Positions 1-64,000 of a stretch of DNA of 64,000 bases are shown here, piece after piece. The notes below the pieces were generated by a model. It searched no databases and had not been told where the DNA came from. It was given only the letters and a program-made list of their open reading frames with translations. Within the stretch, counting starts at the first letter, position 1; each line of letters opens with the position of its first letter. Position numbers and translations under genes: made by a program. Where the stretch lies: positions 253,084,001 through 253,148,000 of the forward strand of contig OZ024741.1 of NCBI GenBank assembly GCA_964016885.1. Reading direction: 5' to 3'. Source of the stretch: Eledone cirrhosa. Its lineage: Eukaryota.

Positions 1-1262
1 ATCTAGCCCTAGATAGGATCTCCCAGTGTAACTTAAATTGGGTGTTTTTGTCTTTTAGACTCCAGATATAAGCTGAAAGTGACGTCATATTCCTTCTTAG
101 AGGGTAACGAAAAGAATGGGTATGCATGTAAAGACGCTGCTTGAATCTATTGGCAGTTAACCCTATGTAGGCCCTACGGGACGTGGGTGTTACAACCTTA
201 CATTTGTAGACAATGTTATTAGAGAGGCATTTCCCGGATAGGGGGCAATCAACCCGATTCCTACAATTACAGTTAGTACTAACTACAGGGTTGGAATGCT
301 TACTTATGTAATTAAGCGTATCATTCGGCTTTCTATACGGGTAATACAACCCATTCAATAAGTTCAGGGTAACGTCGAGGTAATTAACGACCGAGAGATT
401 GGCCTCAACCTGTATAGAGAGGTTGAAGCCTTTAAAGAAGACTGTGAGTTATTTTCTGAACCTGTCGCAAGCACGTGGGCCGCACTTAGTCATGGTCAAA
501 AGACCATCGTCACGGTACAAACCACCGCCTGCGTTGGGGAATTCATCCTCGATAGAGAAAAGAAGGAAAAGGCCGATAAGATCAGTAACCTCCGCAGAAT
601 CACTGGCGCCCATACTCACGTCGAATGGGGTGCTATTGGATTTTTTAATCCAAATAGAGTCGTCGAAATTAATCACCGACTTTCGGGCATTGAGGATGAC
701 ATCAACTTCGAAATCCTTAACCACTGTGAGTGTTTTAGCGAAATTGATAGCTCTAAGGAGAAGTGGTAAAGTGATGGAGGAGTAGTAATTGTTGATGTCG
801 AATTGGATAAAACGGCAATGTTCCTTGTTACATATGCCGTTGAACCAATCAATCACCGCGAAGGAATTGTACCACAGTGCAAGAGGGGCCAAACTTCTAA
901 TTTCAGGTATAATTCTATCAAGAATCGTTTTACTAAGTCTACCTAAATCGAACTTCGTAGGGTTAATAAGCCGAATAGAGGGGTTGTTCGGAAAGTTGGA
1001 TTTGTGATTCTTCAGGGTAAAGTGGGGAGAAATAGGGTCCAGAGGTTCGGTCCGGTCCAGGATGTTGAGATCAGAGGTGATTTTAAACCCAGCATCGTTG
1101 ATTTCATTGATGACGCACCGATTAGTTTTACGGTAATCCTTAGTTACAGCATTATGTAGTAGTTGATGGTAAGTACTGCACTCCACTTGATATAGGTTGC
1201 CAGTTTTATCGGAATGGACGTGCACGGCATTAGAATCCTTAATAGAACGAATTCTATTCTTC
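1..1262 (-). mobile_element. Penelope-like element (YRDD-type, Hydra-like), 5'-truncated, runs off the window edge
   Basis: ORF 449-1225(-) has RT motifs FIQFDINNYYSSI, MGASDSAEVTDL and GLYRDDGL. It is homologous to the RT pieces at 9578-10323. The frame is broken by a stop at ~449. Confidence 0.85.
449..1225 (-). pseudogene. PLE reverse transcriptase fragment
   Basis: Translated ORF with a YRDD catalytic motif and upstream RT motifs (PSIRLINP, DLGRLSKTILD). Confidence 0.8.
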
Positions 1263-1269
1263 AGGTCTT

Positions 1270-1344
1270 CGGTTCTTATATATTTGATATATATTTATCC
1301 TTATCGAGCCCTCTTTGGATTTTAGTCTTCAAATTTATTATTAT

Positions 1345-1348
<4 letters not shown>
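1270..1348 (+). repeat. Short dispersed terminal segment (GGTTCTTATATATTTGATA...CTTATCGAGCCCTCTTTGG)
   Basis: Near-identical copies at ~13038-13090, ~19700-19767 (inverted) and ~54342-54390. Here it abuts the truncated 5' end of the PLE and ends in (TA)n. Confidence 0.7.
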
Positions 1349-1404
<56 letters not shown>

Positions 1405-1408
<4 letters not shown>

Positions 1409-2240
1409 TGTAAATGATAATCAAAGAGCATTTAATCTTTCAAACATTTAATCACTGAAGATTGTTTCATCCTAGCATAAGGTCAGACCCATCAGAGTTA
1501 ATAACAATAGTCAAACACAAATATGAAATCAAAACTTTATCACAAGAACATTAGGAGGATATTCAACTATGTGGTGCTTTAGATGATGAGTCTTGAGTGG
1601 CTAATTGATAATACTTCCATCTATATTGGATTTTTTACTTTGATGATTGTATTTATTTACTCAACATTACATTAGCTCCTTTGGACGTTTTGAAAAATAA
1701 TTATCCTTATGACTGAATTATGTAATCAAACTTATAGTCTTGCACCTGTCTGTAATCTCTCGCTATGCTACGTGTGCATCTAAACTTTTTAAAATATATT
1801 TTTAAATATATTTTTTTTTATATTTTTGGAGATGTATTTTTAAATTTATATTTGAATTGCATACTTTCTCTTATTAACTTTATTAACTTTCTTAACTATC
1901 TATGGTATATGTTTTTCACTGTCCTTAATTTATCTGTAACAGCATGTTTTTTTAATTTTTAAAATTTTTTATTGCTTTTATCTGCTTTTATTGCTTGTAA
2001 CAAAGTTTTCATCCTATATTTGTGTTTAACTTTTGTTATCAACTCCGATGATTCCGGCCTCGTGCTAGGATGAAACGATCATCAGTGATTAAATGTTTCA
2101 AAGATTAAACACTGATTGATTGTCATTTACATTGTATTTTGGTTCTGTATTATACTTGTTATTTTACATCGAGCTATTTTCATACTTGTAACTGGATAAT
2201 ATTTAATATTACTCACCTATATATCTATATAGTTATACTT
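1405..2240. mobile_element. Degenerate fold-back element with a hammerhead-like motif in each arm
   Basis: 1405-1550 is an imperfect reverse complement of ~1985-2136. The right arm reads CTCCGATGA..TGAAAC and the left arm (minus) CTCTGATGG..TGAAAC. A one-sided tail spans ~2137-2240 and both flanks are (TA)n. Confidence 0.6.
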
Positions 2241-2255
2241 ATATATATATATGTG

Positions 2256-2420
<165 letters not shown>

Positions 2421-2743
2421 TTATGTATGTATGTACATATGTATCCATATATAATATATTCTAAATATACATTGGGTGCCCCAAAAGTCTGGACGCAGAA
2501 TAATAAATAAATAAATTTTAAAGAGAAATTATACTGTAAAATACATTTCGTATGGGGCCAGTCTTTTGGGTATATATATATTTATATATGTATATATATG
2601 TATATATATTTATATATGTATATATATTTTTATTTATACATATATTTATATATGTATATATATTTATATTTATATATATATTTACATAGGTATCATCATC
2701 ATCATCATTTAACGTCCATCTTCCATGCTAGCATGGGTTAGTC

Positions 2744-2808
<65 letters not shown>

Positions 2809-4244
2809 GGTGGGGGTCATATAATGCAACTTTTAAGGGATTAATATGGTTACATTCATATATTCATTCACGTGTATAAGAGTGTGACAGTGTGTGTGTT
2901 TGTGAGTTTCTGTGTGTATATATGTATGCATGTATGTACATATGTAGCTAAATAGAAATAAATAAATAAAGTTAGATAGATATATAGATAGGTAGGTAAG
3001 TAAATAAAGAATAACATATATACAAGACATGTAAAGACCACCATTTTGTGTTGTTCTGTTTCAAGAGACTTTAGTTGTTGGGTATGTCTGGAGGTGGTAT
3101 TTTGTGTAACAATATATGTAATGTTATGATTTACATATCTTGGTTTGTTTGAAAGTGCTGCCTGTCAGGAGTTGTAAAGTTTGTAAAAGTCTGTATATGG
3201 AGTCGTTGAAGTGTCAATGACACTAAATTTGCAATATTTACTTTACATAAGAAGTATGTGGAGTGTATTTTGTATAGATCATGTGAAGTGTTAACCAATG
3301 GTCTAGTAAGGACATGTCAATATGCGTTCACTTATTTAACAATTTACCCCTGATGTTTGGGCAATTACTAAATGTTTTTTAAACTTGCCAAATATATGGT
3401 CTTGATTGTAGTGAAGAGTTCATATTTCCTTGTCCTATTGGTATATCATCTTCATATTTTCAGAATTCTTCTTTTGATGCTGTAACTCGCGTTTATTTAT
3501 TTCAATCCCCAAATGTGGCTGGCTAGTTTTTGTAAGGCTGCTTATCAATGTAACTAATCACATTAATGCTTAAAAAACTTTGTTTAAGTTTACTTTCCAT
3601 CATACCTATGTAATGTTTATTCTCATCTGGTTGATGTTGTATAGTTGAAGAAAAATTTGATCAGACACAACCAAATTCCATGTTGTGTGCTTGTTTTATG
3701 AGGCCATGTCACAGTTTTCCAGACTGTTTCTATAGGAAGGCTATGTTTAACTATTTAGCTAATGATAAATGTTTTTATTTTAGCAGTATGGTAGTAGCTG
3801 ATTTTCATGCAATCTCTGTTGAATATCTTGCAGATATAATGACATTTATCACCAGCAAACTGGTAGATCAAACTGAACAATGCTGGCCAATATGTTGCTA
3901 TATAAAATGATTTGGTCACAATGAAAATATACAAACACTGACACAGGAAAAAAACATAGCTTTATTTATTTATTTTTTTGTTTTGTTTACACATACAAAG
4001 ACTTATCTATTTACATATATTGATATACACACATCTTTCTTTCTTTCCTTCTCTCTCTCTCTTTCTTTTGATATATATATTTATATGTGTGTGTGTTTGC
4101 ATGTGTGTTGGAATATATGAACAAGACAAAGATTATTCAATTCATGTCGTAGAGTTGATGTATTTATTCAAAGGTATCTCAATGTCTGTGTACATGTGTA
4201 TGTCGGGCAACTAGTAATGTATAGGCTTCACAAACATTCCTTAA

Positions 4245-4465
4245 CCCTTTAGCATTTAAATCAGCCATATTTGGCCAGAATTCTCTCACCTCTTTCTGTT
4301 CAAACAGGCTGTGACTGGTCACTCATGCTGATATTAAGGTATTGTTCTCAAAATAAATAATATCAAAATCTCATAGATTCGATATTATGTGAGATAATTG
4401 TGTGAGGTAAAGCCTTTACCATGAAAATACAATAGTAAATATAGAGTAATGTAAATGCGAAAGGG
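4245..4465. mobile_element. piggyBac-type MITE
   Basis: TTAA|CCCTTTAGCATTTA ... TAAATGCGAAAGGG|TTAA: 14-bp imperfect TIRs with CCC/GGG ends and a TTAA target duplication. Confidence 0.75.
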
Positions 4466-4877
4466 TTAATTCATCTAAATGAAGTATCATTTACTCATGT
4501 AAAATTAAACATTACTCAACCATACTCAAATGTGAAAGATATTAAATGGAAAATATGAATTTGGTAATCACTAAACAAAGAGAAAATGTATATATTTACC
4601 TTGTAAGTTATATTTCATGACAAATACACACACACACACATGAACACACTCATGTTATTACTCCTACAGGATCAGTTTACAATATAGGTGCTTTTTGTTG
4701 TGACTCTTACACGACCACATTACTGTGTAGGCTGGGTGCATTTTTGTTGTGTCACCAACATACATACAGTTTGCTTTAACCCTTTCCATACTTGTGGATG
4801 ATCTGGTTATCAATTATCTCCAAAGATCTATAGCTGGATCAATTCAGTATGGATGTAGAGACTGATCTACAGTGTTT

Positions 4878-5910
4878 ATTGTTGTTTAACCTCAGTTCAG
4901 CTGTGACAATCACGTTTTTGTTCATAGCTTGGCCCTATCATTAAAACACCCAAGAAATCTCCTATGAGATACAACCACATAAGAGGGTAGCTAAAGTTGT
5001 ATCTGAGATAACATATTATAATGTGTCCTTTCTTGATATTGTTTAGTTCCAAGCCACCCTTGAATCAACAGACCTATGATCAAAGATGTTCTAATTGTGA
5101 CTATCTTGCTATTTTATTTATATACACCATCAAATGTGTCTTTCTTTCCTGTTTTCTAATCTCATATCAGTTCTTTTTCCGAAGATCTAGAATCAAAAGT
5201 TTTCCAACCATAAGCAACCAGCTTTTAATTATACATAGTTTATCTAAGACCACATTATATAATGTTTTATTCCTTATATTTGTTGTTTAACTGCAGGTCA
5301 TCCCTGATTCAGCAAATTTAAGATCAAATGTGTTCCATCTTGTATTTTATTCAAATGTAATGATAACTACGTTATCTAATGTATCCTTCCTTGGTGTTGT
5401 TGTTGCTGTTTACATCAGGTCAATCCTAATCCAGCACACCTACCTACAATAAAAACATGTTCCAGTCATGACCATCTTGTTTATTTTACTTAGTTTTAGT
5501 GTAATTAGGACTACATTTTCAAATGTTTCTTTCTTTGTTGATTTCTCCACCCAGATTGACTAGACCTATCATGAAAAGTGTTTTAGCCATGAACAGCTTG
5601 TCTTTTTATTCAAACTTAGTGTATCTTGGACTACTTCTTCAAATGTTTCTTTGTTGATTTGTGGCCCCAGATCAGCCATTATCCAGCGAGCCTATCATCA
5701 AAAGTGTTTTAGCCATAAACAGCCTGTCTTTTTATTCGAACATAGTGTAACTAGGAATGCATTTTTAAATATTTAGTCTCATTATGGTTGTTATTGTTTA
5801 ACCCCAGTTCCAGAATTATCCAGCAGGCATATAATCAAAGATCTTCACCCACCCCACTGATTATCCTGCATTTTTTCCAGCATTGTATATCTATGACTAC
5901 ATTATCACAT
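4878..5910. repeat. Old degenerate tandem repeat, ~7-8 units of ~110-130 bp
   Basis: Recurrent TTGTTGTTTAAC..CAGGTCA..CAGACCTAT(G/C)ATCAAA..TGTTCCAGCCATGA motif at ~4878, 5038, 5280, 5400, 5535, 5650 and 5790. Confidence 0.65.
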
Positions 5911-6239
5911 ATGTTCTTTCTTTTCTAAAGACAGCGGGTGTAATATGAAGTAAAAATGGTTTCATTTTCTAGAAGGTTGTGTGGCTCTAGTTCCTTCATT
6001 CTAACATTTGTTTCCAAACATACAAGTATTTTCTATAAACACTGGTGACTATGTATATATATATATGATACATACATATATATATATATCCAGGTGATGT
6101 AACTTGGAGTTACTGCAGGTTCACCCAGGAGAGCACTCGATGTTTAGGTTCACTTCTGTGATGAGGTGTAGAGCTATACAGAGTGTAATATATTGAAAGG
6201 ATAACAAGGACGATTGATTACTCCTTCATTGCATTTATT

Positions 6240-6323
6240 GGACGCGCGTTTCGCCACTGATCAACTCAAGGTTCGATCTGTATCGATCCTACCTGACTCA
6301 ATAATCGGCGGTCGACGGACCCT
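6240..6323 (-). ncRNA. Degenerate type I hammerhead motif at the PLE 3' end
   Basis: Minus strand reads GGGT CCGTCGA ... CAGTGGC GAAAC GCGC GTC. It is the homolog of the intact motif at 45653-45737, with the 5' core mutated. Confidence 0.55.
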
Positions 6324-7153
6324 TTAAAATGCTATAAGAAAATGAAATACATGCTATGTGGTAAAGACAGAAGTTCAAGAGTTTGACAATATGAGTTGTT
6401 TTGATTGGTGAGAAGGATCAAAGGGATGTACTGGCCTGTAGTGTATATGGGGGGTGGATGTGATGGTGAGATGTTGGTGACAGTCGCTGGAAGAGATGGG
6501 CTGTGGTGTGGTGGTGGCAGGTTGGCCTTGGCCTGTAGTGTATGTGGGGGTGGATGTGATGATGAGATGTTGGTGACGGTCGCTGGCTGGGATGGGCTGT
6601 GGTGTGAGGTTAGTGGGTTATCGGTAGACGGGTTGGCGTGTGTGGGGTGTGGTTGTGGTGTTGTTGTTTATGGTAGTGGCGTTTGTGGTGGTGTGGTGGA
6701 TGTGTTGGTGGTGTCGAGTCCTTGGGGAGATACATACCTAGACACTCTTACTCTGACAAATACGTTGTATATATATATACATATATATATACATATATGT
6801 ATAATGCGCATATATACTGATATATATACATACGTATGCACCTAAATACACACACACCCGCACCCACACATATATCTCCATATGCACATGTATGTGCATG
6901 CGCGCGTGTGGATATATATAGGGAGAGTGGGGGAGTATCGGTGGGGGTGACGTAGGACAAAGATGGAGGGAAGGTGAGAGCCATTGGAGATGGTGTTATA
7001 CATATAGACATACACATACCTTCACACATACACACATACGGATATGCGCACATACACGTACACACACGTATACATAAACATACGCAAACACACACACACA
7101 CACACACACGTATACACATACACAGACACACACATACACATACATGCACACAC

Positions 7154-7210
<57 letters not shown>

Positions 7211-7296
7211 TACACACACGCACATGTATACGTAATTATGTAAAAAATACTTACACACAGACACACACATAGACATACATGCATATATACACACAC

Positions 7297-7381
<85 letters not shown>

Positions 7382-8293
7382 AATATATACACATAAATAT
7401 ATACACATAAATATATATGCATACACGCACGCATATGTATACGCACGAATATGTAAAAAATACGTACACACAGACACACACACTTGCGTTGGTTCGAGAG
7501 GGGAGGTATGTGTTGGCGGTGTTGATGAAGTTTGGAGTTGTGTCTTGTGGTGGTGGTGGTGGTGGTGGAGTTGTGGGCGACAACAATATACAGGATCGAA
7601 TAGTACGTTGGGTTACAGGTTAAAAGGTGACATAGGGAACGCGGAGGGGGGGGGGGAGTTTATGGACGTATAGCGATGTGTGTTGTGGTCATGGTGGTGG
7701 TGGTGGTGGTGCTGGGGTGATATGTTCGACAAAATTATTACATGATCAGAAGTTACGGTGGGTTACAGGGTAAGGCAGACGGGGGGGGGGGGGATATAAT
7801 ACAGTCGATCTGGGAGTGAGGGATGATATGTGTTGATAATGATGTTAATGATCTTAATGATGTTAATGATTGTTGAAGTATGTGGATGTATCTACTGGTG
7901 GCGGTGGTGGTGTGTGCGACAGTACATTTACAGGGTCGAATTTAGCGTGGGGTTGTAGGTTAGGGTAGACAGAGGGAACATGGGGGGATAAGGTTTCGGG
8001 TGTGGATGGTAGACATATGATGATGTGTGGTGTGGTGGTGGTGGCGATGGTGTGATATGATCGACATTGTATTTACAGGATCAGATGTTACTATGGTTTG
8101 CAAGGTAAAACCTGACAGAGAGGACAGATAGAACCCAATGTTGCAAGGATGAGAGGTGTATGGCGATGTGATTTTTGGTGGGGGTGATGTATGCGGTATG
8201 ATATACAAAATACGAGCTTACAAATGGTTACATAATTCAATAAATAAATTCGCTGAGATGGGCGATGGTGAGACGGGGCAGAGGTGGTTATTA

Positions 8294-8869
8294 TTATGCT
8301 GGGTCGTGGTTAGTGCGTGGCTCTCCCCCGAATGTTTGTGTAGAAAAAGTGTTCAGCCTGGTGTGTCTGCAATTGACAATTATGTCCGACCTATAGTTTA
8401 TGGCAGATTTTAATTTAATTATTTCCGCCGCCTCAGCCAGGCATAACCTGCAGTGGTTTCTATCACTGGGGAGTTGTGCCACGTGTCTTTTCACTGACCA
8501 GGAGATCTGGGGTTCGATATTCCTGTCCTTGAGGTCCCAGATCAAATCGGCCAGTCTGGTTTGGGATCGTTTTAGCCTATGTTTAAAGGAGTTTCTGTGG
8601 TTATACCAGCGCTCCTTAAACGTAGTGGATGTCGCACCTATATATGAGTACTCCTTATTGCCGGCTTTGACATCACACCGGTAAACAATGTTTTTAACGA
8701 GGCACTCCCCGTTTAGTGGACATTCGGCCCGTTTTTTTGCAGTTGCAGTTGGGTGTAACCGGTGTGGTGGCACGTTGGCGGTTGGTGTCATGCGGTGTGG
8801 GTTGTTGTGTTGTGTTGTGCGTGTGGTTTCGTTCTGCGTTGTGGTGGTGGTTTGTTGTGGAGCAACCAT
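8294..8869 (-). pseudogene. PLE GIY-YIG endonuclease fragment
   Basis: NIVY...YIG, FKERWYNH and CRLC motifs. Confidence 0.8.
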
Positions 8870-9577
8870 GTGTTTTCGTATTTTTGTCCTATTAATGTGT
8901 GCTATTGTGTGGCCTAGATTTGGTGCTGTGGAGAAAGAGAATTTTACAGTGTGTCTATTGAAGAGCTTGTGGTATTTATGTGTGCGTAGAAAAGATTGTT
9001 CGAGAGCCCTGAAGAAGGTTCCCGGTATATTGGTGGCAACGTGTATAGAATACTTCGGTTTCTGCGGTGTTTAGTGAGGTTTTTGTGGTTGGGTGGTAGT
9101 TTGTGTGTGTTTTGGTCAGGCGTATGTGTCATAGGGGTTCCAAGTAATCTACTGGCGTTATATATGTTGTCTCTATTGCTACGCAAACGTGTGCGATAGT
9201 CGGAGTCCTTATTGGGGTTGGAGAGTATGGCTTTATCTCCTTGACAGTTGCGTGTGACGCTGGCTGTCCTGCCGGCTACGGAGGGTCCTAGGTTATTATT
9301 TGTTCTAGGTGTGGAGATTTCTTCTATGTTCGTTTCTAAGGGTCCGGTTATGTTTAGCGGCGTTACGGTTCTATTTGGGTCGATGTAAGAAATCTCCTCA
9401 ATGTAACCAGCGTTTTCAAGTGCGGAGTTGTAGTATTCCGCGTGCTGGTTGAAGATAGTTCTATTTTGCCGACACGGTGGACACTCTATAGGAAATGCTT
9501 TTAACTATTGAGTTAATTATGCTCCTAGGGTGGTTGGAGTGTCTGTTGACGTATTTAAGATTTTCATTAGGTTTGAA

Positions 9578-10323
9578 TTATGGACGGTATAGACCTGTGT
9601 CTAATTCCAGAGTGACATCTAAAAAGTTTACTGTCCTATTGTTAGGTTCAATTTCTACCGCTAATCCTTGGGTCTTAAAGATGTACCTAAGTCTTTTGTG
9701 TAGTCTATCTAATTGGCTATTATTGAGTTCACGGGTCATGAGTAGGGCATCGTCACGGTATAAGCCACCGCTCAAGGAGGGGATCTCGTCTGTTAATATA
9801 TTTAGGAGGTATATGCCTACTATATCTGTAACCTGTGCGGAGTCAGTCGATCCCATGGTGATGTCGAAGCTATCTGGTCTATTCTGTCGTTCCCACAATC
9901 TACCGTCGAATTCTAGTAAAGTTTTCCTAGCTGTTAGCATTATGTCCACTTCCTTTCTAGTGAGGCTTGATCTGTTCATGACTGAGATCAGTGCCTTGTT
10001 AAGGATGATTGGGAATATAGATGTGTAGTAGTTCGTAATGTCCAATTGGACTAATCGAACTAAGTCGACTTAGTTTCAATGGCACGAAACCAGTCGATGA
10101 CCTCCTTTGTACAAGACCATAGCCTGAGTTTAGTTCTATTTCTAAGTTCAGGAATAATTCGGTCAATGATTGATTTGCTAAGTCTACCTAGGTCCGATTT
10201 AGACGGGGCTATGAGCCTGACCGGTAGTTTTGACTGGAAGTCCGGTTTATGGTCTATAATAGATAGTCTCGGTGTCCTAAGGTTGTAGGGATGAGTCCTG
10301 TCGTCAATACTCAGTTCGGTCAT
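9578..10323 (-). pseudogene. PLE reverse transcriptase fragments (frameshifted)
   Basis: DITNYYTSI, MGSTDSAQVTD, YRDD and VNFLDVTL motifs. Confidence 0.85.
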
Positions 10324-10647
10324 TATTGTTTTCGCATGTTTGTTTATGTGTGCTAGGTTTTCTCGTGTTGATGTTTTGTATATTTTAGCAATTTCGTTTG
10401 TATATATATATATAAATCATCATCATCATCATTTTACGTCCGCTTTTCCCTTATATCATATGTATATATATATCATTAAATATTGGTCTTAATGTCAGAC
10501 AGTTGTATGCATTTATTTACATATAGTGACACTTTGCTGTACATCAGCTGGAGAAACAAGGTAGTAAAGTATGGTATATATATGTATATATATATATATG
10601 TGTAAGCAAGAAAGTAAGTGTTGATAAAATCCAGTACTGTATGTATA

Positions 10648-10826
10648 TAGGAAAATGTTTAACCCCAACGGCAGAGCTCAAGCCGTTTCGACGAAATAGT
10701 CGTCGAAAGGGCTTGAGCTCTGCCGTCGGGGTTAAACATTTTCCTATTACCCACTCTACTACCCTAAGTATTGAGTACTCTGGTGTGTTATGGTCCATCT
10801 GGTTCCTTACCACACTTCCTTCGTTA
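10648..10826. mobile_element. Fold-back element family A, copy 1
   Basis: ~46-bp inverted arms around 10694-10700 plus an ~80-bp tail (TTACCCACTCTACTACCCTAAG...CCTTCGT). Other copies at 19168, 20949 and 31283. Confidence 0.85.
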
Positions 10827-10918
10827 TATATATTAAAGGATCGATCGACTTTCGTCAAATGTTTCCGTCGGTCTTTCCAGTTGCTAGTACTATCTATCGG
10901 TCGCAACTCCAGGTAGAA

Positions 10919-11037
10919 GGAACAATGTGAAATAAAGTGTCTTGCCCAAGGACATAACGCATCGCCCGGTCCACGAATCGAACTCACAACCTCAAGATTG
11001 TGAATCCAATTCTCTAACCACTCAGCCACACGCCTTC
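10919..11037 (-). mobile_element. tRNA-derived SINE, 5' part (family 1)
   Basis: Minus strand: A-box TGGCTGAGTGG, B-box GGTTGTGAGTTCGATTC, then GTCCTTGGGCAAGACACTTTATTTCAC. Confidence 0.8.
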
Positions 11038-11041
11038 ACGT

Positions 11042-11072
<31 letters not shown>

Positions 11073-11182
11073 ATATGTGTGTATGAGTCCCAGGTTCAAT
11101 TGAGAATCAGCCGATCCGTAAAATCACCACTTTCCCCAACCACCAGAAAACATATAAATACCACAGCATTAGAATGAAAGCT

Positions 11183-11234
11183 GGCTTTCTGGATGATTTC
11201 CTTCAATTGAAACAGTTCTAGTCCTGTCGAAGCC
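11183..11234 (+). ncRNA. Type I hammerhead motif with a variant CUGGAUGA core
   Basis: GGCTTT CTGGATGA TTTCCTTCAATT GAAAC AG TTCTAGTC CT GTC GAAGCC. Stem I is 6 bp, stem III is ACAG/CTGT, and the triplet is GUC. Confidence 0.6.
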
Positions 11235-11341
11235 ATTTCTATATTAAATTTGTTGTATATATATAAAGAATATGCGTAGCCAATTTCTCGGATTTTAAGC
11301 ACTGAGAATATAAAGTTAATATAAAGAATGAGGCCATCATT

Positions 11342-11390
<49 letters not shown>

Positions 11391-11520
11391 AAAGTTCTAT
11401 TTAAAGTTGTTGGGATACAACAAGTAAATATTTTTATAACTGATATAAAGCACTCGACAAGTATTTGGAGTAGATATACGATATTAATAAATGGAAACTA
11501 TATTTATAAAACCATATTTA

Positions 11521-11581
11521 TTTCATTATACATATTTCAGGGATACCAAATTAAATTATGGTATGCCTTCATCAGACAAAA
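11521..11581 (-). ncRNA. Type I hammerhead ribozyme (mirror copy)
   Basis: Reverse complement of 11843-11903 with an intact core. Confidence 0.78.
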
Positions 11582-11842
11582 TACAATATATAACAGTTTT
11601 ACAAATAAGCTTTGACGTACCCTTTTAAAATGCGACCATTATTTTTGGAGGCCATCTGGATAGTGAATTGTTTATATTATTTTAATAAGTCTTAGTGTTA
11701 AGGACACTTTTTCTAATTGTCCTTAACACTGAGACTTATTAAAATAATATAAACAACTCACTATCCAGATGGCCTCCAAAAATAATGGTCGCATTTTAAA
11801 AGGGTACGTCAAAGCTTATTTGTAAAACTGTTATATATTGTA

Positions 11843-11903
11843 TTTTGTCTGATGAAGGCATACCATAATTTAATTTGGTATCCCTGAAATATGTATAATG
11901 AAA
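11843..11903 (+). ncRNA. Type I hammerhead ribozyme
   Basis: TTTTGT CTGATGA AGGCATACCA..TGGTATCCCT GAAAT ATGT ATA ATGAAA. Intact core and stems I and II, minimal stem III, predicted cut after 11897. Confidence 0.8.
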
Positions 11904-11944
11904 TAGATATGGTTTTATAAATATGGTTTCCATTTATTAATATC

Positions 11945-11979
<35 letters not shown>

Positions 11980-11982
<3 letters not shown>

Positions 11983-12629
11983 TCATCATCATCATCATCA
12001 TCAACGTTTAACGTCCGTGTTCCACGCTTGCATGGGTTTGGACGGGGGTAGTCCCACTTGAGGCAAGAGTGATTGTCTTGCTCGCATAGGACTGTCTGGC
12101 AGGTTTTCTACAGTTGGATGCCCTTCCTAGCACCAACCACATTTACAGTGTGGGTCTGGGAGGTTTTTACCGTGTTGCCTACACGGCCACATTACAGCGT
12201 GGACTGTGTGTTTTTTTGTCGTGACACCTACACGATCTCATTTGTTTCGGCCCGGATGGCGCGGCACCAACATAACTTTACATAGGACGGGGTGGTGTGG
12301 ATGGGGTGGGGGTGGTGGTGGTGGGACGGGGTGTATTTTGTTAGAGATGCCTACTGGCAAGGCGGGTCTTCTCTGTTACTGAGTACCGCCAAAGGTCTCG
12401 GTCCAGTGGCATTGTCTTGGAGAGGTGTAAGTGTGTGAGGTCGGAGTTTATCAGCTCGTCCCAGGTTTTTCTAGGTCTGCCTATTCCGTGGCTACCGTCT
12501 ATCTTTATTGCCCTGCACTTTGTTATACAGCTATCGACTTTCATGCGCATCACGTGTCCATACCAACGTAGCCTTCTCTCGAGTAAACAACATCTGATCC
12601 CTCTTATCTCTAATTTTTTCCTTAGTTCG

Positions 12630-12630
<1 letters not shown>
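11980..12630 (-). mobile_element. RTE LINE, 5'-truncated copy
   Basis: Near-identical to the 3' end of the element at 33209 onward (RLRWYGHVMRM..GRPRKTW). (GAT)n tail, (TA)n flanks. Confidence 0.92.
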
Positions 12631-12668
<38 letters not shown>

Positions 12669-12760
12669 TGTGTTTCGGAAGATCCCATGAAAACAGAAAT
12701 TATTTGCTTAAACTTTAATCTGTACTACAGGTTTATATATATTTATATATATATATATAT

Positions 12761-13006
12761 CATCATCATCATCATCATTTTACGTCCGCTTTTCCCTCTT
12801 TGCAAGGGTGGGACGGGAAATGATTCTGGCTTGATTTCTACAGCTGGATGCCCTTCCTAACACCAACCTCATTTACAGTGAGTGCTGGAGGCTTTTTTGC
12901 CGTGGCACTTCCACAACCACTTTGCCGTGGAATGATAGGGACCCCAGTCCCTATCATCTCATTTCTAAACTGGAGCAATGTGAAATAAAGTGTCTTGCTC
13001 TTTATT

Positions 13007-13010
<4 letters not shown>
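12761..13010 (-). mobile_element. SINE family 1, 3' part with RTE-like tail
   Basis: Matches 43342-43600; (GAT)n tail. Confidence 0.8.
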
Positions 13011-13037
<27 letters not shown>

Positions 13038-13097
13038 ATCCTTATTGAGCTCTCTTTGGATTTTGGTCTTTGTAATTATTATTACTATTATTACTAT

Positions 13098-13290
13098 GGC
13101 AGTATCGGTAGAGGGTTGGATGCCATGCTTTGCAGCAAAAACGAGTTACGTCCCTTTATGGTCTGAGTTCAAATCCCGCCGAGGTTAACTTTGCCTTTCA
13201 TCCTTACGGGGTCAATAAAATAAAATATCAGTAATGCACTGGGATAATTGCTGGCCTTGTGCCAAAAGTAGAAACAATTATTACTATTAT
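13098..13290 (+). mobile_element. tRNA-derived SINE (family 2)
   Basis: GAGTTCAAATCCCGCCGAGGTTAACTTTGCCTTTCATCCTTACGGGGTC core. Copies at 29051, 47745 and 58244. Confidence 0.75.
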
Positions 13291-13302
13291 TACTATATAT
13301 AT

Positions 13303-14064
13303 ATTATCCAACCGTATGCCAATGTGGTTCTATGGCAGGTTAATAAATTAACGAGCCAGAACATATATAATCAAGGTTTAGCAAATAAGAAAAAGTTTTA
13401 AAATAAATTTTAAAAAGTTCTAAAATTTTCTAAAAGATTTAAAATAAATTTTAAAAAGTCTTTCTTTTCAATGGATTTCCGCATGGATTATCCATCTATT
13501 TTGAGACTTGAAACCGTACGGTAAGGGTAATTACAGCAGGTACAGTGAACTTTTTAAAATTTATTTTAAAACTGTTTCTTATTTGCTAAACCTTGATTAT
13601 ATATGTTCTGGCTCGTTAATTTATTAACCTGCCATACGGTTGGATAATACATGTGTCCCTATATGCATTTTGCATGTAGGGATACATACCTTATTATTAT
13701 TAATCTCCCCTGGTCGAGATAACATTTTGGTCGTTTTAACTGCTGCTATTTCTAGTGGCAGTACATTGACCTTTCCACCTCTGCCTTCTATCTTTACAAA
13801 CGGCACTAGACAGAATTGCTTCTTCCTCATACACTCTTATCTTGGGAGCAGTTTTGTATGGCGGCAGTTCGTGATTTGAACTCGGGAATTTTATATTCTC
13901 CGAGCGAGAAGAACCCTCTGACGAAAGTCTTTCTTTTCAATGGATTTCCGCATGGATTATCCATTTATTTCGAGACTTGAAACCGTACGGTAAGGGTAAT
14001 TACAGCAGGTACAGTGAACTTTTTTTAATTTATTTTAAAACTTTTTCTTATTTGCTAAACCTTG

Positions 14065-14070
<6 letters not shown>
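13303..14070 (+). mobile_element. Non-coding element with direct repeats (~468-bp period), an inverted 5' arm and a hammerhead
   Basis: 13457-13602 is repeated at 13925-14070. ~13329-13418 is an inverted copy of ~13546-13636. The element ends in (TA)n. Confidence 0.85.
13913..13997 (+). ncRNA. Type I hammerhead ribozyme
   Basis: ACCCT CTGACGA AAGTCT..AGACTT GAAAC CGTACG GTA AGGGT. Perfect stem I, stem II and core; stem III is the palindrome ACCGTACGGT. Confidence 0.88.
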
Positions 14071-14114
<44 letters not shown>

Positions 14115-14117
<3 letters not shown>

Positions 14118-14915
14118 TCAATGAATTGAGTATGATACATGTTTCTTACTAAATGCCAAGATATACTAACTACTTATGGAAGAATACATAACATTCTTTC
14201 AAAATCAATTGACAATCAAAGAGATACTTCAAATCATGTTATTAATGTTTACACACATTTCAACTTCAATATTAGCACATAATACTAAAACTTTTGTTAG
14301 GCTGTTAATTCAGGATTTAGATAATGCACGTCCCAAAGAAATATAAAAATCCATTCTTAATACAGTAGAGAAATTAGAGCATTTTTTAAAAAAGATATTT
14401 TTAAAGAAATAGAGAAACAGTCTTGATTTTAAATATATATTTCAAATTATTTATAACTAATCACTTGTTGCCGAAAAAATAAGACTGTTATACACAATTA
14501 ATCAACTACTTTGCATGTGTCTCTCTGGAAAAAAATAACCTTCTTTCTTTTTAAAAAATCTCTTCAAAAAAACCTTTTCGATTTCTTGTTACTGAAAAAA
14601 AAAACAGGCCTGTTTTGCACAAATAAGTAACTGCTTTGTTTATGTGTCCCCAGAGATAAAACAACTTTCTTTAAAATTATCTTAGAAAAACCTCTTCAAT
14701 TTCTTTACTTTATAGACTATGGATTTTGTATTTCTTTGGGGTTCTCATCATCCAAATCCTGAATTAATATCCTAATTAATATCTTAATGATTATGTGCTA
14801 ACATTGAAGTTGAAACACATGAACACATTAATACAATGATTTGAAGTATCTCTTAAGTTGTCAATTGATTTTAAAAAAAATGTTATTCTCTGTATTCTTC
14901 CATAAGTAGTTAATA
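14115..14915. mobile_element. Old fold-back element
   Basis: ~14168-14355 is an imperfect reverse complement of ~14719-14911, with an AT-rich spacer. No intact hammerhead seen. Confidence 0.6.
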
Positions 14916-15669
14916 CATTAAGGGCTGGCACTATGCTGGGCTGATGCAGACTTGGCCAAAAGTATACATATTCCCCCACCCCTGTACCCTGACTTCTCTC
15001 CATGTCTCTCTCTCTCTCCTCTTCTACTAGCACTCCCTAACAGCTATCCTCACGACCCCATCCTCCAATATCAATCAGTAACTGCTACCCGCCTCTAAAG
15101 ACCTAAGATACCCTCACCCCACCCACCTCTATCACTACATTCCCCTTCCCCACCCTGGTACTCCCCAATTTCACTATTCACCACCACTACCACCACTATC
15201 TTTGCTTTGATGTTCTCACCACTGCATCTCCGCCTCACTGTGTAATCAAAAGTCACCCTTCCCCTTCTCCACTCATCACCCTCTCAAATCACACCACACT
15301 TACCATAACTGCATATCACTGTCACTCACCCTCAAACAGACCAGAGAAGACTCTTCCAGTGGGACAAGGATCAACAACCTCTCTAGCATTGGTGCCATGA
15401 AAATACACATAGGAAAACCTGTAAACTGGTTAGTGACAGAAATGGAACCCTGCTTTAGAAAGCTTACCAAGCAAAGGGTTAAGAGGACCCTCCAGTTGTG
15501 TCAGATCTCTCTTGCATTCAGTAAAACGGAAGACTATATAAGCAAGAGGCAGACCATCTGGCTCATTTCAGTACTGACATGGTTTAAGTAGACACGACCA
15601 GCCCTTCTAGCAGGAAAAGTGGATGTTAAATAATGTTGATGATGATATATATGTACATATTAATCATCA

Positions 15670-16605
15670 TCAGAATCCGTAGAAGAGCTAGAGAATAAAT
15701 TCTGGCTATGGAAACAGCAGTTGGAAGCAAGAGGACTGAGAGTGAACATAGCTAAGACAAAAATGTTGATAAGTAGAAAAGAGGACAAAACTCTGCTTCC
15801 ATCAGGGAAATGGCCATGTTCGATATGCAGAAAAGGAACTGGCATAAATTCTATAAAATGTACACAATGCAGATCTTGGGTACACAAGAGATGTAGTGGG
15901 ATAGCAGGCAAACTAACAGGTAGGGAAAACTATGTATGCAGTAGATGTACAGGGAAATTTGACAGTAGAATTCACAGTGATAGACACATTTTTCAAATGC
16001 AGGTGGGTTTATAGAAGTGGTTGATAGCTTCCGGTACCTTGGTGATTAGATTAGCATGGGAGGGGGGGGGTGTTCCGAGGCCATAGTATCTAGAATAAGG
16101 ATGGGTTGGAAGAAGTTTAGGGAGCTTCTTCCTCTGTTGACAAAGAAGGATATCTCCCTGCATACGAAAGGCCGGTTATATGGTGCCTGTGTGAGATGCG
16201 TGATGCTGCATGGTAGTAAGACATGGGCAGCAACTGCAGAAGATATGCAACGACTGGAGAGAAATGAAGTAAGCATGATCCATTGGATGTGCAATGTCAA
16301 TGTGCGTGAACAACCAAGCATGGATGAGTTGAGAGAGAAGCTGTGTATAAGAGGGATAAGTTGTGGTGTGCGGGAGAGAAGACTGCAATGGTATGGACAT
16401 GTGATGTGCATGGAGGATGATCGCAGGGTAAAGAAGTGCCAAGAAATCCCATTAGAAGGAAGACACAATAGAGGAAGACCACGAAAAACATGGGCAGAAG
16501 TGGTGAGAGCAGACCTCAGATCGCTGAAACTCACAGAGGAGATGACCTGTTCCACCCTTGCAAGCAGGGAAAAGCGGACGTAAAATGATGATGATGATGA
16601 TGATG
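15670..16605 (+). mobile_element. RTE LINE fragment (second subfamily)
   Basis: ORFs 15721-16014 (WPCSICRKG..CTQCRSWVHKRC..CSRC) and 16056-16583. Ends GCGGACGTAAAA(TGA)n. Confidence 0.9.
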
Positions 16606-16619
16606 ATATACAAGACAAA

Positions 16620-16800
16620 CCATAAACCCTCCATCTCAATTTTACTTTTGAAAAGCATAAGAACTGTGAAACCGGTAAAATAAATAAATAAATATTTTTA
16701 AAAAGACTCCAGTTGCATTTTCAATTTCTTTTCATTATATTTTTACCCGTGTAGGACATCTCGATTTTTTCTTATGTTTCTTTTTTTTATAAAAAAACCT
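16620..16800 (+). repeat. Dispersed PLE-like terminal fragment containing a hammerhead 3' half
   Basis: Homologous inverted copy at ~18915-19085. Both contain GAAAC CG GTA. Confidence 0.55.
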
Positions 16801-16906
16801 CATTTTCTTATATACACATATATATATATATATATAAATATATCATCATCACCATTTTACGTCCACTCTTCCATGCTAGCATGGGTTAGACGACCATATA
16901 TATATA

Positions 16907-17186
16907 TATGAGTTCAATTCTCAGACTGGGTGATGCATTGTTAACTTGAGCAAGACACTTTATTTCACATTGCTCCAGTTTACTCAGCTGTAGAAATGAG
17001 ATGATAGGGACTGGGCTCCCTATCATTCCACTGCAAAGTGGTCGTGGAGGTACCACGGCAAAAAAGCACCCAGCATTCACTGTAAATGAGGTTGGTGTTA
17101 GGAAGGGCATCCAGCTGTAGAAATCAAGCCAGAATCAGTTCCCGTCCCACCCTTGCAAGCAGAGAAAAGCGGACAAAAAAAAAGGA

Positions 17187-17190
<4 letters not shown>
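16907..17190 (+). mobile_element. SINE family 1, 5'-truncated
   Basis: B-box through the RTE-like tail; matches 61580-61865. Confidence 0.8.
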
Positions 17191-17267
<77 letters not shown>

Positions 17268-17409
17268 TATATACACATATACATATATATATGAAAGAGT
17301 CAGAACCGACTTTTTCATATAACCATACTCTACTACATCAAATATCATGTACTCTGGTAAGTAATGTCTAACCAGTTTCTAACTGAATCCATCATGATTT
17401 ATATATATA

Positions 17410-18040
17410 TAGTGCAAGAATGAAGAGTAACATGGTTGGCTGTACAACAAGGGGCTTTATTTCGGGTATTAACAATTGCTTCATTGATCAGGTGAGTCTA
17501 GAGGCTGCTAATCACTCGAAGTTGCATCACTCGATCTCCATTACAATATTTACCTCTGATCAAATCCTCAGAATACAGATAATTCATACATGGCATGATA
17601 TATATAGAGAAATAGCATAGAATCAAAACAATACCAGCAATAATAAAATATATGATAAATAGGTAAAGAAGTTACAGATGTATATATATATCATGCCATG
17701 TATGAATTATCTGTATCTGAGGATTTGATCAGAGGTAAATATTGTAATGGAGATTGAGTGACGCAACTTCCAGCGATTAGCGGCCTGTAGACTCACCTGA
17801 TCAATGAAACAATTGTTAATACCTGAAATAAAGCCCCTTGTTGTACAGCCAACCATGTTACTCTTCATTCTTTCACTATTATTACTCCAAGTATAACCTG
17901 CATAGGAATTCCCGTGAACTCACTGCCTAACTATGGAAACATCTTATTGAGACAAACAACGCCGTACGTTAAAACTATCCACGACACAGAGTACTCACAA
18001 CCTCTAACTGAATTACCTATGACGATAACTTGTTATCCTA
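17410..18040. mobile_element. Fold-back element with ~195-bp arms and a right tail
   Basis: 17410-17606 is the reverse complement of ~17685-17880. Tail extends to ~18040; TA flanks. Confidence 0.88.
17713..17822 (+). ncRNA. Type I hammerhead with a long stem II insert
   Basis: GTAT CTGAGGA T TTGATCAG ... CTGATCAA T GAAAC AATT GTT AATAC. The mirror copy at ~17466-17578 has the full stem I but GAAG in place of GAAA. Confidence 0.7.
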
Positions 18041-18055
18041 TATATATGTATATAT

Positions 18056-18303
18056 ATAATTACATAATAAACAACACAATAGGTTTCGAGAAACTAGATG
18101 ATCTAGCTCGTTCGTCAGACAAAATAATTATGTTTTGTCTGACAAACTAACTAGATGTTTCTATGAGAATCATCCAGTTTCTTGAAACCTTTGGTAATGA
18201 AATAATTATATTCTGTTGTTTATTATATAATTAAATACATTTATTATGTACAATACCTAGAGCACTCTTCATTCCTTTACCTTTTCTATGGAAATACTTA
18301 AGA
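18056..18303. mobile_element. Fold-back element with a hammerhead motif
   Basis: Centre ~18126. Right arm: TTTTGT CTGACAA ... GAAAC CTTTG GTA ATGAAA (18133-18202). The left arm (minus) keeps CTGACGA but is internally deleted. Right-side tail. Confidence 0.65.
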
Positions 18304-18318
18304 CACATACACACACAT

Positions 18319-18365
<47 letters not shown>

Positions 18366-18461
18366 TACATATACCTATATAGATGTATATATATATACAC
18401 ATATATATATGTGTGTGTGTATATATATACAAGCATACAAATATATTCAAATATATGCGTG

Positions 18462-18493
<32 letters not shown>

Positions 18494-18836
18494 AGTTATA
18501 TTTCTATAGGTAGGTGAAGAAAGGGGTTTCAGTGATTGCACAAGCACTTCCTCTACTTCCTTCATTTTTTGTCTGTATATAGACCAAAGATGTTGGCGTC
18601 AGAAATTTGAGAAGCTTCCATAAGTTTATAACGACATGATGACATAAAGTGCTAATTGGAATTCCACACAGAAGATGATTAGCATTTGACAGTGCTCCTA
18701 AAATTTGCTAATATATACATACATATGTATACGAATATATATATATATATGTATGTATATAACATTGAAAATAAAACCAATATTTAATTATATATATGTA
18801 TATATATATACACATATGCTATATATATATATATAT

Positions 18837-18874
<38 letters not shown>

Positions 18875-19167
18875 ATATATATATATATATATATATATAA
18901 ATATATATATAAGAAAATGTGGTTTCTTATCAATTGAAAAAAACAAGATGTCCTACATGAGTGAAAGTATAAGGAAAAGAAATAGAAAATGTAACTGGAG
19001 TCTTATTAAGAATATATATTTGTTTCCTTTACCGGTTTCACAGTTCTTATTCTTTTCAAAAGTAGAATTGAGATGGAGGGTTTACAAACCATCCGACTCT
19101 TTCATTCAATATATATATGTATATATCATATATATCATATATATGTATATATATATATATATATATA

Positions 19168-19288
19168 TAGGAAAAAAGTCAGGATCCCGACAGCTGAGCT
19201 CCAGCCGTTTCAACAGCTAGATCCGAACTGTATCGTGTACTCTGGTGCATTATGGTCCACCTGATTTCTTACCACACTTTCTTTGTTA
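19168..19288. mobile_element. Fold-back family A, degenerate copy
   Basis: Inverted arm TAGGAA..CGACAGCTGAGCTCCAGCCGTTTC joined to the tail GTACTCTGGTGCATTATGGTCCAC. Confidence 0.65.
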
Positions 19289-19314
19289 TATATATATATA
19301 TATATATATATATT

Positions 19315-19374
<60 letters not shown>

Positions 19375-19662
19375 GTGGTTGTAGGCACTCTAGGAATGAT
19401 ACCTAAGGGGTCTAATGATTACTTATCGCAAATCCCAGGAAACCCGCGTATAGGACAAATACAAAAGATAGTACTAATGGGAACTGCCCATATACTAAGG
19501 AAGATTCTGTCAATATAAGTACATCACAAGTCTAAACACCTAAAGATGCATGTGTGTGTATGTATGTTCTTTCTTGAACATGGCAGACCTTGTTGTCTCT
19601 TGAGGTCACTGGTTGTGACTTGGTGATAACTCTTATGAACATAAAGCAAAATAAATGCAACT

Positions 19663-19663
<1 letters not shown>
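19375..19663 (+). mobile_element. R4/Dong-type (restriction-like endonuclease) non-LTR element, 3' fragment in (TAA)n
   Basis: Translates VVVGTLGMIPK..IQKIVLMGTAHILRKIL*, the typical C-terminus of R4/Dong/NeSL ORFs. (TAA)n on both flanks. Confidence 0.75.
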
Positions 19664-19704
<41 letters not shown>

Positions 19705-20182
19705 TTGAAGACTAAAATCCAAAGAGGGCTCGATAAGGATAAATATATATCAAATATATAAGAACCGTAGAGCAAATATTTATTAAAATAACAGATTTAA
19801 TAAATATATATATATATGTCTGAGTGTATCCACTTATATGAATATTTGCATACACAAAGCCAAGCAATAACAACTGATTATAGCAGCATATGTTTAAAAA
19901 CACTTAAAGAAAATTTATTAACCCCAGGATATAGCTGGTATTGTTTTTATTGATATTACAAGTATGAATGGTTAACTCAATCATGGTAGGATTGAAAATA
20001 AGTCTTAAATGTGATATTAATATATATTTATGGTAACTACCATTGATATATTATACATACATACATATACACATACACACATGCACACACACAACACACA
20101 TGCGCACACACACACACACACACATATATATATACGAGATATATATATATGTGTATATGTATATATATATATATATATATGC

Positions 20183-20213
<31 letters not shown>

Positions 20214-20235
20214 TATATATATATTTATATATGTA

Positions 20236-20269
<34 letters not shown>

Positions 20270-20321
20270 GATAGATAGATAGATATAGATATAGATATTA
20301 CACGGGTGTGTATGATTGTGT

Positions 20322-20803
<482 letters not shown>

Positions 20804-20916
20804 GGATTAACAAATAATAGTTAAAGGCTAGACATACCAGTTCAGTGAAACAAATGTAAGCTATGTGATTAAAAACTTTTTTGTATAGCAAACCATGTAA
20901 ACCTTCTTTCCTGATT

Positions 20917-20948
<32 letters not shown>

Positions 20949-21137
20949 ATGAAGGAAATGTGGTAAGGAACCAGGTGGACCATAACGCACCAAAGTACTC
21001 AATACTTAGGGTAGTAGAGTGGGTAATAGGAACGAGTAGGACCTCGACGGCTGAGCTCAAGCCGTTTCGACGGCTAATTCTGGACCAGAATTAGCCGTCG
21101 AAACGGCTTGAGCTCAGCCGTCGAGGTCCTACTCGTT

Positions 21138-21142
<5 letters not shown>
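20949..21142. mobile_element. Fold-back family A copy
   Basis: Perfect palindrome ~21026-21142 centred near 21084, with the tail on the left. Confidence 0.9.
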
Positions 21143-21178
<36 letters not shown>

Positions 21179-21580
21179 GTATATTCGTTGTTCAAATCAT
21201 TAATTAATCCATGTGGTAATATAGGAAATGATTAATTCAAGTGTAAACCACACTTTACACTCAATGTATGTTGATAGTAGCAATCCATAGTGATATGAAT
21301 CTTTATACAGTTGGTGATCCATGGATCAATGGAATATAAACATATCGGTATTGATACAAAGACAGGAGATTAAATTTCCAAATTTTATTACATGATAAAC
21401 ATTTTTGTTCTTTCTATATTTTAATAAGGTTTACATATTTATACAACCCTGAATATGTGAAAATCGCTTTGTCTGACATAACTATAAAACATAATAATAT
21501 GCTACTATGATGGTATTATAGCATATCTATGTACTATATACATACATTCATACTCTCACACACACATATATATATATTTA

Positions 21581-21951
21581 TAGTAAGGAGTTAACCAAAC
21601 AAGGATGTGAGGACCACTTAATGGTCTGTCGTTTGTGGAGTTGATAAAGGAAAGCGTTCAACGATCTGTATAAAAGTGTAAGCCGGAGCATTATATATCA
21701 ATAAAAATCTGAGGTAATATTCAGGAGCCGGCTGTTGAGGAAATAACATTGCTCGTCCAGTAGCCTCTGTATCAACAAAAATAAACCTTTTCCAAATGTA
21801 AAGGTTTTTTTTTTATAATATTTTATCGTTTTTTTTTTATATTTATAGGTTTACCGTTTGAGAAGCTCAAGCTGTCATAACTGATAGTCCTCAATGTACA
21901 TTATGGACTTTAATAAACCAAAAGCAAACGAATATTGCCTCGGATTTTTAT

Positions 21952-21960
<9 letters not shown>
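21581..21960. mobile_element. Element with 30-bp inverted arms and a left tail
   Basis: TATATATCAATAAAAATCTGAGGTAATATTC (~21692) vs GAATATTGCCTCGGATTTTTATTGATATATA (~21930). Confidence 0.55.
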
Positions 21961-21995
<35 letters not shown>

Positions 21996-24974
21996 ATGTG
22001 TGTGTATGACAAACCTCTTCTCTGTTTCCATATTTAAGTGTATGTGTGTGTGTATATGTCTATGTACCTACCATTAAGATCATTATCTTTTTGCATCAAA
22101 TTTTCCATGCTGACATGGGTTGCACCAGAGAGCAAGAGAGAGAAAAATATAGACATATAAGCCATTTACCCAATACACATGCATATACATGTGTATTTAT
22201 ACATGTGTATTTATACATGTGTATTTAAATATATATATATATATATGCATGTATATATAATACTGACGACTCTAGCTCATCAATGTTACACAAGCTTAGC
22301 ATAAGTTTTAATAAAATTTAGTAAATTTCCAATTTGGAGTAACATTTGGTAGAAGAATTTAAGCATGAAACTATTCAATCATAATGCAATTATAGAATTC
22401 TGTGTGCACCTGTCACCATTACTCAGTATCATGCTATTGTATGAAAATCGACTGTTATCTGTCTTTATCCATAATATTTCAAACAAATAAAGCAGCCACT
22501 CCAGGGTTTGTGGGATTAACAATTCATCTGACATATTTTTTAAACCTATTTTTTAAACTGCTCTCTTACATTCAACTGAAGCAAGTGCTAATTTCTATAA
22601 ATTATTTTCAACAGTCGATTTAGATATCTTGAATCTGTTAGCTGTCTTGCATGACATATAGGGTGTAAAAATATGAACGTAATGTCATTTTGAAAACAAA
22701 AATTATTACTTCAATATAATCATAATCTACACCTTCAAAAATCTATCATGGCAAAATGTAATTAAAAGCAAGAATTATTAAGAAAATAGGGGAGGAAATA
22801 AAGTTATAGGAGATGCATGCCACCTATATTATATTTACAACATAAGGAAATATAATTATAACTAGTTGATGTGGTGGGAATTAATAAAAAAGACAAGATT
22901 TCTTTTTTTCTTAATGTTTCATGCATTTCGGAAGTAAAATAATTTGAAAAGCTTTCCTATAGTAGAATCAGCAATGAATTTACATGGAACTGCAATATTA
23001 AAAATGCCTTTATTTAAAAAAAAAAATAAATACTTGCTTCAATTAAACATAAATTCCAAATGCCTTGGTTTTATAGCAAATTCCTCTAATGTTTTATTGT
23101 GTAATTCTTTGTATCATTCTAAACTGATGGTTATCTGCTTTTTTGATGGGAGTATGACTCAGTAAAGACAACTGTCATTATCCAGCTCAAGAATGATTGA
23201 TTTGTGTCAACTGTTGAGAAATGCCTTTCATTTCTAACAGAAGTTGCAGGGATGATAAAGACAAGTTGAAATAATTAAAGTTTCAGATATAACAGACAAA
23301 AAACCCAGTTTATGAAGTAATGGTAAAATGGCATTACATGATTTAAATGTTTTAAAGTTATTGTCCAGAAACATATACCCAGAAGCGAAACTAGAGTATG
23401 GCAAGTATGGCATGTGCCATGGGCGTCACATGAAGGGATCACCACTTGGACTAGGAGCATGTTCTATTAAAGCCAAATAAGCTTCGTCAGAGAGTGAAAA
23501 AAGAAACTTCTTCAGATGTATGATCTGTCTCTGATTATCATGGGTGAGAACACTATGGTGGCTGGATCATTAAACCATTTATATAAATTATTAGGCTCAT
23601 AGGTAAAAATACAATGCTGAGCAGGGGCGTAATTTCACTGCTTGCCATAGGTGCCATTTTCCCTTGTTATACCCTTGCATATAACTGAGTGCATTTACAA
23701 GGGATTTGCACTGCAAACTGTCTCTATGTTGAATTAGAAATATATTGGCAAACACTTTCAAACTTTTCACATCAAATAATTCAAAATATAATAATATCTC
23801 CATGTGAGCAAATCATTTCTTTAACTATGAGCATCACATTTTAAGCATATGTAAGACTACAATATCTAATGAAGTAATTCCCAAGCTTATTTTGTCTCAA
23901 AAGCCTTGTGTAATTTCCCTCAAACATGGAACTTATGGCTACATTTTACAGGCAGTCACGACCACGTTAATTTAAATAAGACATTTAAATGAAACAAAAA
24001 TGTTTATACATAAAAGCGAGAACCTATTTGTATAAAAAATGGCATAAATCTTTTATTAACTTTTATTAAATGACACCTTATCTTACAGAACCCCAGAATT
24101 TTTTTTTGCACAACCTACATTGAGAAACATTGATCATGTTTCATGTCCTTATATAAGATTTGGCTGCTATATTTTCTTCTTAGAATATGGAAGAAGGTAT
24201 GATATATACAAGATGCAAAGTTTGCTGACCTCTGAGAAATCTTATATGTAATATTGGTAATTAAGGTTTTGGGGGTTGTTTTTTGTTGTCAAAGCAAATA
24301 CTTTGTAATGAAATGTAACCACTCAGCATAACCTTGGGAATAAGTTGGTAAGATTACTGAGTTGCATTGATTCTTCTAAAGTTTTATTGGTTCTGGAGGT
24401 TGTAAGACTCACACACTCTCACACACACATGTACACACACATGCATACCTACATGCGTACATACATACATATACACAAGTTGTGAAACTCACAGACAAAA
24501 ATACATGCACACATGTATATATATATATACATATATATACATACAAAGATTATAAACTGTCAGACACACATACACATAAATGCATAAATACACTCAGATA
24601 ATCATATAATATTCAGACAGAAACACAGGCACCCAGCTCACTGATAAACACATAGTATACCATAGTAAACACCACATATGTTGATAAATATATATCATTC
24701 ACATCCTCTAACACGATGTTACTTACCTAGCAATGAAAGACAACAGACTGAAGGCAGACAACCCCCACCTTTCACTTGTCACAAATATTTAACATATTAA
24801 CTTGTGGTTCATTTTGATAATAGAGCTTGATATCAAAGCAGAAATATGTTAGCCTAAAGTTGGTGGTGAGGAACACATTTTGTTTATACAAGGAAAATGA
24901 TTATGGGATTTGAACCTAGAAAGTTCCCCTCCGAAGCAAAAGTCTGGGCAATTTTGTTTGTGGTAGACCAGCAG

Positions 24975-25210
24975 TCTACCGTGCATACCAGTCTCCTCTC
25001 ACCATGCCACCGATGTTGTCCAAGAGAAAAGTTAAGGCCGATACAGCTTGGCACCAGTGTCATTACAACTCATTTCTACAGCTGAGTGAACTGGAGCAAC
25101 ATGAAAAAAAGTGTCTTGCTCAAGAACACAATGCAAACCTTGGTCCAAGCATCAAACTCACAACCTCATGATTGTAAGCCCGATGCTCCAATCACTAAGC
25201 CATGCACCTT
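24975..25210 (-). mobile_element. SINE family 1 variant
   Basis: tRNA-like head plus the CTTGAGCAAGACAC core on the minus strand. Confidence 0.7.
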
Positions 25211-25570
25211 TGTTTATATAACATACACATATAATGCTCAAACAAAGCTATAATTTCTTTTGAAAATAGTGAATTAACACCATATGGGAAGGGAGATTAC
25301 TTTATTTCTAATAGATTGGTTGTGAATTTGTCAGCTCAAGTTATACATATGAGCTGAGTAAATATCACATGTCAAGAATGAACATAATATTTTGAAATAT
25401 TCCTTGTTGTCTTGGAATTAGATAGATCTGACAGTTGGGCTACTGGGGCTCAGCCCCAGTACTGGAATCATCACTGTTATATAACTATACATATTCAAGT
25501 ATATGTGTATATGTAGATATTTGTGTGAGATGTGTGTGTGTATGTATATGTATGTGTGTGTATATATATA

Positions 25571-25828
25571 ATGTAGAAAATTATTTGTTTTAAGAAGGCC
25601 AAGACAAATTTAGTTTAACGAAGGCAACAAAAATGTTTGTTACCTGGAACTTTTTCTTCCTAATATTAGAATGAAAGAAAGAAATAGCAGGTAACACACA
25701 AAGTTCTTCATTGCTTTCATTCAAACTAAATATTACAGTCCATTTTGCCTTGTCATAGACTTCTTAAAACAAATCATTTTCTACATCATACACTATATAC
25801 AATGCTTCGAGCAAACTACAACATTCTA

Positions 25829-25830
<2 letters not shown>
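25571..25830. mobile_element. Degenerate fold-back element
   Basis: ATGTAGAAAATTATTTGTTTTAAGAAG vs CTTCTTAAAACAAATCATTTTCTACAT. Its tail is shared with ~50990-51025. Confidence 0.6.
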
Positions 25831-25876
<46 letters not shown>

Positions 25877-26036
25877 CCCAAGTTCAATAGGGGGTAACCA
25901 CAGTAAGTAAGGTACTCAATACAGAGTAGAGTATAAATATTTAATATAGAAATGGCTTCTACAAGACTAGAACTGTTTCATTTCAAGGATGATTTCCTTC
26001 AAATGAAACAGTTCTAGTCCTGTAGAAGCCATTTAT

Positions 26037-26037
<1 letters not shown>
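25877..26037. mobile_element. Fold-back element of the same family as the 11183 hammerhead
   Basis: Arms ~25945-25989 and ~25994-26036 contain GAAACAGTTCTAGTCCTGTAGAAGCC. Left tail. Confidence 0.75.
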
Positions 26038-26067
<30 letters not shown>

Positions 26068-26112
26068 ATGTGTGTGTAAGTAAAACATGTAAATGCTTTG
26101 ATTGTCTCTACA

Positions 26113-26201
26113 CATCTGACGAGCAGATCAATGCTTGATTGAGTCAAGTCTATCAAATCAATGTAGATCTCAAGCCAATCATCTGTGAAACATATTTAAT
26201 G
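26113..26201 (+). ncRNA. Near-intact hammerhead motif
   Basis: CAT CTGACGA GCAGAT..ATCTGT GAAAC ATAT TTA ATG. One stem III mismatch. Confidence 0.55.
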
Positions 26202-26283
26202 ATTGATATACAATAAAAACGTTACAAAGTGAAACTTCATATCACACATAGTATCATATACATATGTACATATAAATATATAT

Positions 26284-26363
<80 letters not shown>

Positions 26364-26399
26364 TGATGGCGATGATATATATATATATAGATATATAAC

Positions 26400-27185
26400 T
26401 TTGATAACTTTGATAGGTTTTGGCCAGTATCAGCCCAGGCCATGTCTAACTTAATAGCACCACCTGGTGAAGTCTTTCAAATCAGGATTTGGACACTATG
26501 GCCCACTCAAGAAGGGAATTATTGTTTGCTGAGCCATATCCGAGTGTAGGAGATTTATCTGGGATTTCTTGAAGGAATTTGTTCAAAGACTTCTTGAACT
26601 TTATGGGGTCTGTTTCTGTCTTAATGTATTTTGGTGTAATGTTAAAGGGCCAATTGAGGTGAAATAATTGTGCTGTATTGTTGTTATGAGATGTGAGTTT
26701 GATTTTTGTTGTGGGCAGATAGCATGGGGCCCAAGCCTTTGATGTAGTTTAAAGGTGATTCCAACATCATTTGGGCAATGCTGATGGAATATTTTCCACA
26801 TCATGCAGATAATGTAGTGCTCATGGCGGTGTTGGAGAGAATAAAGTTTGAGTTTTTCTAGTTGACCCCATTAGTCAAGGCCTGACTTATCATCTATCTT
26901 TTTTTGTAATTGACCTTTGAATAGCTACAATACTCATGATACTCTGTTTCATGTGGGGAGACCACAGCGGACGATAGTGTGGATATCTCTTGACTGGAAG
27001 GTTCTGAGAATCCAGGAACACATACTGCAGGCCCTGTCAACTTTGCTGTTTATATAAGTGACCCACTTATGTTATTGTTCACAATTACTCCTAAGTCTCT
27101 GATGTTGTTGGATGCCATGAGAGTTTCACATGAAGGGAGTATGGGACTTTTAGGGCATCCTCTTTTCCAAAGTTGATTAACTCAA
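26400..27185 (-). mobile_element. Decayed CR1/Jockey-group LINE 3' fragment
   Basis: The minus strand near 26555-26605 translates KFKKSLNKFLQEIPDKSP, resembling the FKxxLDxFLxxIPDxP C-terminus. Heavily disrupted. Confidence 0.5.
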
Positions 27186-27780
27186 ATATATATATATATG
27201 TGTGTGTTTGTGTGCATATATATATATATGTATGTCACAAAGGTAAATGTTCAGGTAAAGAAAGTTATAGTTTCAAGCTCATTGTAGTACCACGATCAGC
27301 AAGACAAGTAATTGTTGTGATATAAGAAAGTGTTATCACTGACATGACTTATTAGTATATTTTATGAATTACCTGATGAGTCAAGATTGAGTGGGATTAA
27401 TGCTTAATAACAAATTCCTCAAGTTAATACTGAGATTATATAATTTATAGAGACATCTAAATATTAATAATGGAGTTTGGGCAAGGTTTTTCATCATTTT
27501 TAGAGACATATTAGAAGAATAAACTGTCTTAAAATTGTTCATCTTGGCTTAGGCCATTATTGTATGTATACATACATAACATACATACATACATTACATA
27601 CATATATAACATATATACATAACATACATACATAACATACACACACACATGCACCCAGACATTACATGGTCTGCTGCAACAATAACATCCATTTCGTGGG
27701 CCATCGCCGGATCAAATATTTTCTCTGTTCTCTGTTTGTGTTTGCCTTAATTCCTTTATTGATTAACTAATTATGCAATC

Positions 27781-28060
27781 TGCACCTGATGATGTCACCA
27801 GCATCTTACATAACCAGGCCATTGAAATATATATAGTGTTTTTTGCAAAATAAAAGTTCAAAGGGATATCACCAGTCCAGCTTCCTGTTGTTTGAATCAA
27901 ATTATATATATATTATATTATATTCATTTAAGTTTGGTGGTTTACCACTGGATAGATCTGATAATGTCACCAGGATGCTACATAACCTGGCCACTGAAAT
28001 GTATATAGTGTTTGCATAAATAAAAATTTGAAGGAGTTTCACCTATCTGGCTTCCTGCCA
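27781..28060 (+). repeat. Tandem dimer (172-bp period), each unit with a hammerhead motif
   Basis: GCAC CTGATGA..GAAAT ATAT ATA GTGT at 27782-27839, and CTGATAA..CCAGG/CCTGG..GAAAT GTAT ATA GTGT at 27958-28011. Confidence 0.65.
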
Positions 28061-28175
28061 TTTTACTCTGTGTGTGTGTGCATGTGTATATATATATATA
28101 TGCATGTATATGTATGCATATATATGTATATATATAATATATAAGAACAAAAGATGGTTAAAAGAGTTCCATGTA

Positions 28176-28242
28176 TTTTATTATGCGCATTTCAAAAACA
28201 AATATCATCATGCAATAATATTTGTGTTTTCATCAGATAAAA
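28176..28242 (-). ncRNA. Type I hammerhead ribozyme (mirror copy)
   Basis: Minus strand: TTTTAT CTGATGA .. GAAAT GCGC ATA ATAAAA, with the palindrome ATGCGCAT as stem III. Confidence 0.82.
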
Positions 28243-28371
28243 CAGGAAGACATGATATGAAGGTTAAAAAACACTTGTGAATAGTGCAGTTTTAAATCAA
28301 CATATCAGATATGTTGATTTAAAACTGCACTATTCACAAATGTTTTTTAACCTTCATATCATGTCTTCCTG

Positions 28372-28438
28372 TTTTATCTGATGAAAACACAAATATTATT
28401 GCATGATGATATTTGTTTTTGAAATGCGTATAATAAAA
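28372..28438 (+). ncRNA. Type I hammerhead ribozyme
   Basis: TTTTAT CTGATGA AAACACAAATATT..GATATTTGTTTTT GAAAT GCGT ATA ATAAAA. Confidence 0.82.
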
Positions 28439-28568
28439 TACATGGAACTCTTTTAACCATCTTTTGTTCTTATATATTATGTATACTCCAGTCCTACAAA
28501 CTGTAGAGTGCTTCTTATCCGATATCTGCATTGCTTTATTGTACTACAATAAAACTCACCTCCTACAT

Positions 28569-28686
<118 letters not shown>

Positions 28687-29050
28687 TACATACTGAGAGA
28701 GAGAGAGAGAATGAACTATTATTTGAATGTATATTTCTAAATGTGTGTTGTATGTGTTTATTTTATACTATTTGTATTACATAAACAAATACTTACAAAA
28801 ACATACTCATACATACACACACACATATATATATATATACATATGCACAAATATAATTCTATCCTCATCACATCCGGAAGGTTCCCATCACACATGCACA
28901 TAAACAAAATTACCACAACAAACAAACAATATTGCTGCTATATGCATATACACACATATAATATTCCCTGCACACGCAAACACAACACTTCAACTATTTA
29001 CCTACACACACAGTCATATAAACACCCAATGTTATCATTATTCATGATAT

Positions 29051-29180
29051 TCTGAGTTCAAATCCCGCCGAGGTTAGCTTTGCCTTTCATCCTTACGGGG
29101 TCGATAAAATAAAGTACCAGTAATGTACTGAGATAATTACTGGCCTTGTGCCAAAAGTAGAAACAATTATCATTATTCAT
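29051..29180 (+). mobile_element. SINE family 2 fragment
   Basis: Matches 13160-13285. Confidence 0.75.
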
Positions 29181-29833
29181 AATATTTCCTCTGCATATAA
29201 ATATACAGATTTCTACCCCATATAACACTCTATTTAAATCATTGCCATATGCACACACATATAGCAATGTGCATGTTACAAAGTTGATTTCTAATGCAAG
29301 AACAAATTCAGTAAATTTTGGCTAAGTGCAAAATTCATTGAATTGACACCAGTATATGACTGCTACCTTATTTTATTGACCAAAGAAAGTGGGAAGGCAA
29401 AGTTGGCTTTTGTGAGATTTGAACTGAGAATCTTAGCTAGAACAAATAATGTGATGACATTTTATCAGATGCTCTACCAATTCTGCCAATCCACCAACCT
29501 AATACATATATATTACATGAGTACATGCACACACACACACACACATATATACATATATATGTACATATATATAAATATATATGTATGTATATTTATGCAT
29601 ATTTATATATATATTTATATATATTTATGTATCTATATTTTTATATAGACATATATTTATATATATGTATATATATCTTGGTATATATATATACACTGTA
29701 CACAATATTTCGTTATTGTTATTATATCATGACTCGTACACTGTTCATTTTCCTGACATTTGTACATTATTCTATGTACTATACATGCACCTTTGATGAG
29801 TTGTAGTGCACCTGAGCACTGTACACAATAATT

Positions 29834-29891
<58 letters not shown>

Positions 29892-30419
29892 TGTATATAT
29901 ATATACATATACAAACATATATACAAACATATATATATATATGTTTGTATATATATATATACATATACATATATGTGCTTTTCAACACACACATATATAT
30001 ATATATATGCTTTTCATCATACACACACACACACATATCTAAATGCCCTTCCACATTCATCACCTTAACATCTTTATCTTACCATCACCATCATAGTATA
30101 CTATCTCCCATACCACCACTGCCATAACACATCTCTACCAAGTCATCTCTACTATACTATAGCATGCTCTTCCTCACACCACACAACCTTACAACTACAA
30201 CACAACACACACCTCATAATTCTACATGACATACCCACCACTTCACACAGATCCTTATCTATGTATGTCACACAATACACCCTGTAATATAACAATATAG
30301 TCCTCTGGGTAAATATCAGTAATTTTCATAAGGTTTCCTGGGAATGTCTTTTTATGGAAAGAACGGGTGGGTAGGAATGGAGTTTTTGCTGGATACAATG
30401 TAGGATTGTGCAATTCAGG

Positions 30420-30453
30420 TATACATATGCATGTATACATATGCATATATGTG

Positions 30454-30535
<82 letters not shown>

Positions 30536-30592
30536 TATATATATACACACACACATATATATATATATACATATATGTAGATATTATGTATG

Positions 30593-30636
<44 letters not shown>

Positions 30637-30772
30637 TGTAGATATATGTATATATATACATATATATATATATACATATATACACATATGTACATATATG
30701 TATGTATATATATACATATTTGTACATATCTGTATATATATATACATATATATATATGTTTATATATATATA

Positions 30773-30826
<54 letters not shown>

Positions 30827-30830
30827 TATA

Positions 30831-30873
<43 letters not shown>

Positions 30874-30886
30874 TTTTATATATATT

Positions 30887-30950
<64 letters not shown>

Positions 30951-30954
30951 CTTT

Positions 30955-30986
<32 letters not shown>

Positions 30987-31050
30987 TATATACTTTTATA
31001 TATATATATGTTTATATATATATATGTATATATATATATGTGTGTGTAGG
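30420..31050. repeat. Compound (TA)n microsatellite
   Basis: Direct reading; source of the poly-IY ORFs. Confidence 0.95.
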
Positions 31051-31229
31051 GAGAAAGATATATATGTACATATAAGTTTATGTGTGCATGTTTAAAATTC
31101 CACATGAAGAAATAAAAAGTGATCAATTTGTATGTATAGAGTGTGTGCATAACTCATACATGTAACTTATCATATTTCAACAAATGCCCAAGTGCATGCA
31201 GAAAAACACATAAATGTGTATACAAATAA

Positions 31230-31282
<53 letters not shown>

Positions 31283-31284
<2 letters not shown>

Positions 31285-31479
31285 ACGAAGGAAAAGTGGT
31301 AAGGAACCAGGTGGACCATAACGCACCAAAGTACTCAATACTTAGGGTAGTAGAGTGGGTAATAGGAACAAGTAAAACCCCGACGGCTGAGCTCAAGCCG
31401 TTTTGACGGCTAATTCTGGACTGAGTCCAGAATTAGCCGTCGAAACGGCTTGAGCTCAGCCGTTGGGGTCCTACTCGTT

Positions 31480-31483
<4 letters not shown>
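31283..31483. mobile_element. Fold-back family A copy
   Basis: Same tail and arm as 20949-21142; centre CTGGAC TGA GTCCAG. Confidence 0.9.
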
Positions 31484-31525
<42 letters not shown>

Positions 31526-31684
31526 CATACATGCATATATTTATAATTTTATATATATATATATACATAGATGCATATATATATACAATTATATATATAT
31601 ATTCATACATGCATATGTACATATAGTTATATACATATAGTTATATATATATATATATATATAACTATATATATAGTTGTAATA

Positions 31685-31791
31685 AAATGAAAACGAGATT
31701 TCATTTCTCACTCTTAGTACGGCACTTACTTAAATGTAAGTATGTATGTATACGTACATACATATATGTATACAGACGTACAGTAGCATGC

Positions 31792-31824
<33 letters not shown>

Positions 31825-32064
31825 TACATACAGGTACACATACATATATGTACGCATCAGTTTAGCGGACGCTTATTATAGCGCCCGCTTTGTTCGTTTG
31901 TAAACAAACTGAACAGCCTGAATTTATGCCGCACGGTGTTAAGGCAACCACATCACCTTTTTGTTCAACACTGACACAGGAACGATGTACTAGTTTCAAG
32001 CTTGTTAGTATAATAAGCGTCCGCTAAACTGATGCGTACATATATGTATGTGTACCTGTATGTA

Positions 32065-32102
<38 letters not shown>

Positions 32103-32155
32103 TGCTACTGTACGTCTGTATACATATATGTATGTACGTATACATACATACTTAC

Positions 32156-32160
<5 letters not shown>
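31685..32160. mobile_element. Fold-back family K, copy 1
   Basis: ~31731-31880 is the reverse complement of 32010-32160. The left tail (TTTCATTTCTCACTCTTAGTACGG) is shared with ~42955-42977. Confidence 0.85.
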
Positions 32161-32203
<43 letters not shown>

Positions 32204-32206
32204 GTA

Positions 32207-32256
<50 letters not shown>

Positions 32257-32261
32257 TATGT

Positions 32262-32469
32262 GTTGTGATCCTATAAGATAGCATATAAAACACATTGAAG
32301 ACCCTTAAAAACAGAAAAAGAAGTTGGCTAATGGCAAGTTCTTTGTCCATCTTTCAGGGTCTTCAGCCTATGTTTTTTATAGGATCTCCATGCATGAGCA
32401 CAACACTTTTTAGATTAACTTCATCTCCTCAGTGCTTCATTAAAGTTCAAGAGGTCGGCCACATATACA

Positions 32470-32470
<1 letters not shown>
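32262..32470. mobile_element. Degenerate fold-back element with a right tail
   Basis: GATCCTATAA..TGAAGACCCT vs AGGGTCTTCA..TTATAGGATC. Confidence 0.5.
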
Positions 32471-32514
<44 letters not shown>

Positions 32515-32534
32515 TGTGTATATATATAAGTGTG

Positions 32535-32599
<65 letters not shown>

Positions 32600-33175
32600 A
32601 CATATATATATATATACTTATATATACATATATATACATATATATATATATTTACATGTGTGTGAATGTGTGTGTGCATATATATATTTATATGTATGTG
32701 TGTATATGTATATACAGCAGTACAGTGGAACGCAGCAGAGTAGAGCAACACTAGAAGCCACATCTAGCAGAACAAAAGCAGTCACATCCCAGCTGTTTTG
32801 ATGTCTCCACTTCATCGACTCTTAGATCCTCGGGCAGGCAGCTGAAAAAGATTGGGAAAACAAGGTTTAGATGTAAGCTTGGTATTGACATCTGTAGAGA
32901 TGGTGTGCCATTTAAAATACAATATTAAATATATCCTATGATCATCTGCAGGTTGAATATTTCACTGAGAATAATTCACAGTTTGGATGAGAAAATGAAG
33001 ATTATCACCGATACAGACTGATGCATGTATATCTGTAACTCTATCTATTTATTTACCTGTCTATCTATCTATCTATATATATATCTATCTATCTATTTTG
33101 CCTGTCTGCCTATGCTTCTATCCTCATACCACAACTCACACAAATGGGGCACATAAAAGAGTAAAAGTGTGTGTG

Positions 33176-33209
<34 letters not shown>

Positions 33210-33599
33210 CATCATCATCATCATCATCAGCGTTTAACGTCCGTGTTCCACGCTTGCATGGGTTTGGACGGGGGTAGTCCCACTTGAGGCAAGAGTGATT
33301 GTCTTGCTCGCATAGGACTGTCTGGCAGGTTTTCTACAGTTGGATGCCCTTCCTAACACCAACCACATTTACAGTGTGGGTCTGGGAGGTTTTTACCGTG
33401 TTGCCTACACGGCCACATTACAGCGTGGACTGTGTGTTTTTTTGTCGTGACACCTACACGATCTCATTTGTTTCGGCCTCGATGGCGCGGCACCAACATA
33501 ACTTTACATAGAACGGGGTGGTGTGGATCGGGTGGGGGTGGTGGGACGGGGTGTATTTGTTAGAGATGCCTACTGGCTGGAGTAGGTTTTACTATATAT

Positions 33600-36500
33600 T
33601 TAGGTAAGGCGGGTCTTCTCTGTTACTGAGTACCGCCAAAGGTCTCGGTCCAGTGACATTGTCTTGGAGAGGTGTAAGTGTGTGATGTCGGAGTTTATCA
33701 GCTCGTCCCAGGTTTTTCTAGGTCTGCCTATTCCGTGACTACCGTCTATCTTTATTGCCCTGCACTTTGTTATACAGCTATCGACTTTCATGCGCATCAC
33801 GTGTCCATACCAACGTAGCCTTCTCTCGAGTAAACAACATCTGATCCCTCTTATCTCTAATTTATTCCTTAGTTCGTTTATGCTTTGCCGTTCACGTATA
33901 TTACTGTTACACATCCAGCGGAGCATGCAAGCTTCGTTCCTCTCTAGTCTGCGTATATCCTCTGCACACAATGCCCAGGTCTCACTGCCATGCAGCATTG
34001 CTGTTCGTATGCAGGCATCGTACAACCTGCCTTTCATTTTTAGTGAGAACCCTTTAGCAGCTAATAGTGGTATAAGCTCTCTGAACTTTTTCCAACCAGT
34101 TCTGACTCTAGCTACAGTACTTTCAGAGCACCCTCCCCCACTGCTGATTTTATCGCCCAGGTAACGGAAGCTGTCCACTATTTCTATAGAACCCTCTGCG
34201 CAATTGAAAGAGCTAGTAGTTTGTGGGCACTTGCTGCTACTTATTGCACCAGAGCACCGGCCACATGTAAAATCTATGTTCTTAGTTAGCCTACCTGTGA
34301 TCCCACTACATCTTTTATGCACCCATACTTTGCATTTAGGACATAAAATGGAGTTTCTACCTACGCCTTTCCTACACACCGAGCACGACCATTTCCCAGA
34401 AGGGACCGCCGCCTTGTTTTCTTTCCTACAAACTAGTACTTTGGTCTTAGCCAGGTTAATTTTAAGTCCTTTTGACTCTAGGCCGTGCTTCCATGTTTGG
34501 AATTTCTTCTCTAGCTCGGCCATTGATTCCGCTATGAGTGTCAGGTCGTCTGCGTATAGGAGTTCCCATGGGCAGCCTGTCTTGAACTCCTCTGTTATGG
34601 CCTGAAGGGCAATAATAAATAGTAGTGGACTGAGAACAGAGCCCTGATGGACGCCGACTTTTACGCTAAACTCTTCACTATATTCGTTGTTAATTCTAAC
34701 CTTGCTGACTGTTTCTTTATACATGGCTTGTATAGCCCTCACAAGCCATTCGTCAACGCCTAGTTTTCTAAGAGCCCACCAGATAATGGAGCGGGGGACT
34801 CTGTCGAAGGCTTTCTCCAAGTCGACAAAAGCTAAGTAGAGGGGTTTACCTTTAGCTAGGTACTTCTCTTGTAGTTGTCGTACTATGAAAAGAGCGTCTG
34901 TGGTACTTTTGCCTGACACAAACCCGAACTGCATTTCATCTAGGTCAATTCTCTCTCTGATTAGCTGCGCTATTACTCTTTCCGTGACCTTCATGACCTG
35001 GTCGATTAATTTAATGCCTCTATAGTTACTCCTATCTAGGGCGTCTCCTTTACCCTTATAACAGTTAACGATGATGCTGCTATGCCAGTCCTTCGGAACA
35101 ACCCCGTTTTGTACGACTTGGTTAACTATGCGGGTGACCATGGTGTGTCCCACCGTGCCAGATGCCTTCAGCATCTCAGCAACTATTTCCGAAGGCCCAG
35201 CCGCCTTACCAGTCTTCATATCCTTGATTGCCTTACTTATTATACTCCCCTCGACTAACACTGCTGGTCCCTCTATTGGGTCGATATGGGGGAGACTGCC
35301 TTTCTCCCAATTATTCTCCTCATTTAGAAGCCTTTCATAGTGACACTTCCAAGCTACCTTCTTATCAGCGTCGGTGATGGCAAGTGTGCCATCGTCGTTT
35401 AGTACACACTTCTCCCCGACAATATCACGGTTTTCCTTGACGCATTGCCTAGCAATCCTGAACACCTCACGTTTTTGGTCATCGCGTTGTAGAACATGCT
35501 TGAACTTTCTTTCCTCAGCTTCCCTTCTTGCTAAGTACACTTGTCTCCTAGCTTCCCTCCTGGCCACTTGATAGTCCTCTCTACTTCCCCCATCCCGCCA
35601 TACTTTCCAAGCCTGCTTTTTGGCCTTAATTGACCCCTCCACCTTACTGTTCCACCACCATGTTACTCTCCTCCTGCCTACAGGCCTGCTCCAGCCACAG
35701 ACCTCGTCTGTCGCCAACAGCAGGTTTGCTTTCAGAAATTCCCACTCTCCCTCTATATTGTCCGACTCTAAATGTTCTTCCTTACTGTCGAAAGCATCAA
35801 GTAATATGCTTTGAAATTTATTCCTGGCTGTGGGGTCCTTTAACTTCCATATTTTCCTCCTGAGGATAGTCCTCTTCTGTTGTCGAGTACGTCTCGTCCT
35901 GACTATGAGGTCGCTAATTATCAGTCTATGTTGGGAGGTGCATTCTTCATGGGGGAGGGATTTAGTGTTAACAACAGACACTCTGTCACGTCTTCTGGTA
36001 AGGATATAATCTACCTGGCTTGTGTGTTCCCCGGATCTATAGGTGATCAGGTGATTGTCACGTTTTTTGAAGTTAGTGTTACAGATAGTTAGGTTATTTG
36101 CATCACAGAATTCCAGGATTCTGGAGCCTTCCTCATTTCTAGTACCAAACCCATAGCCTCCATGGATTTCGTCGTAGCCGTCACAATGTTGTCCAACGTG
36201 ACCATTTAGGTCGCCTGCGATAATTATATAGTCACTGTCGGATATTTGGGAGGTAGTTAGCATCAGTGTCTCATAGAATCTGTCTTTTATAGTGCCGGGC
36301 AGTCCGGATTGGGGTGCGTACGCAGATATTACTGTCACCGTAGTTCTATTGAGGACAAGTCGTATTTTAATTATTCTGTCGTTCACTCTATTTACGTCTA
36401 TTATCTTATCTGCCCACTTTTCTGCTACCATGATTCCTACTCCACCCAGCCCATCGTCGTTTCCCACCCAGAAAAGCTTATAACAACGTTTTTTACCCTC

Positions 36501-36830
36501 AATGAACCTAGCAGACCCACCCCTCCACCTGGTCTCTTGAATACAACAAACATCGACCTCCTTACGTTCAAGCATTTCTACAACCTCGTTAGCGCGACCC
36601 TTTAGGGTGCCTACATTTATGGTACCAACTCTGAAGTTTTGGATTGCGTTTGGGGGTTGGGGGCGGTGAGGGGCGGGGGGCGATGGTGTTATGTTAGCCG
36701 TCCGCGGTCGAAACAATGAGGAGTGCTCGCATTCTCGTCCAAGGGGTGAATTTGTCTTTATCTTTGGCATTGTCGCTGAGCGTCCAGATTTTTCTCTCTC
36801 ACCTCCACTCTCCAGGATTCCGCAGTCCAT
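33600..36830 (-). CDS. RTE LINE protein: APE endonuclease, reverse transcriptase and a PHD-type Zn finger
   Basis: EN motifs TINVGTL, CIQETRW, AYAPQ, GDLNGH and SQHRL. RT motifs FVDLEKAFD, GVHQGSVLSP and LLYADD. C-terminal RLRWYGHV..GRPRKTW. First in-frame ATG at 36830; the frame is open to 36962. Confidence 0.95.
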   Translation of the reverse strand: MDCGILESGGEREKSGRSATMPKIKTNSPLGRECEHSSLFRPRTANITPSPPAPHRPQPPNAIQNFRVGTINVGTLKGRANEVVEMLERKEVDVCCIQETRWRGGSARFIEGKKRCYKLFWVGNDDGLGGVGIMVAEKWADKIIDVNRVNDRIIKIRLVLNRTTVTVISAYAPQSGLPGTIKDRFYETLMLTTSQISDSDYIIIAGDLNGHVGQHCDGYDEIHGGYGFGTRNEEGSRILEFCDANNLTICNTNFKKRDNHLITYRSGEHTSQVDYILTRRRDRVSVVNTKSLPHEECTSQHRLIISDLIVRTRRTRQQKRTILRRKIWKLKDPTARNKFQSILLDAFDSKEEHLESDNIEGEWEFLKANLLLATDEVCGWSRPVGRRRVTWWWNSKVEGSIKAKKQAWKVWRDGGSREDYQVARREARRQVYLARREAEERKFKHVLQRDDQKREVFRIARQCVKENRDIVGEKCVLNDDGTLAITDADKKVAWKCHYERLLNEENNWEKGSLPHIDPIEGPAVLVEGSIISKAIKDMKTGKAAGPSEIVAEMLKASGTVGHTMVTRIVNQVVQNGVVPKDWHSSIIVNCYKGKGDALDRSNYRGIKLIDQVMKVTERVIAQLIRERIDLDEMQFGFVSGKSTTDALFIVRQLQEKYLAKGKPLYLAFVDLEKAFDRVPRSIIWWALRKLGVDEWLVRAIQAMYKETVSKVRINNEYSEEFSVKVGVHQGSVLSPLLFIIALQAITEEFKTGCPWELLYADDLTLIAESMAELEKKFQTWKHGLESKGLKINLAKTKVLVCRKENKAAVPSGKWSCSVCRKGVGRNSILCPKCKVWVHKRCSGITGRLTKNIDFTCGRCSGAISSSKCPQTTSSFNCAEGSIEIVDSFRYLGDKISSGGGCSESTVARVRTGWKKFRELIPLLAAKGFSLKMKGRLYDACIRTAMLHGSETWALCAEDIRRLERNEACMLRWMCNSNIRERQSINELRNKLEIRGIRCCLLERRLRWYGHVMRMKVDSCITKCRAIKIDGSHGIGRPRKTWDELINSDITHLHLSKTMSLDRDLWRYSVTEKTRLT

Positions 36831-36998
36831 CCATCCATCATATATCGTATATCGAAAGGCAACCAGGCAAGCGATAGTATAGGCCTCTGGTTTCTGATTG
36901 GTCCGCGTAATAATACTGGTGATACGTGGGGGCTGTTTTATGATTGGTCCACGTAATAGCAATGGTGGTGTGTGGGGGTGGGAGGGAGGGGTGTTGGG

Positions 36999-39900
36999 TA
37001 GCTAGCAAGAAGGTAATGATTGAGATGGGTTTATGCATTTAACAAGCGATTAACAAAAATACAAAATTTGTTCAGTTAAATACGTCCAAAAACCTAAACG
37101 TATTTAGCACTTAATAGGAACAGAAAATGTAGTTTGTTTTAGCGATAGAATGGCTATTTGGACTTGAAATACGAAATGAGAGAGAGAGAGGAGAGAGAGA
37201 TGAAGTCTGTACCTTACGTTTACATGATTTTCGTTCGGACAGCAGGCAAAGAAATGAAATTTGGCGAAGTGAATTCCTATCATATATTTATAGGGAGAGA
37301 GAGAGAGAGAGAGAGAGAGTGCGAGGGTAGGGGGCCACATGATGGCTGTGGGTGTTAGGCGTTTGACCGCCCCGTGCCTTCGAAGAAGGAAGAAGGAAAG
37401 GATTTTGCTTTTTTTGGGGTTTGAAAATACGTTAGGAATTAAGGTTTGAAAATAGCTAGCAAGAAGGTAATGATTGAGATGGGTTTATGCATTTAACAAG
37501 CGATTAACAAAAATACAAAATTTGTTCAGTTAAATACGTCCAAAAACCTAAACGTATTTAGCACTTAATAGGAACAGAAAATGTAGTTTGTTTTAGCGAT
37601 AGAATGGCTATTTGGACTTGAAATACGAAATGAGAGAGAGAGAGGAGAGAGAGATGAAGTCTGTACCTTACGTTTACATGATTTTCGTTCGGACAGCAGG
37701 CAAAGAAATGAAATTTGGCGAAGTGAATTCCTATCATATATTTATAGGGAGAGAGAGAGAGAGAGAGAGAGAGTGCGAGGGTAGGGGGCCACATGATGGC
37801 TGTGGGTGTTAGGCGTTTGACCGCCCCGTGCCTTCGAAGAAGGAAGAAGGAAAGGATTTTGCTTTTTTTGGGGTTTGAAAATACGTTAGGAATTAAGGTT
37901 TGAAAATAGCTAGCAAGAAGGTAATGATTGAGATGGGTTTATGCATTTAACAAGCGATTAACAAAAATACAAAATTTGTTCAGTTAAATACGTCCAAAAA
38001 CCTAAACGTATTTAGCACTTAATAGGAACAGAAAATGTAGTTTGTTTTAGCGATAGAATGGCTATTTGGACTTGAAATACGAAATGAGAGAGAGAGAGGA
38101 GAGAGAGATGAAGTCTGTACCTTACGTTTACATGATTTTCGTTCGGACAGCAGGCAAAGAAATGAAATTTGGCGAAGTGAATTCCTATCATATATTTATA
38201 GGGAGAGAGAGAGAGAGAGAGAGAGAGTGCGAGGGTAGGGGGCCACATGATGGCTGTGGGTGTTAGGCGTTTGACCGCCCCGTGCCTTCGAAGAAGGAAG
38301 AAGGAAAGGATTTTGCTTTTTTTGGGGTTTGAAAATACGTTAGGAATTAAGGTTTGAAAATAGCTAGCAAGAAGGTAATGATTGAGATGGGTTTATGCAT
38401 TTAACAAGCGATTAACAAAAATACAAAATTTGTTCAGTTAAATACGTCCAAAAACCTAAACGTATTTAGCACTTAATAGGAACAGAAAATGTAGTTTGTT
38501 TTAGCGATAGAATGGCTATTTGGACTTGAAATACGAAATGAGAGAGAGAGAGGAGAGAGAGATGAAGTCTGTACCTTACGTTTACATGATTTTCGTTCGG
38601 ACAGCAGGCAAAGAAATGAAATTTGGCGAAGTGAATTCCTATCATATATTTATAGGGAGAGAGAGAGAGAGAGAGAGAGAGTGCGAGGGTAGGGGGCCAC
38701 ATGATGGCTGTGGGTGTTAGGCGTTTGACCGCCCCGTGCCTTCGAAGAAGGAAGAAGGAAAGGATTTTGCTTTTTTTGGGGTTTGAAAATACGTTAGGAA
38801 TTAAGGTTTGAAAATAGCTAGCAAGAAGGTAATGATTGAGATGGGTTTATGCATTTAACAAGCGATTAACAAAAATACAAAATTTGTTCAGTTAAATACG
38901 TCCAAAAACCTAAACGTATTTAGCACTTAATAGGAACAGAAAATGTAGTTTGTTTTAGCGATAGAATGGCTATTTGGACTTGAAATACGAAATGAGAGAG
39001 AGAGAGGAGAGAGAGATGAAGTCTGTACCTTACGTTTACATGATTTTCGTTCGGACAGCAGGCAAAGAAATGAAATTTGGCGAAGTGAATTCCTATCATA
39101 TATTTATAGGGAGAGAGAGAGAGAGAGAGAGAGAGTGCGAGGGTAGGGGGCCACATGATGGCTGTGGGTGTTAGGCGTTTGACCGCCCCGTGCCTTCGAA
39201 GAAGGAAGAAGGAAAGGATTTTGCTTTTTTTGGGGTTTGAAAATACGTTAGGAATTAAGGTTTGAAAATAGCTAGCAAGAAGGTAATGATTGAGATGGGT
39301 TTATGCATTTAACAAGCGATTAACAAAAATACAAAATTTGTTCAGTTAAATACGTCCAAAAACCTAAACGTATTTAGCACTTAATAGGAACAGAAAATGT
39401 AGTTTGTTTTAGCGATAGAATGGCTATTTGGACTTGAAATACGAAATGAGAGAGAGAGAGGAGAGAGAGATGAAGTCTGTACCTTACGTTTACATGATTT
39501 TCGTTCGGACAGCAGGCAAAGAAATGAAATTTGGCGAAGTGAATTCCTATCATATATTTATAGGGAGAGAGAGAGAGAGAGAGAGAGAGTGCGAGGGTAG
39601 GGGGCCACATGATGGCTGTGGGTGTTAGGCGTTTGACCGCCCCGTGCCTTCGAAGAAGGAAGAAGGAAAGGATTTTGCTTTTTTTGGGGTTTGAAAATAC
39701 GTTAGGAATTAAGGTTTGAAAATAGCTAGCAAGAAGGTAATGATTGAGATGGGTTTATGCATTTAACAAGCGATTAACAAAAATACAAAATTTGTTCAGT
39801 TAAATACGTCCAAAAACCTAAACGTATTTAGCACTTAATAGGAACAGAAAATGTAGTTTGTTTTAGCGATAGAATGGCTATTTGGACTTGAAATACGAAA

Positions 39901-40201
39901 TGAGAGAGAGAGAGGAGAGAGAGATGAAGTCTGTACCTTACGTTTACATGATTTTCGTTCGGACAGCAGGCAAAGAAATGAAATTTGGCGAAGTGAATTC
40001 CTATCATATATTTATAGGGAGAGAGAGAGAGAGAGAGAGAGAGTGCGAGGGTAGGGGGCCACATGATGGCTGTGGGTGTTAGGCGTTTGACCGCCCCGTG
40101 CCTTCGAAGAAGGAAGAAGGAAAGGATTTTGCTTTTTTTGGGGTTTGAAAATACGTTAGGAATTAAGGTTTGAAAATAGCTAGCAAGAAGGTAATGATTG
40201 A
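36999..40201. repeat. Tandem array: 7 x 454 bp plus a ~25-bp partial unit at the LINE 5' end
   Basis: TAGCTAGCAAGAAGG recurs at 36999, 37453 ... 40177. Identical small ORFs occur every 454 bp. Confidence 0.97.
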
Positions 40202-40248
40202 TATATATATATATATATATATGTTTGTGTGTGTGTGTACTTCTACAG

Positions 40249-40280
<32 letters not shown>

Positions 40281-40619
40281 TTATAGAAAGAGTGAGAGAG
40301 AGCAAATGCCATGATAAAATACACCCAGTGCACTCTGAAAATGTTATATGTTATAATGGGCTGTTATATCTGGCTGTAGAAATCATACAAAATTATGACA
40401 TAAGAGTAATATGTGTTCTTATATAAATACTGTTAATAATATTTATTCTCAGATACAGAAAAAGAAAAAGAAAATACATTTTTATCTTGGTTAAATATTT
40501 ACTGAAAAATCATAAATATTACAAAATTTTAATAGTTATAGCATTAAAATAAGTTATAGATGTACATGTAATTTGATTACAGAAGCAACAAATATTGTAA
40601 AAAATATTAAACACCTATC

Positions 40620-41050
40620 TACATCTAATTCTTCTTGTTAATGCAATCATTTTAACCTCACAAAGTTCTTATTACATAATTTATGTCCTTCAAAATAGAT
40701 GATTTTTGTGCTTACATGCAATTTTTTGGATTCTAATGATATCATATTAACTGTGCATCACTTACATTTAGATACAATCAACATAATCATACTTTTCCAA
40801 ATCTTGAGCGGTTTTCGTTACAAATTTATCAAAATACATAAGATATCTATGACATAATATAAGTATGTATATAAACATTTAAATGACTATGTGGAACATG
40901 CCAAGTGATATAATCAGAGTAATGATGGTTGTAATCTTTGTATGTCAGAAAATATAAATATATTGTATGATATGATTTCTATTTTAAACCTTTTTTCAGA
41001 TCAAACTGTCATTCGTCTTTGGCGTGAAATGCCTGCTTGCCCAATATAAT
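40620..41050 (+). pseudogene. Highly decayed Hydra-like PLE endonuclease fragment
   Basis: Remnants FRYNQHNHTF (~40768), TNLSKYI (~40820) and GCNLCMSE (~40927) parallel RWYNHRNSF, TRLADLIW and CRLCLAEA in the PLE at 8294-8869. Confidence 0.5.
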
Positions 41051-41894
41051 GTTTGTGACAACCTTTAACACTTAATAATGTATAATAGATTTTCAGGGTT
41101 GCAAGAGAAGTCATTTTTAATTTTAGAGACAGGACTCTCTTTGAAATGAAACTTGTTGCCTTTTATCAGATTGTTGCGTACTCTTCAGTGAGGTCAATTG
41201 CACCTTTTCAGTTCAGTATCTTTTTCAGTGATTTTAGTTGTCGTTTACTTTTTATGATTGAGCGTTTTTGAAAGATGTTTCATTTTTTTGTCCTCTAGTG
41301 AGATAGGTAAGTTTAGTGGAATATTGTGTATATCTTTATCTTCTTTGGATTGAAAGTTGAAATGTATGGTATGACCTTTTTGTTTCTCGAAAATGAATGA
41401 CAGTTCAGTGTCAACAAATCAGAAACCCACACACCAGAAGGATTCCGCTAAGCCAACATATAGAGGAATATAGAGGACGAATTCTGCTAAATTTCATTAT
41501 CTTCCCATTCTACTAGTATAGTGAAAATTTTACTCAGGATAAATGGATTAGTAAAGAAAGATTTTTCACAAGTAAATTCAAAACAAAACTCAATTTTTTA
41601 CACAAGAAAAAAACATAATCGGCCCTTGTAATGAACCATATTCTCCTCGATATAAGCAACAAAGATAAAACCCTTGTACTTAGGAAGAACACAAGTGCCC
41701 AAGGTTTTCGTTAGTCTTCGAAAGACTAGAACAAAAACCTTTTGAAAAGGCTTCAAACACAGACGAAACTGGTTAAAGTAAATAAATATAAAAAAAGTCA
41801 TAAAATTACTTGACACATGAATACAGAAACCTCCTAAACAATCAAAAGGTCACTCAGTAAACTTTTCAAACCTTATTTTTGTTTTTCCATATGT

Positions 41895-42545
41895 TTTGCC
41901 TCTCATCTCTTACTCCTTTGGACAGCGTTTGGCTGTCAGGCGCTATGACCCTGGATGGACCAGCAGTACCGTTGGCAGGGGTCAAAACTGCACAAATCAA
42001 TCTAAACGGCAGATGACCATGGAATTCTATGTCCTTCGTTTGTATATTTATTTTTAAAAAGTAAATTTTTTAAGGTTTTCCGTTAAAAAATTGTTTTTCA
42101 TTTTGTTTTGTTTCCGTTCATTGTCTTATCCTTTTCTTTTTTGATAATTTTCTTACATTTATTTACTAATGTGACAAACGTTTTTATCTATTCTCCATTT
42201 ATTGTGATCGCTTACATTTTCTAACACGATATCTTACTTTCTTCTTCTTGCTTTTTTTTCTGCTTTTCTTTTTCCTTTGTTTCATTTATGTTTCACGTGC
42301 TATAAGAGGCACCAGACATTTTCCCTAAAGTCACACAAACTTCTCTGTGCTTCGTAGCTTAATGACTATAAAGTAATGTTTTGACTCTCATCTCTTACTC
42401 CTTTGGACAGCGTTTGGCTTATGTCAGGCACTGTTATCCCAGATTGACCAGCAGTAGTGTTGGTAGCGGTCGAAACTGCTCAAGTCCATCTCAACAACCG
42501 ATGATCATAGAGTTCTATGTCTTTCGTTTGTATATTTATATAGAT
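41895..42545 (+). repeat. Diverged ~150-bp direct repeats ~485 bp apart
   Basis: TCTCATCTCTTACTCCTTTGGACAGCGTTTGGCT at ~41901 and ~42386. The second copy has GGTC GAAAC..GTC. Confidence 0.65.
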
Positions 42546-42932
42546 GCTGGTATTAGTTGTATGAGTTGTCACATTTTGAGAGCAGACAGCTCTGAAAACC
42601 ATATCTTGGTCATAGTTTCTATGGCTGGAAGCCTTTCCTAAATCCAACCACTTTACAGTATGCTTTGAAACCGGGATAAACACTGGCCTAATCAGCCTTC
42701 TGAATTAAGACAGACTTTAGGTAAATTGTGCTAGAAGTGTACAAGAATGCATCAAATGGTCAAACATTAAATGAAGGAACACTGAATATAAATGAACAGA
42801 ATATAAGATCATTTTTTAAAGAAAAAGCTGGCAGTGTTTTAATAATGCTATTCCTTCAGACTGCAATCTGAAGAGGCACCATCACTCAAGATACTGCCAC
42901 TACATATATATATATATGTATATATATATATA

Positions 42933-43298
42933 AACGGAAAAAATGAAACGAAATTTCATTTCCCACTCTTAGTACGGCTGTTACTTAAATATAAGTATGT
43001 ACACGTACATACATATATGTATACAGACGTACAGTAGTATGTATATATATATATACATACATGCACACATATATATATATGTATGTATGGATTCACCGAA
43101 CATTTATTATAATGCTCGGTGTGTTTGTAAACAAACATCCCATATTAAGCCGTAGTGTCCAGCAACCATCGTTGGTCGTTTGTTCAACACTATTATAATA
43201 GATGTTCGGTGAATCCATACGTACATATATATATGTGTGCATGTATGTATATATATATATACATACTACTGTACGTCTTTATACATATATGTATGTAC

Positions 43299-43308
<10 letters not shown>
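42933..43308. mobile_element. Fold-back family K, copy 2
   Basis: Arms ~42995-43112 and ~43192-43308; same tail as 31685. Confidence 0.82.
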
Positions 43309-43330
<22 letters not shown>

Positions 43331-43341
43331 GCATATGTATA

Positions 43342-43690
43342 TCATCATCATTTTTTCATCATTTCATTTTACGTCCGCTTTTTCCCTGCTTGCAAGGGTG
43401 GGATGGGAACTGATTCTGGCTTGATTTCTACAGCTGGATGCCCTTTCTAACACGAACCTCATTTACAGTGAGTGCTGGGTGCTTTTTTGCCGTGGCACCT
43501 CCACGACCACTTTGCAGTGGAATGATAGGGACCCAGCCCCCCATCATCTCATTTCTACAGCTGAGTAAACTGGAGCAATGTGAAATAAAGTGTCTTGCTC
43601 AAGGAAACAACACATCACCCGGTCTGAGAATTGAACTCACAACCTTTCGATTGCAAGGCCAATGCTCTAACCACTAAGCCATGTGCCTCC
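43342..43690 (-). mobile_element. Full-length SINE family 1
   Basis: GGAGGCACATGGCTTAGTGG head, B-box and RTE-like 3' end. Confidence 0.88.
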
Positions 43691-44668
43691 ATATATATAT
43701 ATAAAATATAACCGGTTTCGATGTATCAGTATAATCCATCTCATCAAATGTTGAATGTTACAATTAAAAAGCAGATGGACATTAAAGAATGATGATGATG
43801 ATGATATAAATATACACAATAGCTTATAATAATTTTCAGTCGAAATGTATCAACCCTAAATGTATTAACCATATATATTCATATGGATGCATAATATATG
43901 TATATTTAATGAGATATGCATATGAAAGTATATGCATATGCACAATTATTCATATACGAGATATATATATATATGTGTGTGGGAGTATATAATATACATA
44001 TATATATGTATATTTGTGTGCATGTGTACATATGTATGTATATATATATACATATATGTATGTATATATATATCTGTGAGTATATAATATACATATATAT
44101 ATATATGTATATATGTCTCTGTGTGTAAATATGTATATACATATATATGTGTGTGTGTGTGCATATATATATATATATATATATGCATGACAGTGTATGT
44201 GTATATATATGCATGACAGTGTATGTGTGTGTGAATGTGTGTGTATGTGTGTGTGTGTGTGTGTGAATGTGTGTGTGTGTGCGTGAATGTGTGTGTGTGT
44301 GAATGTGTGTGTGTGTGTGTGTCTATAGATTTGTCTCTATATGTGTGTATAGATGAAGAAAGTTGAAATTAGCACTTATTCAATTTATGTATTCTGAAAT
44401 TGCAACTGGGAATCCATGAGAGATTCTAAACTGATTATTGTGATAAGAGAGAACACTCTGGAATGATAACAGTTCACAGAGTTGACTTATGTCAGTCACA
44501 TGACACTAATTAACCAATGAGAAGCTGTATGCAAAAGCTGTGCTGTATGTTAATTGCTAACCTTCTTGCAACATTATCTGCAAAGTCTATCTCTCTCTCA
44601 TTTGCTATATCCTATCTCTTTCTAAAAGTCTTTCATATATATATTTATATATATATATATACATATAT

Positions 44669-44750
<82 letters not shown>

Positions 44751-45405
44751 TATATATTTATATATATGTGTATATATATATATGGGTGTGTCTATCCTTG
44801 TCGTTCATTTGTTCTCTTTTTCTACCCTCTCTCTCATTCACTCTCTTCCCCCTCTTTCTCTCTTCTCTCCCTCTCTCTGTCACTCTCTTGCTCTTGGTCC
44901 CTCGTTCCTTTCCTGATCTAACAACATTTAAATTGCATACAAACTGAATATGAGATGCCTTCTTCATATCCCCCACACCCATTTCACCACCTCAGTCCCC
45001 ACCCACACCTCAACTTACCTGGCCGCCATCAACCCCTCCATCGACATTCTATTTCCTTATGAATTCATTCCAAAAGTAATGCAATTTACACATCAAGGCT
45101 TAACGATGATGACTGCATCATAGATATTCTACTTAAATGAGGCCATTTCAAATAGATTTATACATATCCATATCCACATACACCCCCATACAACCCCCTC
45201 CACATGCACACACACACATATATATATATGAAGGTAGTTAATATCTACTACATACTCTACAACTCTAAGAATGAGAGAACTCTATGCATTTGTAGAGTAA
45301 AAATTTTATGGTGTGAATTTGAAGATTCAATGTCTTAAAATGATCAGTGATTGCTTCATAGGTGGGAATCTTTGTACTCACTCACACACACAGTGGTATA
45401 TACAT

Positions 45406-45451
<46 letters not shown>

Positions 45452-45604
45452 TATCAAAATGTTCTCCCTTGCAGCTGAGCTCTTGATTACACTTTACTTT
45501 CTTAAGTATTCAGTACTAAATTGAGCAATGGTCTTACTAGTCTTAACTAGTAACACCCCATATATATATATAGAGAGAGAGAGAGAGGGAGAGAGAGAGA
45601 GTAA

Positions 45605-47480
45605 AATAAGATAACAAGGATGATTGTTACTCCTTCATTATGTTTATTGGTTGGTGACTCGCGTTTCGCCACTGATCAGCTCAAGGTTCAATCTGTATCG
45701 ATCTGACCAGACTCTATAATCTGCAGCTCATCAGACCCCTTGTAATGTTAATAGAAAAAGGAATACATGCTGTATGATAAAGTCAGAAGTTCCTATGGTG
45801 GTCATTAAAGTTTGTTTTGATTGGTGGATTAATTCATAGGGATGTTTTTGCCTGTAGTGTATGTATGGGTGGGTGTGGTGATAAGTTGGTGGTGATGGTC
45901 GCAGGTTGAAGCGGGTGGTAGGGTGGGCGTGCTGGTTGTCGGTAAACAGGTTTGGCATGTAGATGTGGCTGATTTTTGTGTGTGGTGTGGGTGTGGTGTT
46001 GTTGTTTGTGATAAAAATGAAAGGTTGCAGAGTTAAAAGTGTTTCCTGCAGAGTGTCCACCCTGTCGGAAATAAGAACTATCTTCAACCAGCATGCGGAA
46101 TACTATAACTCCACACTTGAAAAGGTTGGTTACAATGAGAAGATAACTTACAATGACCCAACCCTTAGAATCGCATATAGACAAGGACACCACACCTAGA
46201 ACAAATACTAACCAAAGACCACCCTTAGCCGGAAGGACAGGCAGCGTTACACACAACTGCCAAGGAGATAAAGCTATACTCTCCAACCCCAGTAAGGACT
46301 CTGAATATCGCACACTTAGTAATAGAGACCCGAGACTTAACACCAATAGAATACCAGGAACCCCATGACAAATACGCCTAACCAAAACACACCCACACAA
46401 CCTCTAAACCACAACAACCACACTAACACCGTAAAGCCCAAAGCAGACCCATGACATGGTACAATGCCCCGTACTCTATACACGTTGCCACCAATATACC
46501 AGGAATCTTCTTCAGAGCTCTTGACCAATCCTTCCCACCCACACATAAATACCACAAGCTCTTTAATAGGCACACAGTAAAATTCTCCTTCTCCACAGCA
46601 CCAAATCTAGGCGACACGATAGCACACACTAATAGGACAAAAATACGCAAACACATGGTAGCTCCACAACAAATCACTAGCACAACCCAGAAAGAAACCA
46701 CACACACAACACAACTCAACAACCCACATGCCAGCTCCACACAGAATACAAACAACCGACAACGTAACAACAAACCCATAACCCCCAACTGCAACTGCAA
46801 AAAGCGGGTAGAATGCCCACTAAACGGAGAGTGCCTCATTAAAAACATTATTTACTGGTGCGATGTCACAGCTAGCCGAAAAGAGTACTCCTACATAGAG
46901 GCAACCTCGACTATGTTTAAGGAGCGCTGGTATAACCACAAAAGCTCCTTTAAACAGAGGCCCAAATGATCCTAAACAAGACTGGCAGAATTGATCTGGG
47001 ACCTCAAAGACAAGAACATCGAATACCAGATCAAATGGTCAGTTAAAAGACGCGTGGCCCAACTCCCCAGCGACAAAAACCACTGCAGGTTATGCCTAGC
47101 TGAGGCGGCTGAGATCATTAAATTGAAATCAGCCATAAACTCAAGATCTGACATAATTATAAACTGTAGACACACCAGGATGACCACCTTCTCTGCATAA
47201 ACATTTGGCTAAGGGCCACCCACTAACCCTGACTCAACATAGGGATAACCACCTTTGCCTTGCCACACCATCCCTCATCCCAGTACATTTGTCTTCTATA
47301 ACATGTAACCCATTGTAAGATCAGATTTTGTAAATATCATGGTGCACCCATCACCCCCACCACCACCGCCACCAACAGACACATCGCCATACATCCCTCA
47401 TCTCAGTACCATTGTGTTCTACCTGTCCTCTTTGTCAGGTTTTAACTTGTAACCCATCGTAACATCCGATCCTGTAAATA
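45605..47480. mobile_element. Hydra-like PLE copy with an inverted structure
   Basis: 45605-46040 is the 3' end on the minus strand (homologous to ~6197-6690). 46041-47480 is the thumb, EN and UTR on the plus strand (CNCKKRVECPLNGEC, NIIY..YSYI, CRLCLAEA). Confidence 0.88.
45653..45737 (-). ncRNA. Type I hammerhead ribozyme at the PLE 3' end
   Basis: Minus strand: GGT CTGATGA GCTGC ... GTGGC GAAAC GCGA GTC ACC. Confidence 0.8.
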
Positions 47481-47484
47481 TAAC

Positions 47485-47581
47485 GTACTCAAGCAAGTTA
47501 TATATACTGTGAATGTTTAGAATATTGTTTGCATAATATTTTGTATTATACATTCACAGTATATATAACTTGCTTGTGTAC
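47485..47581. repeat. Short inverted repeat
   Basis: GTACTCAAGCAAGTTATATATACTGTGAATGT vs ACATTCACAGTATATATAACTTGCTTGTGTAC. Confidence 0.75.
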
Positions 47582-47744
47582 ACACACGGTGCCTTGTGTC
47601 CACTCGATATGAAACCTGTCTCATGTGCATGGTTGATGTGCAGGTTCGAACCCAGTCCTTTGGATAGTCAGTCCTGTATCTTATACAAGCCTATGCATCA
47701 CAGTCTTCAAGTATTTTATGCAACTTTATGCAAATGTCAATAAT

Positions 47745-47925
47745 TGGTTCTACGTTAGGCACAAAGCCAGCAATTAACCAGTGTATTACTGGTACTTTAT
47801 TTTATCGACCCCGTAAGGATGAAAGGCAAAGTTAACCTCAGCGGGATTTGAACTCAGAATGGCAAGGGCCGTAACTCTATGCGTCAAAGCATGGCGTCCG
47901 ACAGTCTACCGATACTGCCAATCCA
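47745..47925 (-). mobile_element. SINE family 2
   Basis: Reverse complement of 13098-13275. TTATGCAAATGTCAATAAT occurs on both sides (~47726 and ~47930) and may be a target duplication. Confidence 0.8.
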
Positions 47926-48734
47926 CCTCTTATGCAAATGTCAATAATGTTTGGGTGGCATGAACAGATACTCCCTTTGCATCTTTTTCATGTATACATT
48001 CCTTTTTCCAGTATCTTATTTTATTTTATATTATTTTATTTTATCTGATGTACGTACACTCATTGTTATATATGTGCCCCCCACGTTATATGTGACTAGT
48101 ACATGGCTAATACGTAGATACTGCATTTATGCATATTGTGTGTGCACTTTCGGCCTAATAGGGGTTGAGTCCAAGCCTCAAGAACGTTGTCTCATATAAT
48201 ATTGTATGCACCATGTGCACAGTTGCGTGTGTGTTTGTGTGGATGTGTGCGTATTCATCAAGTATAGGCTTTTTTTTGAGAGGTATAGGCATGCCCATGT
48301 GCATGCCTATGCACAGGTACACGTATGCATGTGTGTGCATGCATACACGCATACCGGCATCTGTATGCATGTCCGGGTGTATCTCATTGCATGAACATGT
48401 CTGTTTAGGTGTATGCATATCTATTTGTAGATTCTCAATGTTTTCATCTGTATGTGTGCGCAGCGTCTTAAGTATATATGATTCACTGAGTACAGTGTGT
48501 GTGTGTGTGTGTGTGGATATGTGTATACTTATCAAAGATACCTTTGAAATAATTTTTTTGAAGGGCTCTTCCAAGCATTCTTTTAAAGACGTTCTTTTTA
48601 TAGGGTTTTCTTTTTGAAATGTGGGTTTTTTAAGGTATTCTGAGGGTGTGTTTTTATGAAACATCTTTTTAAATGTTTTTTTTAATGGTTTTTCTTTCTA
48701 AGTATTTGCTACACATTTAATATTTAATATTTAC

Positions 48735-49329
48735 TGTGATTGTCACATATAAGACAGTTGCGGGTGTGTATCTGATTGGTGTGGGTGTATAAGTGCCCAT
48801 ACCTAACACGGCTGCACCATACATGGACATGGGTGTGGGAGCCTACAGGCCGGCAGGGCTGCGACAAGACGCAACCGGTTCAATCATACAACCCCTTACC
48901 CCCTACAATAGTAATCCCGATATAAGAAACAATTTTGATTGACAGGTGGCAATTGAAAGGAACCAAATGTACGACGGCCGTGAGTGGCCAAAAATAGCGA
49001 TGACGTGTACAATTCTTGACCACTCATAGAATGAAAACAACAGAATCTAAGCTGCCGAGTGAAGGCCACAGGTGTAACTGGACATTTGGAAACTCTGCTT
49101 CGTAGAATCGAGACAAATCCGAGGATCTTGCGATTTCAGAGTCAGGTTTGATCATTGCATCGATCGTGCCTCGAGCTGGTCGCCAGAGAAACGATTGTAA
49201 TATATCTAATAAATCTTATTCGTCGCACCACTGATTCTCCGTTTCTTATGTGATATTATACTCTGCTCTGTAAGAGTATCGAGTGCTCAAACGGCCTACC
49301 GCTTACGGACACTTTAAGCATCCCACACC

Positions 49330-49333
<4 letters not shown>
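48735..49333 (+). mobile_element. CpG-rich non-coding element ending in (TA)n, with a degenerate hammerhead
   Basis: AGGTGTAA CTGGACA TTTGG ... CCAGA GAAAC GATT GTA ATATATCT (49070-49207), then AATAAA and a tail. Confidence 0.45.
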
Positions 49334-49384
<51 letters not shown>

Positions 49385-50214
49385 ATTATTATCATGGTTT
49401 AACATCCATTTTTCCACAGTACCATTGGTTAGACAAGTTTTTTCATTGTGAGACAAGCCACATCAGATGACTGTGTCTTGCTCATACAGAACTGATTCTG
49501 GCTGGATTTCTATGGCCTTCCTATTGCCAATCACATTTCTATTGTGGACAAGGGGATTTTTATCAAGACACTAATTAACACCATTTAACATCTATTTTTC
49601 CTCGCTTGCATGGGTTAGACAGGTCGTCCACATTATGAGGCATGTCTGGCCAGTTGGCCACAATGTACCTTGCTGAAATGGATCTACAGTTTTGGTTGCC
49701 TTTTTTCACAGCTGGATGCTTTTCCTAACATGAACAACGTTTACAGTACTGGATTTTTTCTACCAATATATATGATAATATATCAATCATACCACATTTT
49801 TTCTATTAATATATATATAACACAATGCATATATATAATATACTAGAATTTTTTATCAATGCATATGACAATATATACTTTCTAAAAGATATTTTCTATC
49901 AGGACATATAACAATATATGCTATATATATTGCTTTTCTTTTCATCAATATATATATCATACTTGATACTTTTCTATCAACATATATAACAATATATACT
50001 TATATACTTTGTTTCTATTAACTATTTAATTGCCATATTTCTAATCAAATGCATTGCCTATAAATTTCAAATAATTTTGAAAATAATCAAGAATTTGAAA
50101 AGAGTTAGTAAACTTTGCCATCATTAAGCTGGTGTTTGGAGCACAACTTAACAAAAGTTATTTCGTAAAATTATGGTTTGAGATAAATCTAAACACTTCA
50201 AACAAACAGCTATA

Positions 50215-50547
50215 CAGTGGAACCTTGGTTCACGAACTCCATAAACAATAGTCCATAAACAATTTTTCTGAACATAAAATGTCTTGGTTCATGAACTGTG
50301 TCTTGAATAACAAAGACACAACCTGGCAACAATGGTCTGCAAAAAGCCTGGAGTATCGGTGGGAAAGCATCACTTGTTGTGTAGTTAGTTACTATAGTGA
50401 TATCTATCTATCTTTCACACACAGTCTCTCTCTCACTGTATTTCTCTCTCAACATTTAGTATGGGGAGAATAGTTTTGGTTTACAAACATTTCGATTGAC
50501 TAATGGCTTTGAGGAGTGAATTAAGTTCACAAACTGGGGTTCCACTG
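50215..50547. mobile_element. pogo/Tigger-type (Tc1-mariner) MITE
   Basis: TA|CAGTGGAACC ... GGTTCCACTG|TA, with ~24-bp imperfect TIRs. Confidence 0.8.
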
Positions 50548-50828
50548 TATATCATAGAATCTGGAGCTGTTTTAATTGATTTAGTATCAAAGAAAGTTTA
50601 ATATATATTTGTCAAAATATATTTTCAATTATGAAATATGATAGATATACCATATTAAAAAAAGCAATTATTTTTGAAAAAAAAACTAAAAGAGAAATCG
50701 ATGTATTTGTTTTGCAAGGTTTTTGATACAAAATTGTGTTGAAAACGATTTAGAAAAAATTTTAATCAAAATCAAAATGTTATCCCAAAGAGAGGAAATT
50801 GGAACATTATCCACTGAAAGTTCCTTGA

Positions 50829-50868
50829 ACCCTGATGAAGGGACTTTTAGGTCCAGAAATATTGGACA
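50829..50868 (+). ncRNA. Degenerate minimal hammerhead motif
   Basis: CC CTGATGA AG GGAC TTTTAG GTCC A GAAA TATT GG. The downstream sequence is shared with the element at 25688-25830. Confidence 0.45.
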
Positions 50869-52919
50869 TATACAACAACAACAACAACAACAATAACAAA
50901 GATTACCAGGTAACTTTTACTTGTTGTTACCTCATCTTACAAATCCATTTTGCATTGTTTAGCCTTCTATCTCTTTCAACATTATATATTATATACAATG
51001 CTTCAAGCAAACTATAACATCTTATTAAATATTTTTATATTTGGGGACCTTTTAGCATTTGGCTGCATTTGTTTAAGTTTTAAATTCAAATACCATTTTG
51101 GTCCATTTTGCATTTCATTCTTCAAAATCATTCAAGTAAGTACTTATATACTGAGGTTAATATGATTGACTATTGCTTTGAAATAGAAGCCCCAGTATGG
51201 TCATAGTCCAGTGAGTGAAACCAGTTTTATAGAATTAATTCCAGGCTTAATATAAATTTTGAAATTTATGCTAGAAATTCACTGGAATTCTTGTAAATAC
51301 TACTGGAAAATTCTTAAAACTTAAAAATAATCAAGATATAATCTTATAAATTAATCTATATGTTCTGAGAATGTCTTGCCTATGAAGACGCCTTGAAACT
51401 CTGAAATAAAACGGGTAAAGTCAATTTTTGAAATCAAACCAAGGAAACTATGTTTCTATTGATCTTTCCATTGCTGGTACAATCAATAAATCACAACTCC
51501 TGATGGAAGCATTGCTCTTTTCTAGTGTTAGGAAGAATTTGAACTCAGAATGCACAGAGACATAACAAATACCACAAAGTAGATGGTCTAACAATTCCAC
51601 CTAAACCTGCCACCTCTGAATTAGCACTATATTTATCAATTCCCAAATGATGAAAGTTAAAATAGACTATCAGTGTTGGGTAGATTGGAAATTTTTAGAA
51701 AATGCAGAAATCTCAAATGCTTAAAAAAGCTGTAACCACAGTCAGTTGCTATAAATAATCGAATAAAATGCTCCTATAGACAGAAAAAAATGACCATTGG
51801 CTGCTGACCACTTTTCTCCATCTATAGTGATATTTTACCCACATTTTAAGCTATTATTTATAGTAATTGACTGTGTTTACAGCTATTTTCTGCATTTGGG
51901 ATTCCTACATTTTCTAAGATGAAAGTCAAAGTTGAAGTTGACCTCTGAAGGGTTTTAACTCAGAATGTAGAGAACTGGAACAAACATAAAAAATCATTTA
52001 CTCCAATATGACATAGAAGCCCATTGACTCTGCCAAATGAAACACATGGAATTAATTATGATATTCTAAATATTTTTAGAATTTTTCACATTAATTACAC
52101 AAAAGCTAGCTTTCAACTTCTAGAAATTCTAAAAATATTAGAAAAGTTTTGATGAAGATTTCTGAAAATGTTTTTAGGATTTTCTAGAACTTCTGCCAAA
52201 ATTGTAGAAATATTTCATAGAAAATCTGTCAAATTTTTCAATACATGCCAGATAATTTTTCACAGCATATTTCTTGCAAACCATAAGTGAAAAATTATGA
52301 AACAAAATTTCTCAATTTTCATCAGCATCAATTTTTAGAAAGTATGTAAAGCATTTCTAAAAGCAATGAAACTCCAGAATAACATGCTAAAAAATTCTAG
52401 ATAGCTTTCAAAGAAATTCCTGGAAAAATGTGATATAAATTTCCAGAGAGAAAATTAAAATATTTAAAAATCTGCCAACTTGAATAATATGCCTTTCATT
52501 TAAAAAAAAATAATATTTCTATCATTTTGAGAGATTTGTTTAAAGATTTCAGGAATTCTAAAAATCTGAAAAAATATCTAAATCACTGTAAATTCAAAAA
52601 TGTTTGTACCCAAATTTATCAGTATCATACAACAGACATTAATTGGCAGAGTCATTAAAACATTGAATATAATGCTTCATGGTATTTGTTCTGGATCTCT
52701 GCTCTTTGTGTTCAAATCCTGCCACGGTCAACTTTGCCTTTCATGATTTCAAGGTTAAAAATGAAAAGTAGTTGTCCAGCACTGGGAGCAATTCTTCTAC
52801 AGTTCTCTCTCCTTTCCTCTCACCCTCTCCATCTCCTTCTCTGGAAGAAATTGGCTATGTTCAACCAATGTTAAATCATAGAGAGATAGGCTCCACCAGG
52901 TTTAAAGTGCTCAAACACA

Positions 52920-52975
<56 letters not shown>

Positions 52976-53171
52976 TAAAGGGGGCCACCCACATATAGAA
53001 AGCTATCATTTAATTTTTATAATGAATAAATAACATTTTCATAAAGTACACAAATGAATGCAAAGCTGCAATCAAATTTTTGTGGGGAAAAAATGTGTAT
53101 TTTTGACAAATTATAGTGTATACTAGCAGAATGGCCCGGCATTGCTTGGGATTTGTTCAACTGTCTGCCAC

Positions 53172-54003
53172 TGGCAGACTGTATGATGCCTGCATACGAA
53201 CAACTATGTTACATGGCAGTGAGACATGGGCATTGTGTGCAGAGGATCTGCGCAGACTAGAAAGGAATGAAGCATGCATTCTCCGCTGAATGTGTAATAG
53301 AAATATACGTGAACAGCAAAGTATAAATGAACTAAGTGAGAAATTAGGTATAAGAGGGATCAGATGCTGTTTACTTGGGAGAAGACTATGTTGGTATGGT
53401 CACGTGATGCGCATGAAAGACGACAGCTGTATAAAAAAGTGCAGGGCGATCAAAATTGACGGAATATACAGAGTAGGCAGACCGAGAAAAGCCTGGGACG
53501 ATTTGATAAATTCCGACCTCACACACTTACACCTCTCCAAGACAATGTCACTGGACCGAGATCTTTGGCGTTATGCAGTAATACAGAAGACCCACCTTGC
53601 CTAAGTACAAAGCGAAACCTACAGTCAGTATGCACCTCTTAATCAAATATACATCCCCATCCCACTACCCCAACTCCCCCACCCCCACCCCAATCAACAC
53701 CAGCCCTTTCTCTGTAAAGTTATGTTGGTACCACAACATCCAGTCCGAAATAAATGAGGTCGTGTAGGTGTCACGACAAAAAAACACACAGTCCACGCTA
53801 TAATGTGGCCGTGTAGGTAACACGGTAAAAACCTCCCAGTCCACACTGTAAACGTGGTTGGTGTTAGGAAGGGCATCCAGCCGTAGAAAACCTGCCAGAC
53901 AGTCCCATACAAGTGAGACGACCAATCTTGCCTCAAGTGGGACAATTCCTGTCTAAACCCATGCTAGCGTGGAAGATAGACATTAAACGATGATGATGAT
54001 GAT
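53172..54003 (+). mobile_element. RTE LINE, 5'-truncated copy
   Basis: ORF 53290-53604 is homologous to the RTE C-terminus; 3' UTR and (GAT)n tail present. Confidence 0.9.
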
Positions 54004-54298
54004 ATATATATATATATATATATATATAGGTGTGTGAGTGTGAGCACTTTAAACCTGGTGAAACCTATCTCCCTATGATTGAACAAATCCTGAGCAACGC
54101 ATATATATATGTACAGTGGCAGACTGGGTCTAAAAATATTGGTTGCCAGGAGATAAAGGGGGCCCACCCACATATAGAATGCTATCATTTAATTTTTATA
54201 ATGAATAAATAACATTTTCATAAAGTACACAAATGAAAGCAAAGCTGCAATCAAATTTTTGTGGGAAAAAAAATGTGTATTTTTGACAAATTATAGTG

Positions 54299-54940
54299 TA
54301 TACTAGCAGAATAGCCCGGCGTGGCTCGGGATTTGCTCTAGGGTTCTTATATATTTGATATATTTGATATATATTTATCCTTATCGAGCCTCGTGAAATA
54401 AATACGTTTGTTTATATTTTGTTATCGTGTATGCAAAAATATCTGTACACGAATATATAATTATATACATATATATATATTAAAATAACAGATTAAAGTT
54501 TAAGCAAAGAATCGCTGCTTTCACCCTTAATGGGATCTTCTGAAACTAAAAATATCAATCTGTGAATACAGAAGTAAATATTTCGAAAAACGTTACACAC
54601 TATATATATATATATACACACACTATATACACATATATATATATACACACACATATAGCATCATAATGTCGTAATGCAGACAGCCAGACATACAGACAGA
54701 TATTATAAGGGCGCAACGTTATATCTATGTATCTATTTAAAAAGAAAGACTAAGAATTATAGAGAGAGATCGCTAAATCGCATAATGCGGTCTCTAGGGC
54801 ATTGAAAATTAAAAATATATTTTGCTCAAAACACTCACATGACCATAAGTATGACATGTGTAAAGTTTGAAAACAATCGGTTGGGTGGTTCTCGAGTTTT
54901 AGGGAGTCAGACAGACATTCTCTGTTTTAGATATATTGAT
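54299..54940 (+). mobile_element. Helentron-associated (HINE/DINE-like) non-autonomous element with nested inserts
   Basis: Start TATACTAGCAGAATAGCCCGGCGTGGCTCGGG. End AAAGTTTGAAAACAATCGG..CAGACAGACA..TTTTAGATATATTGAT. The family call rests on motif recall. Confidence 0.55.
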
Positions 54941-55973
54941 ATATGTACATATTACTGGCAGTATACAGTAATACTAAATGTTAATACAGAATGTTATAAT
55001 TGGATTTTTAAATAATTGTGAATGTATAGTATACTGTTATTTAGAGTAGAGTGTGCATGTGATCATTCTTACCTTCTCCAATAAAAATATAATGTACCTT
55101 GTGAAATATACATATCCAGTGACTTTCAATAATGACCTTTGGTCTTTCACATTCACTCAATATATATCTGGGAGTGTGTGTGTGTACATGTACATGTGTA
55201 TAATAGATTTATATATATGTATACATACATGTTTTCAACTTGCTCAAACATTATTTGGCAACTCATTTTCCCTAGGAACTTTAGACTGAAGAACTGACCA
55301 CTAATTGATTTTACGTATGTCTTTAACTCATTGATATCAAAAGTTAATTGGCCAGCACGCCCTAGCCCCTACCACAGCACTACCACTCTTTTCCGTCTGG
55401 CTGAGCTTGTTATCACCCTCAATGGCTTTTCCTTTTTGGGTGAATTCTATCAGCAGGTCTCTGGGGTAGCGATGGGAACCAGAATGGGTCCAAACTATGC
55501 CAACTTGTTTGTTGGCTACGTCGAAGCCCACATCTTCTCCCAGTATGCTGGACCAACTCCTGAGCTATACGGTCATTATATTGACAACTGTATCAGCGCC
55601 ACCTCTCTATCACGAGAACAGCTCGACTGTTTTCTTTCTTTTGTCCAATCTTTCCATCCTGCTCTCAATTTCACCGCCTCCGTCTCAGATTCTTCTGTCG
55701 CTTTTCTAGATATCTCTCTATCTATTAATCACTCTCACCACACCCTCTCTACTTCCATCTACATTAAACCAACAGACTCTCAATCTTACCTCGACTTCAC
55801 CTCCTCCCATCCAACCCACACCAAAAACTCCATACCCTATTCCCAATTCCTCCATCTTCGTTGACTCTGTAGCCAGGACGACGATTTCGAAATCCATTCC
55901 CTTTGCATGGCTTCCTGCTTCATCCAGCGTGGATATCCCCCAACCCTGATCCAAGCTGCTCTCACCCGCACCC

Positions 55974-56639
55974 ATGAAACAGACCACACCACAGCCCTCA
56001 CTTCACCTCCACCCTCCCAACACCTGTGTTCCTTTCCCTCTCACCTACCACCCCATCACTCTACCACTCCAGCGACATATCCTCCGTTCCTTCCGTATCC
56101 TCTCTTCTGACCCCATCACTTCTCGCTTTTTTCCAAACCCACCCATTACTGCTTTTAAGTGCGCCCGCAACCTCCACGACCTCCTGGTTCGCAGTTCCTT
56201 TTCGTCCTCTCCCATGACTTCACCTGACTCTCATCCTTGTTCTCATTCCCGTTGCAACACTTGTCCCTTCATTTCCACCCTCAACACTCTTACAGGCCCT
56301 AACGGCTCTTTCCGTATCTGCCATTCCTTCACCTGCACATCCACCCATGTTGTCTATGCCCTCCGGTGTTCCCTTTGCGGGTCTTTATATATCGGACAAA
56401 CGGGACGCCGTATGGCAGACCATTTTGCTGAGCATTTGAGGGACATACGACTTGGTTTGGATACTCCTGTCGCCTGTTATTTCTGTTCTCCTGATCATTC
56501 TTCCCTACATGTTTCAGTCCTGGGTGTCCTTTTACATCATGGATCACAGGTCTCGCGCACCAGGACTGAACAAAGTCTGATTCACTGCCTTGGGTCCTAT
56601 TCCCCTCTTGGACGCAACTCACCTCCCCAATTTATTTAA
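55974..56639 (+). pseudogene. PLE GIY-YIG endonuclease region
   Basis: HVVY/YIG and CxxC motifs. Separated from the RT by a stop and a frameshift. Confidence 0.8.
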
Positions 56640-57135
56640 TACCCCATCCATTATCACACGCACTTGTACATTAACCCTAAATTGCTATCGCTCTCTCTTG
56701 ATCCTTAACATCTTTTCTTACAACTAATACAGACCGATTAAATATACTCTTTTCCCTTCGCTACTCTGTATACACACATACACACACTTATATTAACATA
56801 CTTTTGCTCATAGCTTCATACTTATATGCACACACACTCTTTTACTTACACACACAATTCTTCTTAGCTTTGTACGAATGTATAATATCACACACACAGA
56901 CACACACATGCTTATGCACGTGCACAAGTATAGCTCTTTTTACAAAACTTTTTTTTTCCATTTCAGGTAGATGTGCTCCATCATCCACTTTTCTAAAAAA
57001 TAAATCATACACAAAATGCCAGCACCAACAGTTTTACAACAAATGTCAGCATGAATGGACCTGTTATTTTTATCTAAAGACATTTTTTCAATTCCAACCT
57101 GCCCGTCCCCTCAATCTATCTTATTTCTCATTCTT

Positions 57136-57172
57136 TCTTTTGATGAAGGACTAGCATCCGAAACGTTAAGAC
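57136..57172 (+). ncRNA. Minimal hammerhead of the Neptune-like pLTR (C3 mutated)
   Basis: TCTT TTGATGA A GGA CTAGCA TCC GAAA CG TT AAGA. Confidence 0.6.
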
Positions 57173-57264
57173 TCTCTTCCTGCTATATCAAGCATTAACC
57201 TAATATATACCTTCCTTACACTGTACTGATTGTGTTGTTATTTCTGTTTACCTTTGACATACAC

Positions 57265-57295
<31 letters not shown>

Positions 57296-57302
57296 CATTG
57301 TG

Positions 57303-57590
57303 AAGGCGCATGGCTTAGTGGTTAGAGCATTGGGCTTGCAATTGAGCGGTTGTGAGTTCGATTCTCGGACCGGGTGATGTGTTGTGTCCTTGAGCAAGAC
57401 GCTTTATTTCACGTTACTCCAGTTTACTCAGCTGTAGAAATGATTTGCGATGCCACTGGTACCAAGAGGGGAGACTGGTATACATGGGTGACTGCTGGTC
57501 TTCCACAAAACAAACCTTTCCCAGGCTTGTGCATCAGAGGGAAACTTTCTAGGTGCAAAACCACGGTCATTCGTGACCGAGTGGGGCCTT
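57303..57590 (+). mobile_element. SINE with the family 1 head and a different 3' tail
   Basis: GAAGGCGCATGGCTTAGTGG..GAGTTCGATTC. The tail diverges after CAGCTGTAGAAATGA. Confidence 0.8.
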
Positions 57591-57592
57591 AA

Positions 57593-57709
<117 letters not shown>

Positions 57710-57877
57710 AACGTTTGTATATGTATAATAAAGCCAAAACAATGCAGGTATGGACATAGAATAAAGAATGCAAATGCAAAAGATATTGTTGACAATTAGT
57801 CTTTTACCTTAGATTTATTTAAATGTCCTTAATTTTCGAGATAATATCTCTTCTTCAGAGGGAAGTAAAGCGGTTAA

Positions 57878-58131
57878 ACACAGTGAGTGCTGGGTGCTTT
57901 TTTTTTCCGTGGCACCTACACATCCACTTTACAGTGTGGGCTGGGTGCTTTTTTGCCATGACACCTCCACGACCACTTTGCAGTGGAATGATAGGGACCC
58001 CAGCTGAGTAAACTGGAGCAATGTGAAATAAAATGTCTTGCTCAAGGAAACAACACATCACCCAGTCTGAGAATTGAACTCACAACCTTCCGATTGCAAG
58101 GCCAATGCTCTAACCACTAAGCTATGTGCCT
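57878..58131 (-). mobile_element. SINE family 1
   Basis: Matches 43465-43690, with an internal deletion and a duplication. Confidence 0.8.
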
Positions 58132-58243
58132 CAATGTGTGTGCGTGTGTGTATGTATATATATATATATACTTTATATACTTATATATATACTTTATATA
58201 TATATACTTTATATACTTATATATATACTTTATATATATATAC

Positions 58244-58370
58244 TTTATTTTATCGACCCCGTAAGGATGAAAGGCAAAGTTGACCTGGGATTTGAACTCA
58301 GAATGGCAAAGGCCGTAACTCTATGCGTCAAAGTATGGCGGCCGACTCTCTACCGAAACTGCCAATCCAC
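58244..58370 (-). mobile_element. SINE family 2
   Basis: Matches 47795-47925. Confidence 0.75.
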
Positions 58371-58547
58371 AATATTACTATTTATAGTTATGTGTATAGT
58401 ATAAACAACTATAAACAGGAAGGTCAGTAATTTCTTATTACCTTATTACCAGTAAGAGAAATAGCTCAATGTATGAACATCAGTTGTTTTACAGAGCAGG
58501 AAAATAAATAAATAAATTATACAATTATCAAAGTCGTGTTCAAATCA

Positions 58548-59254
<707 letters not shown>

Positions 59255-60878
59255 CATATATATATATACACAGATAAATCCACCAATTAATGGTAGGGTC
59301 TAAACCGTATGAAGAAGTCAATGAAATCCGTATGTAGATGTCGTGAAGCAAAGTTTAAAATACAAAATTTTCAACAATATAATTCATTGGATACAGAGTC
59401 AAAAATAGAAACATTAAAACAATGAAATTAAACAAAAAACGGTTAATTCAATAAATACACACACACACATACATATGTATATATAACAATTTAAAATTGT
59501 GCTTTTATGCCATCTTTAGTTTGAGTTCTACATTATCACTTTTTCAACACAGCTAAACTTTTACTATTAGATGCAATGTTTATGAATATCACAACAGCAC
59601 CCCTACAACGCCAACAGGTGTTACGTGTCCATACATATATATATACATGTATATTCACTTTTCTTTTACTACAATTTTCAAATTCCGGCAACGTTCTAAA
59701 ACAATATACTATCAATTTCTGAAAACTGTAAAGTTTTCTAGAAAAACATAAAAAATTTTAGGATCTTTGTACCAAAAGTTTTAAATTTTAACAAAGTTCT
59801 AGAAAGATACACTGAAAATCTCTAGAAATATCTGGCAAGATTTCTAGAAAAACCCATCCAAATTTTATAGATATTTCTACCATGATTTTTAAATTCTGAC
59901 AACGATTTAAAAAGACATACTAGAAATTCCTGAAAGAATCTGGCACCATTAATTGAAAAACCCTTGTGAAATTTTTAAATATTCATAACAGAATCTTAAA
60001 ATTCTGATAAAAGTCTAGAAAGACACACTGGAATTTTATGGAAAAAAAAATGTGGAAAAATATATCTGGATATTAGTACCAAAATATTTTTGGAAGTTAA
60101 CAAATTCCAAAGAGATTTGAAAGTTGATTCTATCTGCTTGTAATACGAGATTAGATTATATGAGAGAGAAATTGCATGCAGCTTTCAAAGAAATGCATGT
60201 CATGCAGCTTAAATATTCAGCAAGCTCATTGCGCTTTCATTGAATGCAGTCCCTTTAAGTGAATCCACTTGTCAATATATGTGTGTGTGCATGAATGTGT
60301 ATATGTGAGTGTTACTCTCAGCGTGTCACAGTATGCACAACTATATCTCTCTGTGTGACTGCCTCACTCTTCATACCATCACTCTCCACATTCTCACTCT
60401 CTTTCCCTCCTCACTCTCCATCTCTCTCTCACCAACTTTCTCTTCTCTCTCTCTCCATCTTTTTTATGCTATATTCATGTGCATTTGAGTCTCTGCATCT
60501 GTGAGTATGCCAATGTGTGTGTGTCTCTGTATCTATGTCTCTGTTTATCTATGTAGTCTTGTATGTGTATGTATGTGTGTTCATATGTATCTGAATGCAC
60601 TAGCTGAAACAGTTGTAAAATTATATATGGGTTTATGTGGATATAATTGTCCATGCATATATGTTGGAGTTTGTGTGTGTATATATATACAGACCCATGC
60701 ACATATATATATATATATATATATGGTTATACTTTGGGAGGGTCATGTTGCCAATAAGAAACACACGCACCAGTTGCTTTCACTTCAATTTATTATATAT
60801 TTATAAATTTACAAATTTATAAATTTATAAATTTCTGGTTGGTTGGTTGGTTCCACATCCAGATAGTTGTTTATATAT

Positions 60879-60923
60879 AGTCATAGTTCTTTCGTCACAC
60901 ACTCTGTGACCTCTTCAGTGACT
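60879..60923 (-). ncRNA. Minimal hammerhead motif
   Basis: Minus strand: AGTCA CTGAAGA G GTCACA GAGTG TGTGAC GAAA G AA C TA TGACT. Confidence 0.65.
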
Positions 60924-61091
60924 GGGGATTCCTTTCTTTGTTTCTGTGCCTCTCCTTTGTTCTGTCCTACGCCATTTTGTTTCTGTGTGTGTGTTGTGTG
61001 CTCAGTCTGCGCATGCGCCACATCCGGGTGTCTGTGTGTGTTTATGTTCATTTATCTATTTGTTTATTTACATGGTTGGTTGTTTGTTCTA

Positions 61092-61336
61092 TGTGTGTGT
61101 GTGTTTTCATTTTGTCCTTAATTGTAAGTTGTGATGTTGCTGTTCCACTCATATTTTCTATTTAATTTTGGTTGTAATTCTTTTATGTTTATGTTTATTG
61201 CCTCTGTAATCTGTAATTTTAGACAAATTACAGAGGCAACAAACATAAAAGAATTACAACCAAAATTAAATAGAAAATATGAGTGGAACAGCAACATCAC
61301 AACTTACAATTAAGGACAAAATGAAAACACACACAC
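61092..61336. repeat. Near-perfect palindrome with ~115-bp arms
   Basis: The same translation appears on both strands (ORFs 61118-61300 and 61131-61313). Centre ~61218. Confidence 0.92.
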
Positions 61337-61537
61337 ATATATACATATATACGTGATCTTGTTCGTGATGTACCCCCTTTTAGCACTGTTAAGGAGGGCA
61401 GATTTGTAGTGAACGAACACGTCCTTGCAAGCTGCCTTGCGGTAGAAGCTTGTGTGGATCCCTCCCTGTATGTATGTATGTTTATATGTATGTATATATA
61501 TGTATATGTGTATGTATATATATATGTATATATGTAT

Positions 61538-61868
61538 GGAGGCACATGGCTTAGTGGTTAGATCATTGGCCTTGCAATCGAAAGGTTGTGAGTTCAATTC
61601 TCAAACCGGGTGATGTGTTGTTTCCTTGAGCAAGACACTTTATTTCACATTGCTCCAGTTTACTCAGCTGTAGAAATGAGATGATAGGGACTGGGGTCCC
61701 TATCATTCCACTGCAAAGTGGTCATGGAGGTGCCACGGCTAAAAAGCACCCAGCACTCACTGTAAATGAGGTTGGTGTTAGGAAGGGCATCCAGCTGTAG
61801 AAATCAAGCCAGAATCAGTTCCCGTCCCACCCTTGCAAGCAGGGAAAAGAGGAGCTAAAATGAAATGA
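61538..61868 (+). mobile_element. Full-length SINE family 1
   Basis: Reverse-complement match to 43342-43690. Confidence 0.88.
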
Positions 61869-61960
61869 TATGTATGTGCATATATATGTATATATGTATA
61901 TATGTATATAAATATGTATATATGTATGTATGTATATATGTATGTATATATATATGTACG

Positions 61961-61996
<36 letters not shown>

Positions 61997-61999
<3 letters not shown>

Positions 62000-62984
62000 T
62001 CATCATCATCATCATCGTTTAACGTCCATGTTCCATGCTTGCATGGGTTTGGACAGGAGTTTTCCCACTTGAGGCAAGAGTGGTTGTCATTGCTCGTATA
62101 GGACTGTCTGGCGGGTTTTCTACAGCTGGATGCCCTTCCTAACACCAACCACATTTACAGTGTGGGGCTGGGAGGTTTTTACCGTGTTGCCTACACGGCC
62201 ACATTACAGCGTGGACTGTGTGTTTTTTTGTCGTGACACCTACACGATCTCATTTGTTTCGGCCTGGATGTTGTGGCACCAACATAACTTTACATTGAAA
62301 GAGGCGGTGTGGATGCCTACTGACTGTAGTAGGTTTTACTTTTTATTTAGGTAAGGTGGGTCTTCTCTATTACTGAGTACCGCCAAAGGTCTCGGTCCAG
62401 TGACATTGTCTTGGAGAGGTGTAAGTGTGTGAGGTCGGAATTTATCAGCTCGTCCCAGGTTTTTCTGGGTCTGCCTACTCCGTGGCTACCGTCTATCTTT
62501 ATTGCCCTGCACTTTGTTATACAGCTATCGACTTTCATGCGCATCACGTGTCCATACCAACGTAGCCTTCTCTCGAGTAAACAACATCTGATCCCTCTTA
62601 TTTCTAATTTTTTCCTTAGTTCGTTTATGCTTTACCGTTCACGTATATTACTATTACACATCCAGCGGAGCATGCAAGCTTCGTTCCTCTCTAGTCTGCA
62701 TATATCCTCTGCACACAATGCACAGGTCTCACTGCCATGCAACATTGCTGTTCGTATGCAGACATCATACAACCTGCCTTTCATTTTTATGGAGAACCCT
62801 TTAGCGGCTAATAGTGGTATAAGCTCTCTGAACTTTTTCCATCCAGTTCTGACTCTAGCTACTGTACTTTCAGAGCACCCTCCCCCACTGCTGATTTTGT
62901 CACCCAGGTAACGGAAGCTGTCCACTATTTCTATAGAACCCTCTGCACAATTGAAAGAGCTAGTATTTTGTGGGCACTTGCTGC

Positions 62985-62985
<1 letters not shown>
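61997..62985 (-). mobile_element. RTE LINE, 5'-truncated copy
   Basis: Near-identical to 33209-34237; (TA)n on both sides. Confidence 0.92.
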
Positions 62986-63025
<40 letters not shown>

Positions 63026-63084
63026 TTGTATATGTATATGAATATATATATATGTATGTGTATATATGTAAGTATATATGTATG

Positions 63085-63691
63085 TCAGGTCACCAGTTGG
63101 TGCTACTGGTAACATGTATCCCAGTACAACATGTCTCATGGTCGGGTCATTGGCAACTAAACTGGCAACCCCACCAAGGTTTCTTGGTGAGGAGGGTGAC
63201 TTTGGACATCCTGCAGGACTAAAAACAAAACCTGTCAAAGGGCAAATGAGCTCTTAAGAGTCAATGGCCATCCAAAATCACCGGGAGAGATGACCCCTTA
63301 TCCTTTGTCAAGGCAGAATTCTAGGAGAAGGAAAACTCTGATATAACACCTGCAACCCTGATGGTATCCAATGATGTTGACTTGTTCTTCTTTTTGGTAA
63401 ATATCATCTTGGTTAAGAGAGTGGGGCTGGCTTTGTGCAGTGCCTTTGCTCACTATAAAAGCTTCACACACAGGCATTGCTTTATATCTGGAGATCTCTC
63501 TACACTTGTCGTCACAGGGTACCATGGGCCCAGCACTATGTGTCAATAATTGTCACAAGTGTAGTGTTTGTACCAGAGGTTTCAAGTCGCTGGCTGGACT
63601 AAAAAGTCACACTCGTTCAGCGCATCGGTAGGGGTTCTCCTACATGAATATAAAGTAGTGGCCGTACTCGAAAACGAGTTGGCAGCCACCT
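63085..63691 (+). mobile_element. Short non-autonomous RTE/BovB-like element (5' UTR joined to the C2H2 3' end)
   Basis: The 3' part translates [23 protein letters not shown]. Terminal stem-loop GTGGC..ACTCG AAAA CGAGT..GCCAC. No RT in between; TA flanks. Confidence 0.6.
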
Positions 63692-63761
63692 TATATATAT
63701 ATATATTTGTATGTATGTATTTATATATATATACATATATGTGTGTATGTATTTATATATG

Positions 63762-63795
<34 letters not shown>

Positions 63796-64000
63796 CATAT
63801 ATAAATACATACATATGTATATATATATATATATGTATATATATATGTATGTATACAAAGAGAGAGGGGCTTAGATATATGATGGTATTCGGTACAAATC
63901 CTTTCCAATCCTCAATAATCTTATTGATATTATGGAACTGTGTCAGTGTGGAGATATAACTGTTACTAATTCACACACACATGTATATATATACACTCTT

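Follow-up and report, generated by a model that had tools for sequence, protein, structure and literature searches.

The question raised by this locus is how a LINE comes to carry a 5' end made of identical tandem units, and whether those units belong to the element at all. The window (the whole stretch of 64,000 nucleotides that was analysed, positions 253084001-253148000 of C2 in the 3.0-Gb genome of Eledone cirrhosa) contains an array with exact 454-bp periodicity from 36999 to 40201, a length of 3203 bp that comprises seven units and a further 25 bp, without a mismatch in the assembly sequence. The internal (GA)n tracts are likewise identical across all seven units. The host LINE of the array lies on the minus strand (stop-to-stop frame 33600-37001), and the array passes into its leader at 36998, on the ORF side. 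An earlier note on this DNA had described seven identical monomers, bounded by (TA)n with a partial unit of about 25 bp on one side and by the ORF leader on the other, and this description holds in each of its parts. The 25-bp partial unit is best read as an ordinary 5' truncation. The parts of the element, as read from the sequence, are the following:

33176..33209, no strand assigned: (TA)n target, 3' side
33210..33229, minus strand: (GAT)n tail; nearly all family copies end alike
33231..33599, minus strand: 3' UTR, containing a third G-quadruplex motif at 33530-33551 (plus strand)
33600..36830, minus strand: intact single ORF from the first in-frame Met, with APE endonuclease, reverse transcriptase and a PHD finger after the reverse transcriptase domain
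36887..36978, minus strand: leader with two 46-bp repeats, each with one presumed CCAAT box; kept in older subfamilies
36999..40201, minus strand: 5' monomer array of seven 454-bp units, ORF side first, from 36999-37452 to 39723-40176
40177-40201, minus strand: truncated distal unit of 25 bp, abutting (TA)n at 40202
40202..40222, no strand assigned: (TA)n target, 5' side

The element combines one ORF with an APE endonuclease and reverse transcriptase and a tandem-repeat 3' tail in place of poly(A); both are RTE traits, and we take its anatomy to be of the RTE type. The traits of the L1 clade (ORF1 plus ORF2, A-rich tail) are absent from the window LINE. The PHD finger corresponds to residues 827-870 of the 1087-aa ORF query, C-terminal to the reverse transcriptase. 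Atlas clusters matching the ORF comprise endonuclease and reverse transcriptase, some with the PHD finger, and one has an identical EN-RT-PHD make-up. A 22-bp (AT)n duplication is compatible with the flanks of the window copy, its low complexity making it uninformative; in the family, target-site duplications are mostly (TA)n-type matches and a few are complex (e.g., L044, L046, L092). The window also holds 5'-truncated relatives of the LINE with 66-93% identity (11974-12631, 53173-54016, 61987-62986, 15685-16494), and broken frames with reverse transcriptase and nuclease-like parts (449-1294, 8294-10069, 46427-46969, 55298-56639), which by eye we take to be Penelope-like.

Whether the 454-bp unit belongs to the LINE was addressed by its distribution. 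A 30-base word across the junction of array and leader has 158 exact occurrences genome-wide. At the 100 listed places among these junctions, 39 copies carry no full unit, 32 carry one, 11 carry two to four, six carry five to nine and 12 carry ten or more. The longest arrays reach 48 and at least 55 units (24-26 kb), and both still end on a LINE. The monomer-start word occurs exactly 782 times genome-wide; among 12 loci chosen by monomer alone (six other loci from the top monomer matches and six chromosome-C1 loci without an exact junction), all 12 carry the LINE body and body-less 454-mer arrays were not found. The 454-mer is thus the LINE's own 5' monomer and not the independent satellite that had been considered as an alternative. 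The monomer count in other copies, which the earlier note had called for, ranges from 0 to at least 55 units across the family, and the possible birth of a satellite that it envisaged is supported by the two longest arrays. Across 3.8 kb, 115 aligned bodies show 0-45 substitutions relative to the window copy, so the family is very young. Head-to-tail junctions are also found in older subfamilies with units 60-80% identical, one of them with 6.4 units of 635 bp, and a second LINE family (endonuclease 66-72% identical) has its own tandem 5' units of 370-660 bp (L211, L238-L267), which precede a C-rich/CCAAT leader resembling that of the first family.

The array structure itself is no assembly product, as copy-specific variant arrays, joints in raw reads and contigs of two other organisms demonstrate. 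Among raw reads of another study (run X20), the head-to-tail joint is present in four reads as a step back of 454 and in six as a step back of 444, and it also lies within contigs of organisms B and C; it was not seen in runs X7-X9, which covered the sequence only partly. The number of units at the window locus might still be an assembly expansion of a shorter array, a suspicion raised by seven perfectly identical units and by N gaps at some loci. Given the ordered variant patterns of other arrays, the raw-read joints and a read depth in run X1 at which the monomer is covered about twice as deeply as the adjacent leader, this is considered highly improbable.

Arrays differ from one another far more than units differ within them. 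Among 27 arrays with at least three units, the within-array distance was smaller than the distance to the copy with the nearest body in 26 (mean 1.1 versus 5.0 substitutions), sibling arrays in this comparison not being independent. A private substitution is fixed in every unit of 12 of the 27 arrays, the window copy included; the body of the window copy has 0 substitutions relative to three other copies, yet its array has a private fixed substitution. The last 10 bp before unit position 1 (for example, window 37024-37033) are hypervariable between arrays and uniform within them, even among near-identical bodies. Private fixed changes and uniform units on near-identical bodies indicate that arrays bottleneck to one or a few units and then re-expand in very few transposition cycles; on this sequence evidence, arrays are re-amplified from few units. 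A dating of arrays against bodies gave 46 substitutions where 99 were expected, a comparison that is uninformative since private body changes include unsampled ancestry.

The ORF-side half is more uniform than the distal half in 15 of 22 arrays (four reverse, three ties; Wilcoxon p=0.003). The expectation that distal units are more ancestral, in the sense of lying nearer to the units of other copies, failed (five for, 11 against, five ties). The terminal unit matches the majority type in no more than 13 of 23 arrays (framing artefacts account for three of the misses), and L067 and L109 have amplified a unit that differs by 26 bp from the terminal one.

Part of this pattern fits an explanation in which the array grows and becomes homogeneous through slippage and unequal sister exchange in master copies, while the C-rich tract at its ORF side is an essential promoter element and the edge is fixed by selection. 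Unequal exchange has been proposed, in the passages on monomers, for mouse promoters of 50 monomers (PMC6454616). Long arrays show higher-order patterns (L059 with a period of 8, also L145 and L139), and the terminal unit is a singleton in 10/23 arrays compared with 49/340 inner units, as expected at array edges, although this excess is partly a framing artefact. Against it stands the absence of any rise in array length with age (rho -0.02, 115 copies). Nor does it predict that bodies only 0-2 substitutions from their relatives carry 7-31 units with private changes fixed in the array, or that new non-homologous duplications end in a 13-nt window in individual copies, as described below. As the main cause of the arrays, unequal exchange is regarded as unlikely.

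These duplications end at the point where the array meets the leader, where one of two further G-quadruplex motifs is located:

36974..36998, plus strand: canonical G-quadruplex motif, carried by the template (cDNA) strand and directly adjoining (0 nt) the array at its ORF side
36652..36680, plus strand: second G-quadruplex motif, at the ORF start, by sequence pattern

The edge motif has a G4Hunter-type score of 2.56 and is predicted to fold in the ViennaRNA gquad model; its sense strand is C-rich and, as we take it, CACCC-like. Polymerases stop just before the 3' G-tract of G-quadruplex structures, and the stop predicted on this basis is the position of the array end (36998/36999). Both folding and stalling at the edge motif are predictions. 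At six loci, a new duplication whose period differs from that of the monomer ends between -7 and +5 nt from the motif:

L155, 93 bp
L132, 27 bp
L164, 38 bp
L221, 27 bp
L159, 20 bp
L162, 1547 bp

The lists that yielded L162, L164 and L221 were enriched for altered junctions. For the 119-locus set, the count is three edge duplications against about five new insertions of at least 15 bp elsewhere in 391 units. In L155, a new 547-bp unit occupies most of a 31-unit array, and this unit is missing from C3, whose body has 0 substitutions relative to that of L155. In L162 (1218-5866), the 1547-bp unit is present three times, combines 1.5 monomers with native host flank of about 800 bp, and ends 6-7 nt before the motif. 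The host flank is natively continuous with the sequence upstream of L162, and because it was re-copied together with monomers, the unit was copied in place on a DNA template. Older subfamilies have other upstream landing sites and an unchanged right edge (L174 at +5, L192 at -4, L216 at 0 with 6.4 × 635 bp).

With a probability of roughly one half, this very young LINE family has in the array a 5' end of variable length that regrows by stalling and slippage at the predicted edge G-quadruplex, renewing a predicted stack of promoters. The polymerase making the sense strand would stall where the predicted G-quadruplex borders the array on its ORF side, slip back by one or more units and copy them again. 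The stall would take place either while the second strand of a new insertion is being made and the cDNA is single-stranded, or in later replication, two timings which the data cannot separate. Long arrays would then be transcribed, copied through into daughters and cut at near-random points, and block slips together with unequal exchange would generate the higher-order patterns and the 25-kb satellites; unequal exchange would by itself give the higher-order, multi-unit steps of long arrays as well. Regrowth would renew the predicted promoter stack that 5' truncation removes. This reading is supported by the family-wide linkage of monomer and LINE, the copy-specific uniform arrays, the fixed ORF-side edge at the motif and the new duplications ending there.

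Several observations count against stalling and slippage at the edge. In the second family, the usual array end lies 34 nt before its quadruplex, a junction at the motif is seen in L266 alone, and of 30 loci most do not satisfy the strict motif. In the first family, L063 (13 units) and L080 (20 units) have no strict motif, yet carry long arrays with private fixed changes. No duplications ending at the second G-quadruplex motif were found among 115 bodies. The terminal units of L067 and L109, the failed distal-ancestry test, the insertions away from the edge and the lack of an excess of 5' ends at TATA+30 (below) also belong on this side, as do deletions ending at the edge in L161 and L150, since a sense-strand stall does not explain deletions. 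In a stronger form, the promoter-edge G-quadruplex would be a built-in amplifier: it would make second-strand synthesis stutter and re-copy upstream sequence, whereby the promoter would be regenerated, host flank captured as monomers and satellites of tens of kilobases seeded. We offer this only tentatively, and think it rather doubtful.

The edge deletions fit a different process, in which the reverse transcriptase leaves its template at that point. The array would then be built on RNA during first-strand synthesis, by back-jumps between staggered units or by rolling on multimeric or circular monomer RNA, and its uniform, copy-specific units and a length independent of age would follow equally. 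Template switching has been proposed for mouse L1, in the passages that treat monomer gain (10.1101/2022.08.06.500894). In a search for a circularising ribozyme, the 454-bp monomer gave only an antisense HDV-like match (E=6), and a descriptor search was empty; this match was rejected, as its P3 helix is not kept in variants. Older monomer variants yielded no ribozyme, and the predicted fold of the monomer RNA is weak (z -1.89). Moreover, jumps at the RNA 5' end would add units distally, yet it is the ORF-side half that is more uniform, and the host flank in L162 is left unexplained. Rolling copying at insertion, which the earlier note had suggested, does not as a purely RNA-level account explain the L162 flank, and the monomer showed no circularising ribozyme. 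Construction on RNA is accordingly given a low probability.

Also in favour of an RNA-level process is a separate, body-less tandem family with a 457-bp unit, inserted at (TA)n targets and often part-inverted (L183:812-2894, G000:C1:407757010-407759093; L194-L205), for which 202 matches were obtained from 1591 candidates. By pattern match its units have a type I hammerhead-like core, with no Rfam hit and with a minimum-energy fold that does not contain a three-way junction. One such array is joined head-to-head with a truncated window-type LINE, the 3' flank lacking any such sequence; the junction is a hint that the reverse transcriptase of the LINE may mobilise the 457-bp family. Rolling-type retroposition may thus take place in this genome. 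A 2026 preprint assigns animal retrozymes to Penelope-like elements in the passages that concern them.

RNA is probably the form in which long arrays are inherited. Locus C7a has 15 units and then about 10 more in inverted orientation; the breakpoints fall at unit positions 371/373, and the variant types continue across the inversion. We take this arrangement to be the twin-priming pattern, which would mean that the RNA template was about 25 units long. The sequences thus suggest that long arrays are probably copied from RNA.

Each unit contains motifs which we take to be TATA-like, initiator-like and GC-box-like, given here for the ORF-proximal unit:

37285..37292, minus strand: TATA-like box, recurring every 454 bp
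37258-37264, minus strand: initiator-like word, 30 nt downstream of the TATA-like box
37367..37373, minus strand: GC-box-like word in the sequence, one per unit
37395..37415, minus strand: A-run/pyrimidine stretch with modest clustering of the 5' ends of copies; candidate start or reverse transcriptase pause site

The block downstream of the TATA-like box is kept across monomer variants, and each unit is predicted to be a Pol II promoter, such that daughters with at least one unit would stay active. The mapped 5' ends (91/112 copies) are spread over the whole unit with one cluster, nine ends in a 10-nt window (scan p=0.017), and show no significant excess at the TATA-predicted start, TATA+30 (3 versus 1.8 expected). 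A start site at TATA+30 had been entertained on a first count of five to six ends, which fell to those three after re-mapping. Two other candidates were dropped. A peak of 5' ends at unit position ~205 arose artefactually from alignment of the (TA)n flank with the TATA run, and at unit position 1, where an LTR-like 25-nt 'R' had been considered, 5' ends are not concentrated.

The scattered 5' ends, the two conserved CCAAT boxes of the leader and the fact that older variants have a (TA)n run in place of the TATA-like word would also suit units that are passengers. The working promoter would then be the CACCC/CCAAT leader or host read-through, and the array a by-product of amplification. Inheritance of arrays as at C7a requires RNA to start inside or above the array, and the architecture is kept across subfamilies with units 60-80% identical, in the second family and in other organisms; the passenger reading is considered improbable. 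Of the self-renewing promoter array proposed in the earlier note, self-renewal is borne out by re-amplified, copy-specific arrays, and the promoter part is predicted from motifs only.

The layout, judged from sequence, is like that seen in the L1 monomer promoter of mice and rats, and the element is neither an L1 nor a retrozyme. Mouse L1Md A, Gf and Tf and rat L1 have, in the passages describing them, a monomeric 5' UTR followed by a tether (PMC6454616; PMC5381506; 10.1101/2022.08.06.500894). By the same descriptions, they share with the Eledone family variable tandem 5' monomers on an autonomous LINE, a unique leader to the ORF and truncation that removes units, with arrays of up to ~50 units compared with at least 55 here. 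The passages on monomer regain in mouse L1 state that its mechanism is unclear, and propose second-strand mispairing, template switching and unequal crossing-over (PMC6454616; 10.1101/2022.08.06.500894). Unlike these elements, the Eledone LINE is a single-ORF, non-L1 element with a (GAT)n tail and (TA)n targets. Its units are AT-rich and 450-635 bp in length, with a TATA-like box, an edge flush with a quadruplex motif and a predicted promoter role, and the family has no strong common truncation site. The new element here is an array end flush with a template-strand G-quadruplex motif and new duplications ending there.

The A-module of Dictyostelium TRE5-A reportedly varies in tandem copy number. 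It is described as a promoter-active 5' module of ~200 bp in a non-LTR element, which has two ORFs in contrast to the single ORF of the Eledone LINE (PMC3159450, relevant passages). Non-LTR retrozymes also form dispersed uniform tandem arrays with units of a few hundred bp through retroposition; as described in the passages on their structure, they are body-less with a hammerhead in each unit (PMC7229834; 10.64898/2026.07.22.740005), whereas the 454-bp monomer has no hammerhead and is always on a LINE body (12/12 loci). RTE-2_OV of Octopus vulgaris, as far as the main text describes it, is likewise an RTE-type LINE with one intact ORF, ~1100 aa in length, and a microsatellite at its 3' end; its ~600-nt UTRs and C2H2 finger set it apart from the Eledone LINE by description only, and the word 'tandem' is absent from that main text (PMC9115989). 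Thirteen recent RTE families are listed in a repeat annotation of 2026, which mentions no such arrays in the passages found. Full-text searches of the literature, as distinct from Repbase or Dfam entries and supplements, gave no description of this monomer-bearing LINE family. The monomer design is extended outside L1, with satellites seen forming on intact LINEs. Models of monomer regain become directly testable in this family, whose very young copies number in the hundreds, carry ordered variants and share a fixed edge with a concrete, mutable candidate cause.

Three further tandem structures were observed around copies of these elements. In L100, L175 and L084, which belong to an older subfamily, a short unit of 167 bp, derived by a microhomology deletion, alternates with full units. 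Upstream of L185 lies a minisatellite that has a 46-bp unit, at least 104 copies and no relation to the monomer; it adjoins the copy's 5' end with no (TA)n spacer between them. In L093, about 1.1-4.1 kb upstream of the LINE body, there is a 310-bp tandem array of about 9-10 near-identical units containing hammerhead-like core words (by eye), with (TA)n between array and body.
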